From: Minutocellus sp. GHC0000111
Taxonomy: Eukaryota
NCBI GenBank assembly: GCA_977018835.1
Contig: OZ361256.1
Span: 5,084,001-5,148,000 of the forward strand
DNA: 64,000 nt
Direction: 5' to 3'
In this document: positions 1 through 64,000 of the stretch, piece after piece
How the letters are laid out: each line of letters begins with the position of its first letter
Position numbering within the stretch: the stretch's first letter is position 1
The notes under the pieces: model-generated
What the model saw: only the letters and a program-made list of their open reading frames with translations
What the model was told of the DNA's origin: nothing
The model's database searches: none
Position numbers and translations under genes: made by a program

Positions 1-11247: not shown

Positions 11248-14200
11248 ATGGCCTCGCAGCCGCAGCAGCAGCAGCAGCACCTCCTGGCCTCGTCGGAGAG
11301 CGATCTCTTCGCCGAGCGCGACAAGGCCTACCGGCTGGTCCAGCACCTGGCGTCCACCGCCGGCAATGACGTCCGCCAAAATTATTGTTTGAATGACGAT
11401 GAGCCACACAATAATCACAGGAACGCTGATGCTGACCCAACCGCCACCGCCAACAATAGCAATGCGCCCGTTGCCGACCTGTCCCGGTTCCGGACCATCC
11501 TGGATGCATACCAGGAATGTCCGACGTTGCTCGATGCGCATCTGGAGCGGATGGCCTCGGCCCTGGCCCAAGGGGCGCGGACCATGGTGCACGAGCTGTT
11601 TGTCGTCTGTCGGTGCAGTGACAATAGTAACAATGATGGTACCGTGGACGAGGTCACAGAGGCTCGCACCGCCACCGCGACGGCCACGGCCGCCCGGCTC
11701 TTGCAGCGGCTGCGCTACCCCCTGTCGGCGCTGTACGCATTGTCCAAGGTCCGCGGACGGAAGCAGGTCCAAAAGTTTTTGCCCCACGGCGCCGACGACG
11801 TGGAGCCGGTCCTCCATGTGCTGCGGTTGGTCGGGATGGTGGATGCGATGGATCGGGATACTACTACTACTAGTACTTCGTGTGACAAAGATGATAATGA
11901 TGATGAGAATTGCGCCGGACCAGATGCGGAGCGGTCCATTGCATTGGCAGCAGCTGCATCGACGCCAACACCGACATCAATATCACCAAAGAGCAGTGCC
12001 GCTGGCGATGGAATGACCTTCCCATCGACTCATTCCGGTGGCAGTACTACCACGTGCCGCAGTAGTAGTAGTGGGTGGGACGCTACCGCCGACGGAGAGG
12101 CGCAGTGGTGGGAATCCACCTACGTACTCCTCATGTGGTTGGGGATGCTGAGCCTCGTCCCCTTTGATCTGACCGTCATGGACAGTCACGGTGAGGGTGA
12201 GGGTGGGGATGACACCAAGGCCACCACACTGGCCTCGTCGATCCTGTCCACCTCGAGGTCGCACCTGTCCGATCCGGGACCGACCCGCGATGCCGCCGCG
12301 GCCTGCTTGGCGTCCCTGCTATCCCGCCCGGATTTGGAATCGCATCACCTCGAGGAGTTTGCCCACTGGAGTCACGGTGTGATGGACCGCTACCTCCATC
12401 AGCAACAGCACCACACCACAAGAGCAGCAACAGCAACAGCAGCAGGTACCGCCTTGGAACCGTACGATCCTAAACTACCGTTGCTCATCATTGGGACGGT
12501 CCAAACGCTGGCGCAGATCTATAAATCGGGAACTAGGTCGAACCTGATGGGCGAACGACATTTGATCACCGTCGAACGGTTGTGGACCAGTGCCATATTG
12601 GTGGCCGACGCGGCGGCTCCTTCGGGACGGGGAGGTCGAAGGAACAAGAACAATAAGAACAAAAGCGGTCCACGATCATGTAGCGGTGGTGGATCTCCTC
12701 TGCTTCGGAAGCTCTTGACCAAGCTATTTGCGAGGGTGGGGGCCTCGTATTTGCCCCCTCGGGTGGCTAGCTGGAGGTATGAGCGTGGCGGCCGACGCTC
12801 TCTTCTTGCTAATTTGGCTTCCTCGGGGTCAGGTTCGGGGTCTGATTCTTCACGTGCAGCCAAACAGCAACAATTGCCGAGTGGAAATAGAGATGACAAT
12901 GACGGGGTAATATCATCTCCGTCCACAGCGAGCAAGGAGACTTCGGTGGGGGGGGCTGTTGATGAATTATTTCACGTTCCGGACGAGGTAGAGGATGCCA
13001 TGGCCCAGCTTTTGCTTTCGTTGACTGATCCTTCTACCGTGGTGCGATGGTCGGCTGCGAAGGGGGTCGGCAGGATCACGGAACGGCTTCCGGCGATATG
13101 CGCAGATGATGTTCTGGATGCGATTCTATCCAACCTGTTTGCGGATGAGGAGCGTGACGGTGCCTGGCATGGTGGCTGTCTCTGTCTGGCAGAGCTTGCC
13201 AGACGTGGCCTTTTGCTACCAAAGAGACTTGGCGAGGTCGTTCCTGTCGTACTCAAGGCCACTCAGTATGACGTTCGGCGGGGACAGCACAGTGTTGGGG
13301 CGCATGTTCGGGATGCAGCGTCGTATGCTTGTTGGGCATTTGCAAGAGCGTACTCTGCGGAGGTCCTTCGGCCGTACATCCCGTCGTTGGCTGAAGCGAT
13401 TGTTCTGGCCAGTCTCTTTGATCGGGAAGTAAATTGTAGACGAGCGGCAAGTGCGGCGTTTCAAGAGTGTGTTGGTCGACAAGGCGCAGACAACTTTAAG
13501 CATGGGATTGATGTGCTGCAAGCAGCAGATTATTTTTCCTTGGGCAATCGAACGGACGCATACACATCAGTCGCTATTCACATTGCTACATTCGATGAGT
13601 ACCGCCGTCCGATCATTCGTCACCTCTACAGAGCCAAGCTGAATCACTGGGATAGCGACATCCGTATCCTCGCCTCGAAAGCGCTGCATAATTTGACTTC
13701 TTTGGACGCAACCTACTTCGCCAGCGATGTCCTTCCTGAACTTGTTGGGAAGTGCACAGACACGAATCTAACGCTTCGCCACGGCGCCATCCTTGGGTGT
13801 GCAGAGATTCTTCTTGCTCTAGGAAATGTTAGGGATTCACAGCAGCATAATAATTCGAGCATCTCGTCTGTTGAGGATGGCAAAATTGGTCTGGGAATCT
13901 CAGATTCAACAGCTGAATCTCTCGCCGAGCTAGTTTCTGAGATCGAGAGGGCAAGGTTGTATCGAGGTCGAGGTGGAGAGATGATGCGTTCGGCAGTAGC
14001 GCGATTCATCGAGTGCCTATCCCTTTGTCGTCTACCCTTGACGGTCAAGCAACAGGTGAAGTTGCTTGATTCGGTCGATACATGTCTCAAGCATCCAAAA
14101 GAAGAAATCCAAGAAGTAGCAGCGGCAGCTCTTGGCGCACTTACTCGAAGTTACTTTCCCGTTGGACCAAACGGGCCATCCGATCGGCTCCAGAAGCGTG

Positions 14201-15799
14201 TTGTTGACAAGTATGTTGATATTCTTCGCACCGAGGATAATCCGGCAGCTAGTCGTGGCTTCGCCCTTGCCCTGGGTCGTCTTCCAAAGAAACTTCTTGC
14301 TCCATCCCCGAAGGTTCTTGACAAAGTTCTTGATTCCTTGGCGAATGCGGCCATGATCGACAGCAAGGTTGGTGACGAGGGGGACGCCGAAACTAGACGT
14401 AATGCAATCATATCCATCGTTGGGGTGTGCAACGAAGTTGGTTTTTCGGGATCGTTCACAGGGTCAAATAATGTGCCTGTGCGGAAAGAAAATATTGCAG
14501 TGGCCTTCGATTCGCTCCTTTCGTCGATGGAGGACTACAATACAGATAGAAGAGGAGACGTCGGATCTTGGTGTCGTATTGCCGCTATGAATGGGCTTAA
14601 GGATCTTACTCTGTTGGCAATCACGGGAGAGGATGTACATGTACCATGTGAGGGCGGCGTCACCACTACAACACTATATTTTGATGAGGAAAGATGCATT
14701 CGAGTAATTGGGACGCTATTGAAGCAGCTCTCAGAGAAGCTGGATAGTGTACGGATGTGCGCTGGAACTTGTCTCGAAAAGCTTTTGCGTTCTGAGGAGC
14801 CCACCATTCCTTTCATCCCGGGTCGATCAGCGTTGGAAAAGGCGCTTGGTCTTCAAGAACAAGATCATATCAACTGGGCCAATCCATCGGTTACATTCCC
14901 AATGGTGATGCAATCTGCCTCTATTGTTGGCTTATTTGAATACATCGTTGCAGGCATGGTAATCAGTGTTGGTGGGCTTACCGAAAGTGTTACGAAGAGC
15001 TCAACGTCTGCCTTGCTGGAGTGGACCAGAGGACCTAATGGTGATGGCAAGAGGCTGGGAGACAGTAAGTCGGCTTGTTGGGTCTTCCGCATATCATATG
15101 GTTCATCTACAGAAAACATTGAAAGTTTTGACATTCCTTTCTAACATCGTGTTTGTTGCTTCTCTTTCGTATTCAATTTTCCCACGCTATTTAGCCCTTC
15201 TAAAGCTTTTTGAGCTCCACAGAAAGGACGGTAGAGTAATTCTTCCTCTGCTCAAGACTCTGGATGTGCTGCTCTCCCATGGTGTATTTGATTCTCTCAT
15301 GAAGGACTCCGATATTGATTTCTCGTCGAAACTAATGGCGCAGCTTCGAATGGAATGCAGAGGATGCCGCGATGTTCAGAGATTGGTGGCTGCGGTCTCC
15401 GTTGCTCTCGGCTTGATTGTATCCGATCAAACTAGAGTGGTGAAGGAGGATGTGCTACCCTTTTTGATGATTATGCTTGCTCATCGGTATCCTCGCGTTC
15501 GGAGGTGGACCGCAGAGCAGCTGTATGTGCACTTGCTTGAAGGTGGCTCCGCTACGAGCGGTAGGTGCAATGATGGAGGTATTGATCGAGCCATGGAATT
15601 ACTCATGGAAGTATCGTGGGATGATGATCTTGACTCTCCGGGTAACGTGAGAGATTCTAGGAATTGCGTTGCAGATTTCCTTGGAATTCAGCTAACTGAG
15701 AAAGAACGGAATGGGATTCAGAAGAAGGCCATTCAGAAGACTGGAGCAATTGATGAGTTCGCAAGCTACGCAAGCCTTGTTGATGCCGCGGGGAGGTAA
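11248..15799 (+). CDS. TBCD: Tubulin-specific chaperone D (cofactor D); intron 15065-15194
   Basis: VVRWSAAKGVGRI, AWHGGCLCLAELARRGLLLP, DREVNCRRAASAAFQECVGR and DYNTDRRGDVGSW motifs. A GTAAGT...TTAG intron joins the two ORFs in phase. Confidence 0.95.
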
Positions 15800-16056
15800 T
15801 AAGGATTAGAAACACATAATTTTGTTACATAGCAGATTCCCTTGCTGCCTAGCGCATGCACCTCGACATATTAATACCTTACTACGGGTGGACATAATCT
15901 CTTCGCACCTCCAGCCCGTATTGCCTCTATCCGATCTGATGGATACTTCATTCCACGGGATATTTATGTATTTCGTGGATTTCCTGTGTTCTCAATTTCC
16001 TGCGATGATATTCCCCCTAGTCTAGATTGTGACAAAATCAAGATAAAGGTACCAGA

Positions 16057-16194
16057 CCTTATGCCCCACGCTGGATTGGTATAATTGTATTCGGACAATT
16101 GTCCCTAAAACCCTACAATCTGGACTTCCCTTCCGTTTCTAACCCTTATGCCCCACGCTGGATTGGTATAATTGTATTCGGACAATTGTCCCTA
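16057..16194 (+). repeat. 51-bp perfect direct repeat (16057-16107 and 16144-16194)
   Basis: CCTTATGCCCCACGCTGGATTGGTATAATTGTATTCGGACAATTGTCCCTA occurs twice with a 36-bp spacer. Confidence 0.9.
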
Positions 16195-16390
16195 CAATTC
16201 CACGAAATGTTTTTTCTGGCCAAACCTTAAATCTTGAGGGTCTTCATAGCACAATCGTATCTTTCTCATCGTTCTCGGCACAGATTCTTGGGTCTTCATA
16301 GCACAATCACATCGTTTAGTTTTGCTCATAATTGTGGTTTCCATCGATTACCCATCAGTTCACATATAATTAATTCAAATTATGCACAGT

Positions 16391-18873
16391 ATGAAGCTCG
16401 ACATTCCAACCTTCTTTTGCTTTATCCTGGCTTCTACTATATTCAGTCAAGCTTGGGCTAAAATCAATCCATGGGCTGGAATCCGAGGTGCCGAGAAACA
16501 ACTTCCACGTTCTTCTTGTCCAAGTTGCAATGGTATCGTGGAGGGACTTGGTAGTAGCGACTACGACATCAACTTCAATGAAACACTTGGACAAGGCAAG
16601 TGCGGTTGCAATTTTGGAGTTTGTAAATCCACCAGTGCCTGGCCGTCACTTGTAGCTTTTACTGGATACTCTGTCGATGAGTGCACAGTTAGTTATACCT
16701 TTGATGTCACATCGGCCGACTCCAATGCAATTTCTCACGGTGAGTGAAAAACTTCAGTGCAAAATCTTGTGTGTTCTTTGTGCCTAGCTAGGTACAGTAT
16801 TTTCCTCATTCATTTCTTTGCATTCATCCTTCCTCGTTATATCTCAGTAACGGCAGCTTGGGCGACTAATTGCTGCCTTCAGAGCTTCACGAGCTCAGTT
16901 GGCGTAGCTGATGATTCAATTGCAGAAGATCCAACGGTGTGTGCTGTTGGAGTGAAAAATGAAGCAAGTTTTTCAGATGGAGAGACGAGAAACTTCACCT
17001 TGACATTTGACAAGAAGGCGGTTCTAGATTATTTCTCAGGATCGATTGCAATCATTTTCAAGGGAGGGACACCCCAATCTGGTCACTGCCCGAAAGAGAA
17101 CCTTTCAAGGAATTCAACAATTGTGTCCAGAATTTGCCCGGACCACGATGTGAAAATCACCAGCCTGTCACCTCTGGTGACATTTTTTCGCCAAGCGCAT
17201 CCCCATCAACGTTGCCGTCGGTAATTCTTTCTCCAGCTCCTTCGAAGTCAACGACGGGACAGCCAACTAACTTACCGTCTCTGGAGCCTAGTAGCTCACC
17301 GTCGAGTACACCGTCGTCAGAGCCAAGCAGTGATCCGAGCTCATCGCCGTCGTCTGAGCCCAGCAGTGAGCCCAGCTCGTCTCCTTCGAGTACGCCTAGC
17401 TCGTCGCCGTCGTCTGACCCTTCGAGCGAAGAACCCAGCGATGTGCCGTCGTCGATGCCGTCGGTAGTACCTACTTTGGGACCGACGGTTCAGCTGAGCA
17501 ATATACCCAGCGATGTGCAGTCGTCGATACCTAGCAGTGAACCCAGCTCATCTCCATCGTCAGAGCCGAGTATGGAGCCTAGCTCATCGCCATCGTCAAT
17601 GCCGTCGGTAATGCCCACTTTCGGACAGACGGCACCGCCGAGCGACGTACCCAGCGATGTGCCGAGTAATGTGCCGTCGGCTGACCCTTCGAGTGAGCCC
17701 AGCTTGTCTCCGTCATCGATGCCATCGGAAGTACCTACTATGGGACCGACGGTGAACCCGAGCGACATACCGTCTTTGAGGCCATCCATAGATCTTTTAG
17801 TTTTTCCAAGCGTGCCTCCTTCGTCAAAGGTACTCCTTCCCGAAGGCGACAATAATTTTGATGGCACACACCATGGTGTTGACTTTATGGACGACGAAAT
17901 TTGTTTTATTCAAATACAGGAGGATGGGTGCCTATCTTCGGCGTGCTCGTCTCAGAATACAGCCCAAAATTCTTGCCTATGCAAGGGTAAAATCCTGGAT
18001 ACAACTTTAAGCGTTCTGGGCGGTGTTTCGTTTCCCGGAAAAAGCTACCTCATCATCAACACTGGCTGTTCTAGATCGGTCTTCAATCTTCCTCTTTATC
18101 ACGGCGAAGCCATCGCTTTTGGGTGTTCCGAGGGAAATTTTGGCTCAAAATCTTTTTTCTGTGCCTCTGACAACATCGATCTACCTTGTGACAACATTGA
18201 CTCGGATGACATCATCGAGATTTCCCATACGTCCTGCTCCGCTGTGTATGTGGCCGGACATCCGGCGCCTCTGGATGTTAACAGTCCAAATTGTCAAGAC
18301 AGTGAAAAAGGTGATCCGTCGCATTTTTTCCTAGTCAAAGACTTCAACGAGATCAACAAGGACACTGGAGAGATTAGATTCGTTTCAAGCGAATTGGACC
18401 TGGATCCGGATTGGCAAGTGCTGAGTGCACCAGGCAGTGAAAATATTATCACCACGGTCGTAGCAGATGGCGACGTGGCGCAGACACCCGCCCCAGTCTC
18501 TGCTCCAACCTTGAAAGAAACAAAGAGCGGAAAACGAACTCGCGCGCTTGATGTAGGTGACATCGGTTACCCTCGCCGCCGCAGGACAAAAAGCACCAAA
18601 AGCAACACCATTGATCCCAATCCTTTCATCGATGTAACCAAGCAGTATACCGTGACAAATCCTGCCAGTTCTATGAAGGCTCTTCTTGACGACGATTTAT
18701 ACAGCAACGGTGGGATTGAGATAGCCCCCGGAGAGGCTTTTACCTTTGTCGTTACATACCAAAATGTTGATACAACTAATCCTATGATTCCATCGGTTAC
18801 TGTAACTGCCAATGAAAACACTTGCGAATCGACTTCAGCCACACACTGCCCTGATGAAGATTCGACGCCCTGA
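16391..18873 (+). CDS. Secreted mucin-like protein with Pro/Ser tetrapeptide repeats flanked by Cys-rich domains; intron 16740-16847, frameshift near 17132
   Basis: Signal peptide MKLDIPTFFCFILASTIFSQAWA; GTGAGT...TCAG intron; (PSSE/PSSS/PSDV)n block at about 17280-17790. Confidence 0.75.
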
Positions 18874-19439
18874 AGTGGTCGCAGCAGCCAGAGTTAGAGA
18901 ACGCGGTCAATATCCCGCCCCAAATATTAGGAATTCCTACTCTCGTATTAACAAATACTTCCTTACCGGTTTATTATAAAAATAAACTACGTAGCTAGCT
19001 ACTAGCTAGGGCTCGTCTACATGTACATTGGTGCATAACATTCACAGCTCTCGAGCGAGTGAGTCGAGTCGAGTGAGTCTCGCAGAATTCGGCGAAGTGA
19101 CTTTACTTCGCCGAATGATTGCCCCGCCCTGAGCTGACGATGACCGACCCTGACCTGCCTGACCTCTCTCTCTTCTCGACCATCGCAAAGAGAAGTTCAA
19201 TAACTACCTACGTAGCTAGCTAGACAATTCGGGGGGCTTTGGATTGCAGACTGTATTGTCAGCTATTGCTAAGTTCCATATCCGTCTACTCGGAAGCAGA
19301 AGATTCAATTGGCCTGATTCGATTCGATTCGATTCATTCTATTTCGGTATTCGCATCGCTTGGCGCGCGCGCCAAACAAAAAAGTTCTGACAAGCGACTT
19401 CGAGACGCACTCCTGCACGAGCGACCCTACTGGCACGCC

Positions 19440-22400
19440 ATGTCAGAACGGAGGCTTCGATCAGGTAGTGTTGGGAGCGAGGGACAGCGCAGGGGGATCA
19501 TTCGGTTGAGTTCTCAGAGGTCCACGTCGATGCTGGTCGATGATGTCGACCATGCATCTACTAACAATCAAGCGGCGCCGCCTGGCGTCACCGCCGGCAA
19601 CGGCACCGGTGCCAGCAGAAGAAGGGCGTTGCCCATTCCGACGTTGCAGCATCTAACTCGAGAGGCTCTATTGTATGGTCTTGCCGATGGACATCCTGTC
19701 AGGTTGAGCCGAGTTGTTCGGGGCGAGATGAATGATGATGAGGTCATGCTGGCAGATCCAATTCCAATGCCTTCATCATGTCGGTCCGATGATGACTACG
19801 ACAACGACGACGATGATTGTGAACATCCAATGCCTCCAATGCAAATACCCTGTATTCCAGTATCGACAGCATTGCTATACGATCCATCATTTTGGAGTGG
19901 GCTGATATCAGAGGCAGCAAGGCGCCGACTGCTCTCGGATGAATTCCTAATTAGTCTGTGCGAATCGGGCATTCCACCGGCGCAACTGGAGCTACGAGGG
20001 GGCTTGACAGATGTGGCCGTTACCGACCGATTCTTGGTCAAGGCTCCGAGGGATGTTCCAGGCCAGGGGATGGCGATGTCTCAGCAGACCTTTGGGAGTG
20101 CATCGGAAATGCTCATTTCGTCTTTGCATCACTTGCGGCTTTCCGGGGGGTCGGAACGTGCATCCAGTGATATGGCAGTGGAGCGATTGGTTGGAGCAAA
20201 CGACCTTGAAACCTTTCTTCATAGGCTATCACGGTCAGCAGCGGACCTTGAAAGCTTGACGCTTGGCCCAAGTCTTTTGCTTCATGAGCTATCCAATACT
20301 TGGATTGGCAGTATCAAGGGGATATCTTCATTTTGTACCAGGCTTCGGTCACTTGAACTTCATGGGCTGGCCTTTGGAGGAACAGGAAGAAGTGACAGCG
20401 GATCAAGTATTGGTGGAACGACAGCACCCAGTAGTATAAGTGCTCTGTTCGAAGCGCTTGCGAGGAATTGTCAGACACTTGAACAGCTCTCCTTGGCGAG
20501 ATCTTCCGGGATCGAAGATAGACATTTACAGTCGCTTTTGTTGGAACTGAGAGATGGAACCATGTCCTGCCCGAATCTGAAAGATCTTGACTTGTCATAC
20601 ACCGGTGTGGGTCCTCTTGCCTTTTCGGCCCTATGTAGTCGACAATTGGGCTATCTTGATGAAGATGGCACAGACGATAGCAAGGGTATTCGAAAGCTTT
20701 GCCTCGACGGGACGGGTGTGGACCATTCGTGGTTGAAGCGAATATTGTCGTCGCTACCTCGGCTTGAGGATCTCTCAATATTGCATTGCTCCAATCTCGA
20801 GGCAGGACCGGAGATATGGGATATACTTGCCACTTCGTCTTGCAAGGAAATGAGATCGCAATTATTATCGCTGGCTGTTGAGCTATGGTTCTGCTCAGAT
20901 GAGATGTCACGTAGCGACAGCTTCCAGCGCTATTCCTGTGGATCAACATTATGATGATCATGAAATTGCTCTAGCAGCTCAGTACGATGAAATGAATCTG
21001 GAGGATTCTTTACCATTTCTACCAGACAGCACTGGTGATGATTTTATCAGTGGTGCATCGGAAGAGAGAGGGTGGTCATGCCGCCATTGTACCCTTATCA
21101 ACGAGAGTCAAGCCCACAGATGCGTTGCATGCAATGGACGAAGATATCCACATTCACCAGCCAGGAATGAAGATAGCACCGACGATAGTCTTGGTGATAT
21201 GGACGACGATGAAAATTTTAACCGAAAGCAAGCATCTTTATATGGCTTTCCGTCGCTTGGAAGACATCCGCTGCAATCATTCTCGGCAATTTTACACTTG
21301 GTGCGTGACGAAAGCGAAAATGCCACCACCGATCGAGAAGCGTCTGCTCAAGCGGCCACCGCGCTTTCTCAAAAGATTATCAATGCACTACCTGAAAAGC
21401 TTGTTCGTTTAAGTCTCTCGCTATACAACGGCGACGATAGTGGAATTTTATCGGATGGTTGTATTTTGAATAGCGATTTAGCATCCTCAATGCTCCAGCT
21501 GCACGGAACTACTTTGCAAGCGCTAGAACTCAAGTCAATTCGATTCAATGTGCCTCAAACGCTTCATGACATTTGCGTGGGATTCAAAGAGCTGAGAAGT
21601 CTCAAATTGTTTTGGTGTGCGCGAGTTTGGAATAACAACTGCTGAAATGTTGAGACTGATCTCGACATCTGGTGACCGTACCGCTGCGAGAGCGGGTTGT
21701 CCAAATCTTGAGATATTACAGATTTGCGTAAAAGATGATACCACGAGAATATCTTCTGAATACGGCACTGGCACCACCAATAGAAACGGTGAAGATGATG
21801 ACCAAAGTGACATTTGTTTCCGATCGTCATATCTCAAGAGATTATGGCTTGAAGGGTGTAATGACATTGTGAAGCTAGACTTGATGGAAGCACCTTCCAT
21901 CGAACGATTATCTCTCGTTAATTGTGGTTCTCTCACTCATCTGGGGATATTTGGATCCAATGGGGATGGACTCAGTACGGTGAGCTCGAAGAAACTTTCA
22001 ATGCATCAATGCGACCTTCGTAAACCGGCTTGACTAGTACTAATATTCCTTTCTGCCCTTTTCTGCCTCCCCCGCTACATTCACAGCTACAACGTCTCAG
22101 GATCAGGGGCACCAATCTCTCTCCGTATTCTATCGCGTCGCTGAAGTTGCCGCATCTGACAAAATTGGTTCTTGAAGCCATGGCCCATAATGAAGATTGG
22201 GAGATAGCGAAGATGATGGAGTTTTCATCTGAGAGCTTGACAGAACTGCGCATCAAGCACTGTCGCTTGCTCGGTGATTATCAGCAATGGTGTCCTCAAA
22301 GTCCTACATGTACAGGTTCGGACCAGTCATTGAGTGTGTTGGAACTTTTTCGGCCATCGGAATCCTTTGATGTAGTCAATTTTCAGAAGCAATTTGTCTC

Positions 22401-24660
22401 GGGAAAGCTCCGCGATCTGTCTATTTGCGAGGCCTCTGGCCTACAAGGTGATATTTATGGCCTTGCTACTGCAAATATGTCTCCCTCAAAGGCTGTTTCC
22501 AACGTGCTCGGGGATGGCTTGCCCAAGTCTGTTGATGGAAATTCATTGGGGGTTGTTCCCACCCCCAATAGTATTGGGGGAGGAGCAATCGATGAGACTA
22601 GTAGCCTTGCGGCAACGGAGATGCTCGGAGGTCGAGCTATCGATAGAATTTTGCTTGACTTTATTGAGAGGTCTCGCAACGGCGGTAGTGACGAGTATGG
22701 CTTCCCGCCCACTTTGAACGCTTTCCAGCGCAAGCGTGTACACGAGCGCGCCGAGGTGTTGAATCTCGAACACGAAAGTGTGCGTCTTAATACTGGGGTG
22801 AAGGTTGTGCGTGTTAGGAGACGAACAGCCACTGAAGCAGCAGATTTATTTGAGGAAGAACGTGAGGGCTCAACAACAGTTGGTGCGAACAATGTTGTCG
22901 ATACCAACGAAGCAGCTGCTGTAACTCCAGAGCAACAACAAAGGGCCCCAGTCAATGTAGAACCCCAGACTGTCCCTTCGAATCTTGAAAGGGCATTGTT
23001 GGCAGCTGCCGCTCCTCCTCCTCAAGTGACCTTTGCAGCGGACGTTGACAATAGTTCTACCAGTGAAGACGATGACAACGACAACGACTCAGAGAATGGA
23101 GATAGCGATGCTTTTTGTAGCGACGACGAGAGCAACAATAATGGCGGTGAAAGTACGCCCGCCACACCTTCACCACCCAGAGTTCGAGCGCGATCGCGTC
23201 GGGAGTTGAGAAAGGCAAAGCAAGCTGCAAAGAGAGGAGAGGTCTATCAATTCAAAGATGCCAGTGAGGACGGTATGGGCCGGACAAATGCCTCCGATAA
23301 TGAGAATGATGGCATAGATGATGATACCAACAATGCCTTTGATCCTCTCCTACAACAAGAACGCTTCGCTAGATTTGATCCCAAGGCACTTCGCAGACTC
23401 ATTGGCCTGGCACACAAGTTACCATTCGATTCAAATGGCACCGCCGTCTGTGTGCGATATCTACGCGGCGCTTGCCCGTACCAACATTCGAAGAATGGTG
23501 GCCAGTGCAGATACGCTCACTTTGACGTAAAGGCATCGACTGCCAAGAAATTTGCTCCGCTAATGGACTATGTTTGCGGTGCCGCGCATGCTGCTGCTCG
23601 CCCTTCGGTAGGGGGCAAAGAAAGCTCACGCCGAAAGAGTCGTGGCAATACCAGGAGCAATGAAGAACAAATGCTCGGGGCCAGCTACGGGAGTAATCCT
23701 GGTACTAGTAGTTACAACAGCGATGTCGGTGCAAACCTCATGGATATGCACGTCGGTAGCGGTGGAGGGGGGCGGGCTGGAGGCCGGCGACGTCGACGCA
23801 AGGGCAGCGTTGGCAACGAAGAGGATGCATTGGCATCAGAGGATGGATTATCATCTCGCGGTTCAAGTCCAGGGCGGAGTTGGCAAAGGCAATCCCTATT
23901 GTCCAGCAGTCCCCGAACTGGAATTGCTCTCGTGAGGAATGGCGGTATTGGAGGAACACCTCGACTGGACCTGAAACGATTGGTCAGGCTGGAAATCACA
24001 CGCTGTGAGAAGCTGACTGGTGCTTACCTCAATGCTCCATGCCTTGTTCGTCTGGGCATCCGCCAGTGTTCCTTCCTCAGAACACTTGACTTGACTGCAC
24101 CTCGCCTCACAACATTGGATGTCAGCGAATCCTTTCGCCTGGAAGAATTTCCTCTCCACGACGATAGCCTCCGAGGTCTACGAGTGGCAAATTTGAACGG
24201 GTGCAAGGCCCTGAACGAGGCGTTGTGAGTACACAGTACGCCTAGCTGGTCTAGGAAGTGGATCTTTCGACATCTATTCTTCTTGACGCCTCGTTGCCTT
24301 CCTCTTCTCATCTCATCTCAACTCACCACGCCGCTTCCTTGCTCTTTCTTCTCTCTCATCTTTCCCTGGACGCCCACCCGCAGTTGCTCTCGGCTCGTTA
24401 ATCACTGTCGCGCTTTGCGACAGCTGTATATTTTTGGTTCCGGAGCGTCAGAGAAGGCAAGCAATACCAAAATACGGACCAGGACAAAGACAAAGACAGC
24501 TCGTCTGGCTAAGCTGACGGCTGGCCGACCCAAGCTGACTCTCGTCAGCACCAAGATGCAACTGAAAAATGTTCAGGCCAAGAGGGAGGAGGTGGGTGGA
24601 CGTGGTAGCGGCTTTGTCGAGGAGGCCGATGGAGGCCTGCAGGGCTTGCAGCAGTACTAG
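19440..24660 (+). CDS. Large LRR protein containing a RanBP2-type zinc finger, an R3H domain and a CCCH zinc finger; introns 21980-22086 and 24225-24383; two frameshifts
   Basis: LRR motifs (CPNLKDLDLSYT, LPRLEDLSILHC); WSCRHCTLINESQAHRCVAC; FPPTLNAFQRKRVHERAEVLNLEHES; CVRYLRGAC...CRYAH. Both introns join in phase. Confidence 0.8.
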
Positions 24661-24818
24661 TCTAGTAGGTAGCTGATCGCTGTGGACGATTCTGCGAGAC
24701 ATTTGAAATCGGACTTCAATGGCGTCATCACTCACGATCAATTACATGTACGATCGTATCCGACGCTCTCAGTCAGCAGTCAGCAGTATCTCGAGACATC
24801 GGCATAACCCCCATCGAG

Positions 24819-27800
24819 ATGCATTCGCACAAGCACAACACGCGCCATCGACGGAAGCAGCTGGCACCACCCAATCCCATGGCAGCGGTGCCACCCGCCA
24901 AGCCAGCCCCGGCGCCGGCAGTAGCAGCGCCGCCTGCTCATTCGTCGTCATCGCCGTCACCACCGTCAGAGTGGAAACCACAGCCGCCACCGCCACCGAC
25001 GGATCTTTCAGCAGCGGCGGCAGCAGCGGCAGTAGCAGCAGGAAGCCAACCTCAGATCCCAACAATGTCTCAACTGCACCCTTTGCCTCATCCCGCTGCG
25101 GCACCAATGCACTACCAAGCGTTCGGACGACACGCCCCGATCCCGGCGGTTGCACCAAGCAATGATAGCCGAAGAGGATCTTTGCCACCACCACTACATC
25201 TACCCCCTCTTCCTCACGGTCTTTATCCAGTGCTGGCGGCTCCATCGCTGCCACCGCCACCCTTACCGCCACAGCAGGGATCTCAACATTTACCCGCCGT
25301 ATCTTCCCACCCTCTGTCGTTCGATGCCTTGATTGCTGCCGCCGCCGGCCACGGTGTGTCGAATATCAACTACGGCGTTCCCTTCCCACCGATGGCGTTA
25401 CCACCTCCTCCTGCACCCCAAATGGAGATGGACATGGATTTCCAAGCATCGTCGGCCATGACTGGAGGTGCTTCGGCACCTACCTTCTCCCTCCCGGCCA
25501 GTGCTCCCCCGCCCCCGCCCCCACTCCAACCGTCGATGGCTCCACCACCATCAGTAGCACCTACCAACACAAACACTATCTCTGCCACCGCTGAGACTCT
25601 GGCACCATCAACGATGGAGATGGTGCCGCCCGAATCGACGTCTGGTCTCACATCGTCGACCGAAATGGCGGTGCTAAGTATGCTACAGTCTGCCGCCCCT
25701 CCTTCATCGGCTGCTCCTCCCTCGGTCCTTCCTTCGGCTTTGCCCCAGAATACCGAGGCTACGTGTGGGGCCGCTTCCACGGCGAACGTTATTGCAACTT
25801 TACCATCAGCGGCAGCAGCACCGTCAGCATCTGTCGCGACCACCGCCACCACCGATGACGATACCTCTATGGAGTCGAAAGAAAACGTCCCGCAGCCGGC
25901 CGCTCCTAGTACCAGTAGTAGACAACTCCGTCCGGTAAGAACAAAGACCGCCAAGACTCTGGAGGTTGCCGCCGCTGAACCTGCCAAAAAAGTTACTCAG
26001 TCATTGGATATCGCTTTGACTCCGGCCGATGAGAATCTTTTGTCGGACTACAACAACCTCTTGTGTCAGCACGTCGAGCTGTACCAAGACACCTCCGGTA
26101 CCAAGGCCAAGGTGGGCGTGAGATGTAAACTTTGCGTTGGGATGGACAACAACCAAGGGACAGCGGCATCCTATCTGGCAAGCTCGATTTCCTTTATCAG
26201 TCCCAACATTGGCAACATCGGTACTCGTCACCTCCTCGGTGGCAAGTGCCCGTCAATGCCACCGGGTGTGGCCGAGAAGCTCAAGGTGATGAGGAAGACG
26301 AGCATGGCGCAGACCAAGATGCCAGGACGAATCGGTCTCGATGCCTACTGCCGAGAACTGGCGGCGAAGAATGGCATCGTCCCGCATTCTTCGGGTGGGG
26401 GTATCTTCTACTCGGGTCGACTGGCGACTGCAGCTGGTGATGTTGGATCGTTGCCAACACGGAGGTCATTGTTGGGCGAGACCACGGCAGCGCCGGGTGA
26501 AAGCAACGATGGATCATCTGCTCCTGCCACGAATGCCCCAGGTGCTACTACCGTCCGTACCAAGCCAAAGAGGACCAAGAGGAAACGCTCGAGGGACGCT
26601 GATGCTCTCGGTATTGACCCCGACGTCGATGACGAGCCAAGTGCAATGGATATCGATCCCGTAGTGGTGGACGGCCCCATCACTCAGCCAACTGCAGCCA
26701 TGGAAGTTGACGATTGTAACTCTCGAAGTACAATTGGAACTACGACCGGATCTGCTGCTGAAAAATCTTTCGTCAGTGCCGATGGAAAAGAGAACAGTCC
26801 TCCGGTCGATGCTAAAGTATCAGATGGAAAAGGAGAAGCAGGCACTTTCACTTCCAAGGCGAGGTTCACAAACAAGCCTGAAATGCCATTTGATGCCTCC
26901 TCGTTTGTTCCAGGAAGCGTCAAGCTATTTTGGGAATGTTCGCACTGCTCCTCTCTGCCAGTTCCGTATCGAGCTGCTGGCAGCGTCGTCTTTTCCGCAG
27001 GTCCTCCGACGCTCGACAAGGTCAAGGGTCACCTGCAGAGATGCACTGGGCTCGATGCGTTGCCCATTCCCCGCGATGCCAAGCTGAGTATTTCCGGGTA
27101 CAGCGAAAAGGTACCTCCCATTCGTATCAGCTGGGACAACTCACAGCTGCTCAAGAGGAGCAAGACGATTGAGAAGCAACGAGCGGCTCTTGCTGCTGGC
27201 AAGCCCTGGCCCCCGCTCTGCCAGGATGTCGGGCCGTTCCTACCCTCGGGCGAGGTCAATCCCGGTGTTGAGACAACTCCACTCGTTCGCAAGGGTGATA
27301 CCAGCCTTGTCACGCAGTATGCTTGTGCCACGGTTACTCTGGTTCGCAAATGCTACCTCACCCAAACGGGTGGAAGTCGCGGTGGAATGTCCCTCGAATA
27401 TCCTGGCCTGGCATGCTCGTTTTGTGCTGGCAAGCCTGGGCAGAAGAGATTCTTCTATACTTCTGCGGATAATCTGAGAAATAGCTTCGCGCATATTCCC
27501 GGGCACATCATATCCTGTCCTCACGCCCCCCTTGATGTTCGTCGTAAATTGCAAGCACTCAAGGCGAGCCGTAGCGAGGAAAACAAGAAGCTCAACCGTC
27601 GAGACCATAAGGTCTTTCTCGACCAGCTCTGGAGGCGTTTGCACTCGAAGAGCAAGTCAGTCCTCGAAGAGGATGTTGACTTTGATTCCGACTCTGACGA
27701 TGACGAGGAAGAGGCAGAAGCAGAGGCCTTCACTGAGTCTGAATGTGATGAGGGGACCAAGAGCATCGACGACGATATGGATACGAAGCCCAGAGCTCGA

Positions 27801-28487
27801 GGTCGCAGCACCGCTCGTTCCCGCTCGAGGTCGTCGTCCTCAGGCAGCAGTACAAGTAGCACCGGTACCACCAGCACCGCGACGCAGGAGGCCACCAACG
27901 ACAACGTTGCGGTGACACGCCTCCCGGAAAATGCCACGACCGTCGTCCTACCGGAGGACAAATCGATTGCCTCGGATTATTGCTTCTTTGCCCTGGCGCA
28001 GCAGATGCCCTGTTTGCTGGAGGGCAAGAGGCAGGGCAGTAGAGGATCCGCCTTTCCCGTCGGCACTCCCGGGCTCGCCTGCCGACACTGTGCCTCGTTG
28101 ACCAACCCCCGCGAGTTTTACTTTCGCAACGCCGATGTGATGGCCAACAACTTTTCGCATGTTGTGAGTCACACCCTCTCGTGCTCCCACGTTCCCAAGG
28201 CGGTCAAGCAGGCACTCCTTCAGAAGAAGGCGGCCAAAAAGAATGGCAGCAACCGACCGATCCTTCGAGTCGTCTGGAGACGTCTGCAACTCTGGGCCAA
28301 GGAGGATGCGGATGAGGATGAGAGCGAGGATGAGGATGTGGATGTGAAGGAGCAGAAGCAAGAGGGAGAATCTGCTACGAGCAGTAGCCAGGGTACAGAA
28401 GCGGCGGCAGTACATGTAGCCGATCTACACGTAGCAATGGCCGTGTCGATGCAGCCGCTTCTGCCGGTAATGAGGAATGATGACTGA
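24819..28487 (+). CDS. Large protein with a Pro/Ala-rich N-terminus and repeated CxxC...H..xC putative zinc-binding modules
   Basis: 1222-aa ORF with modules VGVRCKLC...RHLLGGKCP, WECSHC...GHLQRC, PGLACSFC...GHIISCP and PGLACRHC...SHTLSC. Confidence 0.8.
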   Translation: MHSHKHNTRHRRKQLAPPNPMAAVPPAKPAPAPAVAAPPAHSSSSPSPPSEWKPQPPPPPTDLSAAAAAAAVAAGSQPQIPTMSQLHPLPHPAAAPMHYQAFGRHAPIPAVAPSNDSRRGSLPPPLHLPPLPHGLYPVLAAPSLPPPPLPPQQGSQHLPAVSSHPLSFDALIAAAAGHGVSNINYGVPFPPMALPPPPAPQMEMDMDFQASSAMTGGASAPTFSLPASAPPPPPPLQPSMAPPPSVAPTNTNTISATAETLAPSTMEMVPPESTSGLTSSTEMAVLSMLQSAAPPSSAAPPSVLPSALPQNTEATCGAASTANVIATLPSAAAAPSASVATTATTDDDTSMESKENVPQPAAPSTSSRQLRPVRTKTAKTLEVAAAEPAKKVTQSLDIALTPADENLLSDYNNLLCQHVELYQDTSGTKAKVGVRCKLCVGMDNNQGTAASYLASSISFISPNIGNIGTRHLLGGKCPSMPPGVAEKLKVMRKTSMAQTKMPGRIGLDAYCRELAAKNGIVPHSSGGGIFYSGRLATAAGDVGSLPTRRSLLGETTAAPGESNDGSSAPATNAPGATTVRTKPKRTKRKRSRDADALGIDPDVDDEPSAMDIDPVVVDGPITQPTAAMEVDDCNSRSTIGTTTGSAAEKSFVSADGKENSPPVDAKVSDGKGEAGTFTSKARFTNKPEMPFDASSFVPGSVKLFWECSHCSSLPVPYRAAGSVVFSAGPPTLDKVKGHLQRCTGLDALPIPRDAKLSISGYSEKVPPIRISWDNSQLLKRSKTIEKQRAALAAGKPWPPLCQDVGPFLPSGEVNPGVETTPLVRKGDTSLVTQYACATVTLVRKCYLTQTGGSRGGMSLEYPGLACSFCAGKPGQKRFFYTSADNLRNSFAHIPGHIISCPHAPLDVRRKLQALKASRSEENKKLNRRDHKVFLDQLWRRLHSKSKSVLEEDVDFDSDSDDDEEEAEAEAFTESECDEGTKSIDDDMDTKPRARGRSTARSRSRSSSSGSSTSSTGTTSTATQEATNDNVAVTRLPENATTVVLPEDKSIASDYCFFALAQQMPCLLEGKRQGSRGSAFPVGTPGLACRHCASLTNPREFYFRNADVMANNFSHVVSHTLSCSHVPKAVKQALLQKKAAKKNGSNRPILRVVWRRLQLWAKEDADEDESEDEDVDVKEQKQEGESATSSSQGTEAAAVHVADLHVAMAVSMQPLLPVMRNDD

Positions 28488-28672
28488 GGGGAGGTGCAAC
28501 AACAGAGGCATGCAAGCTTTCTGATTTATGGTGGTAGATCTAGATCTACGTGTACTACTAGTAGATCTACCGTCCCCCCGTCGTGTGTGTTGGAATTTCA
28601 TCGCTTGACTCGGCTGGCTCATCATCATGGCAGCGTCGCAGCAGCAGCAACAACAATGTAGATCTAACAACT

Positions 28673-29545
28673 CTAGCTAGAACTTATAGGAATTCCAGCT
28701 AGAGCCACTACCGGTAGTACATCTTCTCGAACATGTGGAGGGAGGGATCCTAGAAGAGCCATAGTCGCATCGTCATCGCCGGGATCGTTGATGCCCAACA
28801 TTGCCTCAGCCAGCTGCAATAACTCCTCATCCGCCACAGCAGCTGTCACATCGCTAACACCATCATCTTGAGCAGCACCAAGAGAATTATCATTGTTGAC
28901 GGCAGACCGAGCCAATATGTTGCGCATGGTCTTGGCGTTGTCCTCTCCCTCGATTTCCAGCTTGGTTATCCCCTCGACTCGGCCTCGGTAGAAGGACTCG
29001 GTGAACCGCCCGCCTCCTCCAGTCGTTCCATTTGCGTCACCATCAATCCTCGCCGACTCTGGAACGTCATGTCTGCGATAACAGTCAACTGAGCAATAGG
29101 GTGCCGAGCACCGGGGGCAGGTATATCTGCCCTCGTTGGTTTGACAGGTTGAACAAAGAGGAAAGGCGGAGGTGGATGCTGAGGCGGCAGCAGCGGTGGG
29201 ACCGGCGACTGGTGCTGCTTCCTTGTTGTGAGATGGCTGCCCCTTTGCGGGGTCGATTTCAACAATTAGAGGCCCGTTGGGCTTTCTCGAAGGGCGAGTT
29301 GGTTTATGTGAACGACCCTTACGAAGAAATGATGAGGTGGATTGTGTGGTTGCATGCGATGAAGTTGAGGCGTTGGCGTTGGAAACACTCGAGCCCTCGG
29401 GAGCAGTTGAAAGTGGAGGCGGGGGTGAAGGCAGCACGTCTTGTGTTTTTATTGTTCTCTTCCACTTTGGCTGGCCGATCGAAGGAACCAGCGATGGTGC
29501 TGGAGGGTCATATTCTTCGTTGTCGCCCGGCATTTTCATTGGCAT
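28673..29545 (-). CDS. HIT zinc-finger protein, ZNHIT2-like, probably C-terminally truncated
   Basis: CSTC....RYTCPRCSAPYCSVDCYRRH followed by TESFY. The ORF ends in TA-palindromic, intergenic-like sequence. Confidence 0.7.
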   Translation of the reverse strand: MPMKMPGDNEEYDPPAPSLVPSIGQPKWKRTIKTQDVLPSPPPPLSTAPEGSSVSNANASTSSHATTQSTSSFLRKGRSHKPTRPSRKPNGPLIVEIDPAKGQPSHNKEAAPVAGPTAAAASASTSAFPLCSTCQTNEGRYTCPRCSAPYCSVDCYRRHDVPESARIDGDANGTTGGGGRFTESFYRGRVEGITKLEIEGEDNAKTMRNILARSAVNNDNSLGAAQDDGVSDVTAAVADEELLQLAEAMLGINDPGDDDATMALLGSLPPHVREDVLPVVALAGIPISSS

Positions 29546-30045
29546 GCTTGCTGGCGTCTTCGACTGGAACTGGCGGCATGGAGAGCGGCGAGAGCGAGAG
29601 CAGAGGCGAGGCCAGCACGCACAGCATAGCATGGCATGGGCGGCTTGTGACGCAAAATCGAAAGATGGCTCGATAGATAGGTAAGCATGGTCCCGGTAAT
29701 GAACTTCATTACCAGATTGGCCGGGAACAGCCCAACATCATTACAAAACCCAGTTCGCAAGTTCGCATCTGCGAGTCAGCCGATCCATTTTGAACATAAA
29801 AAATGTTTGAAAATGAAAACATATATAAGCCGGCCGGACATGAACGGACAAGATACGAACTTCTTTTAATTATGAAGTTATCATTACCCGAGGAAGCTGC
29901 TAGCATTTTTGGCTTGCTTTGGCACGCATCTTACGGGGTGTCAGAGTTCGCATCGCGCCGGCCCAGCCTGTTGAAAAATGCATAGAGAACTCTCTGGAAC
30001 CGCGAGTACCTAGGTACGAGTCGAGCGATCTTTGACGCGGATGCG

Positions 30046-30474
30046 ATGATGCCTTCATTCGACACCCACATCGATGGATGGCATCTTGCGCTCGCCGCCG
30101 CAACAGACATCTTGATTCAAAATGAACATGTAGTTGCTCGTGCCACCGCATGGGCCGCTGCATCACCCCGCGTAATTTTCTTCGTCACATGCCAGAGCCG
30201 TGGCGGTTTGTGCCGCAGCAATCTGCATCCTGTGTGCCAGGCTCAGATGGAGCACGACATGAACATCGACGACGTGCCGGCGATGATGCTGTGTTCGAAT
30301 TGCCTCTGCCGAGCTACAGGGGATAAGTGGAACGACGATGAAGCGGCCGGAATCCTCCAGGAGGCTGAAGGTGGCATCACGGATGCTGGATCTGCTGGAA
30401 TTCTGGCTGAAGCAATAACGACACACGGAGCATGGAGAAACGATCGCACCTTCAACATGTACCTGAGTGACTAA
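30046..30474 (+). pseudogene. Cys/His-rich ORF fragment within a transposon-derived region
   Basis: C..RGGLCRSNLHPVCQ...LCSNC is a PHD-like pattern, followed by an AT-rich 3' tract. No convincing N-terminus. Confidence 0.35.
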
Positions 30475-32059
30475 TTGAGAAACATGATGGCCATGCACGC
30501 AGTATTTGATTGGATTAGATATGTAAATACATAAAGATGCATATTTGAATTCATGAATGCATGTAAAAATATATTAGATCTAGATCTACTGGTACTTGCT
30601 TTGAATCTGTTATTACATGTATTGTTATTATTTATTATTCTACTGTACATAGCATGTAAAATAGCACATTAACAAATAGATATTCAGCATGTACAACATG
30701 CTTGGTCGGATGGAATACGGTAGACCATCATGCAAGTCATCCTCAAAATGCGGTCTACCGAACCACGCAAACAGGCACAAAGCGACGACGCTACATTTGC
30801 TGTTGCTGGTGCATTCGTCCTCGGCTATCAACCTCGAATATGCGCAAGACAATCTGCCACAGCCGCAGACACAAATCCATTTTTGTCGAGCGCGAGACTC
30901 TTGCCGACACTTGTGCTTTGCGCCGCTGCATATCAAAATCAAATGATGCACATAAAAGTAGGCGTTCCACGGCGGCGGCCGACGATGTGTGTGGATCGCC
31001 CACTCCACGTTGGCAGCGCCAGTGACATGTGCATTCGCCTTCGATCGTTTCCGCACCTCAGCAGTGCATTTTGCTCGCTTCGACGGCTCCCGAACGAGAA
31101 TCGCGCGCGGCAGATGACCCGCCTGTTGTGAGTACGAGTAGCCGAGGAGGACGAGGAAGGAGCTACCGCGTGTTTAGTCACGAGTCGAGGCGGCGAACCT
31201 TCGCCGTATGGCAAGCGCTGCGCACGAATCTTGCAGCAAACTTAGCATATATCGTGGTCAGAGATCTGCTTGCTTCTTTTTTGTGTGTGTTTGTTCTGGT
31301 TGACGCACCGGCGGCCTGTCAGAAGGCGCCGCAAAGCCGGCCATTGTAGCGGCCGGATTTTGAGACTTAGAGATTTGAAAGTGCTCTTGGTAATACCATG
31401 ACGGGGGTCTTTGGTACTGTAGTCAACATCATTACCAGAGGGGGTGATAACTACAGGTTCGTTCGCACAGACTGCTACTGGCACTTGCATTGCATTGCGA
31501 ACCATAAGTGCGTTCGATGACTGTCTGTGTTTTTTTGAGGATTTTTGCGAACGCGGCCGCAAATTTCGCGGACGGATTCACTTGCACGCGCGCAAAGCAT
31601 GGTGCTGAATTCACTCACAAAATTGTCAAAGTAGGCGTGGATAACTCGAAAAGAAGATGCCGCATGAAAAATCTGAAGACACTTTACGTGCTTGCTTTTT
31701 CATGCTGAGTTCAGCCATCTAAGTGGCTTCGTCTGAATCCGAAAGGGCAAAAACTTGTTTTTCGCCATCGTGTTGTTTTCGCGATAAAAACATCACGAAG
31801 CACAACAGCAATTTTGACGCTTCCAAAGCCCAAATCCTTGCTCTGCATGTGATAGAAGAGAGATGTGAGTTGTTGGCTTTGCATGAATGCGTTTGTTTGT
31901 CGACCTTGGAAGGCCCTCCAACGCGTGGGTTTGTTCGCGGGAAAGTCGATGCGCGGACGCGTTCGACATGACCCTAAAAAAGTGGTCAACCCTATTAGAA
32001 ATAGGAATCCGCGTAAAATTGCAATTTTGTTAGTCCCCTACTAATCTCGTGTACGCACG

Positions 32060-32493
32060 CCGACCAAGCTCATTGAACACATGCTCACCGCTGTCTTGGC
32101 CATCATCGTTGACCAGGAGAAAACTCTCAAGATTGACGGGCCCGAGGATTTTGAGAAGCACATGCTCCTCAATGTCGTCAGTCGACTCGTCTGCCGGGCG
32201 ACAAGGGCCAAGAACATGCCCCTCGACATGGATGATGTCGTGGCAATAACTGAATCGGTGTGTGCGACAAGGCCGCGGAGAGATGTTCCACTCTCCTCAC
32301 AGTTGCCTTCATCTACAAGTTCAACGGCGTGAAGTGGGAGCTAAAGAAGCTCAAGCTCATCCCGGATTGGCTGTGGTGCGAGATCCGGGACGAATGCATC
32401 GTACTGCCGATCCGAGGCGAGCATCATGCCATCGTTCAAGATGAAGACGAGATGGAGGCCGAACCGTCGCGTCGCACGAACGCGTCCATTTGA
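32060..32493 (+). pseudogene. Frameshifted ORF fragment ending inside the mariner subterminal region (putative cargo gene)
   Basis: ORFs 32081-32332 and 32260-32493 join across a GT-repeat. The last codons (ACG AAC GCG TCC ATT TGA) are the start of the 201-bp block shared with 63734-63934. Confidence 0.45.
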
Positions 32494-32758
32494 TTAGAGC
32501 CGCTGAAATCTAAAGTCTTATCCGAATTATTGTTTCACATGAAGATAAATCAAAATTAGAGTAAAAATAGCCATTTTCTTAAATATTTCAGCATGACTAT
32601 TCTTCGAGGCGCTTTTCAATCCCCTCGAAAGCAGTCAAAAACCGGGCGCTCGATTTCTCGCGAATCTGACCTCGTAAGATTCAGGCGGTTGCGGGCCCAA
32701 AAATCGACATTTTTTGGTCCCGGCCCTTCGCTCGATTTCTCGCGAAACGGACTTCGTA
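32476..32758. mobile_element. Nested ends of the mariner-type family: right end (32476-32674), TA, then inverted left end (32677-32756), TA
   Basis: 32476-32676 matches 63734-63934 with one mismatch. 32675-32758 is a diverged reverse complement of about 62073-62154. Confidence 0.9.
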
Positions 32759-32821
32759 CATGTAGGTTCACATTAGACTAGGCCTAGGCAAGTGCATGTA
32801 GGTTGAGCATGGCCACGACGG

Positions 32822-32862
32822 TGGTCAAAATGTGTTTTTTTCGAAAAAACATATTTTGACCA
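32822..32862. repeat. Near-perfect 41-bp palindrome
   Basis: TGGTCAAAATGTGTTTTTTTCGAAAAAACATATTTTGACCA, with one mismatch and a 1-nt length difference between the arms. Confidence 0.85.
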
Positions 32863-33000
32863 AATGTAGCCCGGAAATCGAAAAGTCGCGTCGACGCGCG
32901 GCCGACTACTACTACTAGCTAGCTAGAAGAGGCCTCTACATGCATGTAGGAACCGTATAAAGTCAGGTCGAACCGTGTAAAGTCAGGTCAATTCGGTGGA

Positions 33001-33759
33001 GCTGGACAATGCAATCTGCACTGTCAGTCCAACAGCGACTGCGAGAGCGACGACGACGAATACAATCCATGCACCAAGTGCGGCAAAGACTTGGGCACAG
33101 AGTACTGTCAGCGATGGTAAGTAGAAGGGACAAACAGCCTCACACTGTTTCGGCATTCCCTATCGCATCAGTATATCTCAATCTGCTCACGATTTTAATT
33201 ATCTTTTTGACACCAGCTACAATCCAAGCAAGGAATCAGCAGGAATGTGCAACCTAAAGTGCAAAAAGGACAAGGATTGCGTGGAGACTGGTTGGAATCC
33301 GTGCTCTTCCTGCGGCGAATACATTGGCAGTCAGTACTATGGTGAGCTAGCGAGTTGCTGTTTGTCGACGCGATTCAATACAGGTATTTCGTTTGCGTCC
33401 ATAGTTAACGATATTCTAAAATCTTTCTACTCTCGGCCCTCAATAACAAAGACGATTGCTACAACCCTGATACTGCGCCGACCATTGACTGTGATGAAGG
33501 AATGGTAAGTTCACAGACATATAAAACAAAGCACTCGTTCTGATGTTTCTTGATGCAAATAAATTATTCACTCACCTCCCACGCAACCGCTTCTTTATTC
33601 GCACAACAATATTTTGTTCATCGAATCACCAAACAGTGCTGCGAAAAATGCAACAAGAATTCCGATTGTCAGCAGGGGGGATTCAATCCTTGCGGCAAGT
33701 GCGGCCAAGACGTCGGAACACAGTTCTACCGTCGTTGCTACAATCCTGACGACGATTAG
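33001..33759 (+). CDS. Small protein made of three tandem six-Cys knottin-like modules; 5' end not found; introns 33117-33216, 33342-33451, 33505-33636
   Basis: Spliced by hand: CNLHCQSNSDC...NPCTKCG...CYNP / CNLKCKKDKDC...NPCSSCG...CYNP / CCEKCNKNSDC...NPCGKCG...CYNP*. All three GT-AG introns keep frame. Confidence 0.8.
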
Positions 33760-34055
33760 AGGAAGAAGAGAAGCAACCCTGATCAGTGATCTTATATGTT
33801 GCGGTAATGAAAAAGAGGTTTCAGAGAAAGCGGAGGCCCATATCCCTGACAAACAATCGCACCTGACTACGTAGCTAGCACAAGGATTCACCAGCTAGAT
33901 TTGCATCATGAGCGCAAGTTGGAAAGCAAGATTCAATCTAACTTAACAAAAAGAATAACAGCATGAAGCCCAGCTGCATGTTCTAGTAACCCCTCCCATC
34001 CATGATATCACACCATAAGCCCGACTAACATAACTCTACAGCTAAGTACGTGTAG

Positions 34056-36245
34056 CTAAGCCTCATTGCCATCATCACTGGCAGTGGTGTCCTCCTCACT
34101 TCCATACTTGTCAACGTAGTCAGAGAGCTTGGCATCGGCATAACCAGTGCCGAGCTCTTCGTCAGCCACGAAGCAATGCAGGATGGTCTTGCTACACATA
34201 TCGAACACGGCCATGCACATTCCGGAAATGAAGAATGAAATCAGACCGATAAAGAACACCGGACCAACGGGGGAGTACAGCTGATCACCATAGGTCTCCT
34301 CAATAGCAATATATCCGACGCCACAGGTGACTGCAGTGATGAAGAGCCTTCCTACGAAGCTGGTGAGCCCGGCCACGTACGAAATGGCAGCAATGCGACC
34401 CGAATTGCGTGCAATGAGGAAGAAGGCCTCCCTGGCACTTGTACAGAAACTGGTACCAAAGATGGCCGTCTGGATGTAGGCATTCTTGTTCATGAAGCGG
34501 ATGCACTTCTCAAAACACCACATGCAACACTGAAGGCAGCAGAGGATGGCCTGGATGACCTTGCTATCTGTCTTCTTGGCTTCCTTCTGCAACTTGGCAA
34601 GGAACGCACGGACCATCTTGACGAGGGCAACAATGAGCGCACCAAAGGCTGCGGTACCAAGGTGAAAACCGAGCGTATGCCAAAGGCTGGTCCAGACCGT
34701 ACCGCTACCGACCTTGCGCTTGTCACGCGCAAAGAACCACTTGGATACAGACATGGCAATGACGATCTCACCAACGGCAATGATGAATTGGGACGTCCAG
34801 AACAGACAGAATAGGAGATACCACGCCATGTTCTGAGTGGTTTGATCATAATCGAAATCGCGAACAGAAACCGTGTAACTGAAGGGACCAATATCGACCG
34901 AATACGTGCTGGAATCCAGAGTACCAAGGCTGGCAAGGTAGATGCCATAAATGAGAAATAGAACCATGAAGATGGCAAATCCGGCAGCCTGCACGACGGG
35001 GAACAGAATGATGAGAGGCATCGATCCCAGAGCCTTGCCCGTCTTCTTGACGCACTTCATCGATAGCCAGATTTGCTTCCGAAGGCAGCAGAATGTCAGA
35101 ATCAACAGCGCGCTGATCGCCCAGAGCACATAGGCGGCAATCGTCGCGGCCTGGATGTTGCTATCGGGATGAATCTGTGGCTCTGCGTTGGACCACTTGT
35201 CCGCCAGAGTGTAGGCATAATAACCGCAGTAGCCAAACGAGGCAATGGCCGCAGCAATACTTCCCCATACCATAAAGGGAAGTAGGCAGGGGATGCGCAG
35301 CAGATACGCGTAAAGCAGTCCAATGGCCAATGAGGCCCCGAAGCCAAAGCCAAGAACGTACAACTTGGCGGTCCACAGATCACCAAACAAGTTGTTCCAG
35401 AATTGCTCCGTGTTGTCATAAAAGGCCGCAATGTCCAAATCAGTGGCGCCGGTATCGTTGAAGAACAGGTCCGTCAAATCAGAGACACTGATCTCACTCA
35501 AATCGTCGGCGGTCCCGTTGAAGAAGGACGACGACGACAGGGACGTGACGTCGAAATCCGATCCGTCCTCGAGCTGCCTGCGGTCAATATCCCCACACTG
35601 ACCACCGTTGCTGCACCCGCCCTCCGAGCTGGTTTCGTTCTTGAGCTTGTCAATGGCATCCAAGTTGGGAACGCACCGCCAGAACAATTCGTACGTGTCC
35701 ACGGCGTAGTACGCAAAGCCAAAACCCTCGTTTATTCCAGGACTATGCCAACTGAGCGAAGCCGATCCAAAGGGGTAGCAGTAATCCAATCCGGTCCCAT
35801 CCCCCTCGCAGTACAGAACATTCTCCGAGGTGGAATAGTCGGCTACCTCCACAAAATTGGGTGGGAGGAAGGCATCCTCGGTCTGATGGACGCCACCGTA
35901 GCTCACGGCTGAGTAGACATCCACGAGCTCATCGGGGATGGCTGGACAGTCCTTGACGCAGACGCCACCAGAATAGGAATTGACATAGTACAGATACGGA
36001 TAGTCCGTCATGTCAATGTCACCGTAGTCGGTACCGCAGAGGTTGCCATCGTAATCCATGGGGTAGAGGACGAGTCGATAGTCGCCGTACAGGTAGGAGT
36101 AGACTCCGAGGCCGGTCATGGCCAACCAGGACAGCAACAGCAAGAGGGCACAGAAGATGTCGGTGCATTTCCGCTGAGCGACCGGACCGGCAAAGTCGGC
36201 CGGGGCGTGGAGCTTGTCGGTCCCCTCGGCCGAGCGGTGTGTCAT
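34056..36245 (-). CDS. Choline transporter-like protein (CTL/SLC44 family)
   Basis: RKCTDIFC, YPMDYDGNLCG, FHLGTAAFGALI, CLQCCMWCFEKCIRFMNKNAYIQTAIFGTSFCTSA; multiple TM helices. Confidence 0.93.
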   Translation of the reverse strand: MTHRSAEGTDKLHAPADFAGPVAQRKCTDIFCALLLLLSWLAMTGLGVYSYLYGDYRLVLYPMDYDGNLCGTDYGDIDMTDYPYLYYVNSYSGGVCVKDCPAIPDELVDVYSAVSYGGVHQTEDAFLPPNFVEVADYSTSENVLYCEGDGTGLDYCYPFGSASLSWHSPGINEGFGFAYYAVDTYELFWRCVPNLDAIDKLKNETSSEGGCSNGGQCGDIDRRQLEDGSDFDVTSLSSSSFFNGTADDLSEISVSDLTDLFFNDTGATDLDIAAFYDNTEQFWNNLFGDLWTAKLYVLGFGFGASLAIGLLYAYLLRIPCLLPFMVWGSIAAAIASFGYCGYYAYTLADKWSNAEPQIHPDSNIQAATIAAYVLWAISALLILTFCCLRKQIWLSMKCVKKTGKALGSMPLIILFPVVQAAGFAIFMVLFLIYGIYLASLGTLDSSTYSVDIGPFSYTVSVRDFDYDQTTQNMAWYLLFCLFWTSQFIIAVGEIVIAMSVSKWFFARDKRKVGSGTVWTSLWHTLGFHLGTAAFGALIVALVKMVRAFLAKLQKEAKKTDSKVIQAILCCLQCCMWCFEKCIRFMNKNAYIQTAIFGTSFCTSAREAFFLIARNSGRIAAISYVAGLTSFVGRLFITAVTCGVGYIAIEETYGDQLYSPVGPVFFIGLISFFISGMCMAVFDMCSKTILHCFVADEELGTGYADAKLSDYVDKYGSEEDTTASDDGNEA

Positions 36246-36571
36246 GGTGAACACGACAAAAAATCAAATCAAATCGTGGGAGCGGAGGATGACGACTCGA
36301 CGCTCTATTGAAATTCTTGTCTTCGCTCCTCCCGCAGCAAGACTGACAATTAGAGATACCGCCAAAGAGGAGATGGCCACTCGAGCACAGTTGGTAGAGC
36401 TGCACAGCGCCAGTCCCCTATGGCCGAAGTGCAACGCCGAGAGAGTAACGATACAGTCGTCCACGGAAAATGGTTTTGACTGCCGAAAATAAAAGTCAAC
36501 TCGACCCACTCGACTCAGCAACTCGGTTGAGCAAACCAGCAAACCCACCCACAATAAAAAAGAGAGCGACC

Positions 36572-37012
36572 ATGAGCAGTGGGTTTGGCCTTCGAGGCGG
36601 CATCGGCCGCTGCTACCCCTTCTGGGCGGAGTACAAGGAGTGCCTGGTGCGTATCTTCGTGTGATTATTGCTGGTGTCAGCGTTGGTGGGAACTCGGGAG
36701 GATAAATCGACGGTGGAAACATGTACCGTCGGACCTCCGGGACCACCACATACATGAGTGGTTGACGTCGGTGCATGGACTCCTCGTCCTTTTACGCTGA
36801 GCTGCTCATCTAACCCTTCTTTTTATTTCGCAACCCCCCTGCAGAAAACGGAGACTCAAAAGAACGGCGCCATCTGCCACCCGGCCCGGGAGGACTATTT
36901 CGAATGCCTCCACAACCGGAGGGAGCACGAAATCGTTCGGACGGTCAACGCCGAGGAGCAGAAGCAGAAGAACGCACCGGCACACGGCGGCGGTGACGGC
37001 GGGGGGCATTAA
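36572..37012 (+). CDS. NDUFS5: NADH dehydrogenase complex I 15-kDa subunit; intron 36647-36844
   Basis: [29 protein letters not shown]...[13 protein letters not shown], a twin CX9C pattern. Confidence 0.9.
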
Positions 37013-37439
37013 CGTGGTCGCTTGAATGGACATGTTGCGTGCTTCTGGGGCTGGTGCTGGTCATCGGGCAGAGAGAGGAAAATATTTAAAATGTCTGTCT
37101 GGTCGATGAGGCTATTGCTTGAGTTGGTCGGAGACAGGTCGGTCGGACGTGTAGCAGAGACCTGCCGCCGCCGATTGGTACCAGGCCATTTCGTCCCCAG
37201 TATTGTTCGCTCCATTTGCATTGATCGGACGCCCTTGAACGTTCAAGCCTAAAGCCGAATGTAAATTATATTCAAAACACATTTGACCTATGTTGCGAAT
37301 ACCTACGAGGGTGGCAGTTTTATACATACCGGTAGTAGCACCAATACTACGTAGTACCCAAACCCACCTTCCAAGCTGTGTCAGGGAGGATGGCATCCAA
37401 ATGGATGGTGCGTACAGTGACTCGGTGTCTTCTCAGACT

Positions 37440-38060
37440 TGACTCGACGTCATGATTGTTACCGGTACCATTGGGTCAGACACTTGAGGCGCCGTTCCAG
37501 CATCTCGCCGGCATCATCCCTACGTGTAACGCGGTACCGATTATTCAAGGAGACAAAGCCAGAACTCGGAAAAAATGCTGGTCACCTCAATGAATCACTC
37601 TCGAGACAAAAGTCGACCTGGTATAAAGAAAGAGGGGAAAATCTACACTACATCTAGCAAGCTACGTAATATGGAGACGAGGAGAAAAATAATGGAGAGC
37701 GGAACCGATATGACTTCCAAGATGTGGAGATTATACGGCGAAGAAGAGCCAAATCATCGGGAGGTCCATTCGAAAAGAAACACAAGGAGATCCAATGGTC
37801 CAACTTGACCAGACATACTCCTCCTACAAAGAAGGCACTCTCGGCCCATGCAACCTCAAGCATCTCTTGTCTTCACAAACAGCTCGCCAAGGCACCGGCA
37901 CAAGTGTTTCCATTCCAATTCAGCCTTTCCACGTCCTTGCAACACGCAACCCGATATATCAGTCTTTCCAACTGCGTTCCCAATCATCGCCCCAGAATTT
38001 CCATCATCTCCTCGTCTTCCACGTTCAAGAAAGAGTCAGCAACAGTCCAAAGATTTTGAG
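37440..38060 (+). pseudogene. Possible decayed non-LTR retroelement 3' fragment
   Basis: Broken short ORFs in shifting frames (e.g. RKIMESGTDMTSKMWRL) faintly resemble retroelement ORF2 C-termini. The evidence is weak. Confidence 0.2.
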
Positions 38061-38210
38061 AGCGAGATTTCACTTTCGTTCCACCTCGCTTCTCTCGGTT
38101 CTTTCAATTTTTGTTTTGGTATTAGTTATTTACTTATAAGTACACATCAGCGCAGCGCCGTTCAACGACAAAACCCGAATAGAATAGAAAGGAACACAAG
38201 CCAAATTCAT

Positions 38211-38801
38211 TTAGAACTTGGTAAGGTCCAGACCGAACTTCTTGGCAGCGGCATCAACACTTCCGTACTTGGTGACAGTCTTCATTCCCTTGGTGGAGAG
38301 GCGAAGCTTGACGTTGCGGCCGAGCTCGTCGGAGAAGTATCGCTTGGTCTGGAGGTTGACGTGCTGGACCTTCTTGTTGCGCTTGTGGGAGAAGGTAACG
38401 ACGCGGGCCTGACGGTTGGGACGCTTGCCGAGGAGGTCGCAGACACGGGCACGCATCTCCATGTTGGAGCGGGACGACCGTTGGGCGGTCTGTCGCGTCG
38501 AGGCAGAGATTGTGAGCGCAGGGAAAGAAAGAATTGAAAGTGAGATGATGAATAAGTCGATGCACGAGAACCACAGCCAACAGCCAACAGCAACCGCCCA
38601 CCATCCCAGCCCCCATCCCATCACCCATCCCACAGCAGTGAGTGAGTCACCAACGGGTTATGAGCGCACCAAAGCCATCATGGGTCAATACCCCTCCGAT
38701 TGCATCCAATCTCTCACCTGCCGGGCACCAGCCTGGAGAGGAGTTCCGGTGAAGAAGGCGGCGGCCGAAGCCAGCATGCAGAGGAGCAAGAAGGCACGCA
38801 T
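38211..38801 (-). CDS. rpl28: Nucleus-encoded plastid 50S ribosomal protein L28; intron 38490-38717
   Basis: Exon 1 MRAFLLLCMLASAAAFF... (signal peptide plus AF motif). Exon 2 ARVCDLLGK...VTFSHKRNKKVQHVNLQ...VKLRLSTKGMKT. Confidence 0.93.
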
Positions 38802-39036
38802 GGTTGAGTTATTCGTCGTACGATACCACGTGATGTGTCCTTTTCGGTGGAGCGCCTGCGTTTTTGCGTTGGTTGGTCCCGTCGTACGTCAGTGCTGACC
38901 TTTTGCGTCAGGATGGCGCATCGGAAAGTGCATCGACATACGTACATGTAAACCAAAATGCGTTCGCACGAACTGAGACTGCACCGCGCGCGCACCCAGC
39001 CAACCAATTCCAACCACAATCATAATAACGGCAACC

Positions 39037-40731
39037 ATGAGATGCTCCCGGCTCACCGCCGCGAGCGGATCCCTACTTCTGGTCTTTCCTCATGTAGCTA
39101 ACGCATTCAATCCATCTGGCGCCTCGTCATTGTCTTTTCGGTCCGCCAAACAACGAGAGCAGCACATCACGTGTCGGTTTTCATCGGAACCACCTCAACT
39201 GCATCAAAAGAAAAAGGACGCATCTCCAAGAGGGAAAAAGAAGAGGAAAAGCAAGAACCAAAATAGCGACAACAAAGAAATATCATGGCTAAAGTGGATG
39301 GATGCGCGCCTAGAAGAGATTCCCGTCGGATGTCTCTCAAACAAGGTGATGAAACAGATTTTGCCAATAATGAATATCTATGCCAAGAAACGCAGTACGA
39401 AAGGAGCTGAGAATGCCAAGAGACTCCTCGGCCGGCTGCTCGAGGAGGTTGAGGGAGGGAACGAGGACGCCAGGCAAATACTCAGTACCAAGCTATGCAA
39501 CACTGTTTTATCTGCCTGGGCCAAAAGCGGCGATACAATTGCAAACGCGGAGGCAACCAAGCTGCTAATATGGATGAACAAAACAAGTAGAGAGAGACCG
39601 GACTTGAATATCAAACCCAACACGCGCAGCTTTTCTACGGTGATTGACTGCTGGGCCAAGAGTGGTGTTGAGGATGCCGCCAACAAAGCCGAGAAGATAC
39701 TTGCTCTCATGGAGAAGGAGGACTCTGACGCCCATCCGAACACTATCTCGTTCAACAGCGTCATCAATGCACACTCCAAATCTCGGAGCATGGACAAAGC
39801 AGTCAGGGCCGAGGCATTGGTGAATCGAATGGAAGAGTTGTACCAAGCTGGAAATCTCGATGTCAAGCCAGATGTTTGGACCTACCAGAGCTTACTTTCT
39901 ACTTGGTCGACCTCCAGAGTTTACGGCGCACCACAGCGGTGTGAAGAGATTCTCGAAATGATGGATGATAAGTACAAGGCGGGAGATGAGGGCTTAAAAC
40001 CTAATGGCCACTGTTTCACTGCCGCCATCAACGCCTGGAGCAAAAGCCTCGAGAAAGATAAGGCACGGAGTGTATACAGGATATTGCAACACATGAATAA
40101 GCTGTACGTCGAGGGCAATGTGGACGTAAAGCCAAATGTTCAATCCTACACAGCCGCACTGAACGGATGCGCACATCCCGAAGCCGAGGAAGACGAATCG
40201 GAGCTTCGCCAATACTTTGATATTGCAACACTGATATTAGAGGAGTTGCGAATGTCTGGTTTGGGCAAACCCACCTATCTCACCTACGCCACGTTTCTGC
40301 AAGTATGTGCCAATTGCCTCTCGGATGGGGACGAACAGACTCGGGTGGTTCGTCGAACTTTTGATGAATGCAAAAGAGATGGGCAGGTGGGCGATGCCGT
40401 ACTACAAAGGTTGAGGACGCACTTTCCAGAGCTATACAGTGAGCTTTTAGCTGAGTACATTGAGAAATATGACCAGGCCGACTTCCGATCCAAGGACCTA
40501 CCAAAAGACTGGAGACGTAACGTGTCAGGTGAGCGGAAAATGCTCCCCCAAACGAAACGAGATGAGAACGCAAAAGTCGAGAGAAGTTCTATTTCAAAAC
40601 TCAAGTCAATCGGACGCTCACGAGGAGCGAGAGGGTCCTACAGCCAGGAAATGGCAAGTAAAATGCCGAAAGAGAAAAAAGAATCCCCGTTCGAAGGATT
40701 GGAGGGAGAAGTGATGATTACATTAGACTAA
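39037..40731 (+). CDS. Pentatricopeptide repeat protein, probably plastid-targeted
   Basis: Repeats PNTRSFSTVIDCWAK, PNTISFNSVINAHSK, PDVWTYQSLLSTWS, PNVQSYTAALNGCA; N-terminal signal ending VANAF. Confidence 0.92.
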   Translation: MRCSRLTAASGSLLLVFPHVANAFNPSGASSLSFRSAKQREQHITCRFSSEPPQLHQKKKDASPRGKKKRKSKNQNSDNKEISWLKWMDARLEEIPVGCLSNKVMKQILPIMNIYAKKRSTKGAENAKRLLGRLLEEVEGGNEDARQILSTKLCNTVLSAWAKSGDTIANAEATKLLIWMNKTSRERPDLNIKPNTRSFSTVIDCWAKSGVEDAANKAEKILALMEKEDSDAHPNTISFNSVINAHSKSRSMDKAVRAEALVNRMEELYQAGNLDVKPDVWTYQSLLSTWSTSRVYGAPQRCEEILEMMDDKYKAGDEGLKPNGHCFTAAINAWSKSLEKDKARSVYRILQHMNKLYVEGNVDVKPNVQSYTAALNGCAHPEAEEDESELRQYFDIATLILEELRMSGLGKPTYLTYATFLQVCANCLSDGDEQTRVVRRTFDECKRDGQVGDAVLQRLRTHFPELYSELLAEYIEKYDQADFRSKDLPKDWRRNVSGERKMLPQTKRDENAKVERSSISKLKSIGRSRGARGSYSQEMASKMPKEKKESPFEGLEGEVMITLD

Positions 40732-41004
40732 AGTTGTACCGCAATTACATAGGAGGGCATACAAAAGAGAGTATAAAATTCACAGATATCTCGACGATGC
40801 TGAAAATTGTCTATCAAATAATTTTTTTTTGGATAGAAAATCATTTTAACACATCTGCTTGCGTTTTGCTGTGTTAAATATATGGTTATTAAATTATTAC
40901 ATGCATAGGAAGACAAATTATGATGCCCCTTGGGCATTTCATTCGATACTGAACAACACTCATCAACCTGCAGACGAGCCCAGTGCAAAGTCATGTAAGA
41001 GTCA

Positions 41005-42025
41005 TCATTGTATTGTGCAGCTAGTGCTACCATCTTCATTCTCTGTCAGAACGCCACACCCCGCAAGTGGATCGCACATACCACCAGTAGAGGACTCCGC
41101 GGGAGAGGTTACATGTCCAGCGTCATCAGCAAGGATGGTGTCATCAAGGGCAGTGCCATTCGCACCGCCGTCTCCACTCATCATCGAATCGTCTGGCATA
41201 CCGCCTGATCGAATGGCGCTACTCGCCCCGTTAGCGGTGGCCCCGGGTGTTACTGGTATGTCACGATTGGTTTTGATCAAGCCCTTCCGTGCATGCTCTC
41301 GAAATCTCAATACCCGCTCCGAAACTCGTCGGAACAGATCGTTCACATTGTCATTGGTCTTGGCGCTCGTGTCGACATAAATCGCACCCAGGGCAGCCGC
41401 CAGCTCTTCCGCCTCCTTCGCTGGAACGAGCGATTCCGCATCTGTAAATGGTATCAAATCGTTCTTCGTAGCCGCAATCGCAAGGACGATGGAACCGGCA
41501 GGTACATTCTTATGCAGTTCCTCCAACCATTCCCTCATTACGTCAAAACTTTTCCGGCATGTCGAGTCATAACAGATGATCGCCGCGGCAGCATTCCTGT
41601 AGTACATGGGAGCCATGGCCCGAAATTGCTCCTGCCCCGCCGTGTCCCATATTTGTACCTTGCATGTTATGCCATTGGACGTTTGTATCCGCTTGGTAAT
41701 GAAGAAGGCTCCGACAGTGGCCGATCGTCCGGCGTCCCGATAGTATCCCTCGGCAAAACGAAGCACCAATGATGTCTTGCCGGCATTGGTATCACCGAGC
41801 ATTACCACCTTTGGATGATTGCGACGAACCAAAATAGTTTCGAATGAATCATTTTTATCCACGGCGAGGAGTTATTGATTACCATTGGAAAATAATCAAT
41901 GGAAGAGGTTAGCAAAGTTCGGGTCTTGATGAAAAAATATGGTTGAAGTGATGGAAATCGAGGAGACAAAAAGAATCGACTCAACTCACCTTGAACTCGG
42001 CTTGCGGCAGCTCCACGTGCGGCAT
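41005..42025 (-). CDS. Rab GTPase (Rab5/22-like subgroup); intron 41809-41989
   Basis: MPHVELPQAEFK|VVMLGDTNAGKTS, TVGAFF, WDTAGQEQFRAMAPMYYRNA, TSAK; C-terminal CTIQ. Confidence 0.9.
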
Positions 42026-42736
42026 GATTGGAACCACTGTTTTGTCCTAGTAATATAAGAGAGATATAGTAGATTTATCCTGTCCAATGCAGCCAGGTCT
42101 GAACGTAAAGCAGCAACAATGCCGGCGCAGAACAGGCATGTCAGCGTGCCATTGCCATATGGTTGGCTTGCGGCGGCGGTCCCGCGAGCGAGCGAGCAGG
42201 CCGGCCACGACGATGTTGCTTGATGATGACATGATGACTGAGTGGCGCTTCTTCTTGCTTTTGTCTGACTGATTTGATCATCGGAAGATACATGTACGAG
42301 AGGCCTACTAGTCCAGCTACGTAGTAGACTCTCTACTAGAGACTAGCTAGCAAGATGTACCGGTACAAGTGCTTCGCTGGTTTTTGGCTTTAATAAAGGG
42401 TTACCTCACAGCAAGCTGTGCAAAAAACCGCGCCGCCATCGCATGAAGAGGGTAAATGCTCTGCACTGCACAACAAATGAATTTGTCAATGCTTTGGACG
42501 AGGGCATGTATGTTGGTAATCCCAGTATCGATACTTCCAAACCTCAGTGTCCACTGCAAATGCCCGCATCTGCTGCAACCATTCGTCGATTCGATTCGAT
42601 TCAGTCAAGGTCGCCCGCCTATGGGTGCATCGGTGCATGGGACTGCCCCCCATTCTTCCACTGGTGCTGTACTCCGCTCCTGCATAGCTAAATTTAGCCA
42701 CGTTGCACCACTCATACCCCACCCTTCTCTATATAT

Positions 42737-43165
42737 CTACCCAATATTCTGCACAACCGAGTCCAGTGGCTCAGCTCGGACCGAGGAAAGGCCGACACTG
42801 GCCTCCATCTCCTCATCCCTATCCGATATTATTGCCACGTTGTCTCCCCTGATGACGTACAGTCCCAATGGCACAGTCTCCGGATCGGCATCAGGACTGT
42901 ACACCCGCTCTGAGGCCTCTTTTAGTATGAGATTCTGAAGCTGGTCATAACCCGCCAATGCACCAACTATTGATCGACCGTCACAAGTAATGACACAGAC
43001 TTGCTCTGTTGTGGATGGAAGAGCGAAAACAGCGAGGATAGGATATTAGCACATGATATGCCACACTTGGGGACCAGCGCTTCCCGCGCTGATTATATCA
43101 CACAATCACAACAAAGGAAGGAAACACAACTTACTATCCTTCCATTCCGAAAGCGTCGAAGCCAT
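42737..43165 (-). CDS. LSM8: U6 snRNA-associated Sm-like protein LSm8; intron 43006-43134
   Basis: MASTLSEWKD|KQVCVITCDGRSIVGALAGYDQLQNLIL...ERVYS...VPLGLYVIRGDNVAII. Confidence 0.92.
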
Positions 43166-43772
43166 GTTTGAAACTCAGTTGTTTAAGTATCAGGTCGCTA
43201 TGTACTCCCTCGTTGTGCTCTTTGCACTGGCGAACGGGTAGTCTCAGTATCCGCTCAGCTGCTACCGACTTGCACGCGATTTCCCCACCGCGCACTGCAA
43301 CCTTTATCAAAAGAAAATAGATATGTGAGCTACGAGTACACTGCAAAGTCTATGCGACGAGCCAAACTGAGCGTGCTGTGCTGTCCCCAGACTCCGTGGG
43401 ATCTTGTGGACGGGGGCGGTCGGCCCCCGGGCGGGCATGCTCTTGAGGTTCTCTGTGGGTATCTCGGAGGAGTGATGTGAAAAATAACAACTTTGCGTCG
43501 ACGTCAACAACGCCGGCCCATGGCCACAACTTTCAAAGTCAGGCCATCGTCAACGCCCGGAACGTCGACGGTCGTCCGTAACACCAGCTCCAGCGCCCCA
43601 GATCGCATTGTTTCACACAGCATCGGAGACCCGAAAACAAAAGGAAGTAGCAGGCAGGGAGTCGAATCTGTGCGATTCTTACTCTACACACCGAACGAGC
43701 TCTGAGCACAAGCTGGTAGGCAATCAGACAAAGCGACGTCACTTCTGACCAACGACATAAAAGCAGCCAATC

Positions 43773-44466
43773 ATGATTGAGGTAGTGCTCAACGACAGGT
43801 TGGGCAAGAAGATTCGGGTGAAATGCAACGAAGATGATACCATTGGTGATTTGAAGAAGCTGGCAGCTGCCCAACTGGGTACTCGACCTGAGAAGCTGAA
43901 AATTCAAAAATGGTGCGTGCTAACATGAATGATGAAGCAAGCCGGGAAAGGTATCGCTCGTCACGGTTGCCCAATTGTCGAGAAAGAGATAGGATGACGA
44001 CGGAAAGATTAATATACTTTGCTTGAACGACGGTGGTATTGAAATGCATAGAGATGTTGAGAGTATATCTGTTTGCATCTTGCATTTGTGCTTGGCAAAA
44101 AATACAATTGGTCGCTATATTTTTCCATTTCTTTCACTAACCCTCAATGAATGCATTAACTTGTCTGACTCAACGCAACAGGTATACAAATTACAAAGAC
44201 CATATTACACTAGAGGACTATGAGATACATGACGGCATGGGGCTAGAACTGTGAGTGCAACTTCAAGTTAGTTGAGATGAAAACTATGGCAGAGTGATTA
44301 TTATTTTTAGCTACATATTTTGAGATTTTGAGCTTTTCTCCCAATCAATCGTCTTGTTTCGCCTCCCAAAGCACCAGCAACACACCACAACTTTTTTGCA
44401 ATAACCTCTCACCCTTTGTTGTATCGTTTCGTGACCTCGTGCAAATATGACAGGTACTACTTGTAA
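43773..44466 (+). CDS. UBL5: Ubiquitin-like protein 5 (Hub1); introns 43913-44181 and 44251-44453
   Basis: [30 protein letters not shown]...[28 protein letters not shown]. Not in the ORF track because of the introns. Confidence 0.96.
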
Positions 44467-45000
44467 TGAAACGCGACGTGTAAGCAAATATATTATTATT
44501 GTTTATATAAAAGATTTCATATCGTTATTCACCGCAAGCTAGCTAGCCATAGTAGGTGGTTATCCAGCGTAGATCTAAATCAGATTGCCAGATTGAATTC
44601 TATTGGACATGACATGATTGCATTACTCGACTAGCTAACTAATAATGCACGCAGAGTCAAACTCCTGGGTTGGGAGATGCAGATACAGCGTTGTAAGCTG
44701 AATGCTCTGCTCCCCCTTGAATGTCAGACTTCAAATATGTAGCTAGCAGCTTCGGCGACACCACAGCTGGCCCAGCCACATAATTTGCATTCGCCAAAGC
44801 AAGAAGCCCTTTCGCTCGAAACAACTCGAGTGGAGTCGAGTCGGTTTGCAATGTTTCGTAGCATACCGGCACGGTCAAGGCGCACCCTCCACGCTTACAA
44901 GCATTGCAAGCAGCGTCTACTGGGCTACAAACACCAGCCAGCCAGCGTTCACAAATAATCCATCTCAACACTACAGGTCACATCTCACAAAGAATTAAGC

Positions 45001-45231
45001 TCATCGGGATGGTGGCAGCTTGGAAACGAGCTGCCGAATCTCTCCATCTACTCTCGCTTGAACCGTCGATCGATTGTCGGCCACGAAGAAGGCGGCGCCC
45101 GAGGAGAGCTGGTAGTGCACCGGACCTTTCGAGGTTTCCAGCTCCGACTTGGCCACACGGAGAGCTTGAAGTCTCGCCTCGGCTGCTGCCTCGTCCATCT
45201 CCTTGCTCTTGCCACCGGTGGAGGGCATCAT
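45001..45231 (-). CDS. Small prefoldin-like protein resembling ASDURF
   Basis: 76 aa: coiled coil, then ELETSKGPVHYQLSSGAAFFVADNR, then a helix. By recollection this resembles the EL..LK....VY.......IFFLADR core of ASDURF. Confidence 0.55.
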   Translation of the reverse strand: MMPSTGGKSKEMDEAAAEARLQALRVAKSELETSKGPVHYQLSSGAAFFVADNRSTVQARVDGEIRQLVSKLPPSR

Positions 45232-45471
45232 CTTTAGCTCTTACTTGCCTCGGCTGAGCAAAGTTTGCTGTAAGTAAGTAACCTGTGTTGTCAGTCAGTT
45301 GCAAGGCAAGGCGGAAATGAAACACGACGGTCAGACGAGCGAGTTTGGCGGGCGCGGGAAAGAGGCGAGGCAGGCTCGCACCCTCATCTCCCGGTTCAAA
45401 CAACTTCGTCACATGCTTGAATAGCAGCAGCCTATCGCTTGCATTGCTTAGTGGATAGGGCACAAGTAACA

Positions 45472-48176
45472 ATGGCGCAGTGGAAGCATATCGGTCTTCA
45501 CGGCCATTCTGTGGGGACCTTCACCGGTGAGTGATATTTTTGTGCCGGAACGATTACCTAGAGGTAGCGGGGCATGCGGCACGCTCTGAGTGAATGTTGT
45601 TTGAATTGGCCGCGGGGTGCCGGTGAATGCACGTGCTTGAATATGCCCGGCTATGCCCTCTCGCACAAATGGGTCGCCAAGCGTGAGATTTATTGAGCCC
45701 ATGCCACTGCCTCTTTTGTTGCGCCGATGCTGATCGTGTCTTATTGAAGCACATTATGTGCCAACCACACTCGTCCCCCCATGCTTCGCACTCACCAAAT
45801 TTTCACACCTCGATCTCCGCCCGCACGTGCTCCCATTCCAACACCTTCATCAGCCGAGGCCGGCGGAATTCAGTGGCGCTCGGCGGTCAGCGGTGGCCAG
45901 GACGATGACGTTGCCACCTCCCGAAAGCTCCCGGCCAAATCGCTCAAGAGCGCCAAGTGGTCCGTCTTCGGCCGATCGGGACACATCCGCCTCCAGTCCG
46001 ACGCCGACATGAGTCACCCCGAACTTCGCTTCGATGGGTTCCCCGCCACCGATTACGACAGGGTCCGCCAGGTCTTCAAGCAGTTGTACGATCTGGAGGT
46101 GATGAAGCATCCCATGTCGTCCGCTGGATATTCCTTCGGCAATGTCGACGTCGAATCGGGCAATCTGGTCTACAAGCAGTGCGTGCTGGAGGATGCCGAC
46201 GAGGAAGGGGAGGAGTTTGAGCCCCGTGACGGAGAGGAGATGATGAGCGTCAACCTCACCGAAGTGAGTCAGTGCGTCCTGCCCGGCAACAACCGCAACG
46301 AGATCGAGCTGCAGTTCCACGAAACCGACACCGTCGAGGCCGGTACCGACCAGCTCGTGGCTATCCGTCTTTACATCCCCCCGGACGCCGATGCCGACCC
46401 CTCCGATCGTGACGCCCCCACGGCCGCCGAGCTGTTCCAGCAGCGCATCATGAAGAATGCCAACATCAAGAAGACCACCGGAGATGTCATTGTGGAGTTC
46501 GACGAGGCCAAGGGTACCTTCCTCACCCCCCGTGGTCGTTATGCCATCGAGCTCTACGGCAGCTACATGCGCATGCGTGGTAACAAGTACGACTACAGGA
46601 TCAAGTACGACGATATTTCCCGTCTCTTCCTCCTACCCAAGCCCGACGATGTTCACATGGCCTTTGTTATTGCTCTGGACAAGCCCATCCGTCAGGGTCA
46701 GCAGCGGTACCAGTACCTCGTCCTCCAGACCAACAAGGAGCAGGCCGAGGTCACCGTCAACCTGGAGGAGGACGTCCTCGAGAAGGATTACAACAACGAC
46801 CTTCAGCCCGTAATGTACGGCTCCCTCTCCAACCTCATCGCCAAGACCTTCAAGATCATTGCCAAGAAGAAGGTGTTTATTCCGGGCAAGTTCGCCAACG
46901 CCAACCAGCAGGCCTGTGTCAAGTGCGCCCTCCGTGCCAGCGAGGGACATCTCTACCCACTCGAGAAGCAGTTCATCTTCATCCACAAGCCCACGGTCCT
47001 CATCCGTTTCGACGAGGTGGACACCGTCGAGTTCCAGCGCTACGGAGGCGGGCAGGGATCGACGCGCAACTTCGATCTTTGCGTTTCTCTCCGCGGTTCG
47101 GAGAAGAAGGAATACATCTTCTCTGGTATCGACCGATCGGACTACAACGGTCTGTACAACTTCCTCTCGGGCAAGAAGATCCGCATCAAGAATCTCCAGG
47201 AGGCGGATGCCGCACCTGCCGGTCCTTTCTACGATGAGAACGTTATCTACGGTCTTGATGCCGACGGAGGCCAGGAGATGGAGGAAAGCTCCGATGACGA
47301 GGATTACGGCACCGGCGACGATGAGAGCGGAGACGAGGACGAGTCCGACGCAAGCGGCGACGACGATGATCTCGGATCTGGATTCGAAGACTCCGACCTC
47401 GAGGAGTTTGCCAAGAAGGGCAAAGCCGCAGCCAAGAAAAAGAAGTCGAAGAAGCAGGCCGATTCTGATGACGACTCCGATGCCGGTGGTAAGAAGCGCA
47501 AGAAGGCCAAGGGTGGCAAGTCGCCCAAGAAAAAGAGGAAGAAGGATCCCAATGCCCCCAAGCGCGGTCTTTCTGCCTTCATGTTCTTCTCTCAAGAGAT
47601 GCGCTCAAAGATCCAGGAGAAGAATCCCGATGCTTCGTTTGGAGAGACCGGAAAGCTTCTTGGCGAGGCGTGGAAGAACGTTACTGAGGAGGAGAAGAAA
47701 AAATTCGGAGATATGGCCGAAGCCGACAAGGAACGGTACAAGAAGGAGATGGAGAGCTATGTCCCGCCGTCTGATGATGACGATGATGATTCATCCGATG
47801 ATGAGGGCTCACCCAAGAAGAAGAAGGGCAAGAAGAAGGTAGCCAAAAAGGATCCCAACGCCCCGAAAAGGGCTCTGTCGAGCTTCATGTTCTTCTCAAA
47901 GGAAATGCGACCCAAGATACAGGAGCAAAATGCCGAAGCTTCTTTGGAGAGATTGGCAAACTGATTGGCCAGGCTTGGAAGAACGCTTCTGAAGAGGAAA
48001 AGAAGAAGTACGAAGATATGAACAAGGAGGATAAGGAGAGGTACGAGAAAGAGATGGCAGCGTACAAGGAGAAGAAGAAGAGCGAAGCCAAGGCAGCAGC
48101 AGCCAAGGCTGATAGCGACTCGGATGATTCTGATGACAGCGACGACGATAGCGACTCGGACTCTGATTCGGACTAG
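45472..48176 (+). CDS. SSRP1: FACT complex subunit SSRP1 with two C-terminal HMG boxes; intron 45527-45853; frameshift near 47943
   Basis: Exon 1 MAQWKHIGLHGHSVGTFT; FLTPRGRY, PIRQGQQRY, GHLYPLEKQFIFIHKP; two KDPNAPKR.LS.FMFFS boxes. The second box lacks one T relative to the first (GCT TCG TTT GGA vs GCT TCT TT GGA). Confidence 0.95.
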
Positions 48177-48255
48177 GTTTTTGTATCGTATCGTAGAAAA
48201 TAGTTAAATAGGGATATCTAATGATGCAAATTGACTTGACTTTATACCGAATTTG

Positions 48256-50594
48256 CTATGTTTTGGTTTCACATTTTCTTCTCATGATCGTCACCGCCAC
48301 GTAGCCCCTTTCTCTTGCAACCTCCTTCACATCCGTTATTTCGGTCTTCTTTGCTTCGGCTGAAATTACTAGATACGTACCACTAAAGACGACAGCATCA
48401 CCAAACAACGCAAGAGGAGATGGTGGTGGTTCCACACCCAAAAGGACTGCATAAATGCTCGATAAAATCGGATTGACATTCTGGCAACACGAGACAACGA
48501 GAGGCTCGAAGTATTTCATTCTAGCCAGATATCCCATAATACCTCCCAAATTGCACACAAAGACGAGCCACATCTCGGTAACAAGAAGATCAAGACGTGG
48601 CTGGGTCCACCCCCATAGGCCTACATGAGGATCCGCTGAAAATACGAAATGTTCGCCTGACACCCACATTGCCCCGAGAAGCCACCAACTCGAGACAAAA
48701 AAATTGCATGTAAGTATAGAACCAGATATCGCATCTCGGTCTCAGTCTTTTGGCGACTGAAAGATAAAGAACAGTACCACATGCGGAGAGGAGTGCCACG
48801 AGAGGTCCGAGATAAAAAGGAGCAGCAGATGCCGATCCATCCTCTTCCAGGAAACGATGGCCCTTCTTGCCACTGCTCTTTGCACCGATTGCAACTACAA
48901 CTCCTCCGACAAATCCAATGGTTGCTCCTCCGCCTTCTTTCCAACGGATCGGTTTCCCTGTGCTAAAACTTCAACAGAACAAAAAGAAGACTGTGGCAAT
49001 TCGCGAAGATGAATGTTGTCATTACCGAGGTCAGACTGAGCGCCAGGACGAAGAATCCAGCAGTCGATGCATATCCTAGTCCACACAAAAGAAACAATAG
49101 CCACTCCTTTCTACTGAGTTTGGGAATTCCTCCACCGGAGCCAAAGAGTGACTTGAGAGCGAAAGGTAATAGGCAGAGCCAAGTCGCCGACATGCGCCAA
49201 TAGCCCTTTAGTAGGGGCGTCACCCCCTTTTGCTTATCCAGCACGGCACCTGTCGAACTGAGACATAAAGATGCTCCGACCAAGAGTACGTATCCAATGA
49301 TCGGGACAGATCGTTTGACGACAAGTAGGACGTCTACATCTTCAACCTCGCCCTTGGGACCCTCCTGGATATCAAGGGTAATTTTTACCTCGTCAACGTC
49401 GCTCGGAAGAGATGTTGGGATCGTTGGAAGCATCGACATGCCCCTTCCAAGAGGTGCCATGATCGCTTCAGGCAAAATAGAGTGGCCACGACGGTGATGA
49501 TGCCCTTCGCCAGCTAGTGCGGGATCCTTTTGGCCCACTGATGTTTTCGCCACAGCGAGCTCAACTCCCACTCCGCTTCCAACAGATGTATGAGCCCGTC
49601 GATGACGCCTCCGAGGACCATGATCTGCAGATTCAGTCCCACCAGTAATACCGCCGGTGTCCAAGATAACGAATGCTGCGTGATGAGTCGCCTGCTGAGC
49701 AGTACCAGCCGAAGGCATGCCTGTGGCAAAGTCCCACGTTCCGACCCTACCACGGGTTGGCTGAGGCACACCACCTACCGGCATGTTGACCTTGCGGAAA
49801 GATTCGGTCGGAGATAGGAAATTGCGCAAAGCTGAGGGTTCGGCTGCATTTATTTCACCACTTGCAGGAGGAATACTAGTAGCAGGCTTCTTAACTCGGA
49901 AAGATGCATCCTTTTGCATGAGATTGCCCAGCACATTGGCCCGATATTCGGCAGCGCTTGTTCTCTGTCCCGATCCATACGCAAACGCACTTTGGCTGCG
50001 CCGATGAGGCTTCGCGGGCATTTTCTTGGCCTGTTGTCCAGGAGGGATCAACCCATGTGGATGCTGATATTGACCTGGCTTTGCACTGCTGCCACTTTGA
50101 GCTGATTCTCCTCCAATGCCCTGTTCGGCAGTATCTTCTGGCGAATGAATGGCTTGCAGCGCCATGGCAGCAAAATCTTCCGACACATCCCTCACATGAC
50201 GGCGTCTTCGAGGAGGTTGCTGGGGTTGGTGCAAGAGAGGCATCGACTCTCCACCATCACTGGCGGCGGCGGTGGCTTTGTCGTCGTCATTGACGCCTTG
50301 ATCGGAGGCCTCCTCGGCGGCAGCTTCTGCAAATGCCGCATCGAGTTGCTCCTCGGCGACTGCTAGCAGACCGTGTGGCTCATTATCTTCCTCATCGTCG
50401 CCAGCTGTTGCATCAACATCTTCATCACTCAAACCCACGACGGCACGAAGAGCGACCGTCTCTGGTTCCTCGTTCACAACCTCATCATACAAGTCTGCGA
50501 CTAAAGATTCATTCACACCCACGGCTTCACAAATTGCCGCCAATGGAAGCACACCAAGCTCAGCTGCCTCGTCGTTACTGCTAGGTTCGGCCAT
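48256..50594 (-). CDS. DMT/EamA-family transporter with a long disordered N-terminus; two frameshifts (near 48967 and 48700)
   Basis: TM region from VPIIGYVLL...YWRMSAT...ALSLTSV, continuing by frameshift to GPLVALLSACGTVLYLSVAKRLR and EPLVVS...NPILS. Both shifts lie in A-runs. Confidence 0.8.
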
Positions 50595-50948
50595 GGTTTA
50601 ATGCATTTTGATACTAGCTAGTAATGGAAAGCAGTGAGACCAGCCAGGTCCGCATCAAAATGCATGCGATGAGGAGAAAAAGCCAAGGTGAAGGAGAATT
50701 TATGTGCGTACGTAAGACATGTACGTACGGTGAATGCACCGCCAGCACCGGTACCACCACCCGGTAGATCTGCCCCCCCACCGCCTGACTCCACCGGTAC
50801 ACCGCAATTGCTCCCCCCTTCCATTCCTGAATGCCTACATGGCATGTACGGTACGGCACTTGTGGATCTACCCGAATACGTCAAATTTATCTTTCGGTGA
50901 ATCTCTCAAAGACATTAATAGGTCAAGGTTACTTTCGGTTAACTCTTA

Positions 50949-52277
50949 TTAAAGTCTCCAATCTCTCAGAAAGCGAAATGGCTCAGTGGGGACGTCGTAC
51001 TTCACAAGATCGGTGCTGTAGTATTCATCGAAGTTGCCACTGACGCTACTGGTGTGTCGTTCGAACGACATGGCAGTGAAAAGTCCCTTGACTCCAGGAA
51101 CTTTCTGGTCGCTGGATAGGAGCTTCATTTCAAATCGAACATCGTGCCAAGGGTGGCTCGCCCACACCGTGACATTGTGCTTGTGAATCTCATATCGTGC
51201 CCACAGAGCGTTCTTATCCTTCTCTCCTGTGAGAGTCATCTTCACAAACCGGGGCAGCATCTCGTGAGGTGGTGCGCTCGTCAGGGCATAGAGGACACGC
51301 CCGTCCTCCTTGAAATACATGTATCGATAGTATGCCGACTCGAGGATTGCCCCTACAGGAATCTCCGTCCACATATCCCTCTGAATCTTCTTCACCTTGG
51401 AGTACTTGAGCACATAGACGCCGCTGGTACGCACACGGGGACGAGTCTCGAGCATCTTGCGATACGACCCGCCGAATCGAGAGACATGCAGGGCCTTTCG
51501 CCGACTTTGGTTGAGATAGCACCGTTCGCAGAGTTTCTTGTACACAGCCTCTGTTCGGGTGAATGTCTTCCAATGAGGAGTGACGAGTGCCATGATGCCG
51601 TACGCATCAATATCGAGATAGGTCAAAACACGATGACTGAGCTCTTCTGGAAAGATAAGGAACGGCCCACCACGCTTGAGCAACTCTTCCTCGGTCTCTT
51701 CACTTTTATCTTCCTTTGCATTTCCATCTTCATCCAAACCAGTGCTTTTCAGATTGGCTTTGCCAGCAACAGCGTTGTTGGAATCTGTTTCTACGACGAC
51801 AGAATCCTCAGACGTAGTAGATGAATCATCATTGTCATCATCTACTTGCGAATCAGTGACCGATTGAGCATGTGGCTTTTCATCATCTTCGCTCTCATAA
51901 TGTTCCAATTGGCGCCGGGGATCATCTGCCGATCGCTCCGCTACCGTTGGCAATCCCCAATTTCGAGGATCAGCTTCTGCATCGTAGAGGATGGCACCAT
52001 CATAGGCATCGCCAGAAGTTGAAGAGGCCGCCCGTGCCACAGTTGTGGCTGCCGTGTCAATGCCACCGGTGCCGCCTGCGCTGGCAGATGTTGCCTTCGA
52101 AAGCGTCATGTATTCCTCAAACTCTCCGATCGATTTATGTCCGTAGCGATTGGCAATGTCCTTGCGCTCGCTATGGCCGAGCAGATGCCAGATCGGCCAC
52201 GTCAGCTCCCACGATGCTCCAGTATTTTCATTAACCAGGTAGATTGGACTTGGATCATCCGAGGATGTGCTGTCCAT
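50949..52277 (-). CDS. F-box protein, FBXO9/Hrt3-like
   Basis: F-box-like FPEELSHRVLTYLD...VTPHW, followed by RPRVRTSGVY and YYRYMYF..DG motifs. Confidence 0.8.
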   Translation of the reverse strand: MDSTSSDDPSPIYLVNENTGASWELTWPIWHLLGHSERKDIANRYGHKSIGEFEEYMTLSKATSASAGGTGGIDTAATTVARAASSTSGDAYDGAILYDAEADPRNWGLPTVAERSADDPRRQLEHYESEDDEKPHAQSVTDSQVDDDNDDSSTTSEDSVVVETDSNNAVAGKANLKSTGLDEDGNAKEDKSEETEEELLKRGGPFLIFPEELSHRVLTYLDIDAYGIMALVTPHWKTFTRTEAVYKKLCERCYLNQSRRKALHVSRFGGSYRKMLETRPRVRTSGVYVLKYSKVKKIQRDMWTEIPVGAILESAYYRYMYFKEDGRVLYALTSAPPHEMLPRFVKMTLTGEKDKNALWARYEIHKHNVTVWASHPWHDVRFEMKLLSSDQKVPGVKGLFTAMSFERHTSSVSGNFDEYYSTDLVKYDVPTEPFRFLRDWRL

Positions 52278-52423
52278 GCGTTCGGGAGCCGCCCTCGCTG
52301 CCGCCGAGGCTGCGTCCGATGTTTTCGCATTGGCTTCACCAGCTGCCGCCGAAGTTTCGTCGTCGTTATCGACATCGTCTTCGTCATTGATCGAAAGCTT
52401 GGTAAATGGGGTTTGAGGGAATT

Positions 52424-52679
52424 TAAAACTAACTAACTACTGAGAGAGAGAGAGACAGGCTCTGGGAGCCGGTACTGTAAGCTGACTTAGCAATTGCAAC
52501 GGCAGCAATCGCAGATGGTTGTGGCTTGGTCAGTTGAGACGAGAGGAGGCGAAGGTGGTGGTCAGCAGAAAAACTGGGCACTACAGGAATACAGTTTTAG
52601 TGCCTGCTGCTAACCACCGTCGCAGTGCCTGCTGCTAACCACCAACGCCAGCTCATCCCCACCGTGCGGCACCCACAAC
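52424..52679 (-). repeat. Terminal direct repeat (3' copy) with an internal 25-bp duplication
   Basis: Matches 60489-60719 except for four TA-site differences and a duplicated AGTGCCTGCTGCTAACCACC block. Confidence 0.95.
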
Positions 52680-52876
52680 GATGACACATCGAACACAGTA
52701 CCTCCCTCCGCTGATTCTCCCAACTCTATGCAACTTAGTAGAACATGAAATGCAGTTTAACTACGTGAACTGGAGCTGGCATTGGCGGTAAATGAAACTT
52801 CTTAGAGAGGGTGAGGTCCCTCTCCCCCTCCTCCTTTCCGTAGCTAGCACAGATCGGCCAACAATGTGTGTCGTGC

Positions 52877-54166
52877 TTAGGTGAACAGGGCGAAGGGGGG
52901 CATTGGAGTCCCGAAGCCGGCATTTCGGCCAATGCTGTTGATGCCGGCGAAGGATTGGCGGCAATTTGGGGTCCTTGGGTCTTCGCGATGGTGGCTCGTT
53001 GAGTGTGCGTGGGGGGCACGTTGAAGAAGGAACCTCGTTGGATCATGCGTGTGGAGACTCCGGATGTAAATTCTTGGACCTGGCGACGGATGCACTTGAG
53101 GAAGGCGTCACTGGACCACCGCCCTACCAGCATGATTGTGTACGTGGGAACATCATTTAGACACATTGCCATTGCTGCTCCGCTGCGAATGGAGTGTGAT
53201 CCGAATTCAGAGGGATGGCAGCCCAGGCAGGACGTCCTCTCCAATCACTGTGGCCGACGCTCGGATCTTGTCAACTGTTCGGGTGGCAGGAATGTGTTTT
53301 AATACGCCGTTGACCACGAAGGCATTTACCGGCGCATCGCTGTTGGCACTAGGGCACCCTAGGACTCGTTTCACCAGGGCAGCCCAAGCTCGAACTGGGC
53401 AGAGGGTGGCGTCGTGGGTGCAGTGTTGCGCAATCGTGACGTCACGCTCGTCGTTCTTCTGGAACTCAAAGGTGACGGAGACAGAGTCTGCTGAGAGGAG
53501 GGACCGGTCGTTGTGACACATGCGCCGTCGGCCGCGGTAGAACTGGATGTTGCGGAGGCGGAGCAGCTTGGTCCTGCGCTCACCGCTGACTCTGGAGTGT
53601 TCGCAAGACCTCATCGCGAAGAAGAAGAAGGCGCCGACGGCTAGTTGCCCGACTGCACGGTCCTCTTCCGTTTCCCTGACGGAGGCGATCTCTCGGAGGA
53701 GCCGGCAGGTGATCGCCTTCTCCGGCCGCTCGGCCGGGTCGGACTGGCTGTGTCCTCGGAACTGCCGCTGCAGAAGGAGTGAAGGCTGGCCGATGTCGTC
53801 TTTCCCTGGGTCCCTGCGCTGGTTGTGCCGGAAGAAGGGCGAGCGTGCACATGAGACGGTGTCTCGGACTGTCGACGCAGCCAGTCGCGAAAACTTTGGC
53901 CCCGAAAAGCTGGCCTGTCGGACGGCGTGGGCAAAGGCGCCGAGAATGACTGTTCGGTCTCGGGGTGACACCTTGTCGAGGAAGACGTCGTCCCCGGTCC
54001 CGATGAGCTGCAGGAACTCAGTCCAGCCGCTCCACGCGAGAGCGTGCTTCTCGGCAGTGGCCGTTGTGACTGCTTCCTGACGGGCAGCGACCGCGCCTGC
54101 GAGACAATCCAGGAAGCAATCTCGTTGGGAGGTGGTGCAATCCTGAAATTTGAGGGAAGCTGACAT
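52877..54166 (-). pseudogene. Tyrosine recombinase of the retroelement (frameshifted; catalytic Tyr>Cys)
   Basis: AMRSCE (R), HSIRSG (HxxR), GRWSSDAFLKCIR where Y is expected at C; frames change near 53225 and 53000. Confidence 0.9.
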
Positions 54167-56234
54167 TCGGGAGATGACAGAAGCAATTTCGTGAGGTCAG
54201 CATCAGAGAGATCGGTGTCACGAGAAAGAGAGTCGGCCTCCGGATTGCGCTTCCCCTGGAACCACTGTGAGTGCAGCATGGTGTTGGTCTCGATGAGTGT
54301 GCCGGCTAGTTTCCGCGCCGTGGCCAGCTTGACCGCTACGTCGGCATCCTTCTCGCCGTGAGACACGAAGTTCGACTTCCTGAGCCATCCCTCGGCCGTG
54401 GTGCTGTCGGTCCCCGACAGTGCGCAGGAGAGGGTTGGCAGGTTGCCCTCGATGTGGTCGATCCATGGGCCGATGACGGCGGCGAGGAACTCCAGGCAAT
54501 TGAGGGTGAACCGGCCCCACAGCTCCTCGGGGAGGGCAAATCTCCACGCTCTGCCGGATGAGGACCATCCGCCGATGCCGTGCTCGCAGGCGTCACTCAT
54601 GTGCTCGTGGGTGGGGCAACGGTGCGTGAGGAGGTTCATGCTCATGCCATCGGCGGCCCTTCGGAGGAAGCGGAGCCACAGGTTGAGGTCTTCTGCATCC
54701 TCAGAGTCAAACCGTTGGCGGCCGTGGCGGCGGGCCTTCCAGAGCCGATCCCGAAGGCGGCTGAGGAAGTGTCGTGCGGCTGGAATGATGTGTCCGACGT
54801 GGTTTAGCCTTCCGACCAAGGTGTCCAGCTCTGATCTGGTGGCGCCGCGGGCTCTGAGGAGCCGAAGCATGTCATCGCGCCAGGCCAGGCACTTGCTCCA
54901 AGGGAGCCTCAGTGGGAGCCGCCGGGTGTCAGCATCCCACCCCAAGAGACACAGTGCTTCGGAAGGCGTCCCCTCGGCGAGCAGCTTCTTGATGGAGGCA
55001 AGGTCATCTCTGGGCAGTGGCTCGCTGTCGGACACCGGTCGGCCAAGCGCGTGGATGGCGAGGAGGGTGGCAGCGGATGTCCGATCCTTGTTGTCGCCCA
55101 GGTCAGGGGCTGCGGCGATGAGGTCATCGATGCACGGCTCGACGATGCCATCCTTGTTGTCGGGAAGGGTTACGATCATGTCCAGGGCCGGCACGAACGG
55201 CACATCGTCGCCCTCCACCTTGGGGCGACCCAAGTGCTTCTGCTGGGGGCTATGGAGCTCTGACGGGTCCCAGTCCGAGCATTGCAGGAGGGCCCTGGCC
55301 AGGTCGGCCGCCGATTCGGATGCATTGCACCATTCGCTCGGGCAAGGGCGGCCGCCGAAAGTCAGCCGGAGGGACATGAGGGCAATGCCATCCAGGGTGG
55401 TGATCGTTTTGACGGCCGTGCTGGGAGCCAAGTGGGCCCGGCGACACGCAGCCTTGAAATCGACCTTCTGCAGGAGGATGGGAGTGCGGGGATGCTTGTG
55501 ACGGGCATCTACGATGTGGTGGATCACTCGCCGGAGGGCATGGCCGAACACCACTGGCTGGTGGTCCTCTCCATGCGCACTCTGTTGTTGACGGACCGTG
55601 CGGTGCCGATCTCGAAGGATTGGTCGTGAGTCAGGCGGTCCTTGGGCATGATCTCGCCAGCCTCGCTGATCGTGTTCTGTGCTGCCAAACCCATCGGAGC
55701 AACCTCCGCTCCAGGAATGAGGGGCGCGACCTTTGCTGGCAGAGGGAGGGCGAAACCGCGGGTCACGTCGTCGAGAACTTGGTCCTTGAGTGCCTCCGGC
55801 CTGTCCCTGGCCGATTTGTGGTTGCCTCGGCCGATGTTCTTTGTCACGCTGTCCAGTCTGCTTTCGTCGCTCACCGGATCGAGGGCCCAGTCGGATCCAC
55901 TGTCGAGAATGGAGCGGAAGCGGGGCCACAGCGGGTGCCGGCCAAGAATCGGCTCCAGAAGACTCAGGTCTCTGAACTCCGATCCCGGTTGGAGTGGCGA
56001 CCCGCCCTGCGCCTCGAGTGCCCTGCTCAGAGAACGATCGTGTTTCTTGAGGACCGACCAATTGTGAGCGGCGGCCTCCGTCAAGAGCTCAAATCTGAAC
56101 TCCGTGGGCTTCGGTGTGGCCGACGGGGACTCGACTGCCCGTCGGACGTGCTGTGCCAAGGTGGAAACATCAAAGATGGGCTCTAGTTCCCACGTGGAAT
56201 TGCACAAGGCGAGGAAAAGGTGAGACATGTGCAT
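53641..56234 (-). pseudogene. Reverse transcriptase-RNase H of the retroelement (frameshift near 55565; YIDD>CIDD)
   Basis: KDRLTHDQSF, DFKAACRR, LTFGGRPCP, CIDD, LGW, then RNase H SDAC, NCLEFLA, TDSTTA, NPEADSLSR. Confidence 0.92.
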
Positions 56235-56838
56235 GCTGCACGTTCACGAGCATGCGGGTCTGTCCCACCGTGGTGGGCCCATTGTGGGCGCTGGGCTGCC
56301 CCGTTTGTTGCAGGTGTTTCTTCACCTGTTCGTCTCACTTACCATTTTGGCGCATCGGTTCTGCTTCCTTGCTGTGCGTAGGGGAACCAGGGGGAGACTG
56401 TGCTTCGGGTTGGGGCTGCTTGCCTAGGAGATCCTTCTCTCGCTGGCCTAGCCGGTCGAAGAGGTTGTCGGTGGCTTCCGCACCGCCAGCGTCAGTGATG
56501 CTGGAGCCAGAGCCTGAGATGCTGTTGTCGGCGCAGGCATCACCGCTGGTGTTAGGGGGACCAGGACCCGACCGAAGGTCACTGCTAACGCCTCGGCCTT
56601 CTGCTCCGGTGTTAGGGGCACCGGAGAGCCTGGATTGGTTGCTGATGTCGTTGCGACCGCACACGCCGGATTTTGGGGTGCCGGACAACCTTGGGCGGCT
56701 GGAGCCACCGGGGCGGATCGACGCCGACGTGTCTGGCTGCACTCGACGGCGCTTGGAGGGACGAGCTCGGCCGGCTGGCCGAGATGTTTCTCCAGCATCC
56801 TCCGAGGGTGGGCCACGCCTCCGTGCCCACCCGATCCG

Positions 56839-58880
56839 TCATTCCTCCGCCTCCTCGTGCTTCCGATCGCATTTCTCGACGTGCTGCTCGACGGGTCCTC
56901 TCTCCGATGCCTTAAGAGGCCTCTTGACATGCGACTTCTTGAGCTTGCACGAGGATCCGGCGCCGCAGACACCTATCAGGATGAATGGAGGGCAGAATTT
57001 ACAGCCATTAATTTCAGGTCTGTCCTCATAGGGCTCGGATTTCTTGCCATGCCGTTTTGCAAAGTTGCCGGGGTTGACATCGAACGTGACGAAGTGTTCG
57101 CACTGGTGGGCTCTGCCGCTGGCGCCGCCCGTCTTTTGCTTCTTTTTCGGACTGGTTCTTGGCTCTGATTTGTCGGAGTCGGAATCCGAGGAAGGGGTGG
57201 GAGCGTCGGCCGATTGGACGAGCTTGATGTGGCTGGGGTAGACGAAAGGATTCTGAGTCTTCATCATCTTTTTGGACTCGTCGGCCATTGAGAAGCAAGA
57301 GAGGTCGTTGCCGGCGTCGTCGGGGGAACGGAGACAAGCTTTCCAGAATGCATGGATGGAGGCGTCGACATTGTGGAACATTGCCAGCCAGAACTTCTCG
57401 CCATGGCTCTCGGCGATGTCGCGGTGCTGGTCCTCGTGTGTCTTCATGTGACTGAGGACCCTGGCAACGTAGCGAGCGGGCAAGGAAGGAAATGCCAGCG
57501 CCGAAGGCCGAGATGTGACGTTTGGCACCGTCGTGCTCGGTTGGGGACCGGCAGTTCTGCTTCAGAAGAGCCTTCACCTGAGTCGAGGTGCATCCTTTCT
57601 CTTGAGAGGCGGCGAGGTGCAGGGGCGCATTGCTGCTGCTGGAGTTTACCGGGCTAAAGGCGAAGACAGAGAAGCCATCGCAGATTTTCTTGTCGCTCTT
57701 CCCGAAGCCAAAGAGGCGGACGCAAGTGGTGAGGCCCTGGAGAGATGTCCTGACTCCGGTCTTGCCCTTTACATGCAGCTCGAGGCCGACGGCTGCTTGC
57801 GTGAGGTTTGACTCTTCCAGCAGTGCTTTCAATCCTTCGGGAAGATTCGAGTCGATCGCTGCTGCATCATCGTCATGCTCGGTCGAGACCCGGCAGAAAG
57901 CGGCACAGGCCTTGAGGATGGCGCCATTCATCGAGTGCTTCTTGTCGACCTTGTCAGTGTAGGCCATGACTGCGCCGGTGAGGGAGGATGCTTCGGACGC
58001 GGCCCTAGTCATGGCGTTGGCCGCGGCAGCAACTAACTGCAGAGTCGGTCGGGGCGCCACCGGCTGGTGGTCCGTCGCCACTGGCGCCAGTGATGTGCCG
58101 AGCTTGCATCTCACGGGCGTGTCTCTTGAGAGCCGGGTCCGTCGTTGGGTGCAAGCTGACGGCCGGGATGTCACCTTGCTCGGACGTGGCGACGAACCAC
58201 AGCCACTTGACGACGTGTTGAACAGCCTCATTGGAGCGAAGACCTGCTGCGCCACCATGACCCTCGTCGTCACCGCTGTCTGATGCGTCGTCGCTGCCGG
58301 CGTCCTCATCCAGCCGACGTTTGATGGCGGACAGGATGGCCCAAGGCGATGCCTCGTGCTCTTCCAGAACATTCTGCAGAATCGAAGGTGGCAGCAGCAC
58401 AAGGGACTTAAACTTCGTGGAGGCACTCCGGTGGCGGGTGTTGGAGCCTTCCTGGGTGAGACCGGTTAGGGCGGCTTCTGACGGTGCCCCCAGCATGGCT
58501 TCCACCGATGGGGCTAGGACCTCCTTGCACCGCAAGAGGCTAGGTTGGGCCAACGACATTGCCGGGGCTACATCGTCGATCCCGAGGAGCCCACCCAACC
58601 TGAGGTCGGGCTGCATGGTGGTGCCTCCCTGAGCCACGGCATGGTGAATCACAACGACTTTCCCTTCTGGATGGTGGGCCAGCATGGACAAACCCTCGGC
58701 GTCGCGGATTTGCTGCTGGATCGCTCGGGCATGGCTCTGGACCACAGCGGCCGTGGGGTCGATTTCACAGACGTTGTCGGCGAGGAATCTCTGGAAATCT
58801 CGAGCTGCGGCGGCGTCGGCCCCGGCCGGCATCTCTTGTGCCAGTGGGACTGACTTCCAGGTGTTGAAAGATGAAGCCAT
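56839..58880 (-). pseudogene. gag-like ORF of the retroelement, frameshifted, with a C-terminal CCCH-like motif
   Basis: Overlapping ORFs 58005-58889, 57026-58426 and 56839-57528, ending in CPPFILIGVCGAGSSCKLKKSH just upstream of RT. Confidence 0.65.
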
Positions 58881-58896
58881 GGTGATCAATGCTCGA

Positions 58897-60480
58897 TCAC
58901 CTTGCCTGTCGCCTTCGGCGTCGGTCCTCTCGGCGCTGGATGTGGTTCAGATCGGCCGTGAGGGTGAGGATGCGGTCGGCGATGTCGGGCTCTCCAAAGG
59001 CGGACAGAAGGATGTTGAATGCCTGACGCGATGGCTCTGATGCCAAAATGTCGGCGGTGATGTCTCGCAGGCGGACAGGTGCCTCGAGATCGTCGGGGCG
59101 CCGGTGAATTGATGCTCTTGGCCAGACGCGGCAGTGGGCACCCTCCCAGCGATTTGGATCGGCCGCATCGTCTAGCCACCTCGGATAGACTCGATGGTAG
59201 GTGCCTGCCCAGCGGTGTGAGGGGGACGCCGTTAGGTCTGCCAGCCTTCCCCAGTGTTCGTACGGGTTGACCTCCACTCGGTGTCCAAGAGGATTGCTGT
59301 CAGGCCGAGTGTGTCGGAGTCGAGCGCTGGTGAGGCTCTCGAATCCACTGTCCCAGTTGATAACAGCTTCAGTGAGTTGGTCCGGTCGTAGGCACTGCCG
59401 TCTCTGGAACGGGTGCGGCGAATCCAGCGGGAACTGGGTGACCAGGGCGAAAGGGCCGATGAGATCTCCTCGCTCCAATGCCACACTGACGCCAGCCCGC
59501 TCGGTTCGGTCGTGTGCGTCACGTGGGTAGAAGAGTGGCCTTGCCTCCCACTCGAAACAAGTGAGCGGCAGCGTTGGTGGAAGCTCGCTCCCCCGTGAAC
59601 CTGTGCAAGCGTGCGGTGTCGGCTCTAGAGGTCTGCCCTCTCTGGCCGCGATGCGCCGTCTTTCTTTTCGGTCGGCCTGGCAGTGGAGGATGCACTGCGT
59701 GAGCCGGCAGAGCTGGGGCCAGATGCAATGGTGTTGCCGCGCTGCTGCTGCCGATGCCTCCGGACACCTTCGCCCCCGACACTGTTGAACCACGACGCCT
59801 CCGTCTGCCCGTGGTAGTCGGCACAGTGCACTGCTCAGGTCCAACTCAGTTGCCGTCTCGTGTGCCCGGCGGATCTCAGGCTCGGTGAGGCGCGTGGCTG
59901 TCAGCCAGATGTTGACGAGGCACGTGGGCCAGTCCGGTGACACCAAGAAGGCTTGTTGCTCGAGGTGCTCGGCGACCAGACCGTGCGCTGCTGGAGCAAG
60001 GTGTGAAACGGCTGCTGCTGGGGATGGCTGGCACCCCGTGGCTCTCGATGGGAGGCAGCCTGTGGCGCGCTCGACGAGATCGGTGAGGTGCTCGGTGACG
60101 TCGATTCGGCCCTCGGCAAAACTTTTCCACCAATCCAGTGCGTCTGTGGTCAGTCTCTCGGACGACGCCCTGGCTGTGAAGAAACTTCTGCGCCCGGGCC
60201 GAATCTGACGTCTGAGTCTGTCCCAGCCTCGTGGAAGGTCAGGAGAGTCTCCTCGGACGATGAGGTCTCTTGCCACTCCGAACAACACGTGATCCAGTTC
60301 CGGTCGATCTGGTTCGGCCATGCACTGTTCTGCCGTCGTAGAGACTGGTGGTGTCGGATCTACGTGCACTGTCAACGGAGCTGAGCCGTGGCCGTTTGAC
60401 TCCGGAGTCGACTGCGGTCTCTGGACTAACAGCAGTGGTGGTGTGTCGGCAACAATTGCGAACTCGCAGAGCAGCACCAA
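58897..60480 (-). CDS. Additional 5' ORF of unknown function inside the retroelement
   Basis: 527-codon frame between the 5' repeat and the gag-like ORF; first ATG at 60321. Confidence 0.5.
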   Translation of the reverse strand: MVLLCEFAIVADTPPLLLVQRPQSTPESNGHGSAPLTVHVDPTPPVSTTAEQCMAEPDRPELDHVLFGVARDLIVRGDSPDLPRGWDRLRRQIRPGRRSFFTARASSERLTTDALDWWKSFAEGRIDVTEHLTDLVERATGCLPSRATGCQPSPAAAVSHLAPAAHGLVAEHLEQQAFLVSPDWPTCLVNIWLTATRLTEPEIRRAHETATELDLSSALCRLPRADGGVVVQQCRGRRCPEASAAAARQHHCIWPQLCRLTQCILHCQADRKERRRIAAREGRPLEPTPHACTGSRGSELPPTLPLTCFEWEARPLFYPRDAHDRTERAGVSVALERGDLIGPFALVTQFPLDSPHPFQRRQCLRPDQLTEAVINWDSGFESLTSARLRHTRPDSNPLGHRVEVNPYEHWGRLADLTASPSHRWAGTYHRVYPRWLDDAADPNRWEGAHCRVWPRASIHRRPDDLEAPVRLRDITADILASEPSRQAFNILLSAFGEPDIADRILTLTADLNHIQRREDRRRRRQAR

Positions 60481-60488
60481 CCTAATGC

Positions 60489-60719
60489 TAAAACTAACTA
60501 ACTACTGAGAGAGAGAGAGACAGGCTCTGGGAGCCGGCACTGCAAGCTGACTTAGCAATTGCAACGGCAGCAATCGCAGATGGTTGTGGCTTGGTCAGTT
60601 GAGACGAGAGGAGGCGAAGGTGGTGGTCAGCAGAAAAACTGGGCACTACAGGAATGCAGTTTTAGTGCCTGCTGCTAACCACCGTCGCCAGCTCATCCCC
60701 ACCGTGCGGTGCCCACAAC
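60489..60719 (-). repeat. Terminal direct repeat (5' copy)
   Basis: 231 bp, matching 52424-52679. Confidence 0.95.
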
Positions 60720-61162
60720 CTCCTTCGTTTCGGAGATCGGCGCAAGCCCTCCACCGGCACTGGACCGGTCGCCTGTCCTTTTGGTCATGTCGACGAGCTA
60801 CCAGCGTAATGGCAACGGCAAGGAGGAAGGGTTGGTGGGGGTGTGCGATAACGAGGTTAGCTGAAGTGGTAGGTTTCGACGCATTTGCCGAGCACCATGG
60901 TGCAATTAATGCGTGCTGCACAGACACTGAGGCCATTCTGGCTGAGTTCTGAGCTGGTGAACGTCTGTCAGTCTTCCGGGGTGGCTACTTTGCTGACTTC
61001 ACGAAAGTTGCTGCTGCCGCGAAGAAGCGGCAAGCAACATAACAAAGCAAAGGGAAGAAATCTAATCGAATCTCCGCTATTGCCGTGAGAGGGCTGAAGT
61101 GCCGCGGCAGCAACAACAAGGGAAGAAATCTAACAAATCGAACCTTTGCATATGCGCTAGCC

Positions 61163-61975
61163 ATGGGTTGCGTAAGTTCCTCCGCAAGGGAGCCTCTAGC
61201 ACCCCCAGTCAAGGAAATTCCAACTCCGGATGAGCTCACAAAGAAATTTGAGTTGGTCAAAGGAGAGCCCGTCTTGCAGCACAATTTCCCAAAGAATGGA
61301 GAGACCATTTCGGCATCTGATGAACAGACGAAGTTCCACATCGACAAGTCCTCCAAAAGTCACACGGGCGCAACGTTCATTGTGTACGACAACGAACTTG
61401 ACGAGGATGGGAACCGTAAGACGTGGAAGAAGCTCTTCGTTCATTCCGTCAAGTATGGTATTGGACCTCGCAAAAGATTGGAAAACATGACTGGTATTTT
61501 CCAGGGTGGCGAGGAAACTCCACCCCTATCCTACTGGGTTTGCGACGCATCAAAGGGGCCGAATCATTTCATGATTTTCCAAGACACCAAGCGGAGTGAA
61601 GCGCAGAAGCCTACCCACTTTCAGGGCAAGGATGGTCATTTTCTGTACCTGTACGCGACTGTTGATTACAATTTGGAGACGACTGTTTGCTCGGTCACAA
61701 TAATGGGGCAAATTCTTTATACGATGCGACAGGCAAATCCGGAGACGTGGATCGTTCACAGAAGAATAAAGAAAGATGGCGGCGAGGCATCGTACGAACC
61801 ATGTGCTCTGTTTGCACAAAGCAAGGGATCCGGAGGCTATCCTCTTGGCAGATATCCTCGAAACGACGTTACAATTTCTCCTGGCCTCGACCCTCTCCTT
61901 ATGATCCACCTTTGCACCATGACAGATTATTTTTACGAAGAATATCTGCGGAAGACAAAGACGAGGTACTACTAG
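61163..61975 (+). CDS. Hypothetical protein with a putative N-acylation motif and a Tubby C/LURP-one-like C-terminus
   Basis: Starts MGCVSSS; ends DVTISPGLDPLLMIHLC. Confidence 0.65.
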   Translation: MGCVSSSAREPLAPPVKEIPTPDELTKKFELVKGEPVLQHNFPKNGETISASDEQTKFHIDKSSKSHTGATFIVYDNELDEDGNRKTWKKLFVHSVKYGIGPRKRLENMTGIFQGGEETPPLSYWVCDASKGPNHFMIFQDTKRSEAQKPTHFQGKDGHFLYLYATVDYNLETTVCSVTIMGQILYTMRQANPETWIVHRRIKKDGGEASYEPCALFAQSKGSGGYPLGRYPRNDVTISPGLDPLLMIHLCTMTDYFYEEYLRKTKTRYY

Positions 61976-62074
61976 AAACCTTAAAAAAACACCGAGCGAG
62001 CGAGAGACAGTTCTCCAACCAAGCAAGCATGCAGAGGAAGTGCCGCGTCACATCATGGCTGTCAACAAACCCTA

Positions 62075-63932
62075 CGAAGTCGTTTCGCGAGAAATCGAGC
62101 GCAGGGTCGGGACCAAAACAGCGACTTTTTGGGCCCGCAACCGCCTGAATCTTAGATCTACCGGCATTGAATACATGTACAATGCAAAGTACATGTATTG
62201 CAGCAGCTAGTATCCAGATCTACAATCCAATCTAGTATTATTAAACACAATATAACTTAAAAGCACCGCAGGACTAATTATCCATGGTTGGATCAGCAGG
62301 AGGAGGAGCGATAATTTTCCCATCTATCCGAACCATGCCATTTTCAGTCGGCCTGAAATCCTTTCGCACCCCAACATGAATGCCTTCACCGTTTCCAAGA
62401 AAATCATTGTTGCCTTTTGCAACGATTACCTTCTTTGCAATTCTATGAGCCTGGATGTATGCCGATGCGATCTTCCAGTTTTCCAGCCCCATCCAAACTT
62501 CCTCCGCTGCATCCCAAGTCTGATCCTCTGTCAAAACCTTCAGCCCCTCCCGATCGCGGCACAACATTGTATGCTGCTTTGACATGCAAGGGAAAACAGA
62601 CAGATCAAGAACATTCATATGGGGCATTTGCGGGGCCTGAGGTTCCCAACGCCATCCCTTGTCCCGACAGTATCCTTCCACATATTCCACAAATTCAGTC
62701 TCGGCATGGGGCCCAGCATTGTCGCCCTGGAAAATAGGGACATAGCCTTCAAACTTTCCACCAGGTCCGACCAAAGCCTCAACATCCGGAAACATCTTGT
62801 TCTCAAATAAAGCTTTCAGTGGGAACTTGGGATTATCAAGGGTGCCATGGCTGCATCCAGTCACCGCGCAATCCACAAGGTGTAGATCGTCTTTCTTCCG
62901 AACCACCGGGCCGCAATATTTGATTCTACCATCTGCCTGCCGCACCGCCTCCCTTACCATCTGCCTCGCAATTTTATGCGCCTGAGCCCGAAAAAGTCCA
63001 AGCTTGAACGCAATGCCGCCATTCTCAATGCTGTCAATAAAAGCCAAGGCAGTGACAGCCACCACCATGCACTTGTTGATGTGATTTCGGTGATATGCCG
63101 AGAAGGACCGAGGATCAATACCCAATTCTGCAACTTGCTTGGCATGCGATCGAAGAACCAAGCCCCAAAACCACTTCTCATCGAACATAACAAGGAGAAA
63201 CTTGCCACCGCCGAGCCCCCAATTGTTTCGGAATTTCCGCGCAAATGCCAAATGTTTCTCCATCTGATGTGTAGTAAGGAGAGGGATGATCCTTTCGGCA
63301 TAGTACCGGAACCCTTCCCGCGACATTATCCACCGCCGTATTGCCGAGTAGGAACACCAAAAGTTGACATCCACCTCCAGCTCCCGCCAAGATTCCCGAG
63401 GATTTCGTATCAGAGCATCAACAATAACATCTCGAATGTATGGCTGCATAGCCAGATGAGATCTCCTCTTCATCTCCCACATCGCCTTCTCAGATGCAGG
63501 TAGAGCACCATACGCCTTCATCCATCCCGAAAATCGTGCACCATGCTCTGCGCTGGACAGCACCGAATAGTCCACCTTTGCCTGCTCCCTGCACTTGGCA
63601 ATTGCAAAGAGACATGGTGCAGTATACCGCCGGGTCGCCGTTGCAAGATCGTCGATGACAGAACGGAAGGCGGCCGAATCAGATGAATCATCGGCACTCG
63701 TTGGGAAGCAGTATGCCGGTCCAACCAAGTGCGACGAACGCGTCCATTTGATTAGAGCCGCTGAAATCTAAAGTCTTATCCGAATTATTGTTTCACATGA
63801 AGATAAATCAAAATTAGAGTAAAAATAGCCATTTTCTTAAATATTTCAGCATGACTATTCTTCGAGGCTCTTTTCAATCCCCTCGAAAGCAGTCAAAAAC
63901 CGGGCGCTCGATTTCTCGCGAATCTGACCTCG
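62075..63932 (-). mobile_element. Tc1/mariner-superfamily DNA transposon, internally deleted, with TA target duplication
   Basis: TA|CGAAGTCGTTTCGCGAGAAATCGAGCGC ... GCGCTCGATTTCTCGCGAATCTGACCTCG|TA, an imperfect TIR of about 29 bp. Confidence 0.92.
62274..63728 (-). CDS. Mariner-type transposase, DD38D triad, 5' end missing
   Basis: FDEKWF, QGDNAGPH and PHMNVLDLSVF, with 38 residues between the second and third Asp. No ATG between the upstream stop (63768-63770) and the track's TTG start. Confidence 0.88.
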   Translation of the reverse strand: MVGPAYCFPTSADDSSDSAAFRSVIDDLATATRRYTAPCLFAIAKCREQAKVDYSVLSSAEHGARFSGWMKAYGALPASEKAMWEMKRRSHLAMQPYIRDVIVDALIRNPRESWRELEVDVNFWCSYSAIRRWIMSREGFRYYAERIIPLLTTHQMEKHLAFARKFRNNWGLGGGKFLLVMFDEKWFWGLVLRSHAKQVAELGIDPRSFSAYHRNHINKCMVVAVTALAFIDSIENGGIAFKLGLFRAQAHKIARQMVREAVRQADGRIKYCGPVVRKKDDLHLVDCAVTGCSHGTLDNPKFPLKALFENKMFPDVEALVGPGGKFEGYVPIFQGDNAGPHAETEFVEYVEGYCRDKGWRWEPQAPQMPHMNVLDLSVFPCMSKQHTMLCRDREGLKVLTEDQTWDAAEEVWMGLENWKIASAYIQAHRIAKKVIVAKGNNDFLGNGEGIHVGVRKDFRPTENGMVRIDGKIIAPPPADPTMDN

Positions 63933-64000
63933 TACATGTAATAGATCAAGATATTGTTTGCAGTTTTCTAGAGTTAGATATTGATAAGGTCACAGTACGG

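Follow-up and report, generated by a model that had tools for sequence, protein, structure and literature searches.

TpA-directed hypermutation of an Ngaro-type retrotransposon and Tc1 DNA transposons in a diatom

The 64,000-nucleotide stretch of diatom DNA analysed here (the window) carries an Ngaro-type tyrosine-recombinase retrotransposon (Table 1) that is nearly stripped of TpA dinucleotides, apparently through A:T>G:C changes at 5'-TAY that arose on either strand, separately in each copy; Tc1 DNA transposons carry the same type of change more lightly. This rewriting of T-A steps is likely a host DNA-editing defence. We favour a host mutator confined to transposons that would act after insertion and convert A:T to G:C at TAY, with a TadA/ADAT-type deaminase as its most likely enzyme, and we give this reading as a whole an even chance.

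The loss of TpA is confirmed and is no artefact. An earlier note, made from the letters of the window, had counted about 7 TpA in 54001-56220; there are exactly 7, an observed/expected ratio (o/e) of 0.09 (P = 6e-13 against the host o/e of 0.61). Over longer spans the TA o/e of the element is 0.28 (52424-60719) or 0.20 (53001-60400). Host windows of 2220 bp have a median of 0.60 and a minimum of 0.42, and the GC-rich ones (GC of at least 0.58, n=16) range from 0.46 to 0.73. CpA/TpG is raised in the element (o/e 1.22), with CG at 0.9 and AA at 1.0. The reverse transcriptase (RT)-RNase H was correctly described as free of tyrosine: none of the 815 aa of the pol ORF (53641-56088) is Tyr, versus 2.1-6.0% in host ORFs. 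The motifs CIDD (TGC, 55132-55134), FLKCIR (TGC, 53092-53094), AACRR, RSCEHS and MLHSQW all read as first reported. Within the 64-kb window the TpA change is restricted to mobile DNA and host genes are spared. The 3' kilobase of the element is less mutated than its body: the former keeps 5 RTAY in 992 bp, the latter 1 in 7000 bp (p = 1.6e-4).

Table 1. Coordinates of the retrotransposon, its parts and neighbouring features in the window
Feature	Position	Strand	Basis or remark
Ngaro-type tyrosine-recombinase retrotransposon, TpA-hypermutated, ~8.3 kb	52409..60718	-	empty-site joint 52408/60719 in runs X1, X5; junction letters
A1, 5' direct repeat	60489..60718	-	repeat comparison with A2
A2, 3' direct repeat	52424..52679	-	repeat comparison with A1
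Repeat B1	52680..52806	-	in other copies, stretch recurs past A2 as B2
pol, RT-RNase H, frameshifted, no Tyr	53641..56243	-	catalytic motif CIDD, Cys codon 55132-55134
Putative tyrosine recombinase ORF, frameshifted, overlaps pol end	52735..54196	-	predicted nucleophile codon 53092-53094, Cys here
5' coding region, expected gag-like ORF1, several broken frames, TA-depleted	56839..60501	-	no family assigned by Pfam or Atlas
Host F-box gene (FBO_C domain), 3' part	50949..52408	-	Pfam PF19270, E 7e-13
Host F-box gene, first 70 nt of reading frame	60719..60788	-	frame across empty site
Tc1-like DNA transposon, 24-nt inverted ends	62084..63922	.	TA o/e 0.56; lightly TpA-mutated

Sister copies were compared as 48 protein fragments, a protein-level comparison in which silent changes are invisible. 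The origin of these fragments, and of the Tc1 families, in one assembly is presumed, and one cluster is represented by 15 of 31 members among the matches listed. Copies do not share one tyrosine-free sequence; they differ, and chiefly at TpA. Among the 47 columns with common polymorphisms, 43 are TA/TG/CA alternatives (only 338 of 841 columns could show such alternatives) and 2 include CG-state residues. These differences support the earlier proposal of a TpA-specific, both-strand A:T>G:C process aimed at transposons. At the YIDD position the sisters have 31 H, 6 C and 1 Y. Where sisters have Cys or His, outgroups have Tyr or Phe; one related cluster (P0006) retains 91/91 Tyr, and five related loci have a TA o/e of 0.53-0.70. 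The first position of YxDD had been taken as a conserved Tyr; it is Tyr or Phe in 110/111 non-sister relatives and His in the remaining one, so it is not an invariant Tyr. Linkage between sites is nil (mean r2 0.051 vs 0.053 +/- 0.003 when shuffled), and we therefore conclude that the copies descend from a TA-rich ancestor and acquired their mutations each on its own. Both TG and CA occur in 43/43 copies with at least 4 mutated sites, and strand runs are absent at every distance. Three-state sites number 19, with weak outgroup support for some (56150, 53970, 54891).

Short-read contigs from Illumina RNA runs X11 and X15, and from runs X5 and X17, which have no library on record, gave the same picture in the region 54760-55560: 27/27 variable places are transitions and 24/27 lie at TA/TG/CA steps. 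TA was not restored in these contigs. It is scarcely credible that the pattern is an artefact or ordinary decay, whether through wrong base calls on modified DNA, through deamination at CpG in a CG-type ancestor or because the element was poor in TA from the start. The assembly copies are indeed rich in indels, and a CG ancestor could also yield TG/CA pairs. Base-calling error was rejected since the Illumina contigs carry both TG and CA alleles, leaving as an option a modified base, such as inosine, that all polymerases read as G. CpG decay as the main cause was rejected because outgroups have Tyr, not Arg, and because CG is hardly depleted in the element; intrinsic TA poverty was rejected because relatives have normal TA.

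Judged from the copies, the target is 5'-TAY, most strongly RTAY. In the retrotransposon, TA is retained in 6/336 RTAY cells vs 52/119 cells with one TAY, and the changed A is the one with a 3' pyrimidine (52:15, p 6e-6). The surviving TA context is TAG. Tc1 changes fall at TAY in 44/1073 cases vs 1/308 at TAR. Weak activity at CAY in the retrotransposon (24/6568 at CA vs 15/11105 at RA) is not shared by Tc1 (0/1529).

Polymerase eta has a WA>WG signature in which AA is substantially mutated. An error-prone repair polymerase of this kind, inserting G opposite template T while filling gaps in methylated silent DNA, could be the source of the same transposon-confined process; we rate this as improbable, if the strongest of the rivals. 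It would explain why single sites change by transition on either strand. Repair activity is indicated by frequent 2-4-nt indels and by a mild loss of CpG in these copies, where C>T runs at 4.1 per 1000 at CG and at 1.6 outside it. However, AA is spared, with A>G at 6/3005 in the retrotransposon and 6/3254 in Tc1 (~2 per 1000 in both) and the unreduced AA frequency given above, and the strong 3'-pyrimidine rule is not known to belong to that signature. By analogy, the target resembles that of TadA-derived editors and not that of polymerase eta.

Alternatively, the changed base could be T. A>G in TAY and T>C in RTA are one duplex event, indistinguishable from sequence, so all counts fit equally a TET/JBP-type enzyme that marks T in RTA and leaves an oxidised base that mispairs with G. 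Thymine hydroxylation in repeats occurs in other protists. Against this, the YAY-like hierarchy agrees with published TadA preferences, and we consider thymine chemistry unlikely, a little more so than the polymerase.

Four Tc1 families have Tyr>Cys/His changes, so the process works at the level of DNA, independently of reverse transcription and on the chromosome. In the window's family, 334 Tyr cells include 21 Cys/His and 1 Arg, with one copy at 9/10; the window copy itself has His at two columns where the majority of copies have Tyr. Three further families have 16/142, 56/161 and 21/70 mutated Tyr cells. A family drawn mostly from other assemblies is mutated only in P0390, a member presumed to come from the source assembly. 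Most Tc1 copies are near intact and some share mutated states, from which we conclude that the process has not stopped them.

Mutation during retrotransposition, by editing of RNA or cDNA or by a biased reverse transcriptase with an intact master persisting, fits the star-like independence of the copies and the abrupt boundary at the insertion; it also fits the near-saturation of a copy whose insertion is still polymorphic. Nevertheless it is very unlikely. The same TAY-directed change in Tc1 transposons, which have no RNA stage, rules out RNA-stage editing as the sole cause; RNA contigs show T>C on the sense strand (HIDD, for example) and no intact master; and TAG, the favourite context of ADAR and fungal mRNA editing, survives.

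The host mutator of our preferred reading would likely hit transposon DNA after insertion. The retrotransposon interrupts an F-box gene ~23 codons past its ATG, and contigs of X1 and X5 contain the empty allele, with the F-box reading frame unbroken when the empty site is joined. Across the 909-bp flank (51500-52408, ~24 TA steps) there are 0 differences from the empty allele in X1. Could the changes be a mere by-product of silent chromatin, such as lost repair of spontaneous damage, and not a selected defence? Tyr codons are mostly kept in most Tc1 copies, as this would predict, and in Bigelowiella natans, as far as the preprint discussed below goes, the change affects viral inserts present in one copy and TE-like genes alike. 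However, the historical ratio is ~4 hits per RTAY site vs 1.6 per 1000 for non-CpG C>T; with the tight motif and the clean flank, this rate calls for an active, sequence-specific agent. Moreover, short pieces apart, no sister fragment of the 48 has all covered Tyr-type sites intact. We regard the by-product reading as unlikely, marginally behind thymine chemistry.

As to mechanism, adenine would be deaminated to inosine and then copied as G, probably site by site on the chromosome, in many rounds spread over a long series of generations, at perhaps ~1000x background. A TadA/ADAT-type deaminase is our best guess and a candidate for the acting enzyme, about as probable as not. Targeting via silent chromatin or small RNA, and defence as the purpose, are proposals. 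A bolder version, which we hold tentatively and at somewhat less than an even chance, is a natural, dedicated DNA adenine deaminase in diatoms, perhaps in much of SAR, that is steered to transposon chromatin, reads 5'-RTAY and saturates retrotransposons and DNA transposons soon after insertion. Such an enzyme would mirror RIP and be nature's equivalent of the engineered adenine base editors.

The earlier note knew of no described pathway of this kind, which no longer holds. Mettrop et al. 2026 (bioRxiv 10.64898/2026.01.13.699255) describe a TpA>TpG/CpA hypermutation signature in integrated NCLDV and virophage DNA of the rhizarian alga B. natans. According to the available text of that preprint, A:T>G:C occurs there almost only at TpA, on both strands and in foreign DNA only; ongoing chromosomal mutation was measured in certain lines only, at ~1000x background; TpA-poor genes are enriched in TE domains; and an adenosine deaminase (candidate ADAT2/3) is proposed, unproven there. 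The processes are alike in converting TpA to TpG and CpA on the chromosome, in foreign or mobile DNA only (for the diatom, as judged within the window). In contrast, the host here is a diatom (a stramenopile), the change is shown directly in multi-copy transposons of classes I and II by comparison between copies, loss is near saturation (o/e 0.09 vs 0.45 in a B. natans NCLDV insert), and the rate is inferred here where it was measured there. A TAY/RTAY sub-motif also sets our case apart, as the preprint's main text does not contain the words 'trinucleotide', 'flanking' or 'diatom'. New relative to Mettrop et al. are thus the diatom host, both transposon classes, saturation and the TAY motif. 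Our literature search, which was not exhaustive and left subscription journals largely outside, found no report of diatom TpA hypermutation and, for genome TpA hypermutation elsewhere, this one preprint.

Like RIP in ascomycetes, the process is a dinucleotide-specific transition mutagenesis that ruins repeats copy by copy, but it runs in reverse: RIP makes C:G>T:A changes that create TpA, whereas here TpA is lost and CpA/TpG raised, and strand-coordinated tracts were not seen. RIP is triggered when repeats pair in the sexual phase and depends on RID; diatoms carry a RID-related DNMT4 of unknown function (PMC9998398). ADAR-type editing leaves one-strand A>G tracts, favours UAG and requires an RNA intermediate; here both strands are changed in every copy with enough sites, TAG survives and DNA transposons are mutated. 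TadA-derived adenine base editors are closer, acting as A>G on DNA with a YAY-like preference, yet they are engineered and guide-targeted. In the accessible parts of the respective papers, ABE7.10 prefers 5'-YAY (PMC10188366), an ABE8e variant YAY over YAR (PMC12528748), and amphioxus ADAT2, a natural DNA editor, GAA and TCG as well as hairpins (PMC10354150), unlike the TAY seen here.

Natural genomic A-to-G editing has been deemed so rare that base editors were obtained by laboratory evolution. Its signature in a diatom as well, and on both transposon classes, would point to a more widespread defence of eukaryotic genomes, acting in the direction contrary to RIP and CpG decay. The motif (TAY, best RTAY) with the Tyr>Cys/His readout in transposon copies offers an assay for an enzyme hunt, for which diatoms, being amenable to CRISPR knock-outs, are suited. 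Consensus sequences of such families are chimeric and dead, and GC-rich repeats can arise by mutation and not by gene conversion.

The element itself was first drawn at 52424..60719; it stands with shifted ends, set by the empty-site joint. Junction letters show no target-site duplication. Ngaro elements have split direct repeats in the order A1-[ORFs]-B1A2B2, as given in the available part of PMC8547959, and this layout is found here: A1, B1 and A2 are in the window and B2 is seen in other copies, by joints from 52806/52807 to 52409 in X1 and X5 contigs. The RT identity is settled by a fold search of P0006, a 69%-identical relative, whose predicted fold matches retroviral and Ty3 RT structures (best E 1.2e-9). 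For the recombinase, Atlas look-alikes (0.94-0.96) with Phage_integrase or Phage_int_SAM, a lead-level method, suggest a tyrosine recombinase and not a DDE integrase. Its nucleophile, which we take from the HxxR...GRW...Y pattern to lie at 53092-53094, is indeed Cys in the window copy as the note had it, but the dominant contig in each of X1, X5 and X6 retains TAC there (53093 C>T). Pfam found no match for the element's ORFs or for 23 relatives, a 60-sequence profile run against PDB sequences found none either, the 5' ORF obtained nothing usable from Atlas, and viral_contigs contained no relative. By layout and domains we assign it to Ngaro (order DIRS), with which it has in common split direct repeats, RT-RNase H, an overlapping tyrosine recombinase and no target-site duplication; the window copy differs in lacking the 3' B2 repeat and in being broken by frameshifts and TpA changes. 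The 3' kilobase has lower contig depth in two RNA runs; contig depth cannot rank parts of the element, and these libraries may contain DNA. A1 and A2 differ by 4 substitution events (TA/CA twice, TA/TG, CA/TG) and a 25-nt duplication, and three TA steps lost in A1 are still present in A2.

The stretch 54001-56220 contains exactly seven TpA dinucleotides (observed/expected ratio, o/e, 0.09), in agreement with a hand count of about seven in an earlier note; the chance of such a count at the host o/e of 0.61 is P = 6e-13. Within the window, no host segment of 2220 bp falls below 0.42, and GC-matched host segments lie at 0.46-0.73, so the contrast that the earlier note drew with similarly GC-rich host sequence is borne out. 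Across the element CpA + TpG is raised (o/e 1.22) and CpG is little reduced (0.89). The reverse transcriptase (RT)-RNase H was indeed Tyr-free, as claimed, with no Tyr in the 815 residues of the pol frame, and all five motif readings offered with that claim were found in the sequence.

The first position of the RT catalytic motif (YIDD; CIDD in the window copy) is Tyr or Phe in 110 of 111 relatives other than close copies (sisters). Over the aligned region each of the 111 carries 4-17 Tyr, against 0-2 in the nine sisters (93-96% identity) that a first search recovered. Across pol, TA o/e is 0.53-0.70 in five related elements from metagenomes. Given these elements and the Tyr-bearing relatives, we infer that the element descends from a TA-normal ancestor. 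Four substitution events separate the two terminal repeats, all among TA, TG, and CA.

The TpA hypermutation is real. Base-calling artefact, which would have undone the proposal, was rejected: transitions at TA/TG/CA steps occur in Illumina-derived contigs, the motif reads HIDD in Illumina RNA run X11, and no TA-only allele was found at that codon among the alleles listed. In contigs of runs X5, X11, X15, and X17, all 27 variable places in 54760-55560 are transitions (by reading the sequence, 24 at TA/TG/CA steps and the other 3 at CpG). For the whole element, the best 40 of 126 rows against reads gave 33 events: 12 with TG/CA in the window and TA in reads, 1 reverse, 5 TG/CA swaps, and 15 others. 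RNA libraries may contain DNA, and because contigs merge copies and lose rare alleles, a rare intact copy may exist.

We compared 48 sister protein fragments (9 from the first search, 39 from a second), of which at least two come from one copy; in one cluster, 16 of the 31 members lie outside the set. Mostly on megabase contigs, they were treated as a single assembly of the host species, and a contig assigned to that assembly matches the host transporter gene at 99%. Among 841 columns with at least six copies, 47 were commonly polymorphic (two residues, each in at least three copies). TA/TG/CA alternatives occupy 43 of the 47, and are possible in just 338 of the 841; substitutions across copies are thus enriched at TpA, the comparison that the earlier note had called for. 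CpG decay was rejected as the source because residues requiring CG occur in only 2 of the 47. The first YIDD residue is His in 31 sisters, Cys in 6, and Tyr in 1, which is mutated at other positions. Nineteen sites picked for readability of all three states (14 Tyr and 5 Ile sites, a few of them weakly supported by outgroups) hold 58 TA, 189 TG, and 208 CA. All 43 copies with at least four changes have both TG and CA changes, without strand runs. Linkage between sites is absent (r2 0.051 vs 0.053 +/- 0.003; four gametes in 454 of 556 site pairs vs 449 +/- 11 shuffled), showing that every copy was mutated independently from a TA-rich template.

TA is kept in 6 of 336 RTAY cells and in 52 of 119 one-TAY cells. 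RTAY steps number 0.14 per kb in the window element vs 12.0 in the host, and YTAR steps 3.0 vs 4.8. At sites with TAY on one strand only, the A of TAY changed 52 times and the A of the other strand 15 times (p 6e-6). Rare off-motif A>G changes in the retrotransposon favor a 3' pyrimidine (33/8423 vs 6/9250) and also a 5' C. RTAY saturation implies about four hits per site; non-CpG C>T background is 1.6 per 1000, making the RTAY excess roughly thousandfold. The left flank has 909 bp without differences from the empty allele.

DNA transposons are also affected. Across 13 Tyr columns in 42 members of the window's Tc1 family there are 312 Tyr, 13 Cys, 8 His, and 1 Arg, with one copy having lost 9 of 10 Tyr. 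The protein cluster of the window's Tc1 has 146 members, and there are at least three further Tc1 families in the assembly. Three such families, placed in the host assembly by the contigs they sit on, have Cys/His at 16/142, 56/161, and 21/70 Tyr positions and retain 98-100% of Phe, Trp, Asp, and Lys columns (among the matches listed, 15 per family). Controls from other sources gave 1/129 in one family and 0/91 in a related retrotransposon; in a third control family the sole changed member among the matches listed (P0390, 4/10) is on a contig assigned to the host assembly. In Tc1, TAY changed in 44/1073 cells, TAR in 1/308, and CAY in 0/1529; AA is spared there and in the retrotransposon. The process does not depend on reverse transcription. 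Tc1 copies are mostly lightly changed and some share changes, so not all have been stopped.

The spectrum, motif, copy independence, and clean flank, with both strands and both transposon classes affected, are established; the process probably comprises repeated single-site events in chromosomal DNA after insertion. Our best guess at the agent is a candidate TadA/ADAT-fold deaminase, since ABE7.10 favors YAY (PMC10188366) and an ABE8e variant YAY over YAR (PMC12528748). Against it, amphioxus ADAT2 prefers GAA and TCG (PMC10354150) rather than TAY/RTAY, and A>G is indistinguishable in sequence from T>C on the partner strand. The agent could instead be an error-prone polymerase or a thymine-modifying enzyme.

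The earlier note knew of no described pathway of this kind, but TpA hypermutation has been published for Bigelowiella natans (Mettrop et al., bioRxiv 10.64898/2026.01.13.699255). There, mutation-accumulation lines yielded 231 mutations in two viral inserts; 230 were A>G or T>C, each of them in a TpA step, and the rate was about 1000x background. TE domains are enriched in TpA-poor genes, and ADAT2 is proposed as the agent. Our literature search found no report of such hypermutation in diatoms. Judged against the main text of that preprint, the process is of the same kind, a variant of one recently described; viral inserts there contrast with transposons of both classes here, followed copy by copy, and new are the diatom host, both classes, and the sharper motif. 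The process may serve genome defense. The host is a diatom: among named organisms, the closest matches to the choline-transporter gene in the window come from Odontella (51%) and Helicotheca (49%).

Coordinates of the element, its insertion site, and neighboring features
Feature	Position	Observation
Tc1-like transposon	62084-63922	TA o/e 0.56, composition normal-looking
Direct repeats of element	60489-60718 and 52424-52679	
F-box gene	50949-52408 + 60719-60788	split near start by insertion
Tandem duplication, 25 nt	52600-52650	within 3' repeat; not in 5' repeat
Stretch of 35 nt	55212-55246	alone common to an unrelated long contig in X1, X5, X6, X11; loose ends both sides
Skip of 39 bases	60873-60913	just beyond element; about half depth in X1 + X5; suggests heterozygous indel

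In runs X1 and X5, contigs pass directly from 52408 to 60719; the insertion therefore spans 52409-60718. It lacks a target duplication and is polymorphic, an empty allele existing; the F-box gene has a single continuous frame across the empty site. Ngaro elements have the layout A1-ORFs-B1A2B2 (PMC8547959). The element's other copies match it, with 52680-52806 recurring beyond the 3' repeat; the window copy lacks B2. The predicted model of P0006, a 69%-identical relative, matches the RT-RNase H structures of retroviruses and Ty3, and the ORF downstream of pol resembles tyrosine recombinases. The recombinase Tyr codon is intact in most copies, and the 3' kilobase is mutated less; many sensitive TA steps are retained over 52409-53400 in the window copy and most others, and contig depth there is also lower in two RNA runs. 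Relative to the dominant contigs, the window copy has private 2-4-nt insertions at 52841, 52989, 53011, 53224, 53618, 55567, 58031, 58252, and 60346, and sister copies are frequently frameshifted; these are either assembly errors or repair scars.

Follow-up and report, generated by a model that had tools for sequence, protein, structure and literature searches.

Loss of TpA on both strands of a Ngaro-like retroelement in the diatom Minutocellus

Introduction

The two terminal repeats of a broken retroelement in the diatom Minutocellus sp. GHC0000111 differ at four dinucleotides, at each of which at least one copy carries CA or TG. Is this the trace of a process that destroys TA, on both strands and at the level of DNA, or does an ordinary transition spectrum suffice? 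The original prediction took TA as the ancestral state and held that the changes arose independently in each repeat, on both strands, probably after integration. Here we follow up that reading in a stretch of 64,000 nucleotides (GCA_977018835.1, OZ361256.1:5084001-5148000; hereafter the window), using read contigs, related proteins and the host DNA around the element.

A precedent for dinucleotide-specific transitions on both strands is RIP in ascomycete fungi, in which repeat copies are inactivated independently and the changes can leak into flanking DNA. RIP converts CA and TG to TA (C>T at CpA), raising TpA. We found one direct report of defence by changing A to G in genomic DNA, from a rhizarian alga. 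Two viral regions integrated in Bigelowiella natans as single-copy DNA gained 231 new mutations in mutation-accumulation lines, of which 230 were A>G or T>C at TpA, about 1,000 times the background rate, and ADAT2/3 was proposed, not shown, to be responsible (Mettrop et al., bioRxiv 10.64898/2026.01.13.699255).

Results

Structure of the element and of the interrupted gene

Judged by its motifs and homologues, the element appears to be a Ngaro-like tyrosine-recombinase retroelement (Table 1), with the order A1, broken upstream frames, reverse transcriptase (RT)/RNase H, tyrosine recombinase, probable B1 and A2 along the minus strand. As described in PMC8547959, the Ngaro layout is A1-ORFs-B1-A2-B2. 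The element resembles it in the direct A repeats at both ends, in the order RT/RNase H then tyrosine recombinase (assigned from motifs and homologues) and in a junction without target duplication, as read from the empty-site contigs of runs X1 and X3; it differs in measuring 8.3 kb against about 6 kb, in lacking B2 and in having every frame broken. Contigs of other copies place B sequence beyond A2, implying a B2 there, and the full split-repeat layout occurs in a distant relative (L020). The empty-site joint was found in contigs of X1 and X3, with a matching loose end in X14. Searches of Pfam and PDB sequences gave no match to the element's proteins, and the upstream frames, in the position of gag, had none in Pfam. 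In the RNA runs the element is present merely as contigs, which says nothing on expression.

The insertion splits an FBXO9-like gene after codon 23. The empty site restores one continuous F-box reading frame, the uninterrupted allele is present in other samples and uninterrupted homologues are intact, the closest named one being that of Minutocellus polymorphus (82%). Elsewhere in the window, named homologues of SSRP1 are nearly all diatom entries, and together with the F-box match this makes a cymatosiroid diatom the probable host. A near-perfect 54-bp direct repeat lies in AT-rich DNA at 16057-16197, three diverged 74-bp units fall within a coding frame at 17445-17782, and two long frames next to each other at 19224-24228 have weak leucine-rich-repeat matches.

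Table 1. Coordinates of the features discussed, counted from the first base of the window
Feature	Position	Strand	Remarks
Ngaro-like tyrosine-recombinase retroelement, broken copy, 8,310 bp	52409..60718	minus	empty-site joint 52408/60719
Repeat A1, 5' end of the element	60489..60718	minus	CA at 60538 (site 1) and 60543 (site 2); TG at 60655 (site 3) and 60710 (site 4)
Repeat A2	52424..52679	minus	TA at 52473 (site 1), 52478 (site 2) and 52590 (site 3); CA at 52670 (site 4); imperfect 25-bp tandem duplication near 52624-52648
Probable repeat B1, limits approximate	52680..52817	minus	contigs of other copies join 52807 to 52409
Putative RT/RNase H region, frameshifted	53641..56243	minus	YIDD reads CIDD, codon at 55134
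Putative tyrosine recombinase, frameshifted	52735..54196	minus	presumed catalytic Tyr (codon at 53094) reads Cys
Broken upstream frames, gag position	56335..58946	minus	one weak match to a related locus
Host F-box (FBXO9-like) gene, main part, severed from its start by the insertion	50949..52408	minus	PF19270
Same F-box gene, first 23 codons	60719..60788	minus	from empty-site frame and homologues
Two TA>TG changes in host DNA	52109..52139		299 and 270 bp beyond the junction; A at both in the empty allele (X1, X3)
Tc1/mariner-like DNA transposon, internal control	62073..63935	minus	PF01498 below cut-off; empty site in X1 and X3

The repeat pair and its ancestral letters

Alignment of 52424-52679 with 60489-60718 reproduced every claimed difference between A2 and A1, with its coordinates: TA against CA at sites 1 and 2, TA against TG at site 3, and CA against TG at site 4. 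The count of four substitutions holds for dinucleotides; by bases there are five, because the CA/TG swap at site 4 represents two changes. The statement that nothing else differs besides the 25-bp duplication did not survive, since the second unit of that duplication is imperfect and reads AA where the other repeat has GT, a non-TpA difference inside the indel. About a quarter (24%) of repeat positions are able to link TA with CA or TG through one transition, and three single TA-type changes would arise by chance with p about 0.013. The pair by itself is therefore only suggestive of a TA-specific process, and its letters can equally be read as ordinary C>T change, with RIP-like gains (CA>TA and TG>TA) in A2 and methyl-CpG decay at site 4. 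From two repeats this reading is just as simple.

The contigs of four runs were aligned to A1 and a complete variant table was drawn up, with the proviso that contigs are collapsed and lose minor variants. At 60538 and 60543 all four runs have T at or near full depth, and the C of A1 is therefore derived at sites 1 and 2. No alternative letter reached 3% at sites 3 and 4 in the contigs aligned to A1, so that the collapsed contigs have TG there, as the C>T reading also allows; CG at site 4 was seen in none of the contig variants of the four runs. By the rates of the coding region, described below, TA is about 10,000 times more favoured than CG at site 4; from these rates, and from the RTAY still retained in A2 (see below), we infer that ancestral TA is the better reading at sites 3 and 4. 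The proposal of an ancestral TA at site 4 thus stands as the better one, with TA itself nowhere visible there in the window.

Direction, strands and independence in the family

In host DNA the ratio of observed to expected TA is 0.62; the element has 0.23, and two of its RT bins have 0.09. For CG the ratio is 0.91 in the element against 0.98 in host DNA, and the CG depletion that methyl-CpG decay would bring is not encountered. We then compared 63 sibling proteins (14 closest matches and 49 cluster members) with the remaining 106 matches as outgroups, retaining 775 columns with at least 8 siblings and at least 30 outgroups each. Sibling proteins are not equivalent to loci: the 63 include two pairs identical in pattern, and P0148 is probably the window copy.

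Twelve columns are of tyrosine type, and among their 354 sibling residues we counted 49 Tyr, 152 His, 153 Cys and no Arg, so that 305 of 354 have changed. In codon terms His represents TAY>CAY and Cys TAY>TGY, and a CG ancestor would leave Arg; His and Cys without Arg therefore mean that TA became CA or TG and that the ancestor was not CG. At 10 of the 12 columns, that of the YIDD motif among them, Tyr or Phe predominates in the outgroups; in the siblings the tyrosine position of YIDD holds His 35 times, Cys 8 times and Tyr once. Changes of A>G and T>C are confined to TpA, with only 7 of 5,003 non-TA codons of this type changed, and CGN arginine codons show 11 CpG-type changes in 1,446; the other A contexts and CpG have changed about 100 to 600 times less than TA. 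Polymorphic columns fall on TA-type sites in 41 of 43 cases, against 271 of 732 non-polymorphic columns (Fisher p 4e-15), and a TA ancestor fully explains 38 of the 43, leaving 5 that TA does not explain. At the level of the family the TA pattern is thus far beyond chance, TA was the starting state in the coding region of the element, and it gave way to CA and TG equally on both strands.

The same data bear on the C>T reading set out above. Thirty of the 43 polymorphic columns formally fit a CG ancestor too and, with the low CpG change, speak for it; the family state of T at sites 1 and 2, the loss rather than gain of TA, the absence of Arg from the His/Cys columns, the Tyr or Phe of most relatives and the absence of CG at site 4, where the rates so strongly favour TA, all speak against. 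CA or TG as the ancestral state, which had been named as the finding that would overturn the prediction, is contradicted at sites 1 and 2, where the reads have T, and at all 12 tyrosine columns. We regard the C>T reading as very improbable overall: it is refuted for the family, and may hold for site 3 alone.

The hits look independent in each copy. Forty proteins cover at least five of the 12 columns; every one of them is hit, and 38 combine His with Cys. The window copy itself has six of each. Pairwise distances between copies have a standard deviation of 0.108 (721 pairs), equal to that obtained from shuffled columns (0.108), as would be the case if each copy had been hit on its own. The direction, the symmetry between strands and the independent hitting of copies, as originally proposed, are supported by the reads and the sibling columns. 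The predicted proteins of the element have lost conserved and presumed catalytic tyrosines: the recombinase position at codon 53094 is Tyr in 55 of 55 aligned relatives, and at six mostly-Tyr recombinase columns the window copy has His or Cys in five and Phe in the sixth.

Among the 106 more distant proteins the signal was weak: four have His or Cys in one or more of four Tyr columns that are strongly conserved. These proteins (P0014, P0075, P0115 and P0117) may represent the same process in other hosts. A cluster of nine proteins (P0006 and P0170-P0177) is about 69% identical to the window RT, and its representative P0006, with AYRR and YIDD intact, is the closest relative that seems to have escaped. 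Scanning metagenomes with the protein of the window itself gave 164 pattern matches and zero relatives, and a scan with an alignment query gave 79 distant loci, none of the element's family. The TA ratio of these loci is 0.35-0.76 against 0.08 in the window copy, none approaching the depletion of that copy; they are little informative on the spread of the process because they were picked via an intact motif and probably come from collapsed assemblies. Their terminal repeats, where found, are 98-100% identical. A reading in which the majority sequence is intact at YIDD was dropped, as it came from the 40 of 187 variant rows listed, among which partner rows may be missing; the direction of change was judged without these rows.

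The sequence motif

RTAY occurs four times in 7,809 bp of element interior (0.5/kb) against 627 times in the 52,408 bp of host DNA to the left (12/kb), whereas YTAR is found 32 times (4.1/kb) in the element and 250 times (4.8/kb) in the host; the contrast between RTAY and YTAR has p 2e-13. Per kilobase bin there are 0-2 RTAY in the element, with none across the 2.6 kb of the RT/RNase H region, and the 52 host bins have a mean of 12 and a minimum of 3, so that the depletion is confined to foreign DNA. Loss of RTAY with YTAR spared means that the mutated A has T before it and a pyrimidine after it, and the target is thus TAY over TAR. Repeat sites 1, 3 and 4 are RTAY, and site 2, which is TAY on the minus strand alone, is predicted to give CA, as seen. 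Contexts with AA are spared (Lys>Arg 0/897, Asn>Ser 4/511, Phe>Ser 0/634), as is CA (Gln>Arg 1/546). A2 retains two of the six RTAY remaining in the whole element; the four repeat sites are a lightly hit margin of the process, the ends of the element being less saturated than its middle.

The motif also bears on assembly or consensus error in a repeat as the source of the differences. Many small indels in the element and its siblings would fit such errors, as would a frameshift in an uninterrupted F-box allele of the protein set. The same CA/TG swap sites, however, recur in independent short-read contigs from four runs, frames of more than 1,200 codons stay open in host genes of the window, and errors would not respect TAY, so that we give this explanation hardly any credence.

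Relative to the read contigs, the window carries extra 2-4 bp tandem duplications at 52804, 52841, 52989, 53011, 53224, 53618, 55567, 58031, 58252, 60346 and 63721, ten in the element and one in the Tc1-like transposon among the 12 of 28 indel rows listed, with none in 3.4 kb of left flank (X1). The sibling proteins have 25 distinct single-residue insertions, nearly all private. The tandem duplications are either a second signature or assembly error.

Host flank and DNA transposon

The A repeats of a Ngaro-like layout are not LTRs. Unlike LTRs, Ngaro A repeats need not be identical at insertion, and the repeat pair itself accordingly gives no argument for change after integration; that argument stands instead on the copy patterns and on the DNA beyond the element. 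Comparison with the empty allele of X1 across 3,416 bp of left flank shows four differences in the allele carrying the insertion, and two of these are the TA>TG changes at RTAY listed in Table 1. The change at 52110 is synonymous, and that at 52139 is Tyr>His at a residue that is Tyr in 11 of 11 closest homologues. Among flank TA sites, 2 of 14 near the junction have changed against 0 of 99 far from it (p 0.014, for a near interval chosen afterwards).

In the right flank we found no insertion-linked TA change. RTAY is low there, which is not linked to the insertion because the empty allele has it too; position 60843 is heterozygous in empty-site runs, and TA/TG variation thus also occurs in alleles without the insertion. 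The F-box differences I260V and V358A, considered as spill from the insertion, are TA-type in appearance and were rejected for lack of any tie to it, I260V being common to the uninterrupted F-box allele.

The Tc1/mariner-like transposon served as an internal control. Against four siblings at 97-98% identity it shows ten in-frame residue differences, seven of them TA-type, in a count that left out three siblings at 82-94% identity and rows at the frameshift boundary. RTAY is not depleted in it (25 in 1,863 bp), so that being repeated is alone insufficient as a trigger. A 283-bp internally deleted Tc1/mariner-like derivative at 32476-32758 has both ends in common with it.

Together, the flank changes and the hits in the Tc1-like element favour action on chromosomal DNA. 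The competing account places the editing before insertion, A>G occurring on RNA and again on single-stranded cDNA so as to yield TG and CA in each copy. It draws on the single-stranded cDNA described for DIRS-1 (PMC7192593), and independent copy patterns are expected from it too. It is disfavoured because host DNA in the flank and a DNA transposon, which has no RNA intermediate, have also changed, and pre-insertion editing has no reach to either; moreover, the 152:153 balance would require equal editing of two different substrates, and the B. natans change, as reported, arose in resident single-copy DNA. We consider editing before insertion distinctly unlikely, and very probably the process acts on integrated chromosomal DNA after insertion. 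The originally proposed DNA-level process is in this way favoured by the flank and the Tc1-like siblings, short of proof, and its timing after integration by the copy patterns and the flank.

Discussion

We think it rather probable that a host enzyme converts the A of TAY to inosine in inserted copies, with the loss of TA on both strands. An element would insert and its copies become a target on the chromosome, perhaps marked by their silencing state; the A of TAY would then be converted to inosine on transiently single-stranded DNA and fixed as G at replication, giving TG or CA depending on the strand, with a short spill into neighbouring host DNA and an outcome that would benefit the host as a defence. 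For the enzyme, a TadA/ADAT-family deaminase acting on transiently single-stranded DNA is our candidate, with somewhat better than even support by analogy.

The A>G changes made by polymerase eta fall preferentially at TA and AA, and the same TAY hypermutation of chromosomal DNA might arise by other chemistry, through an error-prone polymerase on silenced repeats or mispairing of modified A or T. All the evidence for action on DNA fits such a source equally well, and the many private 2-4 bp tandem duplications in copies may mean repeated nicking and repair synthesis. The AA contexts, however, are barely changed, unlike the eta signature, and the strict preference for a 5' T and a 3' pyrimidine is TadA-type-like; we hold this chemistry to be unlikely, if less so than editing before insertion. 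The deaminase step is preferred because the TAY preference resembles that of TadA editors and because AA is spared. The TadA-derived adenine base editors ABE3.1 and ABE8e-YA likewise make A>G changes on DNA, with a preference for YAC or YAY>YAR (PMC12528748); by that account they are engineered, Cas-guided and accept CA, which the process described here spares.

By analogy, the process in the element would work like that in B. natans, with which it shares A>G and T>C change confined to TpA, on both strands, in foreign DNA and several hundred- to thousand-fold over background. The preprint (bioRxiv 10.64898/2026.01.13.699255) concerns a rhizarian alga in which single-copy virus insertions were followed as new mutations, TpA is still common and transposons are only suggested by Pfam enrichment, whereas the present case is a diatom with a multicopy retroelement near saturation, lighter hits in a DNA transposon, a preference for TAY over TAR and possible spill into a host gene. 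Its main text names no diatoms and no motif beyond TA; its supplements may bear on the motif. Among the titles and abstract openings that we searched, mostly outside subscription journals, none reported TpA A>G hypermutation in diatoms.

The chemistry is the opposite of that in RIP, TA being destroyed here and made there, as the depletion of TA and the ancestral T at sites 1 and 2 attest. Pairing of repeats may not be enough to trigger it, given how little a high-copy transposon close by has been affected. A broader conjecture, which we put forward tentatively and as somewhat doubtful, is that diatoms run an adenine-based mirror of RIP, in which a natural TAY DNA adenine deaminase would be steered to inserted mobile DNA, mutate both of its strands almost to saturation soon after insertion and leak over a few hundred bases into neighbouring genes. 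This deaminase would have a common origin with the system of Bigelowiella; the defence would then be an old one in the SAR lineage, and it would offer a natural enzyme for A-to-G editing of DNA.

With this case the TpA spectrum reaches a diatom, and a retroelement in addition to viruses, and its motif narrows to TAY. A natural DNA adenine deaminase, should one prove responsible, would be of interest for base editing. Diatom transposons mutated in this way lose their tyrosines and are missed by Pfam, and dating them by divergence would be badly off.
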